Of a DNA stretch of 64,000 nt, positions 1 to 64,000 are shown in pieces. The translations under genes were made by a program, and so were the position numbers. This DNA comes from a virus (taxonomy: Duplodnaviria; Caudoviricetes): positions 1 through 64,000 of IMG/VR virus record IMGVR_UViG_3300025126_000016, one strand, 5' to 3'. The notes beneath the pieces were generated by a model, which was not told where the DNA came from, did not search any database, and saw only the letters and a list, made by a program, of their open reading frames with translations. Each line of letters opens with the position of its first letter. Position 1 is the first letter of the stretch.

Positions 1-167
1 AGTTCCCTGCAGCCATGAAGGCGTTTGAGGACCACGTTCAGAACAAGATCGAAGTCAGTCCTGAGCTTGCTCGTAGACTGGCAAATGCTCTTGATCGTCT
101 CGCCGGTCTCGACGAAGACCTTGAGCTTACCAGTGAGGACCTGGAATTTTTGAAGAGGAATCAGTGA
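1..167 (+). CDS. 3' end of a hypothetical protein (partial)
   Basis: Open frame from nt 3 (FPAAMKAFEDHVQNKIEV...LKRNQ*); TGA at 165-167 overlaps the next start. Confidence 0.7.
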   Translation, partial: FPAAMKAFEDHVQNKIEVSPELARRLANALDRLAGLDEDLELTSEDLEFLKRNQ

Positions 168-595
168 TGGTGAAGCCAGTTCATGGAGAAAATAGTCTCC
201 CCAAAAGACCAAAGCCCGCAGAGAACCCCAAGACGAGAGCAGGAGCAGCCAAGCCTGCCCTGATCAGTGTCATTCCCACTGCAAGTCTCTTGCACTTGGG
301 AGAGGTCATGAAGTTGGGGGCAAATAAGTATGGTCCTTTCAACTGGCGGGAGACTCCTGTTCCTGCCGAGACCTATATGGATGCAGCGATGCGGCATCTT
401 CTCTCCTGGCAAGACGGAGAGAACAAGGACCCCGAGAGTGGCATGAGCCACCTTGCCCACGTAATGGCATGCATGGCCATTATCATTGACGCCGAAGAGA
501 ACGGTATGCTAGACGACAATCGTCCGAAAGCTGGTCGTGTAGGCGAAATGATTTCTAACTTTCAAGATCATGGAGATTTTTATGCTAAACCTTAA
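164..595 (+). CDS. dATP/dGTP diphosphohydrolase domain protein (DUF5664-like)
   Basis: GANKYGPFNW, YMDAAMRHLLSWQDGE and DPESGMSHLAHVMAC motifs typical of this phage family. Confidence 0.85.
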   Translation: MMVKPVHGENSLPKRPKPAENPKTRAGAAKPALISVIPTASLLHLGEVMKLGANKYGPFNWRETPVPAETYMDAAMRHLLSWQDGENKDPESGMSHLAHVMACMAIIIDAEENGMLDDNRPKAGRVGEMISNFQDHGDFYAKP

Positions 596-974
596 ACTCA
601 AAGATGGCTCTGCTCTCGACATTCCTGCAGAGTCAATCCTCATGGTAGAGGAAAACCCTGAGGGGAAGAAGCTGACCAACATTGTATATTCGCTCGAAGC
701 TGGTCAGAACCTTTTCGACACCCTTGATGCTGCCTATGGCTACGTCAAGAAGCAGTGGCGGGAACAGAACCCCCATCTGGGTAACCTCCTGGAAGTGAAT
801 CTGGCAGGGGACAAGCCCCACAAGATGATCTTCGCAGACACTATGGTGATTGCACGGAGAGAGTTGAAGGATGACCCTAGCGGAGCCAATACCCGTCTCA
901 CATTGAACGTCAATGGTAAGGTGGTAGGAATCCAAGTTACCGACAACAGAGACAGTCTCGCTGGAGAGGCGTAA
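570..974 (+). CDS. hypothetical protein
   Basis: 134-aa ORF in the same operon, ends just before a terminator. Confidence 0.7.
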   Translation: MEIFMLNLKLKDGSALDIPAESILMVEENPEGKKLTNIVYSLEAGQNLFDTLDAAYGYVKKQWREQNPHLGNLLEVNLAGDKPHKMIFADTMVIARRELKDDPSGANTRLTLNVNGKVVGIQVTDNRDSLAGEA

Positions 975-975
975 T

Positions 976-1001
976 TAAAAAGGGGCCTCACGGCCCCTTT
1001 T
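976..1001. terminator. bidirectional intrinsic terminator
   Basis: aaaaaGGGGCC-tcac-GGCCCCttttt between convergent genes. Confidence 0.85.
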
Positions 1002-1282
1002 TAATTCTCTACATCTACAGGAAGATAAAATAGATGAACCCTGTGGCAATGATCGGGTCCATCGCCTAGCCACTCAGCCAGCTTGTCGATTACCGTAGCG
1101 GCTCTGACTCCCCACCTATGACCATTGTAAGCAGCCTTGCCCACGTAGCCACTGACAAGCTGTCTGCCTGTGGGCCTGTCTGCCAGCCCTACAATATAGA
1201 GCGGAGCCAGCCACAGGAAACACAACAGAATATCCATCAGGCGCAGGAAGCCCCTAATTACATGACCAACTCTAGTAATCAT
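1001..1282 (-). CDS. small membrane-associated tail-region protein
   Basis: 93 aa, hydrophobic N-terminal segment, last gene of the tail operon. Confidence 0.6.
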   Translation of the reverse strand: MITRVGHVIRGFLRLMDILLCFLWLAPLYIVGLADRPTGRQLVSGYVGKAAYNGHRWGVRAATVIDKLAEWLGDGPDHCHRVHLFYLPVDVEN

Positions 1283-1926
1283 GCAGAGGGATCAATCGCT
1301 AGCCAGTTGACCTGAACATCGATGGTCTCAACGTCAGCGATAGTAGTCGCAGCAGCTACCTGAGCATCAAAGTAGTTCTTGACCATCTGGTACTGAGCGA
1401 CTTGCTTTCCCACTTCAACACCCATCTGGATCATCTGGCTAGCGTCTAGAGGCACGGTGCTATTGTCTTGGAAGCGCCAGACAATCTCAAGCCCATCGGG
1501 GAAAGCTACCGGACCCAAGGTGTTGTGCAGGCTGATCATGGCCATCTGGACGCCGCCGCTGATTTTGCGCTGGCTGTCAGGGTCGCTGTCTGCAACACCG
1601 AAGGAAGTCTGCAAGCCACCTTCTTCAAGCTCGATTCTACGGGCTTTGATTTCAGCATACTTGATGGATTGGGCCTTGCTCAGATCATACTCCGAAGTGA
1701 GTAGAAACTCACCATCGGTGTAGGGACCATCTGGCCCCGTGAGCCAAGCGACTACATCCTCATCCGTCTTGCCTGTCAGAGCAGACTCAGGGACCGTAAA
1801 GTTCTGAGTAGCGTCAGGCAGCGCAGGATCAATCTCATCAGTCTGTATATTCACAGTTGTCTGAAACTCATTCATCATGATTCCTGTGATCTTGTGGAAG
1901 GAACCGTCAGTTGCTTTGATGTACAT
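1279..1926 (-). CDS. tail fibre-associated/assembly protein (DUF4376-like C-terminus)
   Basis: Follows gpJ; C-terminal KYAEIKARRIELEEGG...DSDPDSQRKI...WRFQDNSTVPLDASQMIQMG pattern. Confidence 0.7.
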   Translation of the reverse strand: MYIKATDGSFHKITGIMMNEFQTTVNIQTDEIDPALPDATQNFTVPESALTGKTDEDVVAWLTGPDGPYTDGEFLLTSEYDLSKAQSIKYAEIKARRIELEEGGLQTSFGVADSDPDSQRKISGGVQMAMISLHNTLGPVAFPDGLEIVWRFQDNSTVPLDASQMIQMGVEVGKQVAQYQMVKNYFDAQVAAATTIADVETIDVQVNWLAIDPSA

Positions 1927-1940
1927 TTTAATTCTCCTAG

Positions 1941-4900
1941 TTATGCTGTTGGTGGATATACAGTTACTTTAAAGTTACCACCGACTGAGACTTCCCCGCT
2001 GGTCACCTGTGTTGAGTACGTAACTCCTGTGAAAGCAGTCACGGTTCCTGTACCCGAGTGGATGCCGAAACGGGCTGACCCGCTGCCGAAATTGGCTCCA
2101 CTCTGGATAACCTCGGAGAAACTAACACTGGTGGTGGAAGGTGATGAACCAGTGAGAGTACGCCCAATAGTTCTAGTAGCGAGAAGTGTCCAAGTTGAAC
2201 CGATCTTACCATACAACTTCACCGTCCCACTATAGGTGCTGTAGACGGTATACACAGGGTTCTGAGGATCAGAATCGTCCACGTCCGTATAGCTACCTGT
2301 TTTCGGAATCGTCAACGTTCCGTTGAACTGGTATAGCTCATCTTTGGCATTAGCTGTGGTTGGTTTATTAGTCTGCCACGAGGGGGTTCCTCCCACATTT
2401 GTCCCTGCTGCACTAGTTTGAGTTTCTGAACCGGCTGCGGTATTCTTCTTAGCCTTCATAGTGAAGCCCGTTGCAGTAATATTCGTGGCACGAATATCAT
2501 AGCTTTCACCAGTTGCTAGTGCGGGCAGTCCGGCACCATCGATATCAACTTCAATTCTATCAGGGGCTTGTCCATAAGATGCTCCTCCTTGGTACTGAAC
2601 AGCCTGTCCATCACTAGCAAGCAGCAGAAGGGGCTTGAGTTGAACTTCATGAACAATCTGCGAGGCCGCTATAGGAGCGACACGCAGACGACGAATAATC
2701 GCATCGCTAAAAGTGGCCTTACCGTTTTGAATGCTCAGTACAGTTTCAATAACGCCATCAATCTCATTGCCCAAGGCAATCTGGTCGGCAACAAGACCAA
2801 CACCAGAACCGTTCTTACCAGCCTTCAACTGCACCATCGCAGGGTTCGAGCCAGAGGCGGCTACGATAGTTTCGTAGTAGGCCGCAGCGCCTTCGACAGC
2901 AGCAATGGCACCTTGGTTGGTGGTTACGCTGGCTTGTAGAGCCGGAAGTGCTGAATTTACCTCTATTTCAGCAGCAGTGGCAGGACGCAGGGAAACTTTA
3001 CGCCAAACGATGTGGCGAGCACTTGCGTTATTAAGTCTATGATATACACGGATAAGAGCAGAATTTACTCCATCAGGGAATGTAATATACTTAGCGTACT
3101 GCTTACGCCCAGCATTGCCTAGTGGAGAAGTTGAAAGATATGAGTTAAGATCATACGACTCCATCGCCACGCTGCTCATAAAGCTACCAGCTGTGTTGTA
3201 GTAAAGTACCTGAACTCGACTGTCGTTAATCACACCAGATTTGAAATCAAGTTCAGCTTCGATAATGTGCGCACCTGCAGTTACCTGTGCGTAAGGAAAC
3301 TGGAAATATTCAATTGAGCCGCCATCGGTGTTTAACCCGAGCGAGTATGGTGAACCGTTAGTGCCATCTCCTACTCTAGTAATTTCATTTGTAGTAAGAC
3401 CTGATGTACCAATACCTGCTGGTACGGTTGCTCCGTCAGCCCAGTCCGCAAACACTGGGTTTTTATTGAGACTATTTTGACTAATACTAGCTGCAAGACT
3501 GGCACTACTACTTGCCGCAGCAGCTTGTGATGTAGCAATCACCGCCTGATCGGTGGCGATAGTGGCCTGTGCTGCTGCATCTTCCTGTGCAGTCACATCC
3601 TCAATATAAAGGTAGTCAAAAGCATACTCAGAAGCAGCATTGTTATAGTTAGGCAACGAAAAGGCTGCAGCCCTCTTGGTAGTCGCATAGAAAGAGGTGT
3701 GTGAACCATCCGTACCTGTAATAATTGGGCTAACCACTTCATGCCAGCCGGTGTTAAACTGTGCAGCTGCAGCAGAGTATCTTTGCACGGTAGCTCCCTC
3801 AGTTCCGTCGTCTACTGTGTGCCCGATATACATTTGAGTGCTAGGTGCATTTACATAAAAACGCGCTTTGACACGATATTTTCTGGTTGGGTCAATATTG
3901 ATCGGAGTACTATGGAAATCAGAACGTCCACCAGTCCTGCGAATGACATTTATGGCGCCCTGATAGCTGGGCACAGCATCATAAACCGCATTGATATTGA
4001 AGTGCTGAGAGAGAAGATATCCTCCCTCCCACAAGGCAGTACCGGCGTAGAAATGTGCGTTAGGGGTCTGTCCTGGAGCAGCAATATACCCTTTTGCATC
4101 TGTGGCGAAATTAGCGGCCAAGGTTGCCTGAGACGAGGCGGTTGCAGCGTCAGCACTAGCAGCGGCAGCAGAACTACTGGCGGCACTAGCTGAGGCTTCA
4201 GCAGCTTTAACTTCCGTAACATCCTCTATGTAAAGGTAATCAATAGCAGCCTCACCAACAGTTGTGGTGTAATTGGCATGAATCATTGGCCTGATATATT
4301 TAGTGCCAGCAAGTATATTGCTGTCTGATAATTCAACGCTGCTCGCTAAATCAACAAAACCAACAATACCTGTATGTGCAATACTGACAACAATTCCCAA
4401 ATATGCCTTACTAGCATTATAGCAAGCAAACCTATAAGCAGATCCCATCGCAGAAACACTGTGCCTAATTCCAAGGCGAACTCGGTATTTACGGCCAGAT
4501 ACATATGGAGTCATGGGGCCATAAAGGCCCTTGTTTGCTGTAGTAAATACTACGTTGTTTCTGCCTTGGTAGCTGGCGCTAAAATTCCAGCCATTAGATA
4601 GAATTGCAAGAGTACCGTTAGAGCCTACACTGTGGTCGGGGAGTACAATAGGCGCATCGAAGCTGGCGTTTTTAGTCAAGGCAACTGCAGCCGCCTGACC
4701 TTCAGTTTGATCCCTGTACGAAGCAGCCAGAGTCTCACTCGTAGCAGCAGATGAAGCGGAGTTAGCAGCATTGGAGGCGCTAGTGGCCGCAGCTGACTGA
4801 CTGATAGAGGCATTTGTTTCTGCATCTTCGGCAGCATTCTTGGCTATCGTAGCTAGATTTGCCTGCGTTGTAGCTGTCGAGGCACTGCCAGCGGCGTTAG

Positions 4901-7900
4901 TCTCGCTGGTTGCAGCAGCAGTCTCACTGGCAGCAGCATTACTGGCAGCAGTATTGGCATTAAGTTCGCTGCTCGCAGCGGCACTTGCACTTTGACCGGC
5001 GGCGGTCTCGCTAGCAGCAGCAGAGCTTTCGCTTAGAGCTGCAGAAGCAGAAGTACCTGCAGCACTGTCTCTAGCCGCTTCTGCAGCCAATTTGGACTGG
5101 TTAGCTGCAGAAGCAGAAGTACCTGCAGCAGTAGAACTTGAGGCAGCAGAGGTTGCGCTGGAAGCAGCAGCAGTTGCAGAACCTGCAGCCTCGTTAGCCT
5201 TGCTGGTAGCAACATTAGCAGAGCCAGAGGCGCTTAGGGCACTACCGGCTGCAGCATCAGCCTTGCTGGAAGCCGTAGTGGCGTGACCAGCGGCGGTAGT
5301 TGCAGAACCTGCAGCCTCGTTAGCCTTTGTAATAGCGTCACTTTGAGCGGTTTCTGCACCAGTTCTGGCTGCTTCGGCAGCAGTCTTAGCGGCTTCTGAG
5401 TTAGTTTTAGCTAGTTGAGCAGCATCACGAGCCGCTCCCGCAGCGGCAGCACTCGTAGCAGCATCAGCGGTAGAGCCATAGGTGGTGAACAGATGGCCGA
5501 TGTCTGTCTTGGCCTGAGTAACATCACCCTGAATCGTGGTGACAACTACCTGCTCTGCGGGGGTCATACCTACAGTAGCACCATTCTCGACCCCGATGTG
5601 GCTACCCTCTGTTACGAGGTTGCCCTCTGGAACCCACTGAGTTCCATCCCATACTTCGGTAACAGGGATCGTCCCATCGGTGACCGTGTAGCGGTATCCC
5701 GGGTATGGGGCAAAGACAGGCTTCTCAGCGTCCGTTCCTCGAACATGAGTCGGCGGGTGGATTTCCTGTGAGCCAGTGACTTCGTACTCGCCCACGAGAG
5801 GATTAGAGTGAATACCTCTACGGTCCAGTGCCGTAATCTTGAACGTATAGAAGCCATCTTCTGGGTCTTCCAGTTCGATCACGCTGTCGTTCAGGTTCTC
5901 GTGAAGGATACGCCACGGACCTTCGTTGTAGCGATACTCAACCTTGAAGCCTGAAAGGAACATGCCACCTGGTCTGTTCCAGTTTACCTGCAGAATACGA
6001 CGAATCTGGTAGTCAGTCGTGTAGGTGATAACATCGAACATGCCATCAACAGGCACAGTCGGAGAGTCAATCTCTGGTGAAGATTCCTGAGCAAGGATCG
6101 CACTCTCGGACACGTTGTCCATAGCGTTCCATTTACCGCTGTCGATGATAGCAGCAGCGATAGCATACTCATCTTCGTCGCTCTCACTACGCTCAACCGA
6201 GATAACACGGTAAGAGATAGGGTTAGCCGGAAGGTTACCCGCTACGAGGGAAACAGCACTGTCACTGAGAACGTTGGCAGGTAGGGCAGCGTCAATCTGA
6301 ATTTGAGTTACGTCACCACGAGCGCCAGCAAGGTTAGTTACCGTGCGCTCCACAACACCGTCGGTTGTGGTGAATACCATAGTGTAGTTGACCCCGACCT
6401 CAAGACGGACAGGGCGCATCAGCGTGACTGTGGTTCCGCTGTGGCTCTGGATACGGCTAGCACTCTTGATGAGGTGATCAACGTTGAGAGCCTCGTCCGC
6501 AACCAGAATGGTGTCGAGCGGAGAGATATAACGACCGATGCGGTTGGTCGTGAAGGTTACGACCTTGTATTCGTTGAGAGCAACACGCATACGGAACATC
6601 AGGCGGCGCAGAGCTTCCTGACGATTCGTGCAGCCTACGAGAGCAATCTCGGTAAAGCGAGTGCCATTCTCGTCGATGTCACCTTGGTCATATACCCGAA
6701 CAGTATCCTGCTCGTAGTCGAGGTCCTCATTGAGGAACGTACCACGCCAGTCATTGAAACGTGTGTCTACGTCGGAGTGGCTGTAGTTGAAGTTTCCGAA
6801 GATATTACCTTCGAAGAACAGGACCTTAGGAGTCTCTGGCTTGTCAACAATGAGACGCCACTGACCATCGCCAACGTCTTCGATGTAGCTGTTTACAGAA
6901 CCAGCAAGGTACTGCAACATTTCATTGACATCACGACCCTCGTTAAGAGTGAGATTCAGATTGAAACGGGCATGAGTTCCCCCGCGACCATCAGGCACCT
7001 GCTCCGAGTAATACTTCGAGGCTTCAAGAGTATCCCACTTGTCGAGAGTAGAGCCGGGTTGCAGTCCTGCAACACCGTGAATAGGGTCTTCGATGAACTC
7101 CTTGATCTGCCAGGCAGGGTCGGTAGTGAAGTGTTCTTCATAGCTACCATCCCATGTCACACCTGTGTATGTACGAGCTTCCGGGTCCCAGACCGAGATA
7201 GGAGGAGTCCGACAAATCTTCGTGTCACAGATGGTTTCAATTTCAGGGAAGCCAGCGAACTGATCGCTTGCCTTGCCCATGATCTGCATCCAAACCTGAC
7301 CGTCCCAATCAGGATGGTCTCCCAGCTTGTCATTGATGATTGAGGTAACGCTTTCGAAAGCAACGATTCGACGTTCTTGAAGCTCGTCTTGGTCTACTGT
7401 GTCTTTCTCACGTAGACGGGCACGAACTTCCCAAGTAACATTAGCATAGTTACCCTCGGTAGGAACCGCAATACGGATTTCCTTCACGTAGGCTGAGGAA
7501 GTTTTACCAGTGATCTTTAGATAAGGATTGCCCGAGGCTTTAAAACCAGTGCCGCTCGTGTTGAACATTTCTCTGGCAAGATACACAACCGTACCAGTTA
7601 CTTTGCCCCCGCCAGTGTTATACCCATTCTGGTCATAGTTGACGTTGCTCGACTGAGTGCCAATGAAAGGATTGGTCCATGTCGAGCTATTCGACGGACG
7701 CATTTCGATTTCAATGTTGGCGGTATTCTCACGAATGCTCTTTTCGTCCTGCTTGAAAAGCTGCTGGACTACGAAGCGCATGTCGATGTATTCGGCATTA
7801 GGAGTGGCGGTAGCTGCCGATACCCAAGGACCTGGCTGTGAGGCGCTGTTGTTTGATAGCTGGACTCCGACACTCTGAATGTCGCCACCGCCACCTAGCT

Positions 7901-8159
7901 TGAAGTCTACGATTTGATCTTCTAGAGGATTACCGTCTGCGAAGAGAACGGCTACGTCCTTGAAGTTCGAGGTCCCATCAGGATTCTCAAGGGGAACACC
8001 ATTGATGCGGACTCCCTGCAGCCCGTCAACGATACCTTTCCAGCGGCCCGAACCCATGCCGAAAAGGATTTCAAAGCTGTCGTCAGAACGAAGGGTGTCG
8101 GGCTTCGTGATAAAATCAGCACCACCGCCACCCTTCGCACCAAGAATCTGTCTTTCCAT
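1941..8159 (-). CDS. tail tip / central tail fibre protein (lambda gpJ-like) with Ala/Ser-rich stalk and repeated beta-sandwich modules
   Basis: 2072 aa; N-terminal GAKGGG, TTDPAWQI and IALVGCTNRQEALR gpJ motifs; FN3-like region; position after gpI. Confidence 0.9.
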   Translation of the reverse strand: MERQILGAKGGGGADFITKPDTLRSDDSFEILFGMGSGRWKGIVDGLQGVRINGVPLENPDGTSNFKDVAVLFADGNPLEDQIVDFKLGGGGDIQSVGVQLSNNSASQPGPWVSAATATPNAEYIDMRFVVQQLFKQDEKSIRENTANIEIEMRPSNSSTWTNPFIGTQSSNVNYDQNGYNTGGGKVTGTVVYLAREMFNTSGTGFKASGNPYLKITGKTSSAYVKEIRIAVPTEGNYANVTWEVRARLREKDTVDQDELQERRIVAFESVTSIINDKLGDHPDWDGQVWMQIMGKASDQFAGFPEIETICDTKICRTPPISVWDPEARTYTGVTWDGSYEEHFTTDPAWQIKEFIEDPIHGVAGLQPGSTLDKWDTLEASKYYSEQVPDGRGGTHARFNLNLTLNEGRDVNEMLQYLAGSVNSYIEDVGDGQWRLIVDKPETPKVLFFEGNIFGNFNYSHSDVDTRFNDWRGTFLNEDLDYEQDTVRVYDQGDIDENGTRFTEIALVGCTNRQEALRRLMFRMRVALNEYKVVTFTTNRIGRYISPLDTILVADEALNVDHLIKSASRIQSHSGTTVTLMRPVRLEVGVNYTMVFTTTDGVVERTVTNLAGARGDVTQIQIDAALPANVLSDSAVSLVAGNLPANPISYRVISVERSESDEDEYAIAAAIIDSGKWNAMDNVSESAILAQESSPEIDSPTVPVDGMFDVITYTTDYQIRRILQVNWNRPGGMFLSGFKVEYRYNEGPWRILHENLNDSVIELEDPEDGFYTFKITALDRRGIHSNPLVGEYEVTGSQEIHPPTHVRGTDAEKPVFAPYPGYRYTVTDGTIPVTEVWDGTQWVPEGNLVTEGSHIGVENGATVGMTPAEQVVVTTIQGDVTQAKTDIGHLFTTYGSTADAATSAAAAGAARDAAQLAKTNSEAAKTAAEAARTGAETAQSDAITKANEAAGSATTAAGHATTASSKADAAAGSALSASGSANVATSKANEAAGSATAAASSATSAASSSTAAGTSASAANQSKLAAEAARDSAAGTSASAALSESSAAASETAAGQSASAAASSELNANTAASNAAASETAAATSETNAAGSASTATTQANLATIAKNAAEDAETNASISQSAAATSASNAANSASSAATSETLAASYRDQTEGQAAAVALTKNASFDAPIVLPDHSVGSNGTLAILSNGWNFSASYQGRNNVVFTTANKGLYGPMTPYVSGRKYRVRLGIRHSVSAMGSAYRFACYNASKAYLGIVVSIAHTGIVGFVDLASSVELSDSNILAGTKYIRPMIHANYTTTVGEAAIDYLYIEDVTEVKAAEASASAASSSAAAASADAATASSQATLAANFATDAKGYIAAPGQTPNAHFYAGTALWEGGYLLSQHFNINAVYDAVPSYQGAINVIRRTGGRSDFHSTPINIDPTRKYRVKARFYVNAPSTQMYIGHTVDDGTEGATVQRYSAAAAQFNTGWHEVVSPIITGTDGSHTSFYATTKRAAAFSLPNYNNAASEYAFDYLYIEDVTAQEDAAAQATIATDQAVIATSQAAAASSSASLAASISQNSLNKNPVFADWADGATVPAGIGTSGLTTNEITRVGDGTNGSPYSLGLNTDGGSIEYFQFPYAQVTAGAHIIEAELDFKSGVINDSRVQVLYYNTAGSFMSSVAMESYDLNSYLSTSPLGNAGRKQYAKYITFPDGVNSALIRVYHRLNNASARHIVWRKVSLRPATAAEIEVNSALPALQASVTTNQGAIAAVEGAAAYYETIVAASGSNPAMVQLKAGKNGSGVGLVADQIALGNEIDGVIETVLSIQNGKATFSDAIIRRLRVAPIAASQIVHEVQLKPLLLLASDGQAVQYQGGASYGQAPDRIEVDIDGAGLPALATGESYDIRATNITATGFTMKAKKNTAAGSETQTSAAGTNVGGTPSWQTNKPTTANAKDELYQFNGTLTIPKTGSYTDVDDSDPQNPVYTVYSTYSGTVKLYGKIGSTWTLLATRTIGRTLTGSSPSTTSVSFSEVIQSGANFGSGSARFGIHSGTGTVTAFTGVTYSTQVTSGEVSVGGNFKVTVYPPTA
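5173..5327. repeat. 29-bp direct repeat (5173-5201, 5299-5327) within the Ala-rich fibre stalk
   Basis: gttgcagaacctgcagcctcgttagcctt occurs twice and encodes KANEAAGSAT. Confidence 0.85.
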
Positions 8160-8197
8160 GCAGACTACTTAACGGATTTCGGTATTATTGTAAACCG

Positions 8198-9256
8198 TTA
8201 CTCATTCTCACCACGCATGTAGTGTTTGCCGTGAACAAGAGCCGTGTCGCTGATAAAGTGATAGTCCATCAAAGGCACCTGTTCTTCTGTATCGACCATT
8301 GCGGTCATGAAGCCCATGTTCCATTTTTCACCGGCGCAATACTTTGCCTGACGACGGTGACCACAACCAAGCTGGTGCCATTCGTAGCTGCCAAATACGT
8401 GGCTGTACTGTGAATGAACTACGTGCTGGTGATGGTGACCATTGACGCCCGGAAAACCTTTGCTACGACCATTGGGGGAATGGTCGACGAGGAAGCAATC
8501 ATGGAACACTTCGTAGTTCTTTGCAATCTCCTTAGTCACGTTCGACTTGTTGAACGTGGCAAGGTCTGCACGAGCTACATAGCGAACCTCGAACTTGTCG
8601 AGGCCCAGAAGCTTCGGCACACTCCAACCGTGGAGGTCACTAAGCAGAACCTTGAGGGCAGGAGCATTGTCAGTCAGGTAACGCAGGAGACGATGCTCGT
8701 GGTTGCCTTCGACGAAAACAATCTCTGTATCTGCTGCTGCTTCTCTAATGTCTTTCAGGAAAGTGTGGACCCATTGGATTTTCCCAACAATATCCCATTC
8801 CCGAGGATCGACACCATAGCGTCCAAACTCAGCCAGATCGAATACGTCGCCGCCAAGAATGACAGTGTCAGGCTGAACACGAGAAACGGTATCAATAAAG
8901 ATTCGCCGCCAGAAAGGGTCACACTCTTCGTCATGAATGTCCGAAGCGACAAGCATAGTCTGGAAACGTGTGCCTTTAGGCTTGCGAAACTTGTCACAAT
9001 AATCAGCCTTTTCAATGTTCATAATACGATACAGGTCGGCATCGGTGTGACGGGCCAAAGCCAGTCGGTCCTTACGAGCACCGTTCTGTTCTTCTAATCC
9101 AGCAGCCCGACGAAAAGCACGGAAGGTGCCGAAGCCGGTTTTGATTGCGTGGTCGCTAAACGAGCCGAGATTACGATACTGCGTTCGAGTAGGCATATCT
9201 CGGTCAACCTCAGAAGCTACACGCTTGAGGTCTTCAATCATATCAATTTTGTTCAT
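8198..9256 (-). CDS. calcineurin-like metallophosphoesterase with N-terminal putative DNA-binding repeat
   Basis: SDIHD, GGDVFD, EGNHE and GHHH motifs; N-terminal PTRTQY..LGSFS..AIKTGFGTF..FRRAAGL resembles the homing-endonuclease-associated repeat. Confidence 0.8.
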   Translation of the reverse strand: MNKIDMIEDLKRVASEVDRDMPTRTQYRNLGSFSDHAIKTGFGTFRAFRRAAGLEEQNGARKDRLALARHTDADLYRIMNIEKADYCDKFRKPKGTRFQTMLVASDIHDEECDPFWRRIFIDTVSRVQPDTVILGGDVFDLAEFGRYGVDPREWDIVGKIQWVHTFLKDIREAAADTEIVFVEGNHEHRLLRYLTDNAPALKVLLSDLHGWSVPKLLGLDKFEVRYVARADLATFNKSNVTKEIAKNYEVFHDCFLVDHSPNGRSKGFPGVNGHHHQHVVHSQYSHVFGSYEWHQLGCGHRRQAKYCAGEKWNMGFMTAMVDTEEQVPLMDYHFISDTALVHGKHYMRGENE

Positions 9257-9822
9257 GCAGGAAACTCGCCTTTCACTAGGTCTGTGGAATCGACATTTAG
9301 CGCCAGAAGGTGCGGGGCTGTCACTTTAACTCTGCCCATTGAGTACGGACGTAGTGTACCGATCTGCGTCGTGTTGTTGGTTAGACCTAGGTATTTTGAC
9401 GCGTCTGGATCAGACGGTTTCGAGAGAGATGGGGCCTTAGTGAAAAGCTGTGTAAGACCACTGAGAACAAGACCGATACCAAGGCTGGCTACCATGCTGA
9501 CACCCACTTGGCTGAGGATCATACCCCCAACAACAGGGTTGATGATAGTTAGACCGATAAGGGCAGCACCTAGAAGAACCTTCCCGACACCACCGCCACC
9601 CTGAACGGCGGGGACAATGTCGATCTTTTCTGGGCACTCGTCCAGAGATTCCTCTGTCTTATGCCCCACGATAACGGCAGTAGGACGATCCACAATCAGG
9701 CGGTCGTCATAGAAGCCAATCTGTCGGGTGAGAGCCGTTACAGCTTCACGCACGGAACCCGCTTGGATCGTATGGTCCTTGCCATAGTCCTCTGCGAACT
9801 TACCGTGAAGTGTGATTTGCAT
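9253..9822 (-). CDS. tail assembly protein (lambda gpI-like)
   Basis: ITLHGKF, IDIVPAVQGGGG and hydrophobic Gly-rich C-terminal half. Confidence 0.85.
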   Translation of the reverse strand: MQITLHGKFAEDYGKDHTIQAGSVREAVTALTRQIGFYDDRLIVDRPTAVIVGHKTEESLDECPEKIDIVPAVQGGGGVGKVLLGAALIGLTIINPVVGGMILSQVGVSMVASLGIGLVLSGLTQLFTKAPSLSKPSDPDASKYLGLTNNTTQIGTLRPYSMGRVKVTAPHLLALNVDSTDLVKGEFPA

Positions 9823-10126
9823 TTAGTACGACTCCGTTTTCGACTTTGTATTCACTGATACCATCAGCACCGATGATGTAGTGGGCCACGTTAGGCCACC
9901 ATGCGATGTACTGCTTATCCTCACCGCTCAAGACACTTGTGGAACTGGGATGAGTGTGCCAGATGGCTTCAATGTCATTGATATAACGAAGAATGTCCTC
10001 GTCGTCAATTTGAAATCCATTGGTAGGTTCGGGGTGGATATTCTTGAGTTCAATAATTTCACCACCTACGATGAAGCCGCAACGTTCTGTGTCTCCCTCG
10101 TAATAATCAAACAAGTCCTGCATCAT
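9800..10126 (-). CDS. JAB/MPN domain tail protein (gpK part)
   Basis: ERCGFIV...IWHTHPSSTSVLSGED JAMM motif. Confidence 0.85.
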   Translation of the reverse strand: MMQDLFDYYEGDTERCGFIVGGEIIELKNIHPEPTNGFQIDDEDILRYINDIEAIWHTHPSSTSVLSGEDKQYIAWWPNVAHYIIGADGISEYKVENGVVLNANHTSR

Positions 10127-10568
10127 AGGCCTCCATCAATGTTCTCGTCGGTTTCTTTTCCGTCATATCAGGAACATCAGGATGTCTCAACATGTAAGCT
10201 GTGTATCTACGCCAAGCCGGGCGCATCATTTCCTTGCTTGAAATTACGTTAGCCTTGTGGTGCAGAATCTCGTTCCCACCCAAGAAGACAATCAGATGGT
10301 TTGGAGTTGAACCTCCCACGGTGCAGACCAAGAGGTCCGCAGGACGGGGTGGCCAGTTCTCGTCTACGTCCAGCTTTTTGAATCCAGCGATTGGCCAGTA
10401 TTCAGCAATTAAATCATCCTCGTCAGCGATCCAGTCATTCGGGCGAGCGAAGTCAGGCATCTCAATGCCGAAGTTGACCTCGTAGAAATCTCGGACAGTA
10501 GTAAAGCAATCCTGCTTACCAAGATTAAATAGCTTACCTTCAAATTGTTTAGTCTCAAAGTTTGACAT
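10107..10568 (-). CDS. NlpC/P60 tail protein (gpK part)
   Basis: GKQDCFTTVRDFY...PNHLIVFLGGNEILHH Cys-His-His pattern. Confidence 0.85.
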   Translation of the reverse strand: MSNFETKQFEGKLFNLGKQDCFTTVRDFYEVNFGIEMPDFARPNDWIADEDDLIAEYWPIAGFKKLDVDENWPPRPADLLVCTVGGSTPNHLIVFLGGNEILHHKANVISSKEMMRPAWRRYTAYMLRHPDVPDMTEKKPTRTLMEAYDAGLV

Positions 10569-11040
10569 GAGGATAGGCCGGTCTAGTGTACTTGACGTAC
10601 GGGATGGTAGTTGAAGAGTTAGGACTAAAGCGACCCAACACTAGGTTAATGCTGAATCGGTTGTAATCTTTTACCTGTTTAATACTGTACTTAGTGACAA
10701 TCTTATTGTTTACATTGTTGAGCATATCTTCTAGCTCAACAGTGTATTTGATCAGCGTTCCCCCATCGACCTGACCAGAAAAGAGGGCGGGCTTAAGAGC
10801 AGCTAGATCAACATCATCACCACCAATGGTGAGCGATGGGCGCTCTGGGCTACCGTCTGCTGTCCGCTTTTCCCCGCTTAATGCACAAGGTACGGATTCG
10901 TAGAGGTCCCCGAGATAACTCTGCTCTGGACCGGATTTGAAGAACACGGTTGCACCCGTCCGAGTGGTCAACTCAAACAGGACAATTTCTGCGTCGGGTG
11001 CTAGCTCTTGCGAGCTTTCGATATTAGTTTGATCTACCAT
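10555..11040 (-). CDS. minor tail protein (gpL-like, lacking the Cys cluster)
   Basis: Position; IVLFEL...YESVPCALSG...RPSLTI pattern. Confidence 0.7.
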   Translation of the reverse strand: MVDQTNIESSQELAPDAEIVLFELTTRTGATVFFKSGPEQSYLGDLYESVPCALSGEKRTADGSPERPSLTIGGDDVDLAALKPALFSGQVDGGTLIKYTVELEDMLNNVNNKIVTKYSIKQVKDYNRFSINLVLGRFSPNSSTTIPYVKYTRPAYPHVKL

Positions 11041-11447
11041 TAGTCATTATATGTAGGATTGTGGTGAACGGTCATGATTTCTAGTTCTTCAATCAGGCCA
11101 CCGGAATTGGGAATGGCTTTCGGAACACTCACAGGATTTTCAAAACGGAGTTCAATTGAACCCATCCATTCATGTTCGTACCCAAACTCTTTCCACTTCC
11201 GGTGGTCCCTGTAGAACTTCTCAAGTCTACCGGCGTTATAGCTTGGGTTGGTAAGATAGTCGATGGTCCCGTTGTCATTAAAATACCAGCGGAGTCCTCC
11301 TAGCAGGATTTTAAACTTACGACGATAGGGAACCACGGGGCGTGGCGTATAGTCCCAACCGTTGAAGTCCTTGATCGAAGGTTCCTCTGGAGCGATGGTC
11401 TCAGCGACTCTAGTGTCTGGGCAAAAGTCAAATAGGAACTCAGCCAT
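11040..11447 (-). CDS. distal tail protein (gpM-like)
   Basis: Immediately after the tape measure gene; size and LEKFYRDH..W..F pattern. Confidence 0.65.
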   Translation of the reverse strand: MAEFLFDFCPDTRVAETIAPEEPSIKDFNGWDYTPRPVVPYRRKFKILLGGLRWYFNDNGTIDYLTNPSYNAGRLEKFYRDHRKWKEFGYEHEWMGSIELRFENPVSVPKAIPNSGGLIEELEIMTVHHNPTYND

Positions 11448-14400
11448 TACGAGCCACCTGTTGAATTAGTTTCTTAGTCACACCGCCCTTTAGCACATCA
11501 TTACTGAATGTTGCAAGGACATCATTCGGTCCCATCGTAGGCTTCTCTTCAGGAGCCACGACGTACACGTTGACGGGAGGAGCAGCACTGGCCTGCATGA
11601 TGTTCATCTGAGGACCGGCATCCTTGAGAGCGTGAGCGCCTCTGGCATTGATAGCGTCAAGGAAGCCCTTACCGATACTCTGAGCAGCGGGGCGACGGAT
11701 TACATACTCACCTTGAGCCGCGTTAATAAGTGTGCTGTCCCGAGTAGGCAGACCACTGCTGATGGAACCACCACCATAGTAGCCCTTTGGTTGCTTCGGA
11801 GCAGGGACTTCCCCGCCTCTCCAGAGACCCCACGAGGCCAAGCTATCAGTAGCACTACCGAACTTTGAGGACAGTCCACTCATGTTAGGCCCACCAATGG
11901 CACCAGCCAGAATAGAGAAGAACTGGTTGGCCAGCGCGACAGCTACCATTTCGAGCATCGCATCGATGATGGTTGCAGCCATGTTCTTGAAGGCACCGCC
12001 GAGGGTTACGGTCCCGCTGACAACATCGGAGAAGAAGCCCTTGAAAGAAGAATGAAGGGCACGAAGCGGCTGGTCAAGGTTCTTGATAAGCTCCTGACCT
12101 AGGCCATCTGCGGCACCAATCTCGAGCTTCATAGCTTCCAGAGCCATCCTCATTCCACCGCCGAAAGTCATCGGGACTTCTCGAAGCACTCCATAGCTTG
12201 CCATGAGTGCTGCGTTAGCATCGATCAGGTCTTCGGTTCTGGTGTCAATGTTGCCGAGTTCTTCTTCGATTCCTCTGAGCGTGATTCGGCTTTCTTCCAG
12301 TTGGCCTCTGACCACAATGGCTTCGCCCTCTTTCACACCTTCCTGTGCAACGAACTCTTCCATTCGGCTGAGGTCTTGTTCGATACGGCGCTTCTGCTCT
12401 GCAACCTCGGCAGCAAGCTCGGTAAGCTGACGGATACGTTCTTCATTAGCAGCCACACTGGCAAACTGATTGTTTCTTTCAGCAATGTCAGAACGGTTCT
12501 GCACCACCGTCTTCATGTATTCAGGGGTGTTCTCATTCCCGAGAGGATTGTTCAGTCCTTGAACACGAGCCTGTGCGATAGCAAGAGCTTGCTCTGTTGG
12601 TCGCATAGCCTGCTTGAAATCATCGTCGATAGCTTCAACGCTTGTATCGATGAAGTTCTTAAGCACAGCCGCGAGGGTATCAGCCATTCTCTTGACTTCT
12701 TCGACCCGCATCTGTTCGATCTTACGACCGGCGGTAGCCATCATTTTGGCTCGCTGTTCCCGAGAAGGGTTAAGAGCTTCAATCTGTTGCATGGATAGCT
12801 CGGCTTCGCCCGTCAGCCAGCTGTCAAGTTGATCGTCCAGATCATCCAGTACGTCAGGAAGGTCATCTAGCTTAGGTGCATTCTTGAAAGTATCAAGAGT
12901 ATTATTGTATAGCTCCTGACGGTACTCAAGTTCTTCCTTCGCAATGCGAGCATCGATACGTTCTAGTTCTTCCTCTCTGCGACGAGCTTCTCGTTCGGCT
13001 TTGCTGGCTGCTCTTTCAGCATCTTTAGCAGCTTCCTTGTCAACCGGAGGAGCCATGCGGTTGCGAGCAGCACGGGTGCTGGCACGAGCCTGCTCAAGGA
13101 GCGTAGCGGCATAAGGATTGTCGGCAACCTCTGATTCAATCTCGTCGTAGCGACGTTCTCTTTGGGTAAACTGCGCCTCTAGCTGCGCTCGGTTCATTCC
13201 ACCAGAGTTTCCCTGCGAGGCGGCACGAGTTGAACGACCCGTATCTTCCTGCATAGAACGGATCAGTTCTTGACCCTGGTCCGTCAGGGCGAACTCGGCA
13301 GTTCCCAAGCGTTCTGTATAAAGATCAGTATCCTGTCTAGCTCTAGTATAGCTATCAAGCGCAGTAGTCAGGCTGGCATAAGTCGTAGGATAACGCTGCT
13401 GCAGGGCAGGGTTTTTAAGTAGTAGCGAGTGAGCCTGCTGAAGACTTGACGTAGTATTACTACGCATTAGGGTCTGCAGTCTTTCAGTGTCCCTCACTAG
13501 TTGTGGATTTTCTCTACGAGTTCTCGGAGTAAAGCTTACTCTGCTATCCCTACTAAATTTTCCGCTTACTCCACCAAGTTCTTGCAGAGCATTCTTGCGT
13601 TCCATATCGGCCTGAGCCAGTGCGGTCTGGGCAAGATTACGTAGCGTTTCCTGAGCCTTGCGATCAAGGTTCACCAGTGACTGAATGAGTCCTGCGATTC
13701 CGCCTTGAGTCTTACTGAACTCATCACGAAGACCGGGGAAGCGAGAAGAAAGCTGGCTAACCGCAGAAGAAACACCGGTGGTTGTTTCGTTGAGATTACC
13801 GTTTGCTCCTGCGAGTTCTTCCTCACGCATGATCAGCTTCTGAGTTTCATCACGAAGACTCAGCTGATCCATTTCGAGCGAGGCCATCTGGGCAGAGGTG
13901 TCCTTGAGAGCGGTGGTAACATCCCCCAAGCTGTCACCCATCTGTGCCGCCCGGACTGCTGCTTCTTCTGCGGAGTAGCCTGCCGCTTCGAAAGAAGCTG
14001 CTGCCTCTTTCAGACTCACGCTTGAGTAATTGGCTTCTTGAGTAAGCAGCCCGAAAGCCTTTAGAGGTCTAGTTATTAGCTCGGCAATTGCGCCGATTGA
14101 AACAACGATACCTTCAAGCAGTACTAGCAACAGCTTTAGCACGGGAATAAGATTCTCACCGATCCCTGCTCCGAACTCAGCCATAGTGTTCCATAGGCGC
14201 TGCCAACGGGCTTCGAGTGAATCGACACGAACGGCAGCAGCTTCTTGTGCTGCCCCTTCCTTTTCAGAAAGGACTAGGAGACGTTCGGTGTTTTCAATGT
14301 TGCGGCTAGCGGCAACATATGCAGCGGCAGCACGAGTTTCCATAGCACCATAGGCTTCGAAACCTGCTGAGCGAAGGCGGCGAAGAACTTCATTCAGCCC

Positions 14401-16191
14401 CAAAACCTTAACGTCGATATCCGAGGTGCTTAAACCAATTCTTTGAAGCTGATCGATTAGCTTCTGCGAAGGGTTCATAAGATCGACCAGCATCTGACGA
14501 AGACCTGTGGCAGCGGTCGAGCCTCTAACACCGGCGTCGGCCAGCGAGGCGGTCGTGGCAACGAGTTCTTCAATCGTTACGTTGTTGGCAGCAGCGGTGT
14601 TACCAAGGTACTGCAAAGATTGCTGAACTTGGCTAACGCCCAGCTTCGATTCGTTCAGTGTCGTAACCAAGATATCGGTCACACGGCTGGCTTCACTCGC
14701 AGACATCTGGAAGGCACCCAGGGCCGAGGTAAGAATGTCAACGGACTCGGCGGGAGTCGAGCCGGAAGCGGCAGAAAGATTAACGACGCTCTGTAGCATC
14801 ATCTTAAGTTCTTCACCGGCGAAACCTGCCTGAGCGATAATAGTGGCTGACTTGGTAAGCTCCATCACACTATCAGCACTGTTCTTCGAGACCTCGAAGA
14901 TGCCTGCGCTCAGTCGTTCCATTTCGGTAGTCGTGGAAGCAGACACGGCTTGCAACTGAGCAAGAGCATCTTCAAACTGAATAGCAAAGCTGATACCCTG
15001 TTGGATGCTGGAAATCAGGCCATAGATGGCCCCTGCAGCGACAGCGTAACTGGCGACACGACCGACGAGGGCACCTGCTCCGTAGGCTCCCCCACCTTTT
15101 TCAGTAAGGAAGTTACCTGGAGCAGCCTTTATTCCTGAGAAGAAACCACCCTTATATTCAGGGGTCTTGGGTGCAGCACTCTGCTCCCGATTACGCATCG
15201 CAATCGTCTCACCAATCTCTCTCTGGAGAAGCTTGTAGCGAGCGATAAGCTGATCAATACGAGCAGCGTTCTGCTGTTCAACCGGCTTGGCTAGCTCGGC
15301 GTTAAGCTGTCTCTTGGCTGTGATCAGGAAGTTGGTTTGGTTGGCGAGGCGCTGCTGTGAGTCGGCGATGCGGCGATAAGCCGAAGCTTCCCCGATAAGC
15401 TCGCGGTTCTTGAGACTACGTTCACCCTTGCGAGTAGCATCCGCAAGCAGAGCTTCTCTCTGCAACCGGGAATTAGTCAGAATCTGACGACCCTCTTCGC
15501 GCAGGGCTTCAATATTCAGACGAGTCTTTGCTTCGATCTTTTCTCTGGCACGAAGCTGATCCCCCATTGCGCCGAGTGCTTGTCTGGTGCTAGCGATCTG
15601 AGTAGAGTAGTCAGTCTTGAAACCGCCAGTTGCAAATGCTTTGGCGTTGGCCTTATCCAGCCGCTCAAACTGGTCAAGCATAGGAGCGAAGGCCTTTTGA
15701 CCATCGCGGCTAAGCATCTGGATACGAGTGCGATAGTCGTCCGCAGTTCTGCTTAACTTAGCGTAAGCTTGAGCATTGTTTTGTAGATTGGCGTAGGCTC
15801 TCTGGTGAAAATCAGTAACCTCAACGCCGCGACGAGCCATCTTACCAAAGCTGGTATCTAAGTCTCGGATACGACCGCGAAGAACATCCACGGAGCGACC
15901 GTACTGATTGGTGGCGTTTCCTAATTCTGCGTAGGCACGGGCACGTTTACCGAGGGCCTGCAGAGATTCGGCCCCACCCATTCTTCTATTGGCATTGAAA
16001 TTGGCTACAGCATCCAAGTTCTTGGAGGTCATCGCCAATGTTTTAATCTGTTGGGCAGCGACAGCACCAGCCTTATTCATCTTAGCAATAGTGTTATCCA
16101 AGCGCTTGTTCAGAACAGACAGCGCGTTTTCCATCCCCTTCGGGGTTAAATTAATGCCTACTTGAGCATTGATTTCATTATTAGCTGCCAT
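11440..16191 (-). CDS. tape measure protein
   Basis: 1583 aa, helical Ala/Gln-rich; TP901-type core (FEDALAQLQAVS...LADAGVRGSTAATGLRQML); downstream of major tail gene. Confidence 0.95.
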   Translation of the reverse strand: MAANNEINAQVGINLTPKGMENALSVLNKRLDNTIAKMNKAGAVAAQQIKTLAMTSKNLDAVANFNANRRMGGAESLQALGKRARAYAELGNATNQYGRSVDVLRGRIRDLDTSFGKMARRGVEVTDFHQRAYANLQNNAQAYAKLSRTADDYRTRIQMLSRDGQKAFAPMLDQFERLDKANAKAFATGGFKTDYSTQIASTRQALGAMGDQLRAREKIEAKTRLNIEALREEGRQILTNSRLQREALLADATRKGERSLKNRELIGEASAYRRIADSQQRLANQTNFLITAKRQLNAELAKPVEQQNAARIDQLIARYKLLQREIGETIAMRNREQSAAPKTPEYKGGFFSGIKAAPGNFLTEKGGGAYGAGALVGRVASYAVAAGAIYGLISSIQQGISFAIQFEDALAQLQAVSASTTTEMERLSAGIFEVSKNSADSVMELTKSATIIAQAGFAGEELKMMLQSVVNLSAASGSTPAESVDILTSALGAFQMSASEASRVTDILVTTLNESKLGVSQVQQSLQYLGNTAAANNVTIEELVATTASLADAGVRGSTAATGLRQMLVDLMNPSQKLIDQLQRIGLSTSDIDVKVLGLNEVLRRLRSAGFEAYGAMETRAAAAYVAASRNIENTERLLVLSEKEGAAQEAAAVRVDSLEARWQRLWNTMAEFGAGIGENLIPVLKLLLVLLEGIVVSIGAIAELITRPLKAFGLLTQEANYSSVSLKEAAASFEAAGYSAEEAAVRAAQMGDSLGDVTTALKDTSAQMASLEMDQLSLRDETQKLIMREEELAGANGNLNETTTGVSSAVSQLSSRFPGLRDEFSKTQGGIAGLIQSLVNLDRKAQETLRNLAQTALAQADMERKNALQELGGVSGKFSRDSRVSFTPRTRRENPQLVRDTERLQTLMRSNTTSSLQQAHSLLLKNPALQQRYPTTYASLTTALDSYTRARQDTDLYTERLGTAEFALTDQGQELIRSMQEDTGRSTRAASQGNSGGMNRAQLEAQFTQRERRYDEIESEVADNPYAATLLEQARASTRAARNRMAPPVDKEAAKDAERAASKAEREARRREEELERIDARIAKEELEYRQELYNNTLDTFKNAPKLDDLPDVLDDLDDQLDSWLTGEAELSMQQIEALNPSREQRAKMMATAGRKIEQMRVEEVKRMADTLAAVLKNFIDTSVEAIDDDFKQAMRPTEQALAIAQARVQGLNNPLGNENTPEYMKTVVQNRSDIAERNNQFASVAANEERIRQLTELAAEVAEQKRRIEQDLSRMEEFVAQEGVKEGEAIVVRGQLEESRITLRGIEEELGNIDTRTEDLIDANAALMASYGVLREVPMTFGGGMRMALEAMKLEIGAADGLGQELIKNLDQPLRALHSSFKGFFSDVVSGTVTLGGAFKNMAATIIDAMLEMVAVALANQFFSILAGAIGGPNMSGLSSKFGSATDSLASWGLWRGGEVPAPKQPKGYYGGGSISSGLPTRDSTLINAAQGEYVIRRPAAQSIGKGFLDAINARGAHALKDAGPQMNIMQASAAPPVNVYVVAPEEKPTMGPNDVLATFSNDVLKGGVTKKLIQQVARNG

Positions 16192-16210
16192 TGTTACTCA
16201 CTACCAAAAG

Positions 16211-16240
16211 AAAAGGCCCCCGTAGCTATACAGGGGCCTT
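16211..16240 (-). terminator. intrinsic terminator after major tail gene
   Basis: Minus strand AAGGCCCC-tgtatagctac-GGGGGCCTTTT hairpin plus U tract. Confidence 0.7.
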
Positions 16241-16265
16241 CTTACTTTTTCAAGGGTGGAAGGGA

Positions 16266-17111
16266 TTAACCGCCAGCGTAAGCCTTGGCCAACATACGGG
16301 CGAATCCGGCGTAGCGAGGGCTGGTCAGAACCTTAGCCGCTTCTTCAGCCTTCGTCATAACGATAGGCGAAAGCTCGAACGGCAGGTTGCTGTAATCCGT
16401 TTCGCTGAACGCGAGGTTGAAACCACGAGTAATTTTCAGCTTCGGAATGACAACCACGATAGGCTCATTGTTAGCCGACAGGGTTCCGGCGATCTTCGCG
16501 CAGAAGTAATCGTCCTGCTCAAACGAACCGGCTGCGATTTCATTCACAATCCAGACAGTCCAACCAGCGCCTACGGCAACAGGAAGTTTTTCCGTAGTCA
16601 ACGTGTAGGGACCAGTGCCCAAGTTGTCAGTAGTAGCAGCAGTCGTGGCAACGACATAGACTTCATCAGGTTGGTCAGGATTCTGGATCAGAACCGTAGC
16701 GCCTGAGGGGATGTCACCAACATCATCGATACCAGTAGTGGTGTCACCGGCGATGGGGTCGGAAGCAATTGTCAACGTAGTCGCGGCAGCAGCAGCAGCA
16801 GCATCTACCATACCACGGAGACGAACTACAGTCGATCCAGCCACACCGAGGGCGTACGACAGGTTCTTCGCGTCGAATTCATATCCTTCAAAGGTCGTCG
16901 TCATGTTGACGTTCGACTTCTGGGTATCAACAGTAAGCTGCTGGATACCATTCTTGAGCATGATCTGGTCAGCCTGCTGCTCCATAGTAACCGACTTTAC
17001 CATCCCTACTGAGTGGTCGTCAGGGTTCAGAGCAAATGCATCCTCCGAATACGGAGCAATCATCACTGTGGCGTTACCGATCACAAATTTCGGGTTCTTA
17101 ACGTCAGCCAT
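16266..17111 (-). CDS. major tail tube protein
   Basis: 281 aa; FVIGNATVMI...VGMVKSV, tube-like C-terminus with an inserted Ig-like segment; followed by a terminator. Confidence 0.8.
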   Translation of the reverse strand: MADVKNPKFVIGNATVMIAPYSEDAFALNPDDHSVGMVKSVTMEQQADQIMLKNGIQQLTVDTQKSNVNMTTTFEGYEFDAKNLSYALGVAGSTVVRLRGMVDAAAAAAATTLTIASDPIAGDTTTGIDDVGDIPSGATVLIQNPDQPDEVYVVATTAATTDNLGTGPYTLTTEKLPVAVGAGWTVWIVNEIAAGSFEQDDYFCAKIAGTLSANNEPIVVVIPKLKITRGFNLAFSETDYSNLPFELSPIVMTKAEEAAKVLTSPRYAGFARMLAKAYAGG

Positions 17112-17184
17112 TGAAACTTCCTATATAGTTAAACTCTGCAATTTATGCTTGACTTGTATAGGATAAAATGCGAAGAGACGCAAC

Positions 17185-17427
17185 ATGAACCACGACAAAC
17201 CAAAGCAGCGGGTAAAGACACTTAGTATCCGCATCCCCGAAGCTCTATACCTCACTGTTTCCCAATACGCAATCGATAATGATATGCCTTCCATGAATGC
17301 TGCTATCATTTCTCTGATTACCAATGGGCTTCATGCAGTTAGTAGCAAGGATGATACCATTACTCAATTCATCCTTGAGTTAATCCCACGAGAAAAATTG
17401 GAAGAACTTATCAATGGCAAAGACTAA
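17185..17427 (+). CDS. ribbon-helix-helix (Arc/CopG-like) DNA-binding protein
   Basis: KTLSIRIPEALYLTVSQYAIDNDMPSMNAAIISLI matches the RHH beta-alpha-alpha pattern. Confidence 0.7.
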   Translation: MNHDKPKQRVKTLSIRIPEALYLTVSQYAIDNDMPSMNAAIISLITNGLHAVSSKDDTITQFILELIPREKLEELINGKD

Positions 17428-17860
17428 GCCTAATCGTCCCGAGAAACAGCTTGAACTGCCCGAGACCGGTCGTACCCTGACCATGACCTACCTGATGATG
17501 AACGACATTATGAGGTACGTCGGTGGTCCCGACGAGGCGATGGAACAGATCATGATGAATCAGTCCACTCGTGATGTCATCATTCGTCGTCTCTTCACCG
17601 ATAACAACAAGCCCATTGAAAAGCTAGAGGACCTTGATCCTATCGAAGACATCAACATTGATATCTTCGAAATGGATGATGTTCTCTCTTGGACGTTGGA
17701 ACATGTCGCGTATTTTTTTATGAAAACCGCCGAGAAGATTCAGGCGGTAGTGGCAAAGTATCCCGAAATCAGCGGGGAGAAGACGACGTCCTCAAGCCCT
17801 TCCGAGAGTGGTTCGACACCCTCTCAGACCAAGACCAAGTCTGCTGGGCCTACGGAGTAA
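17414..17860 (+). CDS. tail assembly chaperone (gpG-like)
   Basis: 148 aa acidic helical protein with a slippery T-TTT-TTT at 17713-17719 and a Ser/Thr-rich tail. Confidence 0.65.
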   Translation: MAKTKPNRPEKQLELPETGRTLTMTYLMMNDIMRYVGGPDEAMEQIMMNQSTRDVIIRRLFTDNNKPIEKLEDLDPIEDINIDIFEMDDVLSWTLEHVAYFFMKTAEKIQAVVAKYPEISGEKTTSSSPSESGSTPSQTKTKSAGPTE

Positions 17861-18093
17861 AACCCAGCGAATACATTGACCTCGCCGCGACTGAAATCTG
17901 GTACGATGTTACGTACAAATTAAGGGTTCGTCTCGGTGAGGCTACTGTCGGTCATTTACAGCAACACTACACTATGGTAAAGATTCTGTCACAGGCCTTT
18001 GGCGGTGATGGTAAATCCGACACGATCAACGTGAACGAGATGAAATCTTCTGCTGAGGCGGTTACAAGTTTGAACCAATTCTTCGGTGGATGA
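17713..18093 (+). CDS. -1 frameshift extension of the tail chaperone (gpGT-like)
   Basis: -1 frame is open across the slippery site to 18093 (…FFYENRRE…WFDTL…LNQFFGG). Confidence 0.6.
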   Translation, partial: FFYENRREDSGGSGKVSRNQRGEDDVLKPFREWFDTLSDQDQVCWAYGVKPSEYIDLAATEIWYDVTYKLRVRLGEATVGHLQQHYTMVKILSQAFGGDGKSDTINVNEMKSSAEAVTSLNQFFGG

Positions 18094-18635
18094 TGAGAAG
18101 CACAAGATCAAAATTTGACATCCAGTTTGATGTTATCGACAAGGGCAGCGGAAGTTTTTTCGGTGCCCTTGAAGATATTAACTTGTCCTCTGGTTCTACA
18201 CTGGAATGGGCTGCTCCCCGTCGTATTTTGAAGGTGCCTGTTGATCTGCCTCTTAAAGGCGGAATGGTGGTCCAAAGTCCTCAAGGCATGAAGTACATGG
18301 TGGCTTGGTATTCTCCAAGTGAGACCTCTCAAGGTGATCCATTCCGAGCCTTCAAACTATACCAAGCTACGGTAGTGGCCTCTCTCAAGAGAAGAAGTCA
18401 AGGCACTATTGATCCTCGCACCAATCTTCCCAAAGAGGGTGGTATGGGTGACCCTATTGATATTTACGCCAGCTACGAGCCATTGCAAGAAGCCTTTGAC
18501 CGTGAGCTTCGTATTCCCAACGAGAAAGGTCGTCTGATTACGAACGAGCCTATCTTCCGTGGAGATATTATCAACGGCGAAACGGTAATTGAAGTCCATG
18601 AATTTCAGGGACTTTGGGGTGCTGTTCTAGGTTAA
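18090..18635 (+). CDS. virion neck protein, probably head closure
   Basis: 181 aa beta-rich ORF coupled to the previous stop; function inferred from context only. Confidence 0.5.
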   Translation: MMRSTRSKFDIQFDVIDKGSGSFFGALEDINLSSGSTLEWAAPRRILKVPVDLPLKGGMVVQSPQGMKYMVAWYSPSETSQGDPFRAFKLYQATVVASLKRRSQGTIDPRTNLPKEGGMGDPIDIYASYEPLQEAFDRELRIPNEKGRLITNEPIFRGDIINGETVIEVHEFQGLWGAVLG

Positions 18636-19427
18636 ACTTTTTTCCAACTTGCGGTACACCGCGTTAGGAATCTTTCTTCCCATGTAATAGCTGAGGAACG
18701 GCTCGATTACCGGACGGTACTTCTTCCGGCCCGTCAGCTTACGCTCAATCGAGTCGGCCAACGGGGCCAGAAGGTTGCGATTGTATTCAGCCTTTTGACC
18801 GATCCCTGGTAGGTCACCCATCCGCAGTCTACGAAGGGGCTTTACGTTCAGGGTTCCCAGCATGATCTTATTGGACTGCCCACCAGCGGAGCGTCCCAAA
18901 GATGATGCCATACCCCCTCGGGTAATGCCATTTGGTTTGAAGGTGATGCTGATGGGACCATAGGCGCTACGGTACGTACTGACCTTACCTAGCTGATCCT
19001 GCAGCCGACCAGTGTTCTTGAACCATTTACGAGTGCCATACTTCTTGTACTTCCACCGCATATAGGACTGAGTCCTTGCGGCCCATTCCCCCGTCATTGA
19101 TGAGATACTCATCGGCCCTGATTGACCCTGCATGATGCTGGCGACGGCCCCATCGATACTGAGGACACCATCGGGTGGGTTTCGGTAGTTGGCGATCCCT
19201 ACTCCCATTCGGGCAACGTCACGAGCCATTTTCTGTAGCTCTCGTTCTACAATGGGCGCGAAATCTCTTTGTAGGTTAGCCTGTAGCTTACGCTGACGAT
19301 TCTTTGCGGCACGAAATCCCACACCTGAGATTGCCATACCAATGGCTTGACGGCTTTCTCTTTTGGCATCACTCTTTCCCTTGAAGGTGAAGTTGATGTT
19401 GAGACGGATGTTCTCGTTACTTGGCAA
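18627..19427 (-). CDS. neck / tail completion protein
   Basis: Basic protein with KWFKNTGRLQDQL motif; position in the head-tail block. Confidence 0.55.
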   Translation of the reverse strand: MPSNENIRLNINFTFKGKSDAKRESRQAIGMAISGVGFRAAKNRQRKLQANLQRDFAPIVERELQKMARDVARMGVGIANYRNPPDGVLSIDGAVASIMQGQSGPMSISSMTGEWAARTQSYMRWKYKKYGTRKWFKNTGRLQDQLGKVSTYRSAYGPISITFKPNGITRGGMASSLGRSAGGQSNKIMLGTLNVKPLRRLRMGDLPGIGQKAEYNRNLLAPLADSIERKLTGRKKYRPVIEPFLSYYMGRKIPNAVYRKLEKSLT

Positions 19428-19893
19428 GGTCCGCTCGTTTCACACTGATGCCTACAGTACGTACAGTTCTGGCTTCGGACTGACCGGCGGGCATGATGGT
19501 GAACGAAGTCACTTGTAGCTGAGCAAAAGGATTATTATCGTCGTCGTAGACGGTCCATACCTTGTAGCGAGGAGTGGCACCGCTATCCACAACGCATCTC
19601 TTTCTAATAAGATCGAGGATTTCTGCTTCTCGGAACAGGTTGGTATCGTGAACAACAGACAGCACTACCGCGAACTCAATCTCTGGGCGGTGATCCTCAG
19701 TTTCATCATAAGCCCAATCAGCTACACCGATTAGATCGTGGTTAGGAAGTTCGTTCACTTCTTGACGAGCATCCCAAGCAATGTATTCCAAGTCGGGGCT
19801 AATACCCGCAGCCTTGGCATCGGAGATTACACCAGTAATCTGACCAACTAGGTTAGCGTAAACTGTGGGTAGGTCGAAACGGCTATCTGCCAT
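19417..19893 (-). CDS. tail terminator-like protein
   Basis: 158 aa acidic alpha/beta protein in the head-tail block. Confidence 0.5.
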   Translation of the reverse strand: MADSRFDLPTVYANLVGQITGVISDAKAAGISPDLEYIAWDARQEVNELPNHDLIGVADWAYDETEDHRPEIEFAVVLSVVHDTNLFREAEILDLIRKRCVVDSGATPRYKVWTVYDDDNNPFAQLQVTSFTIMPAGQSEARTVRTVGISVKRADLAK

Positions 19894-19895
19894 TA

Positions 19896-20600
19896 TTAGG
19901 CTCCTGTAATTGCGTCAGGACCTCTATCAGATAGAACGAAAATGTCAACCAGCGGGAAGAACTCCGCGTCGGGATCAATCATTTCCAGAGCAGAGGTCAA
20001 GTGACCTTCAAGAGCCAACCTCATGCTTTCCCAATCTACGGAAGTCCAGCGTTCGTAGCTGCTGGTCCCGCTGTCATACTTCTTAGGCAGACGAATTTGA
20101 ATGGTGTTGAACACCGATAGTGCCGTAGCTGCTTCGATAGCTTTCTTGATCTTGTAAGCATCGAAGCTACCATTGGTTTCATAAGGTGTCAGATCGACCG
20201 ACTCGCCAATGTATTTGCGGAAGGCCATGTAGCCTTCAAAGAGATTGATTTCGTTGTCAGGCAACTCATCTTCGTTCACGCCGAGAAGTTCTCGCACTCC
20301 TGCTTTGGTTACGGGGAATACGATGTCAGCGTGAATGATGTAGGAGAGCGACTCGTCGATTGCCTTGTCAGCAGTCGTGTAGCTCCAATCAAGGGTAAGT
20401 TCCTCGAACAGCGGGGCAACGAGAGAGTTGCTTCCTGCGGGGATGTCGATTACGTAACTTAGCTGACCCTGACTGATTGGAACCGTCTCCGTAAGGATAA
20501 TGGTTCCGTCAGCCCGAGTCAGCGTATAGATAAGATCACTGGTAGGCGCACCAGAATCGAATTGCACCATATGTCTAAAACGCGTACCAGCTTCAATCAC
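19896..20600 (-). CDS. head-tail adaptor protein
   Basis: C-terminal VRELLGVNEDELPD..I helical adaptor pattern, N-terminal Ig-like part. Confidence 0.6.
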   Translation of the reverse strand: MIEAGTRFRHMVQFDSGAPTSDLIYTLTRADGTIILTETVPISQGQLSYVIDIPAGSNSLVAPLFEELTLDWSYTTADKAIDESLSYIIHADIVFPVTKAGVRELLGVNEDELPDNEINLFEGYMAFRKYIGESVDLTPYETNGSFDAYKIKKAIEAATALSVFNTIQIRLPKKYDSGTSSYERWTSVDWESMRLALEGHLTSALEMIDPDAEFFPLVDIFVLSDRGPDAITGA

Positions 20601-20603
20601 GGA

Positions 20604-20855
20604 TTAGGCCTTCTTGAGGTTCTTACGTTCCATGTGAGTCTTCACGAAGGGATCACCTTCACGGACTTCAACAGCATCATCCTTGGTATACCGATTGCGG
20701 GTGCGAACGTCATAAAGCTCGAAATCTCCGGTCGTCTTGACCTTGATCATGTTCGGCTCTTCCTGGATGTAGGTAGCCACTTCCTTTTCTACCTGAGCAG
20801 GAGCTTCCTGCTTAGTTTCTTCCTGCTTAGTTTCTTTGTTTGCATTCTTAATCAT
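20604..20855 (-). CDS. hypothetical protein downstream of capsid
   Basis: 83-aa ORF with RBS (aggagag). Confidence 0.7.
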   Translation of the reverse strand: MIKNANKETKQEETKQEAPAQVEKEVATYIQEEPNMIKVKTTGDFELYDVRTRNRYTKDDAVEVREGDPFVKTHMERKNLKKA

Positions 20856-20872
20856 GCTTGCTCTCCTGATAG

Positions 20873-20902
20873 AAAAAGGGCGGGGACTAGCCCCGCCCTC
20901 TT
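20873..20902 (-). terminator. intrinsic terminator after capsid gene
   Basis: AGGGCGGGG-ctagt-CCCCGCCCTTTTT on the minus strand. Confidence 0.85.
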
Positions 20903-20913
20903 ATTGTTGGGGA

Positions 20914-22119
20914 TTAAACTACTGCGTCGAGGTTAAGAATTTGGCGAGTGTCGCCGAAGATCAGGCGGTAACCTGCGTTCTTCGTGCTGTAGAGATTCAC
21001 TCGCTGGTTCTTAATTACTCGTTCGCTCTCTTCGATGTCCGAACCGTTTTCAATCAGTTCTTCCAACGTGTCGTTCTTCGAGAAGCCCAGAAGCTGGTTC
21101 GGGGCTGCGTCGGAAACGAGAGCGAAGTTGATGTTGAAGTCAAGCTGCGGGTTAGCCTGAGCAGCCGAAACACCTGCGCGCTGCAGGACTTCGCTCTGGC
21201 TCATGCCTTCGGCGATGCTCGGCTTAGCGAACATCAGACGCCACTGGAGATAAGTATCCCAGTTACCGGCAACCGTATCAATCGGCGCACCAGCCTTGGC
21301 ACGTTCAACGAGCCAAGCGGTCAGGATTTCCCAGTTGATCTTACCGGCGGCTACACCAGTTACACCAAGCGTGTTATCCGTGTTGATGCCCGAAGCGGCA
21401 CGGGTAGCAGCAGGACCATGAACACCGTCACCGTTGACCATGAGAGCGTAAGCGGTCGAAACCTGAGCAATCTTGGTCTGCTTTTCAGCGCGCATAACAT
21501 ACGGAGTAACAAGGTCGAGGCTAGCACGACGCGAGAACTCGTAAGTCCATTCAAGTCCAACACCGAACTTGAAGATTTTGACCGACTGGTCGCTGGCCTT
21601 GATGCTCCACACCGGGATGCGGGCACCTTCCGCGATCATGCCGTAACGGCCATAATCTTCTTCGCTGTCCTGAACAACAGTGGTAATCAGTTCCGTACCA
21701 TTGATGGTGCGGCTCTGGGCGACGAGAGCTTCGGGAGTTTCAAACTCCGTCTGACGGTACTTCCACTGAACAACGTCGTCAATGACCTCAGGGAAGAGGG
21801 CACGAACACCGCGATACGAAGCAAACGCGTCGGCAGCAGCCTGCAGCGTTACCGCATTACGGTAGTCATTCTTGGTGGGAAGGCCAAGGAAAACCTTGGT
21901 AGCTTCGTAGCCATCCATGCCGAGTTCGGCGACTGCGCCTTCTGGCTGAACAGCCAAACGGAGATAGTCAGCGGTGTTGAGTCCGTAGTCCTTGGCCTCA
22001 GCAAGCAGCTTAAGACCGGCTTCCTGAGACTCAGCGCCGTTGTCGCTCTTGAGCGCACCGACAACCTCAGCTACAGGGCGACGGTTAGCAGTAAGCTCTG
22101 TAGTGGGCTTAAAGTTCAT
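20914..22119 (-). CDS. major capsid protein
   Basis: 401 aa; after protease and decoration genes; strong codon bias; followed by a terminator; HK97-like (FGVGLEWTYE). Confidence 0.9.
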   Translation of the reverse strand: MNFKPTTELTANRRPVAEVVGALKSDNGAESQEAGLKLLAEAKDYGLNTADYLRLAVQPEGAVAELGMDGYEATKVFLGLPTKNDYRNAVTLQAAADAFASYRGVRALFPEVIDDVVQWKYRQTEFETPEALVAQSRTINGTELITTVVQDSEEDYGRYGMIAEGARIPVWSIKASDQSVKIFKFGVGLEWTYEFSRRASLDLVTPYVMRAEKQTKIAQVSTAYALMVNGDGVHGPAATRAASGINTDNTLGVTGVAAGKINWEILTAWLVERAKAGAPIDTVAGNWDTYLQWRLMFAKPSIAEGMSQSEVLQRAGVSAAQANPQLDFNINFALVSDAAPNQLLGFSKNDTLEELIENGSDIEESERVIKNQRVNLYSTKNAGYRLIFGDTRQILNLDAVV

Positions 22120-22150
22120 TTCAATATTCTCCTGTTATCTTTTCTAGTTC

Positions 22151-22555
22151 TTACTGTTCAACGATTACATATTCGCCGGAAACGGCAAGAACAACGTTCT
22201 TGGCCGGGTCGGCGGCAAGAGCTGCCTTAACGAGACCAGCGCCTGCACCAACAACCGTGTTGCCACGGTTGACTACAGTACCGGTGCCCTTCTTGAGACG
22301 CTTACGGAAACGAGTTTCCACGGTTACCGTGACAACACCTTCCTGCGAGCGATCTTCGACCTGGAAAACTCGACCGTAAATTGCTTCATCAGCAGCGGCG
22401 AGCTTAACAGTAGCGTCAGCACTCGTGTCCAGCGACACGCAGCGACCGATGATTTCATCATCAGTCAGACCACCGTCTGCCGCGAGGAACATCGTGAATG
22501 CAAAGTCGTGCTGTGTGAAACCATCAAGCACTACCTGATTCGGATTGAAAGCCAT
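22151..22555 (-). CDS. capsid decoration/cement protein
   Basis: 134 aa between protease and capsid; TVKLAAADEAIYGRV...GNTVVGAGAGLVKA. Confidence 0.7.
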   Translation of the reverse strand: MAFNPNQVVLDGFTQHDFAFTMFLAADGGLTDDEIIGRCVSLDTSADATVKLAAADEAIYGRVFQVEDRSQEGVVTVTVETRFRKRLKKGTGTVVNRGNTVVGAGAGLVKAALAADPAKNVVLAVSGEYVIVEQ

Positions 22556-22575
22556 ATTCTATTACTCCTTAATTC

Positions 22576-23757
22576 TTACGAACGGAAGCTGTCGGCCTGA
22601 GCCTTGAGCTTTGTTTCTGCTTCACGCTTAGCGCGATCTTCGTCGGATTCGTCAGAACCTGCACCCTGCGAGGCACCGCCTGCGGGGATAAGGGCACTGA
22701 GGCGAGTTTCGTTGCCCGTGATGAAGTCGACCATAGCCGGAACATCTTCGAGAACTTTCGCGTCAGTATCACCGTCGAGCGCCTTAAGAGCCACGTACTG
22801 CTTACCGATCAGGGTATTCAGAGCGGTCGTCTGGTCTTCGTTCAGCCCACCTTCGTCGTTATTGGCAGCTTCAAGCTGCGTCTTGAGGTCATCACGTTCA
22901 GTTGTCAGGGTCGTGATGGTTTCATCACGAGCCGAGAGGTCTGCCGTGAGGCGCTCATTCTCGCTGGTTGCTGCATTAAGCTTCGTCGAAAGGTCGATCT
23001 TGTCGTCCGTAAGTGCGGCGAGCTTAGTGCTTAGTTCCTTAAAATCCACTTTTTCTTCTCCTGGGTCACTAGCTGTTGCTGTGCAGTAAAAATTATTCAA
23101 CTCAACACCCGCCGCAGCAAGTCTCTGAGCTTCTTGGCCCAACTTAGCATCAGATGGCGCAATAATCTTGGAGTTTTTCGCTGCACCACGACTCACCAAG
23201 CTTAATTCCATTACTTCTTCTACACCAATTAGATTAGTGTGTACTCCTTCTTCGCCAATTTTATGCCCTTCACCGCACTCGAGCGTAATGAAAGGCATGT
23301 AATCATCATTGGCTGCAGCTTCCATGTAGTCGTAACCACATTCTGAGCAAAGCATCTTCTCAGAAAGAAACTGAATTGATACTTCGTCAATAGAACCTGC
23401 GTTTAGTTTCGTGATGATCTTCTCTTCCGAGTTATCTACATAGAGATAACCGCGCAACTCGGTCTCGCCGTTCTCCATGGGAATGGCTTCACCGTAGAAG
23501 AACTTGCCGTAAGGCGTTCCACGCATATCGTGGTCCATCATCAAGGGGATGGGTTCTTCGTTTACTCGGCGAGCAAGCTGAGCAATGGTATTCGGGCTGA
23601 TCTTAGCCTTATGGAAAACAGTTCCCTGCTTGCCACGAAGAGCTACCGTGCTGGTTGCCCTTACTTCGTACACGCGAAGACTAGACGTATCAACGCCTAC
23701 ACCAACGGTGGCTTGTAGAAGCGCGTTGATAAATGGAGTCTTTGTCAATTCTTTCAT
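22576..23757 (-). CDS. prohead protease-scaffold fusion
   Basis: PLMMDH, GSIDEVSIQF, CSECG..CGEGH and ELSLVSRGA protease motifs plus an acidic coiled-coil C-terminus. Confidence 0.85.
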   Translation of the reverse strand: MKELTKTPFINALLQATVGVGVDTSSLRVYEVRATSTVALRGKQGTVFHKAKISPNTIAQLARRVNEEPIPLMMDHDMRGTPYGKFFYGEAIPMENGETELRGYLYVDNSEEKIITKLNAGSIDEVSIQFLSEKMLCSECGYDYMEAAANDDYMPFITLECGEGHKIGEEGVHTNLIGVEEVMELSLVSRGAAKNSKIIAPSDAKLGQEAQRLAAAGVELNNFYCTATASDPGEEKVDFKELSTKLAALTDDKIDLSTKLNAATSENERLTADLSARDETITTLTTERDDLKTQLEAANNDEGGLNEDQTTALNTLIGKQYVALKALDGDTDAKVLEDVPAMVDFITGNETRLSALIPAGGASQGAGSDESDEDRAKREAETKLKAQADSFRS

Positions 23758-23796
23758 TTCAATTACTCCGTAGTATCTTCTGTGCCAGTTTGCAAC

Positions 23797-25269
23797 TTAA
23801 CCATTCTGAACCTCTCCTTGGCGTGTTCGGTTTGACTTAGCGTTTTGACCGCCCTCACTTACTTGACCTCTACCATTAGGATCATCGTTCGGGCTGATGT
23901 CTTCGGCGTTTACTTCGACGGTGGACTGATCAAGGAAGCCAGTGCCTGAAAGAACTGGCGCTCCCTCAGGTGGCAAACGACCATACATGTCGAGGTAATA
24001 CTGTTCGTCGGTGATAAGACCGAGTGAGAGGTCTTGCTTAAGTCTCGAAGCCTTCATCGTGTAGTGCGGCTCAAGCTCTAAGATTGGACGCAGTTCAATT
24101 GGAGTGAAGTAGCACTCGACATGACCTTGGAATCCGGCGATACGAACTGCCAGCGTGAGAGCTTCACTCATCAGGGAAGCGACCGTCTCATTGAGGCTGT
24201 CGCAGTTCATGGCAAACAGTCGGCTCTCGGTGGATGCTGTATCTCCGGTTCCGCCCTTGCCTACAACCGAAGGCATAGTCTTGAGAGCAGCTTGGTTCTG
24301 AGCGTCCAACGTTTCAATGACTTCGCTAATCTGCAGGCTGGCACCCGGATTCTTGTCGTTCACCATACCAGCGGTGACTGCGTCCGTGTGAACGAAGGCT
24401 TGGTCAGGGCGAATGTTGGCGAAGGTAGAACGAACAGCAGCGATCTGAGTGTTGACAAATTCCTGACGCTTCTTGGCATCGTTGCGTAGACCGACAGGGG
24501 CATTAGCCATGAGGACGCTCTCAAGCACCGTGACGTCGATGCGAGGATAACCCGTCATACGCATGATGTTGTAGAGTTCTTCAATCACCTGAGTACGAGC
24601 CGCAATCGTGTTGATACTCGACACAAACATTGAATAGCTGTAGACGCTCGAAGGATTCTGATGGAAGCTGGTCGAGAAGAACGTAGGAATGTTCAAGTTG
24701 ATCAGGTCCTGTGAACCCGTCACCTTTTGCAAGGGGACGTATTGCCCCGGCTTGGTTTCTTCCCATTCAATGCTGGCCATGTCCACGTTACGAAGCTCGT
24801 AAGGCTCCATAGCCTTATCGTAAACTAGCTCGCAGCCAATAGCGCCGCGAAGCATAGTGCTGTAACGAAGATCGTCAAAGAACTTCTTCTTGGCTGACTT
24901 GGCATTGTAACCGAGAGTATAGTCGTTGCCGGTGAAAAGGCGGGTTAGAATATTGTTCGCCAAGGCGATTCCGTCTCTACTTAGCTGACCATTCAGATCG
25001 AACGCAGTTACTACCAAGTCTGCTGAGCTTGAGATAGTACCGTAGACGAAGATGGCTGAGGATACGTCGGGGTCGTGACGGGTAAGTCTATCAAGAAGTG
25101 TACGACTGTCGTCAGCGAGCCTAGAGTCAAAGAGACTAGTACGGTGTTCATCGTAACCCGGAACCGAGATAGCTGTTTCGTTAGGATTAAATCCTGGAGT
25201 TGCTGCTGCACCTCCTGCTTTGTTCTTCTTCTTCGGAAGAATAAACTGGAAGCTATCTGCCAAAGCCAT
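23797..25269 (-). CDS. portal protein
   Basis: 490 aa between terminase and protease; DPDVSSAI, helical portal pattern. Confidence 0.85.
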   Translation of the reverse strand: MALADSFQFILPKKKNKAGGAAATPGFNPNETAISVPGYDEHRTSLFDSRLADDSRTLLDRLTRHDPDVSSAIFVYGTISSSADLVVTAFDLNGQLSRDGIALANNILTRLFTGNDYTLGYNAKSAKKKFFDDLRYSTMLRGAIGCELVYDKAMEPYELRNVDMASIEWEETKPGQYVPLQKVTGSQDLINLNIPTFFSTSFHQNPSSVYSYSMFVSSINTIAARTQVIEELYNIMRMTGYPRIDVTVLESVLMANAPVGLRNDAKKRQEFVNTQIAAVRSTFANIRPDQAFVHTDAVTAGMVNDKNPGASLQISEVIETLDAQNQAALKTMPSVVGKGGTGDTASTESRLFAMNCDSLNETVASLMSEALTLAVRIAGFQGHVECYFTPIELRPILELEPHYTMKASRLKQDLSLGLITDEQYYLDMYGRLPPEGAPVLSGTGFLDQSTVEVNAEDISPNDDPNGRGQVSEGGQNAKSNRTRQGEVQNG

Positions 25270-26983
25270 ACTTTTCTACGTCCTTATTTCTAAACCGGTC
25301 TCTTGGATCGTTCTGTTTACCCATATCCAGCCCAAGAATTGATAGTGTCATAGCAGTATCATTCAAATTATGCAAAAAGATATGCTCCGCAACTCGACGC
25401 GCCAATAAGGCAAAAGCCATACTATGGAAAAAGTGATCGTTTCCGTTCAACTTGACCCATTTCGGCTCCTTTTCGGGCGTTTCTTCACGCACCATATCCC
25501 TCAAGTGTGCCATTAAAGTGTCTTTATGGGAAGTGTAACCACCAATAACCGCAGCATTATTAACTATCGAAGTTCGCACCATGTCGAGTGCGAAGGTACG
25601 ATTGGCTGCGTAATAGATGAGATTACCCGCCTCGTCCTTCTTGGGTGCGAGGATAGCCTTGCCTTCATATGCGACAGGCATCATCACACCGCTGGTGTTC
25701 TCACGCAGCGAGTCTACCTCGGGAGTATAGGGATATCGGTCAGCACACATTTGCACGACGTTGTACTGCTTGGTGATTTCTGCCAGAGCAGTATGAAGCT
25801 GAGAGGAGTGGCAAGTCCTGAACAGGAACCAAGGGTCTTTCCCTTCATCTGGCTCTCCCACCACCGTGATGTGGCATATAGCGCCCATATCGACTCCGAC
25901 GAAAGCAGCAGCACTGGTCTCTACCTGACGCCCATTGGAGGCGAGGCAGGACTTGATTGCGTCTTCTGGAATCTGTGCGGAAGCGGGGCTGTAAGGCTCG
26001 CCCAACACAGTGTTGTGGAAGCCCTTCTCGTTTTCGTTCAACTTGTACTTGGCAAGCTGCTTGAAGATATACTCCAGAGAAATACGATCCGTCGAGAACG
26101 GATTAACCTTGTAGCCTCTGAAATTGTCTCTGCTCGGATGCTTGGCAACCCACTCTCTCAGGTCAGGATTATGGAGGTCCAGTCGGGAGCTACACTTGCT
26201 ACACTTAACGTAAGCCTTCTTGAGATTAAGCCCCGTGATCTGCTCAGGGGTCATGTCCACCAACTTGTCTACCTCGAAGCTGAGGTCAGGAATATGAACC
26301 CAATCGTGTTCGAACAGGGGGACTTGGTGATGGTTGCATGACTCGCAGCGTACCAAGTACATGTGCTGATCGGTCAAGGCAAAGTTCTTGTCTACGCCAT
26401 ATCCCATGTAGGTCGGGGTAGAGAAAGCTTGAGTGATCTTGTAGTCAGAGTTCTGCAGACGAGACTGGAACAGACCGATCATGGCCTCGTCGGAAAGATC
26501 GAGTTCGTCGTGGAACAGGATGTCAGCGGGAATAGAGGTAGCGGGACCTTCATTACAGCCTGTGATGTAGCCCCAACTGTCTCCGATCTGGATGAGGTCC
26601 TGACGACGTACTGGCTTCTCTACCATTGGTGGGTTGAAGACATGATCGTTCTTTAGGATGGGAGAGATACGAGTCGTATAGACACGCTTGTACATGTCTT
26701 CCGTGGGCAGCGTGAAGATGCCTGATACACCGTTCATGCGGCGAAGGAAGGCAAGGAACTTGCGAACCTGAACTTCGGTCAGACCAATCTGAGAACACTT
26801 GATGACCGACATGTTCGGATGCATGTCGTTCGCAATCTGCTCTTGGAATGGATAGCGGTCGAAGTTGAAAGGCTTGCGATTGAGCGTGGTATGCTCTTTA
26901 AGCCAGTCGCCCAATGGGACTTCGTCGCCTGCGGCGAGGAACTTCGTACTGGCTTGTTTATGTAGTTCGGAAAACAGCTTCAT
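25253..26983 (-). CDS. terL: terminase large subunit (lambda GpA-type)
   Basis: KCSQIGLTE Walker A-like, HDELD Walker B, CESC..CSKC zinc insert, VGVDMG nuclease motif. Confidence 0.92.
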   Translation of the reverse strand: MKLFSELHKQASTKFLAAGDEVPLGDWLKEHTTLNRKPFNFDRYPFQEQIANDMHPNMSVIKCSQIGLTEVQVRKFLAFLRRMNGVSGIFTLPTEDMYKRVYTTRISPILKNDHVFNPPMVEKPVRRQDLIQIGDSWGYITGCNEGPATSIPADILFHDELDLSDEAMIGLFQSRLQNSDYKITQAFSTPTYMGYGVDKNFALTDQHMYLVRCESCNHHQVPLFEHDWVHIPDLSFEVDKLVDMTPEQITGLNLKKAYVKCSKCSSRLDLHNPDLREWVAKHPSRDNFRGYKVNPFSTDRISLEYIFKQLAKYKLNENEKGFHNTVLGEPYSPASAQIPEDAIKSCLASNGRQVETSAAAFVGVDMGAICHITVVGEPDEGKDPWFLFRTCHSSQLHTALAEITKQYNVVQMCADRYPYTPEVDSLRENTSGVMMPVAYEGKAILAPKKDEAGNLIYYAANRTFALDMVRTSIVNNAAVIGGYTSHKDTLMAHLRDMVREETPEKEPKWVKLNGNDHFFHSMAFALLARRVAEHIFLHNLNDTAMTLSILGLDMGKQNDPRDRFRNKDVEKYGFGR

Positions 26984-27033
26984 TTAACTAAGTTTGCAAC
27001 TTGACCTATTTTTCATGCGCGGGTTGACGGCTG

Positions 27034-27062
27034 GATTTCGGCTGTGTATATCGCCTATCAGT
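27034..27062 (+). promoter_or_regulatory. sigma70-type promoter
   Basis: TTGACG-N17-TATATC upstream of 27089. Confidence 0.6.
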
Positions 27063-27088
27063 CAATCACGCAAGGAATTAGAACCGGT

Positions 27089-27592
27089 ATGGAAAAATAC
27101 CCAGCCATCAGCCTGACTGAGCTACAGAAGATCAAGAATGTAGTTGAGCAGGCAGAGAACGATCCGAAATATCTCGACGGGCGAATCGCCCCTTACGACA
27201 AGCAAACTAGAGAGTTGCTAAAGAGCTTCTTCCCCGATCCCGTCGTAGCTGCTACTATAGAGGGTGGTGAGGAGAAAGGCAAGGTTGGTCGCCCGAAGAA
27301 AGGACCAGTCATTCCCATGTCTGAACTCGAAGGAGAGTTCGACGACCTTCGAAAGGAAATCCAATCTCTCAAGACCGACGCCAAAGGGTTGGAGCCTCAC
27401 GAGCGTATTCAGGTTGTAAAGACGAGAGCCGCATTGATTGAGAAAATCCTGTCCATGAAGGAACGGATTGGTAATATCAACAGAGTAAACAAGTTCATGG
27501 CCTTAGTCATGGAGATTCTCGAAGCTGAACTTCCGCAAGAGTCGCGGCTTCGTATTATTGAGAAACTCGCCGAGTATAAAGAAGAGGAATAA
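27089..27592 (+). CDS. probable terminase small subunit / DNA-binding helical protein
   Basis: Divergent from terL; GRPKK motif, coiled-coil C-terminal half; ATG at 27089 preferred to GTG 27044. Confidence 0.45.
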   Translation: MEKYPAISLTELQKIKNVVEQAENDPKYLDGRIAPYDKQTRELLKSFFPDPVVAATIEGGEEKGKVGRPKKGPVIPMSELEGEFDDLRKEIQSLKTDAKGLEPHERIQVVKTRAALIEKILSMKERIGNINRVNKFMALVMEILEAELPQESRLRIIEKLAEYKEEE

Positions 27593-27594
27593 TT

Positions 27595-30057
27595 GTGACA
27601 GTTTTTGGAACACACGCACCCCAGTATTGGGCAGTAGGACTGCCTGTCATTCCGCTAAAACCATTTGACTCTCCAGAGAAGGGTGCCGGTAAGGCTCCCA
27701 TTCTTCCTGACTGGACTCGCTACGGCACTCAGCAGCCAAGCCAGCTTGAGAAGGCCATGTGGGTCAAGGCATACCCTAACCACAACATCGGACTTCCTTT
27801 TGGTGCTGCCTCTGGTCTTTGTGCTATCGATATCGATACCGAAGACGAGGACCTGATCGCTGCCATTCTGGAGGTGCTGCCTCCTACGCCGTGGACCCGT
27901 ATTGGTGCCAAGGGTATGGGCTTGATCTACAAGTGGTCTGGACAACGTAACTTCAAGCTGCGTGGCGAGGAAGGCGGGATGATTCTCGAATTCCTCGGCA
28001 TGGGCAACCAGATGGTTGTACCACCTTCGATCCACCCTGATACGAAGAAGCCTTACACTGCCGACAACAACCTCTATGATGTCATGGATCAAATCCAACC
28101 GCTGCCTAACGACATCGATCAGAAGCTCCGTGAGCTTCTCGGGGACAAGGGCTTCAAGGTAAACAAGGGTACTCGCTCTGGTCCTGTGGATGTCGTGCCG
28201 GAAGGTGAACGTGATGTCCAGATGATCCGTCATGCTGGCTATCTTGCTCGTGTCGTTCTTGGCATGGACAAGTCTGCTCAGTTCAGTCTTGCCGATGCTA
28301 TTGAGCAGATGACCCACTGGGTTCGCACGTACACTGCCTCAGTGTCTGGCGATGACATGGACCCCGGGAAAGGCGTAGCCAAGCTGCTTGAGTTCTTGGT
28401 CAAGGACCTTGAAAAGGGCAAGTCTCTTCCAGAAGGTTGGGATGCTGACCTTGATGAGAAGTGGGAAGAGAATGACACGATCAAACTTATCCGTGAGAAA
28501 AATCAGGTCTCACGTTGGACCGTTACGAAGGCTCGTGAATGGCTCAGCGGTAAGATCGCCGAACGACCGAATGACGACGATTGGGCTATGGCTCGTGTTC
28601 AGGAGCTTCTCTCGCTTGTTGCGAAGGATGATAAATTTTCTGAAATGGATTTTCGTGCACTGATCGGCTTCATCCAGAAGTCGGCTGGCAATGATAACCT
28701 TAAGTTTGGTAAAGCTGATCTTCTGCAGGGCTACAAGACAGCCAAGCGTGAGGCCGAGGGTGGTGAGGATTGGGAAGACCATGAAACCATTGCTCGTGCC
28801 GTGCTTGAACAGATTGAACGAATTGGCGAGCTACGTTTCGACAAGGATCGTTTTTGGCAGTGGAATGGCTCGTGTTTCAAGCACATGCCTCACGAAGATA
28901 TTTACATGGAGATTGCTAACAATGTTAAAGGGTCGAAACTTGTTCAACGACATAACGATTACGCCAGTATCACGAAGGTCCTCGAACGTATGTGTCGTAA
29001 GCCACTCGGTGAAGCCTACGAGACTGGTATCAATTTTGCTAATGGTTGGGTTGGGGAAGACCTTGTGGTCTTGGATCACTCGGCGAAATACGGAGCTACA
29101 TTCACCCTTCCGTTTGAATACAAACCCGAGCTTGCATCGCGGGCTAATCGATTCTTCGAGTTCCTCGGCGACTGTTGGGGCAACGAAGATGATTTCCAAG
29201 ACAGGGTCAAATGTCTCCAAGAGGCATTTGCCGCAACCCTGTTCGGAATCGCTACGGAGTATCAGAGAGCATTCCTCCTCGTAGGCAAGGCAGGCACGGG
29301 TAAGACCGTGATGCTGGACATCCTGGAGGCTCTGGTTCCACCCGAGGGGGTAGCTTCGCTATCACCCGAAGTCTGGGGCAAGCAGTTCTCTCAGGTCAGC
29401 TTGATCGGCAAGGTGGTAAACATCTGCCCCGAGCTTCCCGAGAACGGGGTGATCGCCGGTAACTCGTTCAAGGCCGTGGTTGAAGGTTCTCCGCAGGAGA
29501 CTGAATACAAGGGTCGTGACAAGTTTCGCTATCGTCCCAAGTCTGCTCACTGGTTCGGCTCTAACTTCATGCCGATCAGTCGTGATACCAGTCGTGGTTT
29601 TACTCGTCGCTGGATCATGCTGGACTTCCATAACGTCGTGCCAGAGAAGCAGCGTATCAAGAACCTTGCTGACAGCATCATTGCCGATGAGCGTGAGGCT
29701 ATCGTGGCTTGGGCACTTGAAGGTCTGGAACGGTTGCGTAAGCAGGGTGATTATACCAAGCCTGCTTCGCACAAGAGACGTATGGAGCAGTTGCGCCGCA
29801 TCAATAACTCGGTCAAGGCTTTCCTTGATGCAAACACCAACGTCATCATGAACGAAGGTGGAGTGACGATGATGCGTGAACTCTATGACCAGTACAACTT
29901 CCATCAGAAGGATATTGGTCGTGGTACACCTGTGTCATACGAGCGGTTCGGGCAGATGCTCGAAGACCTCGACTTTGCAGTTGAAATGGAGCCTGATGGC
30001 ATGGGTCACAGGGATTGGGTAGTCAAAGGCGTGAGCCTCAAGCGTGGAGCAGATTGA
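27595..30057 (+). CDS. primase-polymerase / SF3 (D5-like) helicase fusion
   Basis: N-terminal Prim-Pol (NIGLP..AIDIDTED..QMVVPPSIHP); C-terminal GKAGTGKT Walker A, FTRRWIMLDF. Confidence 0.92.
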   Translation: MTVFGTHAPQYWAVGLPVIPLKPFDSPEKGAGKAPILPDWTRYGTQQPSQLEKAMWVKAYPNHNIGLPFGAASGLCAIDIDTEDEDLIAAILEVLPPTPWTRIGAKGMGLIYKWSGQRNFKLRGEEGGMILEFLGMGNQMVVPPSIHPDTKKPYTADNNLYDVMDQIQPLPNDIDQKLRELLGDKGFKVNKGTRSGPVDVVPEGERDVQMIRHAGYLARVVLGMDKSAQFSLADAIEQMTHWVRTYTASVSGDDMDPGKGVAKLLEFLVKDLEKGKSLPEGWDADLDEKWEENDTIKLIREKNQVSRWTVTKAREWLSGKIAERPNDDDWAMARVQELLSLVAKDDKFSEMDFRALIGFIQKSAGNDNLKFGKADLLQGYKTAKREAEGGEDWEDHETIARAVLEQIERIGELRFDKDRFWQWNGSCFKHMPHEDIYMEIANNVKGSKLVQRHNDYASITKVLERMCRKPLGEAYETGINFANGWVGEDLVVLDHSAKYGATFTLPFEYKPELASRANRFFEFLGDCWGNEDDFQDRVKCLQEAFAATLFGIATEYQRAFLLVGKAGTGKTVMLDILEALVPPEGVASLSPEVWGKQFSQVSLIGKVVNICPELPENGVIAGNSFKAVVEGSPQETEYKGRDKFRYRPKSAHWFGSNFMPISRDTSRGFTRRWIMLDFHNVVPEKQRIKNLADSIIADEREAIVAWALEGLERLRKQGDYTKPASHKRRMEQLRRINNSVKAFLDANTNVIMNEGGVTMMRELYDQYNFHQKDIGRGTPVSYERFGQMLEDLDFAVEMEPDGMGHRDWVVKGVSLKRGAD

Positions 30058-30496
30058 TATGGCTGATGTAAAATGGGATAACCGCATGATGGCGCTTGCG
30101 GAGCATGTGGCTGAATGGAGCAAGGACCCCTCGACGAAAGTCGGGGCGGTCATCATGAGGGGTGATAGGACTGTCGCCTCTATGGGCTACAATGGTTTTC
30201 CTCGTGGGGTCATGGATCAGATTGATCGCTATGCCAACCGTGAGGTCAAGTACACTATGGTAGTCCACGCAGAGGCCAATGCTATTGTTGCAGCTGCTGG
30301 CTCTGTCTCGGGTATGACGATCTACTGCACTCTGTTTCCCTGCTGTGAGTGTGCGAAGCTCATTATACAGTCAGGCTTGAGGGAGGTGGTGGTCAAGTCT
30401 CTGGAGAAGAACGAGAGATACTACGACAGCATGACCACTTCTCAGAAGATGTTCAGGGAAGCTGGAGTTATCCTTCGGGAAGTCGGAAAGCCTTAA
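30044..30496 (+). CDS. dCMP deaminase
   Basis: SKDPSTKVGAVI, GYNGFPRG, HAEANAI, PCCECAK. Confidence 0.95.
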   Translation: MEQIDMADVKWDNRMMALAEHVAEWSKDPSTKVGAVIMRGDRTVASMGYNGFPRGVMDQIDRYANREVKYTMVVHAEANAIVAAAGSVSGMTIYCTLFPCCECAKLIIQSGLREVVVKSLEKNERYYDSMTTSQKMFREAGVILREVGKP

Positions 30497-30686
30497 GTGC
30501 GGGATAAAACTTGAAGGACAACTGACGGGGGTCGGACTTAGGTTCGGCCCCCATTTCTATGTAGAGAACATCACCCTTTTCTACCTTGAAGCTGGCCAGA
30601 GCATCTATCTCTTGTCGAGCTTCAATCATTGCTTCGATGGTGGTAACTTTAGCGGTTCCCCCGAGAGGGTTAATCTCTATCTGCAT
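30468..30686 (-). CDS. hypothetical protein
   Basis: 72-aa ORF at the end of the leftward small-gene string. Confidence 0.55.
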   Translation of the reverse strand: MQIEINPLGGTAKVTTIEAMIEARQEIDALASFKVEKGDVLYIEMGAEPKSDPRQLSFKFYPALKAFRLPEG

Positions 30687-31203
30687 AAATCCTCTTGCTT
30701 AGTTGCTGGAAGAAGCTCCACGACTTCCTGTTCACCCAACGGGCGCAGTGAGCGAAGCAGCGGAACACGGTGAATGCGGGCCAGTAGAAAAACCAGCACA
30801 TGATACGAGTACGAAACTCATATGGATCAGGAGGAAGCGTCATCATGTCCTCGGCATTCATCGGTTTGAATGCTTGCTGAGCCATATGGCGTAGCTCATA
30901 CTCGGATTCCGTGTAAGGCCCGATGGTCTTGACAAAGAACCCGATACGGTAGACCAAGTTGATCCACTTGGCAGTTGTGAAGATCGCTGCAAAAAGGAAG
31001 TAGGCCACAATCGCCATGCCGAATGTGATTGGTTCGGGAGAGTAAGTGGTAAACCCGAACACATAGGTCCAGGTGGCGATAGCCCAAAGAGTGGGAGTGG
31101 TCAGTCCTTCACGGCGTTCGGCGTAAACACTAGTTACGATACAGAAAAACAAAAGGAGGAGCCAATAGATGGCTTCTCCATAAATGATTAGCGGAGTAAT
31201 CAC
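30670..31203 (-). CDS. hypothetical membrane protein
   Basis: Several hydrophobic segments. Confidence 0.65.
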   Translation of the reverse strand: MITPLIIYGEAIYWLLLLFFCIVTSVYAERREGLTTPTLWAIATWTYVFGFTTYSPEPITFGMAIVAYFLFAAIFTTAKWINLVYRIGFFVKTIGPYTESEYELRHMAQQAFKPMNAEDMMTLPPDPYEFRTRIMCWFFYWPAFTVFRCFAHCARWVNRKSWSFFQQLSKRIYADRD

Positions 31204-31310
31204 CGGTCCCTCTTGGGAGGGACTTCGTAGACATCAGGCTTACGCTTTAGTTCTCTACGAACAAAATAAAGTGCGGCACCGACAATCACGATCCCAATTA
31301 CTATCTCCAT
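31200..31310 (-). CDS. small single-pass membrane protein (36 aa, not in ORF track)
   Basis: MEIVIGIVIVGAALYFVRRELKRKPDVYEVPPKRDR*, RBS GGAG, stop overlaps the next start. Confidence 0.6.
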   Translation of the reverse strand: MEIVIGIVIVGAALYFVRRELKRKPDVYEVPPKRDR

Positions 31311-31312
31311 AC

Positions 31313-31597
31313 TTACTCCTCATAGAAGGTTGATTCATCCTTCGCTCGCTGTCGGTCGATAGACTCGATAGCAGCTACAGCGATACTGGCAACCTTCACC
31401 ATACACTTGCGAAACTCATCTGTCACGGTGGTTTCGAGTGGTAGGAACGTGCCCTTCATCCATCGGGTAGCGTACTGCCCGATGTAAGCGGCCCACATCC
31501 AAGGGGTGTTCTTGGTATCATCCGTCTCGGTGCCCCACTTTTCGTTCTGGTAGTCACGCTCGGCGTTGATTTCGTTGTAAATGTCCATTCGGTTCAT
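31313..31597 (-). CDS. MazG-like all-alpha hypothetical protein
   Basis: INAERDYQNEKWG...FRKCMVKVASIAVAAIESID pattern. Confidence 0.5.
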   Translation of the reverse strand: MNRMDIYNEINAERDYQNEKWGTETDDTKNTPWMWAAYIGQYATRWMKGTFLPLETTVTDEFRKCMVKVASIAVAAIESIDRQRAKDESTFYEE

Positions 31598-31598
31598 A

Positions 31599-31841
31599 TC
31601 AAAACTCCAATCCTGATTTGTCGAATGAAATAGCCAGCCAGCCTTTTGAGGGAATGTGGGCTACTCCTGCAGAATCGATCACTCGGTGTGAATCTGGGTC
31701 TGACTCTTTCACGTAGAGTGTCTCGGGGCCGTAGATAGTGTAGACCACACCGTCTGGATAATGGTACCTCCGATTTACTTCTTGATAGATGTTGTGCATC
31801 TTGAAGCCATCGAGGTTCTTATCGTCGCTAAACATCAGCAT
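31599..31841 (-). CDS. hypothetical protein
   Basis: 80-aa ORF coupled to neighbours. Confidence 0.6.
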   Translation of the reverse strand: MLMFSDDKNLDGFKMHNIYQEVNRRYHYPDGVVYTIYGPETLYVKESDPDSHRVIDSAGVAHIPSKGWLAISFDKSGLEF

Positions 31842-32374
31842 TTCTTCCCGTCAGCTTTGAGCCGGTTTTCGACTTTGTGATCGGCTCTCTTTGCGTTGTA
31901 ATCCTTCTTCGCATTGATAACTTCCATGAGGTCAAAGTCGTAGACCTCGGCAATGCGGAAAAGGGTGGCGTAGGCGTCCTGAACTGCCTCGTGGTATTTC
32001 TCGGTGTTGCTCTTGCGGTATCCCTCAAGGGCGTGACCGGAAATCAGGACTACGACCGTCATGAGGTCGTTCAGCGGATTGCCGACAACAGCCTGAGACT
32101 CGCCTACGTCTAGATCAATTTGGTCTGCGCCAGCCAAATCCAGAATTCGGATGGCTGCGTCAGCAATTTCGACATGGAATGCAGGGTAGTCAGGAAGATG
32201 GCCATCGGGGTCAAATCCGTCTGTGTATGCCTCGACTAGCTCGCTTGTAATCAGGCATAGCATTTCGGGGCGGTTACGGGTCTCAAGAATCGAAGTGTTG
32301 GTCTTGAGGTCTGTCCACCAGCCTGCCGTAACATTAGCTTGGTGGGTTTCGTCGCGTAGTAGATTATGGTTCAT
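31835..32374 (-). CDS. MazG-like NTP pyrophosphohydrolase (tandem domain)
   Basis: EMLCLITSELVEAY...EIADAAIRILDLAG, followed by a degenerate second copy ending INAKKDYNAKRADHK. Confidence 0.75.
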   Translation of the reverse strand: MNHNLLRDETHQANVTAGWWTDLKTNTSILETRNRPEMLCLITSELVEAYTDGFDPDGHLPDYPAFHVEIADAAIRILDLAGADQIDLDVGESQAVVGNPLNDLMTVVVLISGHALEGYRKSNTEKYHEAVQDAYATLFRIAEVYDFDLMEVINAKKDYNAKRADHKVENRLKADGKKC

Positions 32375-32423
32375 AGGGGTTCCTTTCCATCTATGGAGGA
32401 ACCCCCTATGTCAGATGATGGGG

Positions 32424-33248
32424 TCAGTTGTCAAGATACTGATTGGCTACAAAGCCCACTTTATTTTTGTACTTGACCTTGTCCCAGCCCGGATAGATGT
32501 TGTGATCCAGTACCTGCACGTTGTATCCGACGTAGAGGTGGGTCAGAATCTTCGAGGTGTAGCTGGCTCGCTCACGAAGTCGTAGTCCATTCGCGGTGAC
32601 TTTCGCTGTTCCTTCTGCGGGAGCCTTTTTGGTGGGCGTGGGAGTGGGGGACGAAACTGCGACTTCGTTGACATACTTCTCCTTCATCTTTGCCATGAAC
32701 TCGTCGAGGGCAGGGCCGGGGTCCTGCTTACGACCGGGTGCTACATCTTCGTGCCCGACGATATCCTTGATGTCGTACTCGGCGCAAATGGCTGCGATCA
32801 CTTCCTCGGTAGCCTCAAGCTGAGGGACCTTGTAGGTTTCCCAATGTGACAGACCATTGCGGTCGCCGTGGAAAATGTGCTCGGAAGGTACTGTAGTTCC
32901 AGCGTGGGTCTTGCCGTTTTTCAGCCAGCCCCAATTGTCGATTTCAATTCCGATGGAGAACGCGTTTACATTCTTGCGTCCATTGTAGTTCGAAGAACCT
33001 GCATGCCACGCCCGACGGTTGAAAGGCACGATCTGGTGGATCGATCCGTTACGTCCAGTCACGACATGAGCGGATGCTCGGCTTGAGGCACGGCTCAGGT
33101 AAGAGGCGTCTCCCTCTCCATCTTCCCCTCCTGAGGCGGTGTAGTGAAGCACGATAATCTCGGGCTTGATTGTTCCACTGCTCACGTTCGGAGACTGGAT
33201 GGAAGTGTCGACCTTTGGGTCGCTAAGCATGTGGTTCTGAATCTTCAT
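32424..33248 (-). CDS. endolysin: N-acetylmuramoyl-L-alanine amidase (Amidase_2) plus SH3b
   Basis: IVLHYTA, RRAWHAG, SIGIEI, GHEDVAPGRKQDPG; C-terminal GLRLRERAS..GWDKV; start taken at MKIQNH (33248). Confidence 0.9.
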   Translation of the reverse strand: MKIQNHMLSDPKVDTSIQSPNVSSGTIKPEIIVLHYTASGGEDGEGDASYLSRASSRASAHVVTGRNGSIHQIVPFNRRAWHAGSSNYNGRKNVNAFSIGIEIDNWGWLKNGKTHAGTTVPSEHIFHGDRNGLSHWETYKVPQLEATEEVIAAICAEYDIKDIVGHEDVAPGRKQDPGPALDEFMAKMKEKYVNEVAVSSPTPTPTKKAPAEGTAKVTANGLRLRERASYTSKILTHLYVGYNVQVLDHNIYPGWDKVKYKNKVGFVANQYLDN

Positions 33249-33261
33249 GGGGGCCGATATA

Positions 33262-33527
33262 CTACTCTTCTGACTTCGAGTCAATAATTCTAAGCAAACC
33301 GCCCATAGTTGCATCAAGCTTTTCATGTAATCGTTCCTCTCGGGGTTCTTCTGCTCTAAAAATTGCTTGTGCCAGTACCATTGCTCCACCAGCCAATACG
33401 GCATCGTACCAAGTCTTCGGATCGGTATAAATCCAATAAGCCGTGAGGCGATTGCTGCCCACATCGCAAAAGGTGACGCTAATGCGTGTACCACCTTTTC
33501 GGTTATCGGATGAAAGGCTCGACTCAT
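33262..33527 (-). pseudogene. holin-like two-TM membrane protein split by an apparent 1-nt frameshift
   Basis: Frame A MSRAFH...SPFAMWAAIA joins frame B LTAYWIY...AMVLAQAIFRAEEPREERLHEKLD if one C is added at ~33447. Confidence 0.5.
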
Positions 33528-33598
33528 CGCATTTCCCTTGGGTTAACGTACTTGGCTCTGTATCTGGCTCGATCCTTCAACAGTAACAGGAGTTAGGT

Positions 33599-33922
33599 TT
33601 GACTGACAGTGACGTAAAAGAATTAGCAAATGTAATATACCACGAGGCCCGAGGAGAGTCTAGGCAAGGCCAGATCGCTGTAGGGCAGGTTGTTATGAAC
33701 CGCGTGGCCGATCCCAGATACCCGAACACGATCCGAGGGGTGATCTGGCAACCGAAACAGTTTTCGAATATGCGTTATCACGGCAATTGGAGACGCTGTG
33801 AGGGGGTCGCTCGGGAGGTTTTGAGCGGCGAATGCGAAGCAGTGGTCGGAAATTCGTTGAGTTTTCGGTCATTTCGGCCCAAAAATTACCGATATCGGGT
33901 CGGAAATCACTATTTTTTCTGA
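33599..33922 (+). CDS. cell wall hydrolase (SleB / Hydrolase_2)
   Basis: LANVIYHEARGES..GQIAVGQVVMNRV..PNTIRGVIWQPKQFS..GNHYFF; TTG start with GGAG RBS. Confidence 0.9.
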   Translation: MTDSDVKELANVIYHEARGESRQGQIAVGQVVMNRVADPRYPNTIRGVIWQPKQFSNMRYHGNWRRCEGVAREVLSGECEAVVGNSLSFRSFRPKNYRYRVGNHYFF

Positions 33923-33935
33923 TTTTCAACAATTT

Positions 33936-33976
33936 AGGCCCTAATGACGCGTGTATTGGTCATTAGGGCCTTTTTT
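33936..33976. terminator. intrinsic terminator hairpin
   Basis: AGGCCCTAATGAC...GTCATTAGGGCCT followed by TTTTT. Confidence 0.75.
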
Positions 33977-34064
33977 GACTCATGCATGAGTCAATGTTCC
34001 CGTTCGGGGTAATTTTAGGGGTTTGGGCCTGAATCTGGCTCTTTTGTTCCCGTTCGGGAAAAAT

Positions 34065-34150
34065 TGGTGCGTCTGGGAGGACTCGAACCTCCAAAGGTAT
34101 CTGTGTTTGAAACAGTGCCGTATTCCAGTTCCGACTTAGCCCACAGACGC
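34065..34150 (-). tRNA. tRNA-Leu(CAA)
   Basis: Cloverleaf, loop TT-CAA-AC, TTCGAGT T-loop, encoded CCA. Confidence 0.85.
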
Positions 34151-34155
34151 GAAAA

Positions 34156-34241
34156 TGGTAGGAGCGGCGAGACTCGAACTCGCAAAGGTCACCGCTTCTA
34201 AGGCGGCGGGGTATTCCATTTTCCACTTAGCCCACGCTCCC
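34156..34241 (-). tRNA. tRNA-Leu(TAG)
   Basis: Loop CT-TAG-AA, TTCGAGT T-loop, CCA. Confidence 0.9.
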
Positions 34242-34255
34242 ACATGGTTTTGGAT

Positions 34256-34340
34256 TGGTCCGTGGGTGTGGACTCGAACCACTCCCGTTTCCGGTCACGT
34301 TTTACAGACGATCTGCTGGAACCCCCAGCTTTACCCACGG
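34256..34340 (-). tRNA. tRNA-Tyr(GTA) with C1:G72
   Basis: Loop CT-GTA-AA, long variable arm, acceptor CCGTGGG/CCCACGG-A-CCA. Confidence 0.8.
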
Positions 34341-34344
34341 ATTT

Positions 34345-34435
34345 TGGAGGAAGCAGCTGGTCCCTATCCAGATGCCATATCTCAGGCACGTACGGATTAG
34401 CAATCCGTCCCAGACAGGTGTCTGGTTCTGCTTCC
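34345..34435 (-). tRNA. non-canonical 8/4 tRNA-Ser(GCT)
   Basis: 8-bp acceptor GGAAGCAG/CTGCTTCC, 6-bp D-stem, loop TT-GCT-AA, long variable arm, 4-bp T-stem, CCA. Confidence 0.7.
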
Positions 34436-34445
34436 GTGTCAATGT

Positions 34446-34502
34446 TGGAGGAGGGTAGAGGAATCGAACCCCTAGGGATTTCAAGACCCGTTTGCACCCT
34501 CC
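34446..34502 (-). ncRNA. 57-nt tRNA-Ser(TGA)-like RNA lacking D and variable arms
   Basis: GGAGGGT-GCAAAC-GGGT-CTTGAAA-TCCC-T-AGGGG-TTCGATT-CCTCT-ACCCTCC-T-CCA. Confidence 0.65.
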
Positions 34503-34590
34503 TTCGAGGGCAGACACATGCCCTCGGTCAGTCTAGGAGACTGAGTCGATAGGACGATAAAGGTGACAGGTTGTTTCTCATGGGGGTCAA

Positions 34591-35112
34591 TTAGACGTTG
34601 ATGGTTTCGTTGTCAAGAGGGTACTTGACTGGTGTGCTTGGAATCCGCTTGATCCTCAAGGACAGGAGCTTGACTAGGCGACTGAGCCAGTATCTCGATT
34701 CCAGTTCTTCCACGGTTACTCGGCGACGGGCAGCTTCCATGATGGTGTACCGTCTGTCTCCTACCCAATAGCATTCTGCTGCGTGACCGAAGAGGTCGAA
34801 GTCATCAGAGTCCACCTTGCGAACGAAGACTGCACTCAGTCCCCAAGCAAGTAGCCCCAGTGCCGGATGCACGAACAGGGCAATGATCAATGCAGGGATA
34901 AAGCCGGGCACCCAAGTGATCCAGCTTTCGAAAATCTCATGGGCTGCGGTAGCCTGCCTGTCTTGGTTTCTTTCTCGGAACCAGTCCTCGTCTGCCAGCC
35001 AGAACCAGAATGGGTTGTTCGTACCCGAGGCTCCTTGGCGAAACTTGAATGGCCAGATGCCAAGCATTGGGCCGATGAGGAGGATGAAGGCAGTGAGGAA
35101 GAAATATGTCAT
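34591..35112 (-). CDS. hypothetical membrane protein
   Basis: Two hydrophobic segments; ATG 35112 preferred to the TTG at 35175. Confidence 0.65.
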   Translation of the reverse strand: MTYFFLTAFILLIGPMLGIWPFKFRQGASGTNNPFWFWLADEDWFRERNQDRQATAAHEIFESWITWVPGFIPALIIALFVHPALGLLAWGLSAVFVRKVDSDDFDLFGHAAECYWVGDRRYTIMEAARRRVTVEELESRYWLSRLVKLLSLRIKRIPSTPVKYPLDNETINV

Positions 35113-35166
35113 GAGCGCCTTATACCACTCAATATGCGATCTGCCAATAGGGGTGATTTTTGTATC

Positions 35167-35223
35167 AAGTTGCAAACTTATTATATTTTTTTACTTTTCC
35201 TAGAGACTCTAAAATATATAATA
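35167..35223. repeat. dispersed AT-rich palindromic element, copy 1 of 3
   Basis: AAGTTGCAAACTTATTATATTTT...AGAGACTCTAAAATATATAATA; also at 38463 and 58691. Confidence 0.85.
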
Positions 35224-35337
35224 GAACCTAAATGTCATTCATCCTGAGTCAAGGTAAAGATGCTAAGGACTGATTTCCCGAGGCGTTTCCTTTCCGCCTT
35301 GAAGACCCAGAGACAATTGCGTGTCCTCTTTGGGTGT

Positions 35338-35423
35338 GAGAGCCAGGTCCAGATGCCTAAGGTCTTTTCGTCTTCACCTTGAGGTTGACACTGACACTGA
35401 CACTGACACTGGACCTGGCTCTC
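35338..35423. repeat. 15-bp perfect inverted repeat enclosing a (TGACAC)x4 tandem repeat
   Basis: GAGAGCCAGGTCCAG 35338-35352 / CTGGACCTGGCTCTC 35409-35423; TGACAC x4 at 35386-35409. Confidence 0.85.
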
Positions 35424-35556
35424 CTCGATACGCAATCACATATATGCTGTGATGTATTTTCAGATTTTCCAAAAATTATAATAAATCGGGACCTACCCCA
35501 GTATTGCGGGCGCACGCCTACGCGCACGCGAAAGGGTCCTACCCTTTCCCTTTATT

Positions 35557-35904
35557 TTTCAACGACTTACGAGCAGAACCAGACCCACAGCCCGGCTAAG
35601 CCACTGAAAACAAAGGAGAAAACAAGACTTTACGGGGCAACCGCCGGTCAGCGCCACCAGAGGCAGAAAAGAAAAGCCTTATTTATCAATAGCTTACGCC
35701 TTTCGTTCATCTTGACCACGGCGAATTATGAACAGAAAAAAGCGTTTGTTTTCAGAGGCTTATCATCGTTCATAAAACTCTAGGTTTTCCTGAACAGAAT
35801 TAAAAGCGTTTGTTTTCAGAGGCTTAGAAGAGGGGCAATTACTGAACGGATTAAGGGAAAGCGTTCACTAACCCCAAAGAAAAATCAATGAAAACAAGCA
35901 CTTG
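35557..35904. promoter_or_regulatory. array of IHF-like boxes
   Basis: Exact WATCAANNNNTTR at 35684 plus six near matches (35557, 35597 reverse, 35620, 35750, 35814, 35892). Confidence 0.6.
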
Positions 35905-36070
35905 TCGATTTAGTTTGCAATTTGCTTCCGCTCTGCTAGTTTCCAAACTCCAATTGAGACAAGCCACAGCGGGACGCTCCGCAAGGGCCTTGCCTCTCCA
36001 TCGCCCGCAAGGGCAAACCAACTAGAAGCCTAGCTTCTGGAAGCGGGCAAGCTATGCCCAAAACGAAAAT

Positions 36071-36087
36071 ATCGCATATTATGCGAT
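36071..36087. promoter_or_regulatory. palindromic operator-like site, copy 1 (also 36866, 37135)
   Basis: ATCGCATAWTATGCGAT three times in the first early genes. Confidence 0.7.
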
Positions 36088-36107
36088 TTTGAATAGGGAA
36101 TGAAAAA

Positions 36108-36848
36108 ATGACTGACTTTAATACGACACTCGCAAGTCTCGCAACCGCTGCAAAGAAAGCGGGTGAGGCTGAAAACAAGGTTGCAGAGAAAGCAACCGCA
36201 CACGCACCGTTCGCTCTGGAAGCTATGCTCTCCGGCACAATGTCACTTGAGGGTTGGATCAATGCCGCTTGTGACGCGGCAGGAGTGAAAAGCACTAAGG
36301 GCAAGCGCAATGCCGCCGCCCTACGGGAGAAAGGTTTCGGTGGCCTTTACAATATGGCAACCGCCCTCAAGTGGGTTGATGATAACCGCCTTCGGGAAAC
36401 TGAAAATCAGACAACCGGCAACATTGCGGTTGACATTCTGGCCTATCAATTCTGCCGCATTGATTGGAACGGTGACGTTGCAAGGGATTACCTTGTCTCG
36501 AAAGGTGAATTGCCTGCCGTAGCTAAGGGCATGGATGCTGAAACCGCCATTGCAACCGCCGCCGAAACCGGTGAGGAAAGCGAACGGCTCCAGCATAGCG
36601 TCGACTATCACGTGGCGATTAAAGCCCCTAGCACGTTCGCCGCTTTCTTGAAAGCCGCGAAGGCCGCTTGCAAGGTGGAAAGCACCTTTGCTGACAGGCT
36701 CGAAAAAATGGCGACGAAAATTGCCGAATTGGAAGCGGGTGACATTGCTGCAAGCCAAGCGGCACTTGCCAAGCTATCCGATGCAATCGCAACCGCCGTT
36801 GCATCGCTGGCAACCGCCGAAACTGAAGCGGAAGTAGTCAACGGCTAA
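36108..36848 (+). CDS. Ala-rich hypothetical early protein
   Basis: 246-aa ORF with RBS, first gene after the strand switch. Confidence 0.8.
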   Translation: MTDFNTTLASLATAAKKAGEAENKVAEKATAHAPFALEAMLSGTMSLEGWINAACDAAGVKSTKGKRNAAALREKGFGGLYNMATALKWVDDNRLRETENQTTGNIAVDILAYQFCRIDWNGDVARDYLVSKGELPAVAKGMDAETAIATAAETGEESERLQHSVDYHVAIKAPSTFAAFLKAAKAACKVESTFADRLEKMATKIAELEAGDIAASQAALAKLSDAIATAVASLATAETEAEVVNG

Positions 36849-36970
36849 ACCTTGGACGGGGAAAAATCGCATATTATGCGATTTTTCCCCTTCCCTTTTC
36901 GGGATTTTTCTTTCGCGCTCGCGTGTGGCGAGGGCGGCAGCAAATTCCTGGAGCCTAACGGAGAATCCGC

Positions 36971-37477
36971 ATGAAAAACAATTTCCAGCAATTTGCCAAC
37001 TTTGGCAGTCCGTGGATCACGCCTGAGCAATACCGCGATGAAGAGCGGGATGCTGCCGATTTCATGTGTGCGCCCGGTCGCCGCCGATCGGCCCGTCAAT
37101 TCGTCGAGATACGGCAGCGGGACCAGATGCAAAAATCGCATAATATGCGATTTTCGGAAACCAAACCCCAAGTAGAAAAGAGCCAGAGCCAGTGCGCCCG
37201 AGTGCTATCAATCCGCAATCGCCTCGCCAGTCATGCGCCTGAACCGGCTGCACTGGCAGACTGGCAGCTTCAGAGCCGTGTGTTCGTCTCCACTAAGCGG
37301 GATGAGGCCGATGTGGCAACTGCGAAAAAACCCAAAGTGTTTCATGCGTATGATCGCAAGTTTCTTGCGCCGTTCAGGCGAGTGCTGAACCAGAGCCTGA
37401 AAGCACATATTATGTTTACGTATTATACGGACATTGTGCGTGAATTTGGCTCTGTCTCTGAATTTTCTCAAGGTTGA
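36971..37477 (+). CDS. hypothetical protein
   Basis: 168-aa ORF with RBS GGAGA; contains operator copy 3. Confidence 0.5.
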   Translation: MKNNFQQFANFGSPWITPEQYRDEERDAADFMCAPGRRRSARQFVEIRQRDQMQKSHNMRFSETKPQVEKSQSQCARVLSIRNRLASHAPEPAALADWQLQSRVFVSTKRDEADVATAKKPKVFHAYDRKFLAPFRRVLNQSLKAHIMFTYYTDIVREFGSVSEFSQG

Positions 37478-37490
37478 AAGGTAAGTTGTG

Positions 37491-37640
37491 ATGTGGAAAG
37501 TGTTTCTGCCTCTGTGTGTGGTTGCCGGTCTGTATCAGACTGACGGTCAATGGGATATTTTTGACATAGCGTTCATTGGATTCGCTCTGTTTTCGGCTCT
37601 GGCTTGGGCTATGGATAGCGAGCGGCATCTGCCGCACTAG
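37491..37640 (+). CDS. small membrane protein (49 aa, not in ORF track)
   Basis: MWKVFLPLCVVAGLY...IAFIGFALFSALAWAMDSERHLPH*. Confidence 0.5.
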   Translation: MWKVFLPLCVVAGLYQTDGQWDIFDIAFIGFALFSALAWAMDSERHLPH

Positions 37641-37767
37641 GGCATAAATGCCAAATGTTGGGACAATTCACCGCATTGTGGTGGAAATTCCCAACTATTG
37701 GTAAAACCTGGATTTTTCACCTAGGGCCATAGGTCCGAAGCTTCAATAACTTTCTGGAGTAACTATT

Positions 37768-38058
37768 ATGCGTAATTACAAACTGAAAATCGCCCTGCGT
37801 TCGGCTCTCACCAAGAAGATTGAGGCCATCAAGTATTTCCGTGACTTCACCGGCTGTGGTCTGGTGCAGGCCAAGGAGGTGGTCGAACGGTTCGGAGAGA
37901 ATAATTTCGAGATTATTCTGACCGAGCAGCAATTGGGCCGGTTAATGTATCTGCGGGACCATTCGAACAAGACCGGATACCCCCACGTATGGGGTTCGAT
38001 CTATGAGTGTGAACCCTACGGCTCGAACGATATACTCGACATGCGGAATCCGGGATGA
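37768..38058 (+). CDS. ribosomal protein bL12 C-terminal-domain-like protein
   Basis: KKIEAIKYFRDFTGCGLVQAKEVVE matches KIxxIKxxRxxTGxGLxEAKxxVE. Confidence 0.75.
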   Translation: MRNYKLKIALRSALTKKIEAIKYFRDFTGCGLVQAKEVVERFGENNFEIILTEQQLGRLMYLRDHSNKTGYPHVWGSIYECEPYGSNDILDMRNPG

Positions 38059-38177
38059 AACGGTCCCGCTTCAAGCACATCCTGTGCAATTCGCAATGGT
38101 GGCTGGTATTCGTCAACTCTCGGGGGGACGAATACTGGCTGCGGCCTGTGGCCGAGCAAGGCCAACGTTTCCGCTAA
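38055..38177 (+). CDS. small hypothetical protein (40 aa)
   Basis: ATGA overlap with the upstream stop; MKRSRFKHILCNSQWWLVFV... Confidence 0.45.
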   Translation: MKRSRFKHILCNSQWWLVFVNSRGDEYWLRPVAEQGQRFR

Positions 38178-38191
38178 CCGGAGTAATTCCA

Positions 38192-38269
38192 ATGTTCGAT
38201 GATCTTGCAGAGCAATCTGAATATCCAACCGAGGAGGACGAAGATGTGTGCGATACCCCAACCAACTGA
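38192..38269 (+). CDS. 25-aa acidic peptide
   Basis: GGAG RBS; MFDDLAEQSEYPTEEDEDVCDTPTN*. Confidence 0.35.
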   Translation: MFDDLAEQSEYPTEEDEDVCDTPTN

Positions 38270-38447
38270 GGATTGGCCATGTTCGGCCATGTATCATGAG
38301 GACGAGAACTCAGGCGCAATGTCCCTGATGTTCGAGAGACCCCTATCAGCCAATGAGAGATACAGAGTCCGCCACCAAATCACCACCAATAGCCATTGGT
38401 TGGACGAGCAGACGCTTTTCATACCTGATCTGGCATTCACCGAATAG
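38244..38447 (+). CDS. hypothetical protein
   Basis: GAGGAGG RBS before ATG 38244. Confidence 0.55.
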   Translation: MCAIPQPTEDWPCSAMYHEDENSGAMSLMFERPLSANERYRVRHQITTNSHWLDEQTLFIPDLAFTE

Positions 38448-38462
38448 GGTAATTTTTTATAC

Positions 38463-38520
38463 AAGTTGCAAACTTATTATATTTTTTTTAATTTCCGAGA
38501 GAGTCTAAAAATATATAATA
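38463..38520. repeat. dispersed AT-rich palindromic element, copy 2
   Basis: Near-identical to 35167-35223. Confidence 0.85.
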
Positions 38521-38701
38521 AGGACCAAAACTTGTTCAGCACTGGTTAAGAGACAGAGCCAGATTCACCCTCAGATGCTGGGCGTGGGTCTGGCTCTCGT
38601 CAATGCAGCCTTCGCTAAACCATCCACCATATCGACCGTCAGGTGTTTGTGACCGAGAAACTGGACGCATTCGCCATGCTCGTACTACTGGAGAAAATCA
38701 T

Positions 38702-38890
38702 ATGTACTACGTGTTTGCAATAGACCCAGAGCTGGGCGAAGAATCTGGTTCCCAAGTGATCCAGACCAACAACACTACCGAACTCAACGATGCTGTGGCC
38801 AGTCTATTGTCCGACGGGTTCGGACTCGAAACAATTCGCGTGGTCGAAGCATCCAACGCCAAGGGAGTATCTTTCAATGTCAACTCTTAA
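38702..38890 (+). CDS. hypothetical protein
   Basis: GGAGA RBS; MYYVFAIDPEL... Confidence 0.6.
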   Translation: MYYVFAIDPELGEESGSQVIQTNNTTELNDAVASLLSDGFGLETIRVVEASNAKGVSFNVNS

Positions 38891-39068
38891 ATACCAAGCC
38901 GTATCGGGCCTGAACGAACAAAAGGGATATTCGCGGGAAGGTTATAGCTGCCGATACCGTGCCCAGAACGGTAACAAGTGCGCCGTGGGTATGCTCATCA
39001 AGGACGAGGACTACACTCCCGAAAGAGGAAGCACTTCGTTTCTTCAAACGATACAAGGAGTACGTTAA
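38877..39068 (+). CDS. hypothetical protein (CxYR...KCAVGxLI family)
   Basis: SCRYRAQNGNKCAVGMLIKDEDY motif seen in phage early proteins. Confidence 0.55.
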   Translation: MSTLKYQAVSGLNEQKGYSREGYSCRYRAQNGNKCAVGMLIKDEDYTPERGSTSFLQTIQGVR

Positions 39069-39361
39069 TGAACAGCCAGTTACAGAAAAAACTAATGGCC
39101 GCGTTTCCTGATAGCGTCTACATAGCAAGTCACACTTCCACTGACTGGTCGAGCGTTCAATTCGACGGTCAGCGGCACCAAATCTGTCTGGGCGTTGAAT
39201 TCGATATCAGTGTCGCTTGTGCGATTGTGTCACAAATCAAGAACGAGACGCTGGACCTAGGTATCGACGGATATGTGGTTGGTCACCCGACAATTACGGA
39301 AGTGGCTCCTATTCACGACACGACATTCATAACAGTGGAGGTCGTGACCCTTAACGATTAA
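39068..39361 (+). CDS. hypothetical protein
   Basis: TAATG coupling and GGAG RBS. Confidence 0.6.
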   Translation: MNSQLQKKLMAAFPDSVYIASHTSTDWSSVQFDGQRHQICLGVEFDISVACAIVSQIKNETLDLGIDGYVVGHPTITEVAPIHDTTFITVEVVTLND

Positions 39362-39377
39362 CGAAAGGTATGCTATC

Positions 39378-39677
39378 ATGACGCAAGCAGGACCAACACC
39401 CCGACAGGCGATCTTCGATGCGATCAAGGCCGAGGTACTCATTGAAGACAAGGGCCTCGACGTTGTTGCTCTCAAGACCGATTGGGGCATGACCCTCAAG
39501 TTCCAGAGACAGAACAAGACCCTGCCGTGGAGGGTTACTTTCAACTCAAATGGTGAGAGCGGAATCTACAAACCGGAAACCGCCTCGCTCCCGAGAGTAC
39601 AGCAGAGTTACGGTCCCAACCAACTATTGGAACTGCGGGACCAGATCATTACTTATATCCGTAATGGTTACATTTAA
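39378..39677 (+). CDS. hypothetical protein
   Basis: 99-aa ORF with RBS. Confidence 0.65.
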   Translation: MTQAGPTPRQAIFDAIKAEVLIEDKGLDVVALKTDWGMTLKFQRQNKTLPWRVTFNSNGESGIYKPETASLPRVQQSYGPNQLLELRDQIITYIRNGYI

Positions 39678-39694
39678 AATCTAGGAGATTTACT

Positions 39695-39853
39695 ATGTCT
39701 GATTCGAAATTCATTCCTGTTCAGGAATTCTTCGACAATCCTCCATCCAAGGCAGATCAGCCATACAAGCTGACCATGTTCCATATAGATGGAACCCAAT
39801 CCGAGACCGTGATCGAGCATGGCACGAAGGAGAACGCTAATGGGTGCAAGTGA
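39695..39853 (+). CDS. small hypothetical protein (52 aa)
   Basis: AGGAG RBS; MSDSKFIPVQEFFDNPP... Confidence 0.55.
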   Translation: MSDSKFIPVQEFFDNPPSKADQPYKLTMFHIDGTQSETVIEHGTKENANGCK

Positions 39854-39995
39854 CTTCCAGCTAGGCTATCAGGCCTACTACCGAGACGAACCATTCGACA
39901 CGGCTCGAACCGAGCAATGGAAGGAGGGTTGGATAACTGCCGAAAATGAAGATTTCGCCGGTGAATACGAAGAAGATATGGATTACGGAGAATAA
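39840..39995 (+). CDS. small acidic hypothetical protein (51 aa)
   Basis: MGASDFQLGYQAYY...WKEGW.. pattern. Confidence 0.5.
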   Translation: MGASDFQLGYQAYYRDEPFDTARTEQWKEGWITAENEDFAGEYEEDMDYGE

Positions 39996-39997
39996 TT

Positions 39998-40333
39998 ATG
40001 ACCACGATTACCTATAAGGACCGCCGCCCCGAGACCGATCACGCAACTCGTATGCGAGTTCGCCGCGCTCGTCAGAATGCATGGACGCCAGGTTTTACTC
40101 CTGTCACTAACCAGAAAATTCTGGCTCGCATCAATGCCATGCAAACCCTGCTGACCGCAGGTTACAAGCAGCGTTTCGAGGACGGAAAGATCAAGAAGAT
40201 GCCGAGTGACAGCGCAATCCGGCAGGAAGCCGAGAATACTGTGGCCAAGACCTTGGCACAGACCCCTGTCGGTGTTCGAACCCGCCCGTTCCGTGGAACC
40301 GGCAAAGATTATCGGGTGCAGGCAAATGGGTAA
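39998..40333 (+). CDS. basic hypothetical protein
   Basis: 111-aa ORF with RBS. Confidence 0.65.
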   Translation: MTTITYKDRRPETDHATRMRVRRARQNAWTPGFTPVTNQKILARINAMQTLLTAGYKQRFEDGKIKKMPSDSAIRQEAENTVAKTLAQTPVGVRTRPFRGTGKDYRVQANG

Positions 40334-40553
40334 GCTCAACACTCGAATTCATGAACAGGAAGACCAACCAGAACAACTGTGGTTCCGGCTCAAGAGCACA
40401 GGTGTGCTCTACCGTCGAGGTCTGGACGGATTATGTATAAGTAGAGGAGGACGCATCACCTCCTTAAATTACTCTGGAGAAGTGTACAAGACTTTCGAGT
40501 CCGACAGTTATGAACCACTTCCAGAAGGAACAGTGATTGAAATCACTCTGTAG
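40326..40553 (+). CDS. hypothetical protein
   Basis: ATG overlapping the upstream gene end. Confidence 0.55.
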   Translation: MGKLNTRIHEQEDQPEQLWFRLKSTGVLYRRGLDGLCISRGGRITSLNYSGEVYKTFESDSYEPLPEGTVIEITL

Positions 40554-40564
40554 AGGAAAGTAAG

Positions 40565-41065
40565 ATGAACAAGAAGAATCTACGCAAACTCGCCAAGTAC
40601 CTGATGGCCCTGCCGAAGGATTATCGGGCATTTGAAATGCGGAGCTTTATGGAAAAGGCTACCGCCGATGAAGTTCGTGACTATATCGCCAAGAATGGCA
40701 ATATGTGCGGCAGTTGTGCTTGTGCTGTAGGGCATGGGCCACATGCTGGAATTACCCTTGAAATCTCGGATGATGATTGGGATAATTTCTTTATCTGCAA
40801 TGATGATGGAGGAGTGGCCAGCATCTGGGCGTTCTATTGCGAACATGCTTTTGACATCACGTTCGGTAACCGAGATTTCGAATGGTTCTTCGGCGGTGAG
40901 TGGGATAAGGTAGACAACACCCCGCAAGGGGCCGCTGCTCGAATCCTGTATGTGCTGGATGGAAACGAAATCCCTGACGATTTTGAGGACTCTCTTGAAT
41001 TGTCCGTAAGTTCGGATGAGGCCCAACTGGTGATGTGCCAACGCTATATGAGGTATATGAAATGA
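40565..41065 (+). CDS. hypothetical protein
   Basis: 166 aa; MCGSCACAVGHG and TPQGAAARI motifs. Confidence 0.7.
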   Translation: MNKKNLRKLAKYLMALPKDYRAFEMRSFMEKATADEVRDYIAKNGNMCGSCACAVGHGPHAGITLEISDDDWDNFFICNDDGGVASIWAFYCEHAFDITFGNRDFEWFFGGEWDKVDNTPQGAAARILYVLDGNEIPDDFEDSLELSVSSDEAQLVMCQRYMRYMK

Positions 41066-41173
41066 ACGTCCCGCAGATTTCAAAAGCGAATCCGAGACTT
41101 CGGACAAGCAGCGACAGTGTCTGGCCCCTTCGGGGGCCGGATGGCCGGACGTTTGCAGAAAGGAAAGCAGACA

Positions 41174-41440
41174 ATGAGAAAGGCGATAATCCACGTTAAC
41201 CGCCAGCATATTGGAATGAACGCCAAAGACGGGGGCGACCGTCCCGTCTACACAATCAAGAAAACCCCAAGCGCCAAGGCTCTGTATGCTCGTGAGGTCA
41301 ACATCAATGGACCGAGCAAACTGATCTATAACGGCGACCAGCTTAATTGCGGGGCCAGAGCTTGGATTGAGTGTGATTACAAGGACATAGAACCCATAGG
41401 AGGTTGGTATGACTTTAAGGAAGCCCGTAGGGCAGCATAG
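41174..41440 (+). CDS. hypothetical protein
   Basis: MRKAIIHVNRQHI...LNCGARAWIE, a recurrent phage family. Confidence 0.7.
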   Translation: MRKAIIHVNRQHIGMNAKDGGDRPVYTIKKTPSAKALYAREVNINGPSKLIYNGDQLNCGARAWIECDYKDIEPIGGWYDFKEARRAA

Positions 41441-41463
41441 ACTGTTGCCGAACCACGATTGGT

Positions 41464-42126
41464 GTGATACCTGCGGTGGTGAAGGAATCGTTTGGGTCGG
41501 GAACGGCCCGAGCGAACGAGAAGAACAGTGCGAGGAATGTGATGGGGAAGGCCAATCCGAAACTCAATGTGAAGAAGCATAAGATACTGTGGGTTGATCG
41601 CAACCGACTGGTCCTGTGCGGCCTGTTGGATAAATATCCCACAATGTCTAGTGTAACTCGCAGGATTCTGACTCCTTCAACTCATAGGTACACGGCAGCA
41701 CAGCGCATGCATATTGTCGCCACGTACTGGACTCCCGAACTTCCCCGCTCTTGGGTGTTCTATCAATTTGAACGCATGGGGGGTAGTTTTACTGCTGCCA
41801 AGAAAGTATTCGAACACCAAGCTTACCAAGAACCTGGCCGAAGCAAGTATTCTTTTCTAGGGACCAACAACTTGGCCTTTATAGGTCATGAGGAAATAGA
41901 AAGGTATTACTTACGAAGAGATAGGAACGCGATCATGTCTCATCCGAGTTGGGCGATACCTTACTTCAACGATGCTCGCAAACAGGGTGTCAAGTTACAG
42001 GAGATAGCTGACCGTCTGGAACTGACGATGAATCAAGTAAAGCATATGGTCTATGATGTTGCCCCTCGGGGTATATTCAGACCAAATGTGAAGAATCCAA
42101 ATCTAGGAAATCCTTGGAAACATTGA
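41464..42126 (+). CDS. hypothetical protein with possible C-terminal HTH
   Basis: QGVKLQEIADRLELTMNQVKHMV HTH-like; start may be ATG 41542. Confidence 0.55.
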   Translation: MIPAVVKESFGSGTARANEKNSARNVMGKANPKLNVKKHKILWVDRNRLVLCGLLDKYPTMSSVTRRILTPSTHRYTAAQRMHIVATYWTPELPRSWVFYQFERMGGSFTAAKKVFEHQAYQEPGRSKYSFLGTNNLAFIGHEEIERYYLRRDRNAIMSHPSWAIPYFNDARKQGVKLQEIADRLELTMNQVKHMVYDVAPRGIFRPNVKNPNLGNPWKH

Positions 42127-42138
42127 AAGGAAATCTAA

Positions 42139-44211
42139 ATGCGTACTCTGAAAGAGGCAACCCCCGTTACCAAGAGTAATGTGGGCGAAACCAAGAGGGC
42201 GACTATTAAAGCGTCCGCTAAAATCTTCAACTTCTTCTCCGAGCAAATCTATTCGGACAAGTATACGGCAATCTGGCGCGAACTGGTGGCTAACGCTATC
42301 GACGCTCAGAAGATGAACGGTGAAACCCGGCCACCTATTGTGACCGCACCGTCAATGCTTGAGCCTTACGCCAAGGTTCGGGACTTCGGGTGCAGCATGG
42401 ACCACGAGTTCATGATGGACAAGTTCATGGCATTTACGGATGCCTCGACCAAAGAGCATTCGGATGATTTCATCGGTGGGTTCGGAATTGGTTCGAAAGC
42501 ACCGCTGGCTTACACTCAGCAGTATTCAATCAAGTGCTACCTAGGCGGAATCGTTCGGGTCTACTCCATCTTCAAGGATGAGGAAGATTGCCCGAGCATT
42601 GCATTCCTATCCGAAGATAGCACCGACGAGCCTGATGGTGTAGAGGTAGGATTTCCTGTACGTCAGGACGATGTTCAGCGTTTCACTGATACATTGGTCA
42701 AGACGCTCCAGTATTTCAATCCTCTGCCAATTCTGGAAGGCACAGAGCTTGAACTCAAGGCTATCGAATATGATGTTCGGGGCGACAAGTGGGGTATCCG
42801 TTTCTTCAAACCGAACGGTAACCGCAATGGCCGTATCATTGTAGGTGGTGTGTCATATCCTCTGGATAGTAGTGCGATCACTTACACATACAAGAACCTT
42901 CGAAAGTTCATGAACATGGGCCTCGACATTTTCCTCGACATTGGGGAAGTGAATATCGCCCTGTCTCGTGAGCATGTCACTCATGATGAGGAATTGCTGA
43001 CGAAGATCGAAAGCATCCTCGAAGGCATTGCCGAGGAATACGGCAAGCAGCTATCTGCCAAGTTTGCTGGAGCTAAGACGCTCTGGGAAGCCAAGGCATT
43101 GCTCAATGATCTGATCGAAGATGCCGACTACTCGCTGCGGGAAATCCTGCAAAATTATGCGGTGTGGGACGGAGACAAGATCACGGGCAACATCATGGCC
43201 CCGAAGCTTCCGTTGCTCTATGTCGCCTATGGTAACTTCGGTTACAACTATAAGGGTAGGCAGCACGGCCATTACGGCATCCCGACCACAGAGGCGGTCA
43301 ATCCCCGCTTCCGTGCTTGGACCGACAACTGCCGGTTCCAGCCTCATACGTTCGACATGATCGTATGGGACGATGATACCGACAAGTCCACGTTAAGGAT
43401 GCGTACCTGCGTTGAAGCCAACTCGGGTAAGCGAATCCTGATCGTTCGCAATAATGCTCCTGATGATAAGGACGATGTGACGCTCAAGCAATTCCTTGAG
43501 GCGATCGGCAATCCACCGGGCGCATTGGTCACAAAGTTGAGCAGCTACAAACCTGCAAAGGTGCATCGCAATGCGCCAGGTTCAGTGGCTACTCGTCCGT
43601 TCAGTTGCTACGTTCGGGACACCAACCCGTATGTAAACAGCAGTCGGGACCATGCCCTGCCTTCGGACGGTGGCATGTATATTGTGATGAACAACTTTGC
43701 TGCCAAGTCCAGCAGCAATGATATTCAGATTGCTCGTCGTAGCAAGCCTGAAAACATCGTGTGGCTCAACCTCACTGACTTCAAGGCAAGTGGGATTGAG
43801 AACGACCCGAAGTGGTACTCTGTCGAAGAGGGTGTCAAGAAGGTCAAGGAAGAATATCGCAAGGAATACAAAGACTTGCCAGAAGCCACTGGCTGGCACA
43901 TGGCTCGTCAGGATTATTCCATGAACGATGTTCTCCTGCATATCGACGAGTTGGCTGAGTTGGACAACTTCCCGAAGCGAGGTCCTTTGTTGCAAATTTT
44001 GCGCTTGCATGAGAAGCACAAGGACGTTACCACCACCGAGCATCAGGCAGTTCGTAGAGAACTACTCAAGGTGGACGGAACGGGTCATTTTGCCCGTATC
44101 CGTAAGTTGGTCGAAGATGTAAAGGCCAAGCATCCGCTAATTGCGGAGTTGTGCGATGATTCAATGCTGTTTCGTCGTTCATCGAATGAAATGAAAAATC
44201 GGTTGTTCTAA
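42139..44211 (+). CDS. rIIA: rIIA-like protein (GHKL ATPase N-terminus)
   Basis: YSDKYTAIWRELVANAIDA, VRDFGCSM, IGGFGIGSKAPLAY; paired with rIIB. Confidence 0.85.
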   Translation: MRTLKEATPVTKSNVGETKRATIKASAKIFNFFSEQIYSDKYTAIWRELVANAIDAQKMNGETRPPIVTAPSMLEPYAKVRDFGCSMDHEFMMDKFMAFTDASTKEHSDDFIGGFGIGSKAPLAYTQQYSIKCYLGGIVRVYSIFKDEEDCPSIAFLSEDSTDEPDGVEVGFPVRQDDVQRFTDTLVKTLQYFNPLPILEGTELELKAIEYDVRGDKWGIRFFKPNGNRNGRIIVGGVSYPLDSSAITYTYKNLRKFMNMGLDIFLDIGEVNIALSREHVTHDEELLTKIESILEGIAEEYGKQLSAKFAGAKTLWEAKALLNDLIEDADYSLREILQNYAVWDGDKITGNIMAPKLPLLYVAYGNFGYNYKGRQHGHYGIPTTEAVNPRFRAWTDNCRFQPHTFDMIVWDDDTDKSTLRMRTCVEANSGKRILIVRNNAPDDKDDVTLKQFLEAIGNPPGALVTKLSSYKPAKVHRNAPGSVATRPFSCYVRDTNPYVNSSRDHALPSDGGMYIVMNNFAAKSSSNDIQIARRSKPENIVWLNLTDFKASGIENDPKWYSVEEGVKKVKEEYRKEYKDLPEATGWHMARQDYSMNDVLLHIDELAELDNFPKRGPLLQILRLHEKHKDVTTTEHQAVRRELLKVDGTGHFARIRKLVEDVKAKHPLIAELCDDSMLFRRSSNEMKNRLF

Positions 44212-44225
44212 AGGAAGGAAGTAAA

Positions 44226-45383
44226 ATGAGTACTTTTAATGCAGGTGATAAGGTCCGTGTCTTGGTCAATGATTTTGGACAAATCGGGCCGGCTGATGAC
44301 GATTACATCGAAGAAGGTGAAATCGGCACCGTCGTAAGCTTCAATAGTGAGTCTAATATCTATTACGTTACTGGTGAAAACGCCAAGAGCAATTGGAGTT
44401 ATTACGACTACGAACTCGAAGCAGTGAAAGGAAATAACATGCACGTTGCTATGATTACCAATACCACTGGTGCTACGATTGTTATCGGGACGAATGTCCA
44501 TACGATTGCTAACGATCATCCGAATTTCGAGACCATCAAGGATGCCTATGCTGACCCAAGTCGGCACGAGGAACTTGAGGACCTGATTTCGGTGACGAAG
44601 GCCATCAACAAGCATTCGGCCAGCACCAATATCCGTGTCGAAAACGGCAAGCTGTTCTACGGCGACCGTGAAATGCGAACCGGTCTTGCTCGTCGCATCA
44701 TCCAGATGGTGAGCGAAGGCAAGGAAGGGCAGGCCGCTCCGCTTGTCAACTTCATGGGGAACGTGATGCTCAACCCGAGCTATCGCGCCGTGGAAGGTCT
44801 GTACGAGTGGCTCGAACGTTCGAACCTGCCCATCACCCCTGACGGTTGCTTCATTGCATGGAAGATGGTCCGTGATGATTACAAGGACATCTATTCCGGC
44901 AAGTTCGACAATTCGGTTGGTTGCGTGGTTGAAATTCCTCGCAATCAGGTGGACGAAAACCCTGACCGCACCTCTTCGAGTGGCCTTCACTTCTGCTCGA
45001 ATGACTATCTGTCCAGCGGTTACGCTCGTGGTGGCCGCACGATGATGGTCAAGGTCAATCCTCGTGATGTTGGTGCCTTCCCGCACGACTACAACATCAG
45101 CAAGGGCCGTTGCTGCCGCTATGAAGTGATCGAAGAGGTCACTCATGAAGAAGCACAGACCCGCTTCACTCGGACGCCGACTGCCGTGTATCGCGGCGGA
45201 ACGCAAGCCCGCAAGATTGTCGAACGTCTCGACACTCGGGGCGACCGTGCCGAAATCACTCTCGTCTTTACTGACGGGTCTCGGCAGACCACGAAGAATC
45301 GCCTCGGTGATACTACTTCGTATGAACAGAAGGGCGATACCGTGACGCTGCTGCCTTCGGGCCGTACGATCACCCTCGACTAA
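44226..45383 (+). CDS. rIIB: rIIB-like protein
   Basis: LPITPDGCFIAWKMVRDDYKDIYSG..V.IPRNQVDENPDRTSSSGLHFC..KGRCCRYEV. Confidence 0.88.
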   Translation: MSTFNAGDKVRVLVNDFGQIGPADDDYIEEGEIGTVVSFNSESNIYYVTGENAKSNWSYYDYELEAVKGNNMHVAMITNTTGATIVIGTNVHTIANDHPNFETIKDAYADPSRHEELEDLISVTKAINKHSASTNIRVENGKLFYGDREMRTGLARRIIQMVSEGKEGQAAPLVNFMGNVMLNPSYRAVEGLYEWLERSNLPITPDGCFIAWKMVRDDYKDIYSGKFDNSVGCVVEIPRNQVDENPDRTSSSGLHFCSNDYLSSGYARGGRTMMVKVNPRDVGAFPHDYNISKGRCCRYEVIEEVTHEEAQTRFTRTPTAVYRGGTQARKIVERLDTRGDRAEITLVFTDGSRQTTKNRLGDTTSYEQKGDTVTLLPSGRTITLD

Positions 45384-45396
45384 TCTGATCGACTAG

Positions 45397-45441
45397 AGAC
45401 TGGCAGGACTTCCCTATTCGTCCTGTCAGTCTCACCTTTTT
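45397..45441 (+). terminator. intrinsic terminator
   Basis: GAGACTGGCAGGAC...GTCCTGTCAGTCTC followed by T tract. Confidence 0.7.
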
Positions 45442-45453
45442 GGAGTATCTGAA

Positions 45454-45921
45454 ATGACTGATGCAGAACGAGAAGAACTTGAAACTCTTCGTGCCAAAGT
45501 GGCCAATATGGAGAGAATACAAGCAGACTATCAAAACCCTGATGTGCTACTTCTACAAGGTAGATTAGGTCACTACGAAGGAGAATACTCTGCGATTTCA
45601 GTAAAGACCCAAACCGGTCTAGTGTATCTGGCCGAAGCCGTAGAAGATATGGTGTCTTGGCAAGGTTCCATCATGACTATTCAATTTCACATAGCGACTG
45701 AACCTCTCAACTTCTATGAGCTTGAGGAAAATCTAGTTAAAACCGCTATGGGCAACACCACTGCGAAGTATTCTCACGCTTATTCTGACCTGACGGGCTG
45801 CTTGTGGACTAACGAAGAAGTCAAAGTCGATAAGCACGACATTCTGAGAGAAATCTGCTCTATTATGAGTTCAATGAAGGGGGACAAATACATTGCCTTT
45901 AGGGCCGAGAAGAAGTCATGA
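45454..45921 (+). CDS. hypothetical protein
   Basis: 155-aa ORF with RBS. Confidence 0.7.
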   Translation: MTDAEREELETLRAKVANMERIQADYQNPDVLLLQGRLGHYEGEYSAISVKTQTGLVYLAEAVEDMVSWQGSIMTIQFHIATEPLNFYELEENLVKTAMGNTTAKYSHAYSDLTGCLWTNEEVKVDKHDILREICSIMSSMKGDKYIAFRAEKKS

Positions 45922-46302
45922 TTTCTTTTTTTATTTGGGGTTATCGTAGGTCTGGTGATAATTGCTTGGGGATGGAGAAAGGAAGCTAAATCCTCCAAGC
46001 GACTCTACCAGTGGAGACAAGAGCAGGTTGGAAATCTTCTCGTAAAGATTAATAAAAAACCTTCTATCCCCACAGGCGGGGGCGGTGGGTTCAATCCCGC
46101 TCCGCAGCAGACCAGGATTTTTGGGAATGCCAAGACCGAAGTTATGATCGCCGAATGGCTGGAGCAGCAGTGGTCGCCGCTTGGGGACGACATCACAGAC
46201 ATGGAAAATTCAAGACAAATCGCCGCTCGTATTCGTAGAGGAGAATATCTCAATGAACTTGTATCGACTGAAAGACGGGACCTTTGTAGGGACGCAGGCT
46301 GA
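45918..46302 (+). pseudogene. membrane-anchored protein with an apparent +1 frameshift in a T7 run
   Basis: ATG 45918 overlaps the upstream stop; removing one T at 45926-45932 gives MISFLFGVIVGLVIIAWGWRK... Confidence 0.5.
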
Positions 46303-46603
46303 TGCCAAGCAGTCAGGACAAGAATGGGAACCCTTCGACTTCCCAATCAACCCCAAATCCGACACCATCCAAGCGCTCAACCGACTTGTTGCGGAAGAGG
46401 CACCACAAGCGCCGCAACCAGCAGAGCCGACGACGGACGAGGTAACCTTCGCCGAACGCATGGTGACACAAACCGCTGATGGAAAGCAGACAGTGGAAGG
46501 TGCTGTCGAACTCATTATGACATGTAGCTCCATCACGTTGGGCCGACTCTCAAAGGCGGTCGCAATCCGCTTTGGAGAATTAGCGAAAAGGAAACGGAAA
46601 TGA
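46253..46603 (+). CDS. hypothetical protein
   Basis: GAGGAG RBS; MNLYRLKDGTFVGTQADAK. Confidence 0.7.
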   Translation: MNLYRLKDGTFVGTQADAKQSGQEWEPFDFPINPKSDTIQALNRLVAEEAPQAPQPAEPTTDEVTFAERMVTQTADGKQTVEGAVELIMTCSSITLGRLSKAVAIRFGELAKRKRK

Positions 46604-46791
46604 CCTACTATACCCTCGGGTCCAAAGAACGACCCATGTACAATCCTGAGGATGATCCGCAGCATTGCTTCATCACTCTGGAAGAGAGGCTGAGGAAGTT
46701 GGAGTTTCTGGAAAAGGAACTACCCGAGGCGAAGTTGACCCATGTGTGGTACATTCAGGGTCTGTTCCACGCCTATAGATGTGGAGAGTAA
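46600..46791 (+). CDS. hypothetical protein
   Basis: ATGA coupling. Confidence 0.55.
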   Translation: MTYYTLGSKERPMYNPEDDPQHCFITLEERLRKLEFLEKELPEAKLTHVWYIQGLFHAYRCGE

Positions 46792-46792
46792 A

Positions 46793-47488
46793 ATGGTTAC
46801 TGTAGTAAGCCTGTTCGACGAGAGCGGAAACATGGGCCGACCGTGGGCCGAGAGAGGCGCGGCGGTATATTGTTTCGACACTCAGAACAAGAACACGGTA
46901 AAGCACACTGACGGTGGCGGCATCATGTTCTTCTTCGATAATGATCTTAACGACGATGCTGTAATCCAGAACATTCACGAAATTGTCCGGCCCGACATCA
47001 TCTTTGGTTTCCCGCCCTGCACTGATCTTGCAGTCTCGGGTGCTGCTCACTTTGAGAATAAACGTATCAAGGATGTCAACTTCCAGATCAATGCTGTATC
47101 ACTTGCTCGTCAGGTTGAAAAGCTAGGTAATCTGACAGGCAAACCTTGGTTCGCAGAGAATCCGGTATCGGTCCTCTCGACCATGTGGCGCAAGCCCGAT
47201 CACATGTTTCACCCTTATGAGTATGGCGGGTATCTGCCGGAAGATGATGTTCACCCTCGTTGGCCCGACTATATTGCGCCGCGAGACAAATACCGCAAGA
47301 AAACCTGCCTATGGACCGGCAATGGTTTCATCATGCCCCTGAAGAAATCTGTGGGCGACCCTGGTGCAGATTCGGCTCAACACAGTAAGTTGGGCGGCAA
47401 GTCTGCCAAGACGAAACAAATTCGTAGTGAGACCCCTCGTGGTTTCGCTCAAGCAGTAATGGAGGTTAATTATGCAGCTGCCAGTTGA
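46793..47488 (+). CDS. C5-cytosine DNA methyltransferase-like protein
   Basis: VVSLFDESG (motif I), FGFPPCTDL (catalytic PC), AENPV (motif VI), RSETPRGFA. Confidence 0.8.
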   Translation: MVTVVSLFDESGNMGRPWAERGAAVYCFDTQNKNTVKHTDGGGIMFFFDNDLNDDAVIQNIHEIVRPDIIFGFPPCTDLAVSGAAHFENKRIKDVNFQINAVSLARQVEKLGNLTGKPWFAENPVSVLSTMWRKPDHMFHPYEYGGYLPEDDVHPRWPDYIAPRDKYRKKTCLWTGNGFIMPLKKSVGDPGADSAQHSKLGGKSAKTKQIRSETPRGFAQAVMEVNYAAAS

Positions 47489-47829
47489 AGGATACCGCCC
47501 TGCCCCCGGAATTTGGGGGTTATGTCCGAGAAATCACTCTCTTGGATTCCAAAAATGTTATCGCCATTAGTGTGAGGGCAAACCAGAGTAAGAAAGGCAC
47601 TGGAAAAATCTGGCGTAAAGCGATCTATGTCTTGGATGAAAAATCCAATGATTGGGACTTTCTATGCGAGGTAAGAAAAACCACTACTTGGAGAGGACCA
47701 TCATTCAAGGTTGATTACTTTCCAAACGGAGCAAACGGCAGAGCCGCAGGGAAATGGTGTGACTCTTGGTTTAACGACGAGGCAGACGCCGAGAAATTTA
47801 TGGACCTGACATGGGAGTTCTTTGTATGA
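47485..47829 (+). CDS. hypothetical protein
   Basis: Overlapping start/stop with neighbours. Confidence 0.55.
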   Translation: MKDTALPPEFGGYVREITLLDSKNVIAISVRANQSKKGTGKIWRKAIYVLDEKSNDWDFLCEVRKTTTWRGPSFKVDYFPNGANGRAAGKWCDSWFNDEADAEKFMDLTWEFFV

Positions 47830-48062
47830 CATGGCAACCCATCGAGGAAATGGTCCCTGACTCAGCTATCTGGGTGATTAAGTACACGCTCTATACTGAC
47901 GACTTGGGAAATTTCGTTGATGCCGATCACCATGAGGCAGAGCCTTTCACCGACTGTCATGGCTGGTATGAAACCGAGGCAGAGGCCCTAAAGGTGATGA
48001 ACCACTTCCCAAAACCCAACAGCTACAGAGTAGAACGGGTTCACAAAAGGAGACTAAAATGA
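47826..48062 (+). CDS. hypothetical protein
   Basis: MTWQPIEE start, ATGA coupling. Confidence 0.6.
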   Translation: MTWQPIEEMVPDSAIWVIKYTLYTDDLGNFVDADHHEAEPFTDCHGWYETEAEALKVMNHFPKPNSYRVERVHKRRLK

Positions 48063-48826
48063 CCCAACCATCTAATCTAACTCAACTAAAGAAGCATCTG
48101 GGCGTCAACTCCCTGCTTTCCGGCGAGGGCACCAATCCAAAGGTTGCCAAGAACGAAAAGCTAGGGGTTCTCGGTGCAGTGCTTCACCTTGCACCTGCCG
48201 ACTTGTCTGGCTTTGAGGTCTGTCCGATGCGTTCGGCAGGCTGTACGGCAGCATGTCTGCACACCGCAGGAAACCCGGCATATCTCAAGAACAAGAACGA
48301 GGCTCGTATCAAACGGACCAAGGCGTTCTTTGCTGACCGTGAGGCCTTCATGAACCTTCTGGTTCTGGAGATTGCCAAGATGAAGAAGTCTGCGGACGAT
48401 CAGAAGCTCGACCTTGCTGTGAGACTGAATGGGACCAGCGATATTCGTTGGGAAACCGTGAAGTTTACGGTATGGGATTGGGTGCGAGAGCGGGCCGGAA
48501 TCCTTGGTGGCAAAGGCACGATTTTGGAGCAGTTCTATGACATTCAGTTCTACGACTACACCAAAATCCACAACCGTAAGCGCATCCCTCACAATTACCA
48601 CTTGACGTTCAGTTTGAACGAGACTAATCGTAAGTTTGCAACTAAGCAGGACCGAAACATTGCTGTCGTGTTCTCTGGCAAACTCCCCGACGAGTATCTC
48701 GGTCGGCCTGTGATTGACGGGGACGAGACTGATTACCGACCCGAGGACCCCGAGGGTGTGGTAGTTGGCCTCAAGGTAAAGGGTAAAGGTCGTCAGGACG
48801 AGACTGGCTTCGTAATTCATCTTTAA
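48059..48826 (+). CDS. GP88-like protein (Cys-cluster, radical-SAM-like)
   Basis: VCPMRSAGCTAACLHTAG, VRLNGTSDIRWE, FYDYTK, IDGDETDYRPED..VVGLKVKG. Confidence 0.75.
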   Translation: MTQPSNLTQLKKHLGVNSLLSGEGTNPKVAKNEKLGVLGAVLHLAPADLSGFEVCPMRSAGCTAACLHTAGNPAYLKNKNEARIKRTKAFFADREAFMNLLVLEIAKMKKSADDQKLDLAVRLNGTSDIRWETVKFTVWDWVRERAGILGGKGTILEQFYDIQFYDYTKIHNRKRIPHNYHLTFSLNETNRKFATKQDRNIAVVFSGKLPDEYLGRPVIDGDETDYRPEDPEGVVVGLKVKGKGRQDETGFVIHL

Positions 48827-48841
48827 TTGAAAGGAAAAATA

Positions 48842-49408
48842 ATGTCTGATTTCAAAGAAGGCGACAAGGTTCGCGTAGTATCCAGCATATACACCTCGAT
48901 CATTGAAGGAGAGGTTGGAGAAATCATCAAGATTTACTCGAATATCCAAGTCCCAAGTGGCCAAAGGTATGTTGTGCAGGTAGCTGACAAGATACCTCTG
49001 CGCTTCTTTGCACGAGAACTCGAACTGGTCGATCAACCCCTCATTGGGGCAGGAGCGAGAGTCCGATGCATCAAGGAAGGACGGTACTTCGGTAAGGAAG
49101 GAACAGTAGTTTCCGTCCGCACTGATGCCACTGCTCCCTACAACATTAAATGGGACGGGGCGAGCTTGGACAGCGTGAATGGCGGTCACTGGACTCGTGG
49201 TGCTGTTGAAGAAATCACTCAGCAACAGGACGACTCTCAAGATGAGGAAATCGCTCAACTTAAGGGTCTGCTCTACGATTGCCACTGGTTGTTCAGCTAT
49301 TATGCAAAGCAGCATGCTTCCAAGGGGACCAATGAAGCCATGTACAAGGCTCTGATGAACCAGATGATGACTGACCGGATTAGTGATGTTATCGAAACTG
49401 ATAGCTGA
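48842..49408 (+). CDS. hypothetical protein with two SH3/KOW-like repeats
   Basis: FKEGDKVRVV and IGAGARVRCI repeats. Confidence 0.65.
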   Translation: MSDFKEGDKVRVVSSIYTSIIEGEVGEIIKIYSNIQVPSGQRYVVQVADKIPLRFFARELELVDQPLIGAGARVRCIKEGRYFGKEGTVVSVRTDATAPYNIKWDGASLDSVNGGHWTRGAVEEITQQQDDSQDEEIAQLKGLLYDCHWLFSYYAKQHASKGTNEAMYKALMNQMMTDRISDVIETDS

Positions 49409-49772
49409 TCGGGTCCACCCCGAGGATATTGCAGTGATCTGCGGCAGACATGCTGTCGCAGTTCGCCGCATGTTACCCAAGGGGTATCAACCCAAGGCGA
49501 GGCTGAAAACTCCCTACGGACTAACCGATGAAACCGCAGGCCTTAGGGCCAGGCTCGGAGGCATTATTGCCGCTATGAGCGAAAAGGGATTGACTCGGGA
49601 AAGGATAGGGGAGTTGACAGGTCTCAATAAACGTGAGAGCTATAGAGCAGAGCGTCGTCCGTTCGCTCACGACTGGACGCTCTCACAAATCGAAAGGACA
49701 TTATCTTATGAAGCTGGAACAGGACGCATTCACATTCTGGACGCTGATGCGGAGGATGAGGAACAGTCCTAA
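49383..49772 (+). CDS. putative HTH protein
   Basis: GLTRERIGELTGLNKRESYRAE resembles an XRE-type HTH. Confidence 0.5.
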   Translation: MMLSKLIADRVHPEDIAVICGRHAVAVRRMLPKGYQPKARLKTPYGLTDETAGLRARLGGIIAAMSEKGLTRERIGELTGLNKRESYRAERRPFAHDWTLSQIERTLSYEAGTGRIHILDADAEDEEQS

Positions 49773-49906
49773 TCTTATTGTCCGAAAGTTTGCTCGTGAG
49801 AATGAGCTACCCACCCTTGCAGCGACCACCAATTCGCCGAAACTGGCCGCTCGCATTCATCGTGAAATCGGCACCTAACTAACCGCTTAATCTAAAGGAA
49901 ATCGAA

Positions 49907-50236
49907 ATGAATACTCAAACTACACTCGCCGCCCAGATCGCAATGCTCGACGCTCGCATCAAGGCACAGAACGAAGAACTGGCCCAACTCAAGGCCGACC
50001 TGATAGCAGAAGTCGGTGATGCGGGTGCTACTATCGAAACTTCGATTGCCACCGTTACGGTGACGAAGCAGACCGAAGACCGCAACACTGGTCAGGTCGT
50101 ATTCTCTCTGGATGTCAACACCTTCCTCGCTCAGGACGAGCGTGTGCAGGCCAACCTTGTGAAGCAGGGCGTGGTATCCAAGCAGCAGAAGATCACCCGA
50201 GGACAGGCCCCAAGCGTTCGCGTTAAGGCCAAGTAA
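49907..50236 (+). CDS. hypothetical protein
   Basis: 109 aa, strong RBS, followed by a terminator. Confidence 0.75.
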   Translation: MNTQTTLAAQIAMLDARIKAQNEELAQLKADLIAEVGDAGATIETSIATVTVTKQTEDRNTGQVVFSLDVNTFLAQDERVQANLVKQGVVSKQQKITRGQAPSVRVKAK

Positions 50237-50243
50237 TAGAGGG

Positions 50244-50281
50244 AGAGGCGTTCTGGATTTGTTCCAGAACGCCTCATTTTT
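50244..50281 (+). terminator. intrinsic terminator
   Basis: GAGGCGTTCTGGA-tttgt-TCCAGAACGCCTC plus T tract. Confidence 0.8.
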
Positions 50282-50301
50282 GAAAATAAATGGAGGTCAG
50301 T

Positions 50302-50541
50302 ATGACCATCACTCGCGTATTCAAACCTCTGGAAGAAAAGACCAGAGAAGGACTGATTGAACAAATCAAGCGGATGCAGGACCGCGCTCATATGCAGAGA
50401 GCCACGCAAAACGCAGTGGAAAAGGCGTACCTGACCCGTCTGGCCAATTATCGTAAGGCTAAAGCTCTGGCCAATGAGAGAGCAGACAGGGCCGAGGCCG
50501 CAATGCGAGCCATGCTCGACAACTTTGGAGATATCGGATGA
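50302..50541 (+). CDS. coiled-coil hypothetical protein
   Basis: GGAGG RBS. Confidence 0.6.
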   Translation: MTITRVFKPLEEKTREGLIEQIKRMQDRAHMQRATQNAVEKAYLTRLANYRKAKALANERADRAEAAMRAMLDNFGDIG

Positions 50542-51662
50542 TCGTACACCCCACAATCTACAAGTATGACACGAAAGGAAATTGCCGTGTCTGGCGAATG
50601 GAAATCGACGGAGCAAAATATAGGACCGTGGCGGGTATCGAAGGGGGAAGTTTGGTTGAATCTAAGTGGACCACTGCTAAGGGTAAGAACGTGGGACGAG
50701 CGAACGAAACTTCGCCCGAAGAACAGGCCGAGCTTGAGGTAGCCAGCAAGTACGAGAACAAGCTGAGCCGAGAGTATTCTGAAACGAAGGAAGCTGCCAA
50801 GTCTGGTGCTCACTTCTTCAAGCCGATGCTTGCCCAACCCTACAAGGGCCTACCCCTGTGGCAGGACCTTTATGTTCAGCCTAAGTTGGATGGAATGCGC
50901 TGCATCGCTACGAAGGATGGACTATTCTCTCGTCAGGGTAAGCCAATCCTTGGCTGTCCTCACATCTTTGAGGCGCTGGAAGCAGCCTTCAAGAAAGACC
51001 CGATGCTTATCATCGACGGTGAGCTTTACAACCATCACCTCAAGGACGACTTCCCTCGTCTCATGAGCCTGTGCAAGAAGCAGGACCCAACTGACGAGCA
51101 GCTTGCTGAATCCGCAGAGCTTGTGGAATACTACGTATATGATTGCCCATCCAAAGCAGACTTCAAGTTTAGCACCAGGATGGTGTTTCTCTCACAAGCA
51201 TTACAAGATGCTGGCATCAATACTGTAGATGATTATGGTCCTATTGTTCCGACCGCTACTTTGAAGATTACTTCGGACGACCCCGTGAAATTCTTCAATG
51301 ACTTCCACGGCAAGTGCGTGGCCGCAGGACATGAAGGTTCGATGCTTCGACTCGACAAGCCTTATGAACAGAAGCGGAGCAAGCATCTACTCAAGCGAAA
51401 GGATTTTCTGGATGATGAATTCGAAGTGGTTCGACTCGTTGAGGGCGAAGGCAACTGGTCTGGTGCTGTCAAGAGCGTACTCTGCCGAGCCAAGAACGGA
51501 AAAGAGTTTGGCTCAGGAGTTAAGGGAAGCCGAGAGTATGCCGAGTCTCTCATGGGAAGAGATTTTAGCACTGCCAAGGTCCGATATTTTGAACTAACAC
51601 CAGACGGTGTGCCGCGATTCGGCATCTGTCTTGAACTTTATGAAGGAGAACGTGATGATTAA
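50538..51662 (+). CDS. ATP-dependent DNA ligase
   Basis: YVQPKLDGMRC (KxDG), DGELY, HEGSMLR, KHLLKRKDF, TPDGVPRF. Confidence 0.93.
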   Translation: MIVHPTIYKYDTKGNCRVWRMEIDGAKYRTVAGIEGGSLVESKWTTAKGKNVGRANETSPEEQAELEVASKYENKLSREYSETKEAAKSGAHFFKPMLAQPYKGLPLWQDLYVQPKLDGMRCIATKDGLFSRQGKPILGCPHIFEALEAAFKKDPMLIIDGELYNHHLKDDFPRLMSLCKKQDPTDEQLAESAELVEYYVYDCPSKADFKFSTRMVFLSQALQDAGINTVDDYGPIVPTATLKITSDDPVKFFNDFHGKCVAAGHEGSMLRLDKPYEQKRSKHLLKRKDFLDDEFEVVRLVEGEGNWSGAVKSVLCRAKNGKEFGSGVKGSREYAESLMGRDFSTAKVRYFELTPDGVPRFGICLELYEGERDD

Positions 51663-51864
51663 GAACGTCATAACAGTAGCACTGGCTCTGGGACTAGCAG
51701 CCTGTGCAACCACCGTGGTCCAGAAACCCGGAGCAAGTCCATCGCAGACTAATCGAGATATTCAGGAGTGTGAATACGAGGGGATGAAAGCCTCTCCGAT
51801 GAACGCCCTGATTGCTCGTCAGATCACAGCAAAATGTCTCAAGATGAAAGGATACACATTCTAA
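51655..51864 (+). CDS. small lipoprotein
   Basis: Signal peptide with lipobox LAAC. Confidence 0.7.
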   Translation: MIKNVITVALALGLAACATTVVQKPGASPSQTNRDIQECEYEGMKASPMNALIARQITAKCLKMKGYTF

Positions 51865-52283
51865 TGATTGACCCAGACAAGCCACTTGAAGCGTACCACC
51901 CGCAGCACGGGACGGTTCCTCTGAAAATTCGGCACACAAATAACGATCCCGTTAGTCCGAAAAGCGGGTATTACCAGACGGATAAATCTCCTCATGGCCG
52001 CTCGAATGAGTATTGGAGGAAGGACTGGACTTGTTGCTGCGGAAGCGAGTGGGTTATTCGTAACTTACCCGATTTCTCGCAAGAAAGCATCCGAGAAATG
52101 TGGAAACTGGTTCAGCAAGCTAGTGATGGTATTTCTGTCATGCATCGTGCCCAAGCGTTTATTCTCAACCACCGTCAAGACCCTGTCGCCCTGCTGGCTA
52201 ACTCGGTAGACCTGACACCGGAGGAACTTGAGAAGATTCTCGAAGAGAGGGGTCTGGAGATTAGTTATGAAGAAGATTCCTGA
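51864..52283 (+). CDS. hypothetical protein
   Basis: TAATG coupling. Confidence 0.6.
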   Translation: MIDPDKPLEAYHPQHGTVPLKIRHTNNDPVSPKSGYYQTDKSPHGRSNEYWRKDWTCCCGSEWVIRNLPDFSQESIREMWKLVQQASDGISVMHRAQAFILNHRQDPVALLANSVDLTPEELEKILEERGLEISYEEDS

Positions 52284-52853
52284 CACTTGGAAACAGGTGC
52301 TGGAAGATATTCAGAAAGTGTGTCCCTCTGCCGTACTGGCAGGGGGCGCACTCCGAGACCTAGTGTTTGATGTCGAGGTCAAGGACTTGGATATCTTCAT
52401 CGAAGCTGGCAATGAGAACGAAGCTTGGGGCAGTTTCAAAGCCTTGGGCGGGAAGATTCCTGAGCCTCAGAAAATTATGGGTGGCTTGTCCTGCATTGAT
52501 GAGAGGGTGTCTACCCTCAGAGTATGCAGGAAGTTATCCTAGTCGAGGACTACGCAGGAGACAACCCAACAGGTATCCCTATACAGTTGATCTTCGTTAA
52601 CTGGAAAACGGAGCGCAGTCACGAACGGTTCGACATCGGCATCTGCCGTATCAGTTACGATGGAAGGGATGTCAGTATCTCCCGTGATTTCGAGCAAGAT
52701 TCCTCGGATCAAGTGATCAACATCAGGCGGTGCGAAAATAAGTGGATGCTTGGTGCCACTATCAACAGGTATCTGAGATTGAAGAAGAAATATCCCGATT
52801 GGGAGATAAAATTGGATGGAGTAGACCTCAAGGAGGTTGACACTCATATCTGA
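52267..52853 (+). pseudogene. tRNA nucleotidyltransferase / PolyA-polymerase-like NTase split by an apparent -1 frameshift
   Basis: LAGGALRD..KDLDIF in ORF 52267-52542; IQLIF..RFDIGICRISYDG in ORF 52524-52853; one extra G at 52505-52507 fuses them. Confidence 0.65.
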
Positions 52854-52865
52854 TAGGCGTATATG
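52837..52865 (+). promoter_or_regulatory. sigma70-type promoter of tmRNA
   Basis: TTGACA-N17-TATATG. Confidence 0.7.
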
Positions 52866-52870
52866 CGCCG

Positions 52871-53196
52871 AACCAGTCGCTTGAAGCGGCTTTGAAGTGA
52901 GGGCAAGACGCGGGGGCAGTACCCGCCGCCTCCACCAGATTGACTGATATGAGACCAATTGGAAAGTCTCTGCTAGGTCAAACCGGCGGGACGCAGGTTC
53001 AATTCCTGCTTTCAGTCAATCTGATGGGGGCGAACCAGGATCGATTGCCAAGCGGACGAGTTGTTAGGCTGTGAGCGTGGCTGCTTTGAAAAGCCAAGTT
53101 TGATAAATGCAAACGACAATGACATGCCAGTCATGAAAATGGCAATTGCGGCCTAATTAGGCAAAGCGGGGTCCAAAGGAACCTGTCAACAGAATC
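52871..53196 (+). ncRNA. ssrA: circularly permuted two-piece tmRNA (alphaproteobacterial type)
   Basis: Acceptor piece ends CGCCTCC-A-CCA at 52937; coding piece starts GGGGGCG at 53026 (G3:U70); tag ANDNDMPVMKMAIAA* at 53109-53156; 3' ACCTGTCAACAGAA. Confidence 0.9.
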
Positions 53197-53229
53197 CCTT
53201 TTAGTTTAACCAAGAGAAGGAATACCATT

Positions 53230-53376
53230 ATGAATCGTAAGTACGCAGTCCTTGGAGCAGCCGCTCTGGCCTTTGCCGTAGCAGCTTGTGAACCTGCTGA
53301 GGAGCAGGAAGAAGAAGTAGTAGTTGAAGCCGGTGGACCGGTTGACGCTGATGGAGCAGACGAAAATGCGAACTAA
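53230..53376 (+). CDS. small acidic lipoprotein (48 aa, not in ORF track)
   Basis: MNRKYAVLGAAALAFAVAAC-EPAEEQEEEV..., lipobox VAAC, GAAGG RBS. Confidence 0.7.
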   Translation: MNRKYAVLGAAALAFAVAACEPAEEQEEEVVVEAGGPVDADGADENAN

Positions 53377-53842
53377 GATTGCCCTCATCGCTGGTGCCCT
53401 CGCCCTTGGCGTAGCTGCACCGGCCTCGGCCAATGAGTTTGGTGGCCTGTATGCCTCGGCAACTGCCGGTGTGCAGGACGTAACTCAGGTTCCGACTGCT
53501 GACGACATCGTTTACGGTGCCAACGCCGGTGTCAACATTCCTCTGGGCGATGCAATCGTCGGCCTTGAGGCAACTGCTGACAACGTCTTCGAAGACAGCC
53601 GCGAAATCGGAGCCTCGGCCCGTCTCGGTTATACCTTCGACGACGTAATGCTGTATGGTGAAGCAGGCTACACCAACTACCGTGACGTATTCAGTCGTGA
53701 ACTGGATGGTCTGCGTGTAGGTGCTGGCCTCGAATACAACATCAGCAACAACACTTTTGTGTCGGCTGAATACAGGTACACGGACTTCGAAGCTGGCGTT
53801 GGAAAACACGCTGGACTTGTTGGCCTCGGTATCCGCTTTTAA
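53366..53842 (+). CDS. outer-membrane beta-barrel protein (Omp25/RopB-like, 8-stranded)
   Basis: Signal peptide, GGLY start, alternating beta-strands, GLRVGAGLEY, terminal GLGIRF. Confidence 0.88.
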   Translation: MRTKIALIAGALALGVAAPASANEFGGLYASATAGVQDVTQVPTADDIVYGANAGVNIPLGDAIVGLEATADNVFEDSREIGASARLGYTFDDVMLYGEAGYTNYRDVFSRELDGLRVGAGLEYNISNNTFVSAEYRYTDFEAGVGKHAGLVGLGIRF

Positions 53843-53864
53843 GTCGGCAACGACTTGTGTGTGG

Positions 53865-53895
53865 GAAAGGGGGCTTTTCAGCCCCCTTTCTTTTG
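53865..53895 (+). terminator. intrinsic terminator
   Basis: GAAAGGGGGCT-tttc-AGCCCCCTTTC plus T tract. Confidence 0.85.
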
Positions 53896-53901
53896 TCCAA
53901 T

Positions 53902-53983
53902 ACCCTCGTAACCAGTTCGGTCTTCTACACCGCTATCTGTAATGGAGTTGAAAATGTGGGTTCGAGTCGCACCTAGGGTTCCA
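53902..53983 (+). ncRNA. pseudo-tRNA / tRNA-like RNA
   Basis: Acceptor ACCCTCG/CTAGGGT, T-arm GTGGG-TTCGAGT-CGCAC, CCA; D and anticodon arms not canonical. Confidence 0.5.
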
Positions 53984-54006
53984 TTCTAATCTAAAAGGAA
54001 ATATCT

Positions 54007-54177
54007 ATGAAGTTTGTTCTAGTCTGTGTCGCAGAAGAAGATGAAACCGGTCACGTTACCCATGTACAGGACAGCGGAGGTTACGGTTACATGCTCTCAA
54101 ACGGAGACGTTCTCGAAATCGACCTAGCCAAGGGTGAAAGTATCGACATCATTCATAGTGACGAAGAAGTAAATTAA
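54007..54177 (+). CDS. small acidic hypothetical protein (56 aa)
   Basis: AAGGA RBS; MKFVLVCVAEEDETG... Confidence 0.6.
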   Translation: MKFVLVCVAEEDETGHVTHVQDSGGYGYMLSNGDVLEIDLAKGESIDIIHSDEEVN

Positions 54178-54178
54178 C

Positions 54179-54254
54179 GCCGGATTAGCTCAGATGGCAG
54201 AGCAGCTGATTTGTAACCAGAAGGTCGTGGGTTCGATGCCTACATCCGGCACCA
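54179..54254 (+). tRNA. tRNA-Thr(TGT)
   Basis: Cloverleaf, loop TT-TGT-AA, CCA. Confidence 0.9.
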
Positions 54255-54258
54255 GATT

Positions 54259-54333
54259 GCGGAAGTAGCTCAGTGGTAGAGCAGGTGGTTGAAGTTCACC
54301 GTGTCAGCGGTTCGATTCCATTCTTCTGCACCA
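54259..54333 (+). tRNA. tRNA-Phe(GAA)
   Basis: Loop TT-GAA-GT, CCA. Confidence 0.85.
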
Positions 54334-54338
54334 GATAC

Positions 54339-54413
54339 GGGCCTGTAGCTTAATGGGAGAGCAGCATCCTTGCAAGATGTTAGGTGAGAGTTCGAATCTC
54401 TCTAGGTCCACCA
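54339..54413 (+). tRNA. tRNA-Ala(TGC)
   Basis: G3:U70, loop CT-TGC-AA, CCA. Confidence 0.92.
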
Positions 54414-54418
54414 GACAT

Positions 54419-54496
54419 GGCCCCGAGGTCCGAAGAGTCGAGGCCTCGCACTGTCTATGCGAGTTCAAGCGGGTTCGAGTCCCGCCGGGGTCGCCA
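54419..54496 (+). tRNA. tRNA-Asp(GTC)
   Basis: Loop CT-GTC-TA, G73, CCA. Confidence 0.88.
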
Positions 54497-54503
54497 TGTT
54501 TGA

Positions 54504-54576
54504 GCGGGTGTGGCTATGCTAGCCAGCTGGCCTTCCAAGCCATGCCAAGAGGGTTGGATTCCCTCCATCCGCTCCA
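54504..54576 (+). tRNA. tRNA-Gly(TCC)
   Basis: Loop CT-TCC-AA, U73; atypical T-loop TTGGATT. Confidence 0.8.
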
Positions 54577-54580
54577 ATGT

Positions 54581-54655
54581 TGCACGGTCGTCTAATCGGT
54601 AAGACGCTCGACTCTGACTCCTGAAACGTAGGTTCGAACCCTGCCCGTGCATCCA
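54581..54655 (+). tRNA. tRNA-Gln(CTG)
   Basis: Loop CT-CTG-AC, U1-A72, CCA. Confidence 0.82.
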
Positions 54656-54656
54656 C

Positions 54657-54730
54657 TGCCCCTTCGTCTAGTGGTAGGACCGGAGCCTTTGAAGCTTTTA
54701 ACGCTGGTTCGAATCAAGCAGGGGCATCCA
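54657..54730 (+). tRNA. tRNA-Gln(TTG)
   Basis: Loop CT-TTG-AA, CCA. Confidence 0.85.
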
Positions 54731-54793
54731 GATTTTTACGAAAATTTTTCAGAAGATTTTGGGTCGAGTTTTAGAAAGGCAAAAGTTAGAGGG

Positions 54794-54822
54794 TTGACAC
54801 CTAAAAAGACCTCGTCTATATG
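54794..54822 (+). promoter_or_regulatory. sigma70-type promoter
   Basis: TTGACA-N17-TATATG, same boxes as the tmRNA promoter. Confidence 0.75.
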
Positions 54823-54831
54823 ACCCTCCAC

Positions 54832-54999
54832 GGGCCGAGGGGATTCCCATCTCCTTAATGCGGTTTAACCACCCTCGGCCCACCTATTGGAGTTAGAAAT
54901 GCGTTACATGAATGTAAATCATTGGCGACCCAATACACACGCATGGGTGCGACATCCCATGCGTGAACAAGCTGTCGGCGGCTAACTAACTCCCGCCGA
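54832..54999 (+). ncRNA. unassigned structured RNA / leader
   Basis: Four consecutive stem-loops, including two 10-bp perfect stems, no plausible ORF. Confidence 0.4.
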
Positions 55000-55007
55000 T
55001 ACTCTGT

Positions 55008-55083
55008 TGCAGAGTAGAGAAGCGGCATCTCACCACCCTCATAAGGTCGGAAACCGTGGGTTCGAGTCCCACCTCTGCAACCA
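55008..55083 (+). tRNA. tRNA-Met(CAT) (initiator vs elongator uncertain)
   Basis: Loop CT-CAT-AA, CCA. Confidence 0.85.
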
Positions 55084-55100
55084 TTTCCCAAAATATATGT

Positions 55101-55175
55101 TGATGCGTAGCATAATGGCAATGTACGTCACTGTTAATGACGGGGATGCAGGTTCGAGTCCTGCCGTATCAGCCA
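55101..55175 (+). tRNA. tRNA-Asn(GTT)
   Basis: Loop CT-GTT-AA, G73, CCA. Confidence 0.9.
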
Positions 55176-55176
55176 T

Positions 55177-55254
55177 CTAGGAGTAGCTCAGTCTGGCCAG
55201 AGCATCCCGTTTGGGGCGGGAGGGCCGAAGGTTCGAATCCTTCCTTCTAGACCA
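55177..55254 (+). tRNA. tRNA-Pro(TGG)
   Basis: Loop TT-TGG-GG, C1-G72, CCA. Confidence 0.92.
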
Positions 55255-55255
55255 C

Positions 55256-55330
55256 AGGTCGGAGCATACGGGTTATGCCTCTTGGACTCCAAATCCGAGA
55301 GAGAGGGTTCGATTCCCTCCCCTCCTGCCA
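55256..55330 (+). tRNA. tRNA-Trp(CCA)
   Basis: Loop CT-CCA-AA, G73; two acceptor mismatches. Confidence 0.8.
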
Positions 55331-55338
55331 TTTTCTTC

Positions 55339-55543
55339 GAGCCTTTTCCGAGGGGCTGGGAGTGCCAGAGTAGCCTTGTAGACCAGAGGAGTAGTTATCC
55401 TGCTGCCGAATAGGTTCTGGTTCGTTGGTTGTAGACCGACATTGGAATGACGAGTAGAGCCTAAGAGCCTAACTAGCTTGGAAGCGAACTCGGGGTTCAG
55501 TGCCGCCAACGAGGTAAGACTCCCAGTCACGCGGAAAGGGCTT
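55339..55543 (+). ncRNA. unassigned ~205-nt multi-branched structured RNA
   Basis: Ends pair as 12-bp plus 8-bp stems; internal stems 55382-87/55416-21 and 55422-28/55506-12. Confidence 0.55.
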
Positions 55544-55551
55544 GATCACAC

Positions 55552-55626
55552 GGTGTTGTTGGTGTTAATGGTAGCATGGCCGGATGTGACCCGGCAGGTG
55601 AGGGTTCGATTCCCCACTTCAACCCA
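55552..55626 (+). tRNA. tRNA-His(GTG), atypical
   Basis: Perfect anticodon stem GCCGG/CCGGC, loop AT-GTG-AC, possible G-1:C73, weak acceptor, 4-bp T-stem. Confidence 0.6.
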
Positions 55627-55649
55627 ATCTTTAATCTGAAAGGAATCCT

Positions 55650-55808
55650 ATGAAACACGTTCTGATCCTGAACCCGAGTGAGGACGGGAGCTACGTCGGG
55701 GAGGCTAAGGTGCCTCTGGATAATCCCGCAGGTTTCAATGTCTCTCTGAAAGTGTGCAAGGCCACGAAGAAAGCTATCGTGGTGTTAGACGAGAAGGTGA
55801 ACCGGTGA
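55650..55808 (+). CDS. small hypothetical protein (52 aa)
   Basis: AAGGA RBS; MKHVLILNPSEDG... Confidence 0.6.
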   Translation: MKHVLILNPSEDGSYVGEAKVPLDNPAGFNVSLKVCKATKKAIVVLDEKVNR

Positions 55809-56081
55809 TGTTCATAATCGCAACTGACGATCTTGAGTATTACATCCCTTGGTCCCGCAAAACTTGTGGACACACAGCCGTAGATGTGGCAAAGAAAGGT
55901 AGCCGGGGGCAACGTGCCTCGGCTATTTGATAATGAGCTTAGTGCAAAACTGGCTCTAGGCAAGTGGCTGTCTGGGCCACTCAGAGGAGTCTTTGAGGAA
56001 GACTACGGATGGTACCCTGAATCTGACACTGACCCCAATCGAAAGATAGAATGGGAGGGCAAGCTTGCCCCCGAGAAATAG
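55808..56081 (+). pseudogene. hypothetical protein possibly split by a +1 frameshift in a G5 run
   Basis: MFIIATDDLEYYIPW...GSRG joins NVPRLFDNELSAKLALGKWL if one G at 55905-55909 is removed. Confidence 0.4.
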
Positions 56082-56105
56082 AACTTAATCTAATCTAAAG
56101 GAAAT

Positions 56106-57488
56106 ATGATGATTGCCCTTCGTGACTATCAGGTAAACGACCTCGCTGTTGCGATCAAGAATCCCCGCAGCTTTAACTTCTCTGAACCAGGCACTGGTAA
56201 GACGCCAGTGTTCTGTGCCCTGTCGTGGTACTACTGGACGAAGAAGGGCAAGAAGACTATCATCGTTCAGCCCAACCACCTTCGTAACAAGAATCGTCTC
56301 GAAGTTATTCGCTTCTCGGGATTCGAACCCCATGAAGTGAAAGTGATTGAGCGTCTGGACGAGACCCTCGGACCTCGCAAGCGCAAGAGTGTGCCCGAGG
56401 CCAACCAACAGACTGGTTACATCAACTACATCGACGATCCTGAAATCAAAGTGTTCGTCGTTGGCTTTACGTTCCTGAAAAACTATTGGAAAGAGCTAGT
56501 AGAGAAGCACCCCGAGATTGATCTGGTAGTGATCGACGAAGGCCATGAAGGCTACAAGACCTACAACAGTAAGGCCAGCCGTGAACTCTATGCTCTCATG
56601 GATAGGACGGAAGGCTTTTACTATTGCACGGGTACGCCTATTGATGGTCGCCTCGACTCTTGCTTCACTGCTATCCATATTGTCTGCCCTCAATACTACG
56701 GCAGCTACCTTGGATTCAGGGCGCAGCATGCTGGTTTCATCGACGACTACGACAAGGTGGTGTTCTGGCAGAACGAGGAGAAAGTGACAGAAATCTTCAA
56801 TCGTCACGGTGTCATTCATACGTGGGAAGAAGTCCACGGTGAAGAGAAGCGCCATGTTGAAATCGTGGACGACATCAAGATGAATGAGAAGATGCTGGAA
56901 GCTTATACCGAGTTCGAAGAAATGGCCTGTGTCGAGCTTGAGGGTATGTTCCTCGACGGAAGTAATCCCGGAGTTGCAACGATGCGAGCGAGGCAGATCA
57001 TTAACTGCCCACATATCTTTGACATCAAGGAACGCACAGCCAAGCATGATTACCTTGAAGGGTTGGCTCAGCCGGGTATGGTTGTGTTCGGGTCGATGCC
57101 TGAGGAAGTTGAAGCCAACGCCGAAATCCTGCGAGAGCTAGGATTGTCGGTCGGGGTAATGCACGGAGGGGTGAGCAATGCCAAGCGCGTAGAGATTGAT
57201 CGTGCCTACGTAGCTGGTGAGCTTGACGTTATCTGTGCAACCCCGGCCGTGGCCGCGACTGGTTGGAACTGGCAGCGGACCAAGATCATCGTGTTCACTT
57301 CGCTGTCCTACAGCGACTCCAATGTTGAACAGGCTATCAAGCGAGGAGAGCGAGAGGCTCGGGATGAACATCTGCAAGTCTACTTCCTTGAGTATCTAAA
57401 GAGTGTGGACCAGAAGGTCCGTAAGATCGTGGTGAAGAAAGAAAACCTGAGCCATACGGTTATGGAAAATGTGAAAGGATTGAGCTAA
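56106..57488 (+). CDS. SF2 (SNF2-like) helicase
   Basis: EPGTGKT, VIDEGH, TGTP, TGWNWQ, QAIKRGER. Confidence 0.92.
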   Translation: MMIALRDYQVNDLAVAIKNPRSFNFSEPGTGKTPVFCALSWYYWTKKGKKTIIVQPNHLRNKNRLEVIRFSGFEPHEVKVIERLDETLGPRKRKSVPEANQQTGYINYIDDPEIKVFVVGFTFLKNYWKELVEKHPEIDLVVIDEGHEGYKTYNSKASRELYALMDRTEGFYYCTGTPIDGRLDSCFTAIHIVCPQYYGSYLGFRAQHAGFIDDYDKVVFWQNEEKVTEIFNRHGVIHTWEEVHGEEKRHVEIVDDIKMNEKMLEAYTEFEEMACVELEGMFLDGSNPGVATMRARQIINCPHIFDIKERTAKHDYLEGLAQPGMVVFGSMPEEVEANAEILRELGLSVGVMHGGVSNAKRVEIDRAYVAGELDVICATPAVAATGWNWQRTKIIVFTSLSYSDSNVEQAIKRGEREARDEHLQVYFLEYLKSVDQKVRKIVVKKENLSHTVMENVKGLS

Positions 57489-58699
57489 TGCTACCTGATT
57501 GGTTGATCACTCTGGTTCAGGAGAATGAGTTCGCGCAGGGGGCGTTGATAGCGGCCCCTGCTACGGCTCTGACGTATACTGCTCGGAATGTTCCATTGAA
57601 AATTTGGGATAGTATGAGGCACTTTGTGAGTTACGATCTTACGTTTCGTTCTGATAAGGACGAATATTATTACGTGAACAAGATCGTTACGGAGCAAATG
57701 ATTTCTACTAAGTGGTCTCGTGAGTTCACCTACGAGAACATTTCAATGTGGGATGAGGCCGAAGCGAAGGACAAGGAAATCTATTCCGGTATGGCCATCG
57801 GTTACGGTCGCCATTGGGGTAAGTATAAAGGCAAGCCTGTCATTGTCCACCGGCACATGGAAGAGAGTAGTGCCACTGAGGTCTTCAAGGAACTACTGAC
57901 GGTCACGTTCCTTGGCTTTGGGACCAAGGGTGTTGCACAATTTTGTGATGAGGTAGCTGATACGATGAGAAAAGAGAGCCAGGAACAGAGGCTTAAGCTG
58001 CGACGGAACGGTCGTAACTGCTGGTCTTCGCATGGGTATTTGCCTCTGCGACCGATGAGTAGCGTGTTCACTAGTGGTAATCTGAAAGAAAACTTGAGTG
58101 AGGCTATTCAAAACTTTCATGATAGCGAAGCAGAGTATCGTGAGAAGGGTATCCCATACCACTTGGGCATGTTGCTCAAGGGACCACCGGGTACTGGCAA
58201 GACCAGTCTGATCCATGCGCTCGCCTCGAAGCTCAAGAGAGATATCCTGTTCCTTAACCTGTCGGGGGTTGAGGACGAGAACGAACTGATGGAGCTTATT
58301 GGGTGCCGTTGTGACTGGCACAAGAGCATCCTCGTGATCGAAGACATCGACGCGGTGAAAGCTAACGTGGCAAGAGACTCGGACTCAGATGGTATCTCCC
58401 TGTCTACTCTGCTCAATGTGCTGGACGGTTTCCTCACCCCTCATGGTCTGGTCACGATTGCGACCACGAACCATCCTGAGAAACTGGACCCGGCTCTGAT
58501 CCGCAGCGGTCGATTTGACATTGTGGCAGAAATGGGGCCGCTTGATTGGGCAGAGGCGGAGCAAATGGCAAGCCTGCTGATGGGTGAAAAGAACCATTTT
58601 GGTGAGTTTCGTGAAATCTATACACCAAAAGTAGGTGCTGAGCTACGGGAAGCGATGTTGAACCGGTCTCTTTCGAGGCTTTTTCTCTCTAAGTTGTAA
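57488..58699 (+). CDS. BCS1-like AAA+ ATPase
   Basis: GIPYHLGMLLKGPPGTGKTS, VIEDID, LSTLLNVLDG, TTNHPEKLDPALIRSGRFD; N-terminal hydrophobic anchor. Confidence 0.85.
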   Translation: MLPDWLITLVQENEFAQGALIAAPATALTYTARNVPLKIWDSMRHFVSYDLTFRSDKDEYYYVNKIVTEQMISTKWSREFTYENISMWDEAEAKDKEIYSGMAIGYGRHWGKYKGKPVIVHRHMEESSATEVFKELLTVTFLGFGTKGVAQFCDEVADTMRKESQEQRLKLRRNGRNCWSSHGYLPLRPMSSVFTSGNLKENLSEAIQNFHDSEAEYREKGIPYHLGMLLKGPPGTGKTSLIHALASKLKRDILFLNLSGVEDENELMELIGCRCDWHKSILVIEDIDAVKANVARDSDSDGISLSTLLNVLDGFLTPHGLVTIATTNHPEKLDPALIRSGRFDIVAEMGPLDWAEAEQMASLLMGEKNHFGEFREIYTPKVGAELREAMLNRSLSRLFLSKL

Positions 58700-58747
58700 A
58701 CTTGTTATATATTTTTAGATTCCCGAGAGATTCTAAAATATATAATA
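58691..58747. repeat. dispersed AT-rich palindromic element, copy 3
   Basis: AAGTTGTAAACTTGTTATATATTTTTAGA...TCTAAAATATATAATA. Confidence 0.8.
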
Positions 58748-58785
58748 CACTATAAGGATAGTTACAAACGTAACCAAGTTAACTC

Positions 58786-58815
58786 TTGACAAGACCTAGA
58801 GCCAAACTCTATAGG
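58786..58815 (+). promoter_or_regulatory. sigma70-type promoter
   Basis: TTGACA-N18-TATAGG upstream of the HAD gene. Confidence 0.5.
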
Positions 58816-58837
58816 CCCTGACCCGAAAGGAAATCTG

Positions 58838-59449
58838 ATGTTGAATCTGAATACCTATTGTACCCACAGCTACCATGAGTTGCCGAACGTGAACCTGTTC
58901 GACTTCGATGGAGTGCTGGCGTATCCTCTAGAGGAAGGGCTTTTCCAGCTACCTCTTGGGCCTCACGATGTTGAGTTCGTGTCGAAGATGGCTTACAGGC
59001 ACGACCTGAACCTGAGCCGTGAGAGCTTCAAGTCCTCTCGCTACATCTGCATCCAGGCTGCCTTGTATGACGCAGGCATCCCCATCAAGCGGGGGCCAGC
59101 CTTCCAACATATTCTGGAAGGTCCATATCATATCATCACCGCTCGGAGCGATCGGTTCGCAGTGGCTCGTGTGCAGGAGTTCATCGAAAACAACATGCAC
59201 AGCCATGAGCGTCCGATCAAGGTCATGCATGTGGACCACCTCCCCAAGGGACAAATGATTCAGATGCTGCTTGACAGACATCAGGACAATCGCTATTCAT
59301 TCTACGACGACAGGGAGAAGCACGTTGTTTCCGCTCGGTCGTTAAAAAATCCTCGTCTGGATGTTTATCATATTGACAACGATATGACTGACGTCTATGT
59401 AGAGGCTTCGAAATTCTATAACGAAACAATCTTGGAACTAGCTCTGTGA
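58838..59449 (+). CDS. HAD-superfamily phosphatase
   Basis: LFDFDGVLA (DxD), IITARSD, SFYDDREKH. Confidence 0.8.
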   Translation: MLNLNTYCTHSYHELPNVNLFDFDGVLAYPLEEGLFQLPLGPHDVEFVSKMAYRHDLNLSRESFKSSRYICIQAALYDAGIPIKRGPAFQHILEGPYHIITARSDRFAVARVQEFIENNMHSHERPIKVMHVDHLPKGQMIQMLLDRHQDNRYSFYDDREKHVVSARSLKNPRLDVYHIDNDMTDVYVEASKFYNETILELAL

Positions 59450-59871
59450 CAAAAACTGGCCGTGTGATAATTGTCGAACGATACACACGCGAAATCATTA
59501 CAACCAATCCTGATGTCCTCTTCGTCTTCGGAGATAACCTAGCTCGTGTGGGCTACGGTGGTCAGGCTCGGGAAGCCAGAGGTTGCAAGAACGCTGTGGG
59601 GATACCTACCAAGGTGTCTCCTATGCAAAAGATTACGGACGAACTCGTCCAACTGAATCCTGCTAGGTACTGTGTGCCTGTCAGGGAAGCCTTCGACAAG
59701 CTTCATGCTCACCTGAAAGAGGGCAAGCATGTGGTCTGGCCGAAGGACGGAGTGGGAACAGGCTTAGCTGCCCTACCTACTCATGCACCGAGGTTCCTTG
59801 AGGGCATTGAGGCTCACAAGGAACGGTTGTTCAACCAAGCAAGTATGGTTGTGCGGCATAACTTCAACTAA
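59446..59871 (+). CDS. conserved phage protein (FVFGDN..GxGGQA family, possibly macro-like)
   Basis: LFVFGDNLARVGYGGQA..NAVGIPTK..WPKDGVGTGLA. Confidence 0.55.
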   Translation: MTKTGRVIIVERYTREIITTNPDVLFVFGDNLARVGYGGQAREARGCKNAVGIPTKVSPMQKITDELVQLNPARYCVPVREAFDKLHAHLKEGKHVVWPKDGVGTGLAALPTHAPRFLEGIEAHKERLFNQASMVVRHNFN

Positions 59872-59892
59872 TCGAATAAGGAAATATCTACT

Positions 59893-60582
59893 ATGAGCAA
59901 TCAGATTGACGACGCCATCGCCGCAGCCGAAGCCAAGGCAGCAGAAACCACCGGTACTGACGTAGCTACTACGCAGTCGGGTGGAGAGCTTGCTCAGGCC
60001 CCACAGGGTGGTGCACTCGATATGTCGCTCACGGGCTTCCTCAAGTCGGGTGGTCTTAGCCCTGACAAGTGGGTGCAAGTGAAGGACACGGGCTTCCGTC
60101 TCGACAAGAACGAGAAGGCGCTCATCGAAGAGGTCGAAGTTGATATCGACTTCATCAACGTCAAGCTGTTCCAGGGTCTGCGTATCGCACTCCTCGGCAA
60201 CAAGTACGAGTACATCAAGACCTATGATGGCCGTACCGAAGCAAAGACTGGTCAGGCTTGGGGCGCAGCCGTAGCGGAAGCTAACGGTCGCAGCATCAGC
60301 CCGCAGAACCCGTATCGTGGTGCTGACATCCTTATGGTCAACACCTCGGAGGTTACTCAGGGTAAGAGCAAGATTGAAGCAGGCACGAAGCTCGGTTACA
60401 CGACTTCGATCACCGGCTTTGCTCCTTTCCAGAGCTTCCTCGCTGGCCTCATTGAGGCAGGCAAGGTCACGGTAGGTGCCGACGGTCAGACCCTTAGCGG
60501 AACCGTACGTACCAAGGTCACGCATGAAGCCAAGAGCAATGCTGACTACGAGTGGGGTATTCTGAACTTCGAAGAAGCGTAA
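59893..60582 (+). CDS. single-stranded DNA-binding-like protein
   Basis: In the replication block, beta-rich, followed by a terminator; function inferred. Confidence 0.45.
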   Translation: MSNQIDDAIAAAEAKAAETTGTDVATTQSGGELAQAPQGGALDMSLTGFLKSGGLSPDKWVQVKDTGFRLDKNEKALIEEVEVDIDFINVKLFQGLRIALLGNKYEYIKTYDGRTEAKTGQAWGAAVAEANGRSISPQNPYRGADILMVNTSEVTQGKSKIEAGTKLGYTTSITGFAPFQSFLAGLIEAGKVTVGADGQTLSGTVRTKVTHEAKSNADYEWGILNFEEA

Positions 60583-60605
60583 TCACCCCTTATCACCGCT
60601 TGACT

Positions 60606-60645
60606 GAGGGGAGCCTTGAGGTTTATACCTTGGGGTTCCCCCTCA
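60606..60645 (+). terminator. terminator-like hairpin
   Basis: GAGGGGAGCCTTGAGG-tttata-CCTTGGGGTTCCCCCTC. Confidence 0.55.
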
Positions 60646-60671
60646 ACCATTTTACGATAAGGAAAATATCA

Positions 60672-62492
60672 ATGACAATTACCTCGGTCCCTAGCCGTGA
60701 TACCCTGCTGACCCCCTTCGGAAAAGAAACTCTCTCGGACCGATACCTTCTAAAAGACGAAACATATCAAGACCTTTTTGTACGTGTTGCCGAAGCATAC
60801 GGTGACGATGAAGCTCACTCACAGCGCATGTACGACTACATGAGCCAACTGTGGTTCATGCCAGCTACTCCTGTGCTGTCCAATGGAGGAACAACTCGTG
60901 GACTTCCTATCAGTTGTTATCTTAACAGCGTTGACGATTCTCTTGACGGAATTGTTAATACGTGGAACGAGAACGTCTGGCTGGCCTCGCGTGGTGGCGG
61001 GATCGGTACTTACTGGGGCAATGTGCGTGGTATTGGTGAACCCGTGGGGCTTAACGGCACTACAAGCGGTATCATTCCCTTCATCAATGTTATGGATAGC
61101 CTCACTCTGGCTATTAGTCAGGGGTCTCTTCGCAGAGGGTCCGCTGCTGTTTACATCGACGTCAGCCACCCCGAAATCGAAGAGTTCCTTGAAATCCGCA
61201 AGCCTTCCGGTGACTTCAATCGAAAGAGCCTTAACCTCCACCACGGAGTCCTCATCACCGACGAGTTCATGAGAGCGGTCAAGGCAGGAGAGAAGTTTCA
61301 GCTTCGTTCTCCCAAGACTAACGAGGTACGTGGAGAGGTAGATGCCCGTTCGCTGTTCCAGAAACTGGTCGAGACTCGTCTCGCAACTGGGGAACCTTAC
61401 ATGGTGTTCGTGGATCATGTTAATAAGGCGATGCCTCTGCACCACCGCAAGCTAGGTCTCAAGGTCACAACCTCGAACCTCTGTGCCGAGATTACGTTGC
61501 CTACTGGCTTCGACCATTTGGGTAATGATCGCACTGCGGTGTGCTGTCTTTCCTCGCTGAATTTGGAGACATGGGATGAGTGGAAAGACAATGGCGATTT
61601 CATTGCCGATGTCATGCGGTTTCTGGACAACGTTCTGCAAGACTATATCGACCGTGCCCCTGATAGCATGGCTCGTGCCAAGTATGCTGCTATGCGTGAG
61701 CGTAGCGTTGGCCTTGGTGTTATGGGATTCCACAGTTACCTACAGTCCAAAAAGATCGCTTTCGAAGGTCCTATGGCGAAAGCTCTCAACCTTCGTTTCT
61801 TCACTCATATCCAGGAGCAAGTAAATAACGCCAGCAAATGCCTTGCAGACGAAAGAGGGCCTTGTCCCGACGCAGCTGACGCAGGGGAACATGAGCGTTT
61901 CTCCTGCAAAACTTCTGTCGCGCCAACTGCTTCCATTAGCATCATCGCTGGAGGAACGTCAGCATGCATTGAACCCATCCCGGCAAACATCTACACCCAC
62001 AAAACCCTGAGTGGCAGTCATGTTGTCAAGAACAAGTATCTTGATGAAGTCATTTGGGAACATGTAAATGGCAAGTGTGGCATCGAGGACATGCATCAGA
62101 GAGACTATGATAGTATCTGGAATAGTATCCTCGAACAAGGTGGCTCGGTTCAGCACCTTGACTGGATGGACGACCACCTAAAGAGGGTGTTCAAGACCAG
62201 CTTTGAGATTGATCAGCGTTGGATTCTTGAGTTTGCAGGAGACCGTGCCCCGATGATCGATCAGGCACAGTCAATCAACCTGTTCATCCCTGCGGATATT
62301 GATAAGTGGGACCTTACTATGCTGCACTATGATGCATGGCGTCGAGGTATCAAGAGCCTCTACTACCTACGGTCCAAGTCCATTCAACGCGCAGGCTTTG
62401 CAGGTGGTGTGGATTCTGATAACAAGATGGAACGAGAACACGTATACGTCGAGTCCGTCACTAACTACGAGGAGTGTTTGGCATGTCAATAA
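60672..62492 (+). CDS. nrdA: ribonucleotide reductase class I alpha subunit (no ATP cone)
   Basis: PISCYL, SRGGGIG, TTSNLCAEI, RSVGLGVMG, VAPTAS, C-terminal ECLACQ. Confidence 0.96.
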   Translation: MTITSVPSRDTLLTPFGKETLSDRYLLKDETYQDLFVRVAEAYGDDEAHSQRMYDYMSQLWFMPATPVLSNGGTTRGLPISCYLNSVDDSLDGIVNTWNENVWLASRGGGIGTYWGNVRGIGEPVGLNGTTSGIIPFINVMDSLTLAISQGSLRRGSAAVYIDVSHPEIEEFLEIRKPSGDFNRKSLNLHHGVLITDEFMRAVKAGEKFQLRSPKTNEVRGEVDARSLFQKLVETRLATGEPYMVFVDHVNKAMPLHHRKLGLKVTTSNLCAEITLPTGFDHLGNDRTAVCCLSSLNLETWDEWKDNGDFIADVMRFLDNVLQDYIDRAPDSMARAKYAAMRERSVGLGVMGFHSYLQSKKIAFEGPMAKALNLRFFTHIQEQVNNASKCLADERGPCPDAADAGEHERFSCKTSVAPTASISIIAGGTSACIEPIPANIYTHKTLSGSHVVKNKYLDEVIWEHVNGKCGIEDMHQRDYDSIWNSILEQGGSVQHLDWMDDHLKRVFKTSFEIDQRWILEFAGDRAPMIDQAQSINLFIPADIDKWDLTMLHYDAWRRGIKSLYYLRSKSIQRAGFAGGVDSDNKMEREHVYVESVTNYEECLACQ

Positions 62493-62797
62493 GGATCATC
62501 CAGAACCAGGTCGAGTGTCTGAAATGTGGAGACCGTCCGTTCAGCGCCCATCGCCACGACTACAGAGAGTGTAAGTGTGGAGCCATCGCAGTAGACGGTG
62601 GTCTTGAGTATCTACGTAGAGTAGGAGACCTGAGTAGTTTCAAGGAACTGTCTATTTCTCTTCCCGAGGAAGCAGTTGAAGCCGCAGTAGTAGAAATAGC
62701 AAAAGCAGACATAGATGGTAGAAACAGCTTTGGACTATTCTGTGCAGCAATGAGGTCTCTAAGAGATAATGGAGTTACTTTTAATGAGTCTACTTAA
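62483..62797 (+). CDS. zinc-ribbon hypothetical protein between nrdA and nrdB
   Basis: ECLKCGD..SAHRHDYRECKCGAIAVDGG. Confidence 0.75.
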   Translation: MSIRIIQNQVECLKCGDRPFSAHRHDYRECKCGAIAVDGGLEYLRRVGDLSSFKELSISLPEEAVEAAVVEIAKADIDGRNSFGLFCAAMRSLRDNGVTFNEST

Positions 62798-63758
62798 ACC
62801 CACCCTGACATATAAGCCGTTCTCCCACCCTTGGGCGTACGAGTATTGGAAGTTGCAGCAACAGGTTCACTGGATGCCAGAGGAAGTGCCTCTAGGACCA
62901 GACATTGCTGACTGGAATGGCAAGCTCACGCCCGAGGAAAAGAACCTACTGACGCAAATCTTTAGGTTCTTCACTCAGGCTGATGTCGAAGTCCAGGATT
63001 GCTACCACGATAAGTACGGTCGCGTGTTCAAGCCTACCGAAGTCAAGATGATGCTGACTGCGTTCTCGAATATGGAGACGATTCATATCGCAGCGTACTC
63101 TCACCTTCTCGACACCATCGGCATGGATGAGAGCGAGTATAGTGCGTTCCTTGAGTATGATGCCATGCGAGACAAGCACGACTACATGAGTCAGTTTGGT
63201 GTCGACAACGACGAGGACATTGCATGCACCCTAGCCATGTTCGGTGGCTTCACGGAAGGTGTGCAGTTGTTCGCTTCGTTTGCTATGTTGATGAACTTCC
63301 CACGCTTCAACAAGATGAAGGGCATGGGACAGATCGTAAGCTGGTCTGTGCGTGATGAGTCTCTCCACTGTGAGGGTATCATCCGTCTCTTCCATGAGTT
63401 CTGCAGGGAGAGGCAGTGCCTGACCCCGCTGGTGAAGGAACGTATCATGGCCCAAGCAGAGAAGGTCATCATGCTTGAGGATAACTTCATCGACTTGGCC
63501 TTTGAAATGGGACCTATTCATGGCATGACTCCGCAAGGGATCAAGCGGTACATCCGCTACATCATGGACTGGCGCTTGAGGCAGCTTAAGCTTGAACCCA
63601 TCTATAACATCGAAGAACACCCACTACCGTGGCTGTCTCCGCTGTTGAACGGCGTAGAACATGCTAACTTCTTCGAGCAGAGGGCAACCGAATACTCGAA
63701 GGGAGCCACGCGTGGCAGCTGGCAGAATGTGTGGAGTAGATTTGATGCGTATAATTGA
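62784..63758 (+). CDS. nrdB: ribonucleotide reductase class I beta subunit
   Basis: FFTQADVEV, METIHIAAYS, TEGVQLFASF, VRDESLH. Confidence 0.96.
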   Translation: MSLLKPTLTYKPFSHPWAYEYWKLQQQVHWMPEEVPLGPDIADWNGKLTPEEKNLLTQIFRFFTQADVEVQDCYHDKYGRVFKPTEVKMMLTAFSNMETIHIAAYSHLLDTIGMDESEYSAFLEYDAMRDKHDYMSQFGVDNDEDIACTLAMFGGFTEGVQLFASFAMLMNFPRFNKMKGMGQIVSWSVRDESLHCEGIIRLFHEFCRERQCLTPLVKERIMAQAEKVIMLEDNFIDLAFEMGPIHGMTPQGIKRYIRYIMDWRLRQLKLEPIYNIEEHPLPWLSPLLNGVEHANFFEQRATEYSKGATRGSWQNVWSRFDAYN

Positions 63759-64000
63759 CGGTAACAACCTGTTGCACCGTCTTGCTATTGACAGGGTGGG
63801 CTTCGGAGTCCACCCTGTCAGGCAACTGTTCAATCGATTGTGTAGCCCGGCAGAGACCACAATCATTGTCTGGGACGGCCCATACGCCAACAGTAGACGC
63901 AAAGCCATCTATGAAAAATACAAGGCTAACCGTAAGCCCAAGGAAGAGTCGAAGGTAGAGTTCTTCGATGTCGCCAAGGGTGTGCTGTCGTTCACTCCCA
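63745..64000 (+). CDS. 5'-3' exonuclease / FEN-like (partial, runs off window)
   Basis: MRIIDGNNLL..IVWDG..RKAIYEKYKANR. Confidence 0.88.
   Translation, partial: MRIIDGNNLLHRLAIDRVGFGVHPVRQLFNRLCSPAETTIIVWDGPYANSRRKAIYEKYKANRKPKEESKVEFFDVAKGVLSFTP

Follow-up and report, generated by a model that had tools for sequence, protein, structure and literature searches.

A tRNA-derived, stem-closed module in the spacer of a permuted phage tmRNA gene

The spacers of two-piece tmRNAs, a form reportedly described in Caulobacter by Keiler, Shapiro and Williams in 2000, are generally regarded as short throw-away loops. In other longer transcripts, tRNA-like structures act as processing signals, among them the mascRNA of MALAT1, the "tRNA punctuation" of mitochondrial transcripts and the spacer tRNAs of rRNA operons. 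Bacterial 23S rRNAs carry intervening sequences (in helix 25 and helix 45) that are excised by RNase III without religation, and the fragmented RNA is functional. Two-piece tmRNAs are common in marine and aquatic phages, and the ssrA gene of phage Melnitz has a glutamine riboswitch in its 3′ domain (PMC9004378). The literature treats the spacer as a segment missing from the mature tmRNA; one spacer with a repetitive element is on record, as is an intact tRNA-Ala in the intervening sequence of the permuted tmRNA of GCA-2688965 sp002688965.2, called a "unique feature" (PMC11915505). A preliminary description of the DNA analyzed here had known of no account of a tRNA-shaped element in such a spacer; given the tRNA-Ala record, the architecture is not wholly undescribed. 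Our search of the literature returned no description of closing stems, of degenerate tRNA-shaped modules or of pseudo-tmRNA cassettes.

The element that we describe is like the tRNA-Ala of GCA-2688965 in being of tRNA type and in its place, after the acceptor piece's CCA and before the coding piece begins. Compared by description, it differs in being degenerate and anticodon-less, in having no CCA, in belonging to a phage, and in being enclosed by a 10-bp closing stem. It resembles an ordinary alphaproteobacterial spacer in its position, in excision without religation, in the flanking tRNA-like domain and in the tag, whereas the consensus spacer of the Rfam models (RF01849 and RF04321) is about 30 nt and unstructured and ours is 88 nt with four helices. 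By analogy with mascRNA, mitochondrial "tRNA punctuation" and the spacer tRNAs of rRNA operons, it may be cut by tRNA enzymes in a way that defines the ends of its neighbors and releases a small tRNA-like RNA, although unlike those elements it has an acceptor stem that is lengthened and buried, and relatives do without it.

The tmRNA gene and its neighborhood

The window, by which we mean the whole 64-kb stretch analyzed, was taken out of a 74-kb IMG/VR contig of an uncultured phage. An Rfam scan of the window found a permuted tmRNA of the alphaproteobacterial type at 52833-53203 on the plus strand, with 100.6 bits for RF01849 (match beginning at 52833) and 94.4 bits for RF04321 (match beginning at 52876). 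Both scores are above the models' cut-offs, so the flanks of the spacer are those of a genuine permuted tmRNA. The parts of the gene are as follows.

52837..52865, plus strand: promoter-like TTGACA-17 nt-TATATG, just 5′ of the tmRNA gene, read from the sequence
52876..52937, plus strand: tmRNA acceptor piece, with an alpha-type T arm (GCGGG-GGCAGUA-CCCGC) and the 3′ acceptor strand CGCCUCC, then ACCA; its CCA is at 52935-52937
52938..53025, plus strand: intervening sequence (spacer) of 88 nt, made up of a tRNA-shaped module closed by a stem and, after it, a UGAU tail
53026..53203, plus strand: tmRNA coding piece, with 5′ GGGGGCG and the tag frame inside

The GGGGGCG of the coding piece pairs with the CGCCUCC of the acceptor piece, and G3.U70 is present. 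The tag frame (53109-53156) reads ANDNDMPVMKMAIAA and then stops, ending in Ala-Ala-stop. The tmRNA of the window is intact, of the alpha type and permuted. We infer that the TTGACA/TATATG site is the promoter of this gene; a consensus promoter scan omits it because the last base of its second hexamer is G. On the 5′ side of the tmRNA are a DNA ligase gene and, just upstream, a nucleotidyltransferase-like ORF (52228-52542); on its 3′ side is a tRNA array at 54179-55625. Phage GenBank records searched for likeness to the locus contained nothing similar.

Fold and tRNA-likeness of the spacer

The preliminary description had drawn a cloverleaf that fills the spacer exactly, from the base after the CCA at 52937 to the base before G53026, with a 10-bp stem, a D arm, an anticodon arm, a variable GGGAC, a T arm and no CCA of its own. 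All of these elements are present, as is the exact placement. In the list below, R1 is a covariance model for which this phage and its two nearest relatives supplied 38 tRNAs.

52938..52947, plus strand: 5′ strand of the closing stem, GAUUGACUGA; its inner part doubles as the 5′ strand of a tRNA-like acceptor
52951..52970, plus strand: D-like arm, GAGAC / CAAUUGGAAA / GUCUC, with the equivalents of A14, G18 and G19; aligned as a D arm by the Rfam tRNA model and by R1
52972..52987, plus strand: closed "anticodon" arm, GCUAG / GUCAAA / CCGGC; its loop has 6 nt and its stem a single A.C mismatch
52993..53009, plus strand: canonical T arm, GCAGG / UUCAAUU / CCUGC
53012..53021, plus strand: 3′ strand of the closing stem, UCAGUCAAUC
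53022..53025, plus strand: UGAU tail, the 5′ leader of the coding piece, followed by G53026

All 10 pairs of the closing stem are Watson-Crick. The D-like arm starts 3 nt past its 5′ strand, and two U separate the T arm from its 3′ strand, so that the T stem stops 2 nt short of the closing stem, or 0 nt when the U.U and A-U layers are counted. This arrangement, a T-arm hairpin abutting the 3′ strand of the closing stem and a D-like hairpin 1 to 3 nt after the 5′ strand, is that of the tRNA-shaped subclass of spacers discussed below.

The spacer alone folds at -33.4 kcal/mol (z = -3.85), and none of 200 shuffled sequences folded equally well. The cloverleaf has 23 of its 24 drawn pairs intact and an energy of -29.1 kcal/mol, and thus is not the optimum. 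Its closing stem (pair probabilities 0.88-1.0) and T hairpin (0.95) are both robust, whereas the ensemble probability of the D stem is about 0.025 because a competing long hairpin closes the whole anticodon region. In the precursor, the closing stem continues the tmRNA acceptor stem through the ACCA/UGAU junction, which has three pairs and a C.A mismatch, and the resulting helix is near-continuous over 21 layers.

The resemblance to tRNA exceeds chance. When the spacer alone was searched against Rfam, the tRNA model (RF00005) gave the best hit, at 25.1 bits (E 9e-4), short of the curated cut-off of 29; R1 gave it 19.4 bits (E 0.003 with all 64 kb of the window searched), where genuine tRNAs score 35-80. 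Both models align the equivalents of U8, A14, G18-G19, G53, U54-U55-C56, A58 and C61. ARAGORN calls the element solely at a threshold lowered to 80%, as a tRNA at 52942-53018 with a 2-base anticodon. The T arm is canonical (5 bp, with a loop of the form UUCRANY) and the D loop, CAAUUGGAAA, contains G18-G19. A tRNA would have a 7-nt anticodon loop on a 5-bp stem, whereas GUCAAA has 6 nt and its stem an A.C mismatch. Where a tRNA would have a 7-bp acceptor stem followed by single-stranded NCCA, there is a U.U mismatch within the inner 7 layers, the closing stem extends 5 pairs beyond the tRNA-register acceptor, and AUC or AAU occupies the position of CCA. Nearly all of the 38 aligned phage tRNAs encode CCA, unlike the spacer element. 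The element is clearly tRNA-derived and able to adopt a tRNA-like shape, yet it is not a tRNA, which bears out the earlier proposal of an anticodon-less tRNA derivative; with its closed 6-nt loop and no CCA, it is predicted to be incapable of reading codons.

Stem-closed and tRNA-shaped spacers in other phages

A pattern scan of IMG/VR for permuted-tmRNA junctions with spacers of 60-90 nt found at least 120 loci, with 102 unique spacers among the matches listed. All 20 of the viral loci scanned with Rfam are alpha-type tmRNAs, and these 20 viral spacers and that of the window gave tmRNA and tRNA hits only, with no match to other Rfam families such as ribozymes or the glutamine riboswitch. About 90% of the 102 unique viral spacers (among the matches listed) have an uninterrupted closing stem of 8-16 bp, with its start 0-1 nt past the CCA and its end 4-5 nt short of G1 of the coding piece. 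UGAU ends all 95 tabulated viral spacers, a set selected for terminal GAT, so that only the first U is independent. Across 93 closing stems, we counted 864 Watson-Crick, 53 G.U and 3 A.C pairs, and this excess of G.U over A.C indicates that pairing has been selected in RNA of the sense strand. The interiors of the spacers are mutually unrelated and exchangeable, and the tmRNA bodies diverge strongly except in their tRNA-like core. The assumption in the preliminary description that such spacers are always short loops therefore gives way to more than 100 structured viral examples of 60-90 nt.

The spacer of the window belongs to this class, which we define by a stem of at least 8 bp, its placement and the UGAU end: its stem has 10 bp and an offset of 0, and its tail is UGAU. 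Since such a stem is typical of the viral class, the 10-bp stem of the window is a hallmark of the class and not an elongated acceptor stem. It is generic to these spacers, contrary to its first assignment as the terminal stem of a tRNA-shaped element. The class consensus for the 5′ strand is 5′ NARRYACAY, which GAUUGACUGA matches at A2, A6 and C7 only, so the closing stem of the window is either an outlier of the class or of independent origin. Beyond the window, upward of 100 viral contigs have structured, stem-closed spacer modules, the tRNA-shaped ones being a minority, and from these comparisons the spacer of the window appears as an unusual passenger among many interchangeable stem-closed inserts of aquatic phages.

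In the unbiased sample, a T-arm-like hairpin was present in 4 of the 102 spacers (among the matches listed), against 0.76 expected from shuffled sequences. Dedicated scans yielded at least about 25 unique viral spacers that bear a T arm and are cloverleaf-like; they fall into several sequence families. In these, a stem of 4-5 bp capped by a UUCRANU loop lies directly against the 3′ strand of the closing stem, in the way that a T stem adjoins the acceptor stem of a tRNA, and the first hairpin starts one base past the 5′ strand. The best-populated family has compensatory changes in the first hairpin (CUACC/GGUAG, CGAG/CUCG, CAGG/CCUG, CCAG/CUGG), in the T stem (GAGG/CCUC, AGGG/CCCU, AAGG/CCUU) and in the closing stem. 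One member of this family is drawn as a cloverleaf by ARAGORN at 90%. Compensatory changes in the group-A T-arm spacers are given by inspection only, the MAFFT alignment (A3) being out of register in two helices. On R1, the other T-arm spacers score from about 10 to 24 bits, so that the 19.4 bits of the window place it among the more tRNA-like. Among 185,579 bacterial and archaeal species, represented by one genome each, the pattern for the T-arm form was hit just once, and this form of the spacer module is essentially viral.

For the survey of fold and covariation in other spacers that the preliminary description had proposed as a check, no close homolog of this particular copy was found in IMG/VR or in metagenomes. 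None was found with T-arm patterns in IMG/VR among the matches listed, with D-loop plus T-arm patterns, or at the ligase-anchored loci of IMG/VR and the metagenomes; a specific T-arm-plus-junction pattern had 0 hits in metagenomes, and patterns combining the D loop, the 6-nt loop and the T arm retrieved ordinary tRNAs only, mostly of the Tyr type. Six loci (L192, L193, L195, L197, L201 and L202) that were considered as intact tRNAs in tmRNA spacers are plain tRNA arrays and not tmRNA genes.

Among the viral matches listed, the combination of a T arm with a D loop of the type AAYUGGNAAA occurs, besides the window, only in L185 and L187. The L185 module sits inside a real tmRNA. L187 lies in contig G001, in which a strong promoter is followed by a tmRNA-like cassette with neither a T arm nor a tag. 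This cassette consists, in order, of a leader, CGACUCC-ACCA, module 1 (L187), UUGAU, GGGGUCG-U-CGACUCC-ACCA, module 2, UUGAU, GGGGUCGAAAUAGGAUCGAC... and a terminator; a genuine tmRNA, the spacer of which is itself a T-arm module, comes after it. Module 1 scores 44.4 bits with the Rfam tRNA model, above the cut-off, and is called by ARAGORN at its default setting as a tRNA with a two-base anticodon. Its 6-nt loop is GUAAAA where that of the window is GUCAAA, and both modules are without CCA. Module 2 contains a 47-codon ORF. Because the modules are the only sizeable products of the G001 cassette, they can be argued to be cargo with a use of their own. Between the window and L187, pairs have changed on both sides at 8 of 10 positions in the closing stem, 3 of 4 in the D stem, 3 of 5 in the anticodon-like stem and 1 of 5 in the T stem; as an indication of homology, these compensatory changes are weak, since two tRNA-derived sequences would keep their loops and covarying stems even without a common function. 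Free-standing modules also occur: in L119, two of them lie upstream of the tmRNA, flanked by GCCUUCAUCA and UGAUGAAGGC.

Origin, processing and possible use of the module

With the ligase as anchor, we found 12 related viral loci. The closest relatives found, L152 (ligase identity 79%) and L153 (69%), have the gene order of the window, that is, ligase, tmRNA and tRNA array, and their spacers are GUUAU (5 nt) and UAAU (4 nt), respectively. No closer relative covering the downstream region was present in IMG/VR or in the metagenome collection. The 4-5-nt spacers of these two relatives indicate that a tRNA-like spacer is not needed for tmRNA maturation in this phage group, and the element is thus predicted to be dispensable for that process. 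Together with the absence of a T arm from about 96% of structured spacers, they tell against the earlier idea that a tRNA-like fold is required to recruit RNase P or 3′ nucleases.

The tRNA genes in the array of this phage are only 1-5 nt apart, with junctions such as CCA-GAUU-G, CCA-GAUAC-G and CCA-GACAU-G. In the ARAGORN register, the spacer reads as CCA-GAUU, a body from 52942 to 53018 that includes the discriminator, AUC at the CCA position, UGAU and G, and the ten bases at its 5′ junction, CACCAGAUUG, are identical to the tRNA-Thr/tRNA-Phe junction at 54250-54259. This is the layout of a single array unit set into a spacer of 4 nt. A parent tRNA was sought among 123 phage tRNAs, and the best global match was to the T arm of this phage's tRNA-Asn, with a score of 16, where the median best score between real tRNAs of different anticodon is 28.5; this candidate was rejected. 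That the helices are well kept although the parent is unrecognizable suggests an old element with its shape under selection. No second copy of the element was found within the 64-kb window. The module has either been inserted into a minimal spacer of 4-5 nt or been retained in one, in a lineage-specific way.

On balance, we favor the view, which we hold with about as much doubt as conviction, that the spacer is a tRNA-derived cargo module in an exchangeable slot of the phage's permuted tmRNA gene. The module sits exactly between the two sites at which any permuted tmRNA precursor has to be cleaved. These processing sites of the tmRNA itself would set the slot (...ACCA / module / UGAU / GGGGG...), and the 10-bp closing stem would clamp the module so that the acceptor-stem halves of the tmRNA can still pair. 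The module would then leave the precursor during maturation of the tmRNA pieces. From established tRNA and tmRNA processing, RNase P would be expected to cut 5′ of G53026, and the acceptor piece might reach its CCA at 52937 in one of two ways, by endonuclease cleavage at the foot of the closing stem or by a cut at 52942/43 after which GAUU(G) is trimmed from the 3′-end. Once the first cut has been made, the closing stem and its 3′ tail of 4 nt might resemble a minimal RNase P substrate, which would account for the stems placed directly after the CCA and for the fixed length of the tail. The arrangement is like that of a 23S rRNA insert: in both, the gene for a stable RNA carries an insert closed by a stem, and its removal is not followed by religation. 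The host RNA differs, however, and the cuts needed in the tmRNA are staggered by 4 nt on each strand, as opposed to 2 nt for RNase III, so that two RNase P-type cuts would fit better than RNase III. The product would be an RNA of about 84-88 nt with a tRNA-like elbow formed by the T and D arms, a closed 6-nt loop and no CCA, and this tRNA-like RNA may be stable once released, a possibility to which the pseudo-tmRNA cassette of G001 lends some indirect support. It would then persist as a small, non-decoding tRNA mimic with its own role in infection and would not be an aid to maturation.

A broader form of the cargo reading, which we put forward tentatively, is that the permuted tmRNA gene and its degenerate copies serve aquatic phages as a processing platform and that the tRNA-shaped modules are functional small RNAs. 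Any stem-closed insert between ...ACCA and UGAU-GGGG would then be released by the tRNA-processing enzymes of the host, and tRNA mimics made in this way could occupy or divert a host factor, such as a tRNA-targeting defense nuclease or a modification or processing enzyme.

The module could instead be a neutral relic: a tRNA gene from the tightly packed array would have been copied into the ancestral spacer of 4-5 nt, where it is decaying, and the excised RNA would be functionless. A discarded spacer is a place where a decaying tRNA could persist neutrally, and the array-unit format (CCA-GAUU-G as at 54250-54259, AUC for CCA, the 4-nt UGAU), the 6-nt anticodon loop, the loss of CCA and scores below the tRNA cut-offs all agree with such a fate, as do the absence of the element from syntenic relatives and the lack of any homolog of this copy in our searches. 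Three observations nevertheless make us somewhat doubtful of this explanation. The helices are intact but for one pair and all elbow nucleotides are kept, though no parent tRNA can be recognized; the bases that replace CCA lengthen the stem to the 10 bp typical of the class, which looks like adaptation to the slot; and a similar module with a 6-nt loop is the main content of the G001 cassette, which has no functional tmRNA.

A different role, in which the module acts in cis as a handle, was the one first proposed: a tRNA-like fold would attract RNase P or RNase Z, allowing both ends of the tmRNA to be matured and a spacer of 88 nt to be removed no less cleanly than one of 4 nt. In tRNA, these enzymes recognize the T arm, the D arm and the stacked stem, and the precursor folds into the near-continuous helix of 21 layers. 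Moreover, a cut at 52942/52943 would leave a trailer of 4-5 nt, the same as that of every upstream tRNA in the array of this phage. This register, however, puts the RNase P cut 4-5 nt past the CCA and not at it, and the cleavage site would be hidden within a helix, since five closing-stem pairs lie outside it. The distance from the T loop to the base of the stem is 17 stacked layers as opposed to 12 in tRNA. Most structured viral spacers are processed without a T arm (present in 4 of 102 among the matches listed), and short spacers suffice in the relatives and in the alpha-type tmRNAs of bacteria. We consider such a handle unlikely.

That the module is a working, if unusual, tRNA, cleaved by RNase P and RNase Z, given its CCA (possibly by the nucleotidyltransferase encoded upstream), charged and used on the ribosome, is in our estimation highly improbable. 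The acceptor, D and T arms are complete, a discriminator position is present, and a nucleotidyltransferase-like ORF lies at 52228-52542, but the 6-nt anticodon loop with a mismatch in its stem, the preferred fold, which closes the anticodon region into a long hairpin, the lack of a CCA that nearly all 38 aligned phage tRNAs encode, and scores below the Rfam and ARAGORN thresholds all speak against decoding. Scarcely credible, finally, is a DNA-level element (a miniature inverted-repeat transposon or a recombination site with repeats that merely resemble an RNA stem), for although the terminal inverted repeats are perfect over 10 bp and presence varies among related phages, there is neither a second copy in the window nor a target-site duplication, and 53 G.U against 3 A.C pairs across the closing stems of the class make sense only for RNA of the sense strand.

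If the excised pieces are stable, phage tmRNA genes would also produce small RNAs, including non-decoding tRNA mimics. These would amount to a new class of phage small RNA and to a natural bacterial case of cargo-RNA release driven by tRNA enzymes, comparable to that of mascRNA in animals. In practical terms, tmRNA and tRNA finders mishandle such genes, ARAGORN having missed the tmRNA of the window entirely, and pseudo-tRNA calls within tmRNA genes should not be dropped as artifacts.

Stem-closed modules outside tmRNA genes

Stem-closed modules resembling the insert between ACCA and UGAU of the phage permuted tmRNA gene also occur outside such genes at two other viral loci from IMG/VR. In one contig (IMGVR_UViG_3300022920_000289), these belong to a promoter-driven pseudo-tmRNA cassette:

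L317 ~1700-1300 and 1253-895, minus strand: pseudo-tmRNA cassette, a tandem pair of stem-closed modules, together with the true tmRNA after it
L187 ~1020-245, minus strand: gene immediately upstream of the cassette, its product with a signal-peptide-like N-terminus

One module of the pair is tRNA-shaped (44.4 bits with the Rfam tRNA model), the other contains a 47-codon ORF, and the linker between them reads GGGGUCG-U-CGACUCCACCA. The cassette is followed by a true tmRNA, which has a T-arm module as its spacer.

The second locus, L119, carries its modules upstream of the phage's tmRNA:

L119:338-536, plus strand: two free-standing stem-closed modules

Each of the two has flanking arms of the GCCUUCAUCA and UGAUGAAGGC type, which mimic a permuted acceptor stem.

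Genes flanking the window tmRNA

The window tmRNA is adjoined on both sides by protein-coding genes:

52228-52542 and 52524-52853, plus strand: overlapping ORF pair immediately upstream of the tmRNA
53324-53842, plus strand: outer-membrane beta-barrel protein gene (PF13505, 6e-16)

The first ORF of the pair matches phrog_1614 (3e-10), a family of phage nucleotidyltransferases, and has a weak match to PF01743, the poly(A) polymerase/CCA-adding head domain. A short or split enzyme of the CCA-adding type may be encoded here, adjoining the RNA island.

Between the outer-membrane-protein-like gene and the tRNA array we also observed an additional CCA-ended tRNA-like element (53902-53983, plus strand). 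It scored 23.4 bits with R1, our covariance model built from 38 tRNAs of the window phage and its two nearest relatives, and was called in the window neither by ARAGORN nor by Rfam at its cut-off. The element probably represents either a pseudo-tRNA or a tRNA of unusual type.

Array gaps and other tRNA-like genes

Further features were found within the window's tRNA array and on the opposite strand:

54740-55007 and 55331-55551, plus strand: two tRNA-free array gaps, both with GC-rich hairpins
34065-34502, minus strand: second cluster of four tRNAs or tRNA-like genes, each ~85 nt, with long variable arms

Neither gap contained an Rfam family at cut-off in the scan of the window; the first holds, near 54795, a second TTGACA-17-TATATG promoter-like site. 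The minus-strand genes scored 23.6-42.2 bits with R1, and two of the four exceeded the Rfam cut-off.

Two plain phage tRNA arrays elsewhere in IMG/VR include tRNA-like genes distinguished by T-loop type:

L193 ~6540-6611 and L197 ~8744-8820: tRNA-like genes within phage tRNA arrays

Their T loops, GGCGGUA and GGCCAGUA, are of the alpha-tmRNA type rather than UUCRANY, and the L193 gene combines G3.U70 with a UGC anticodon.
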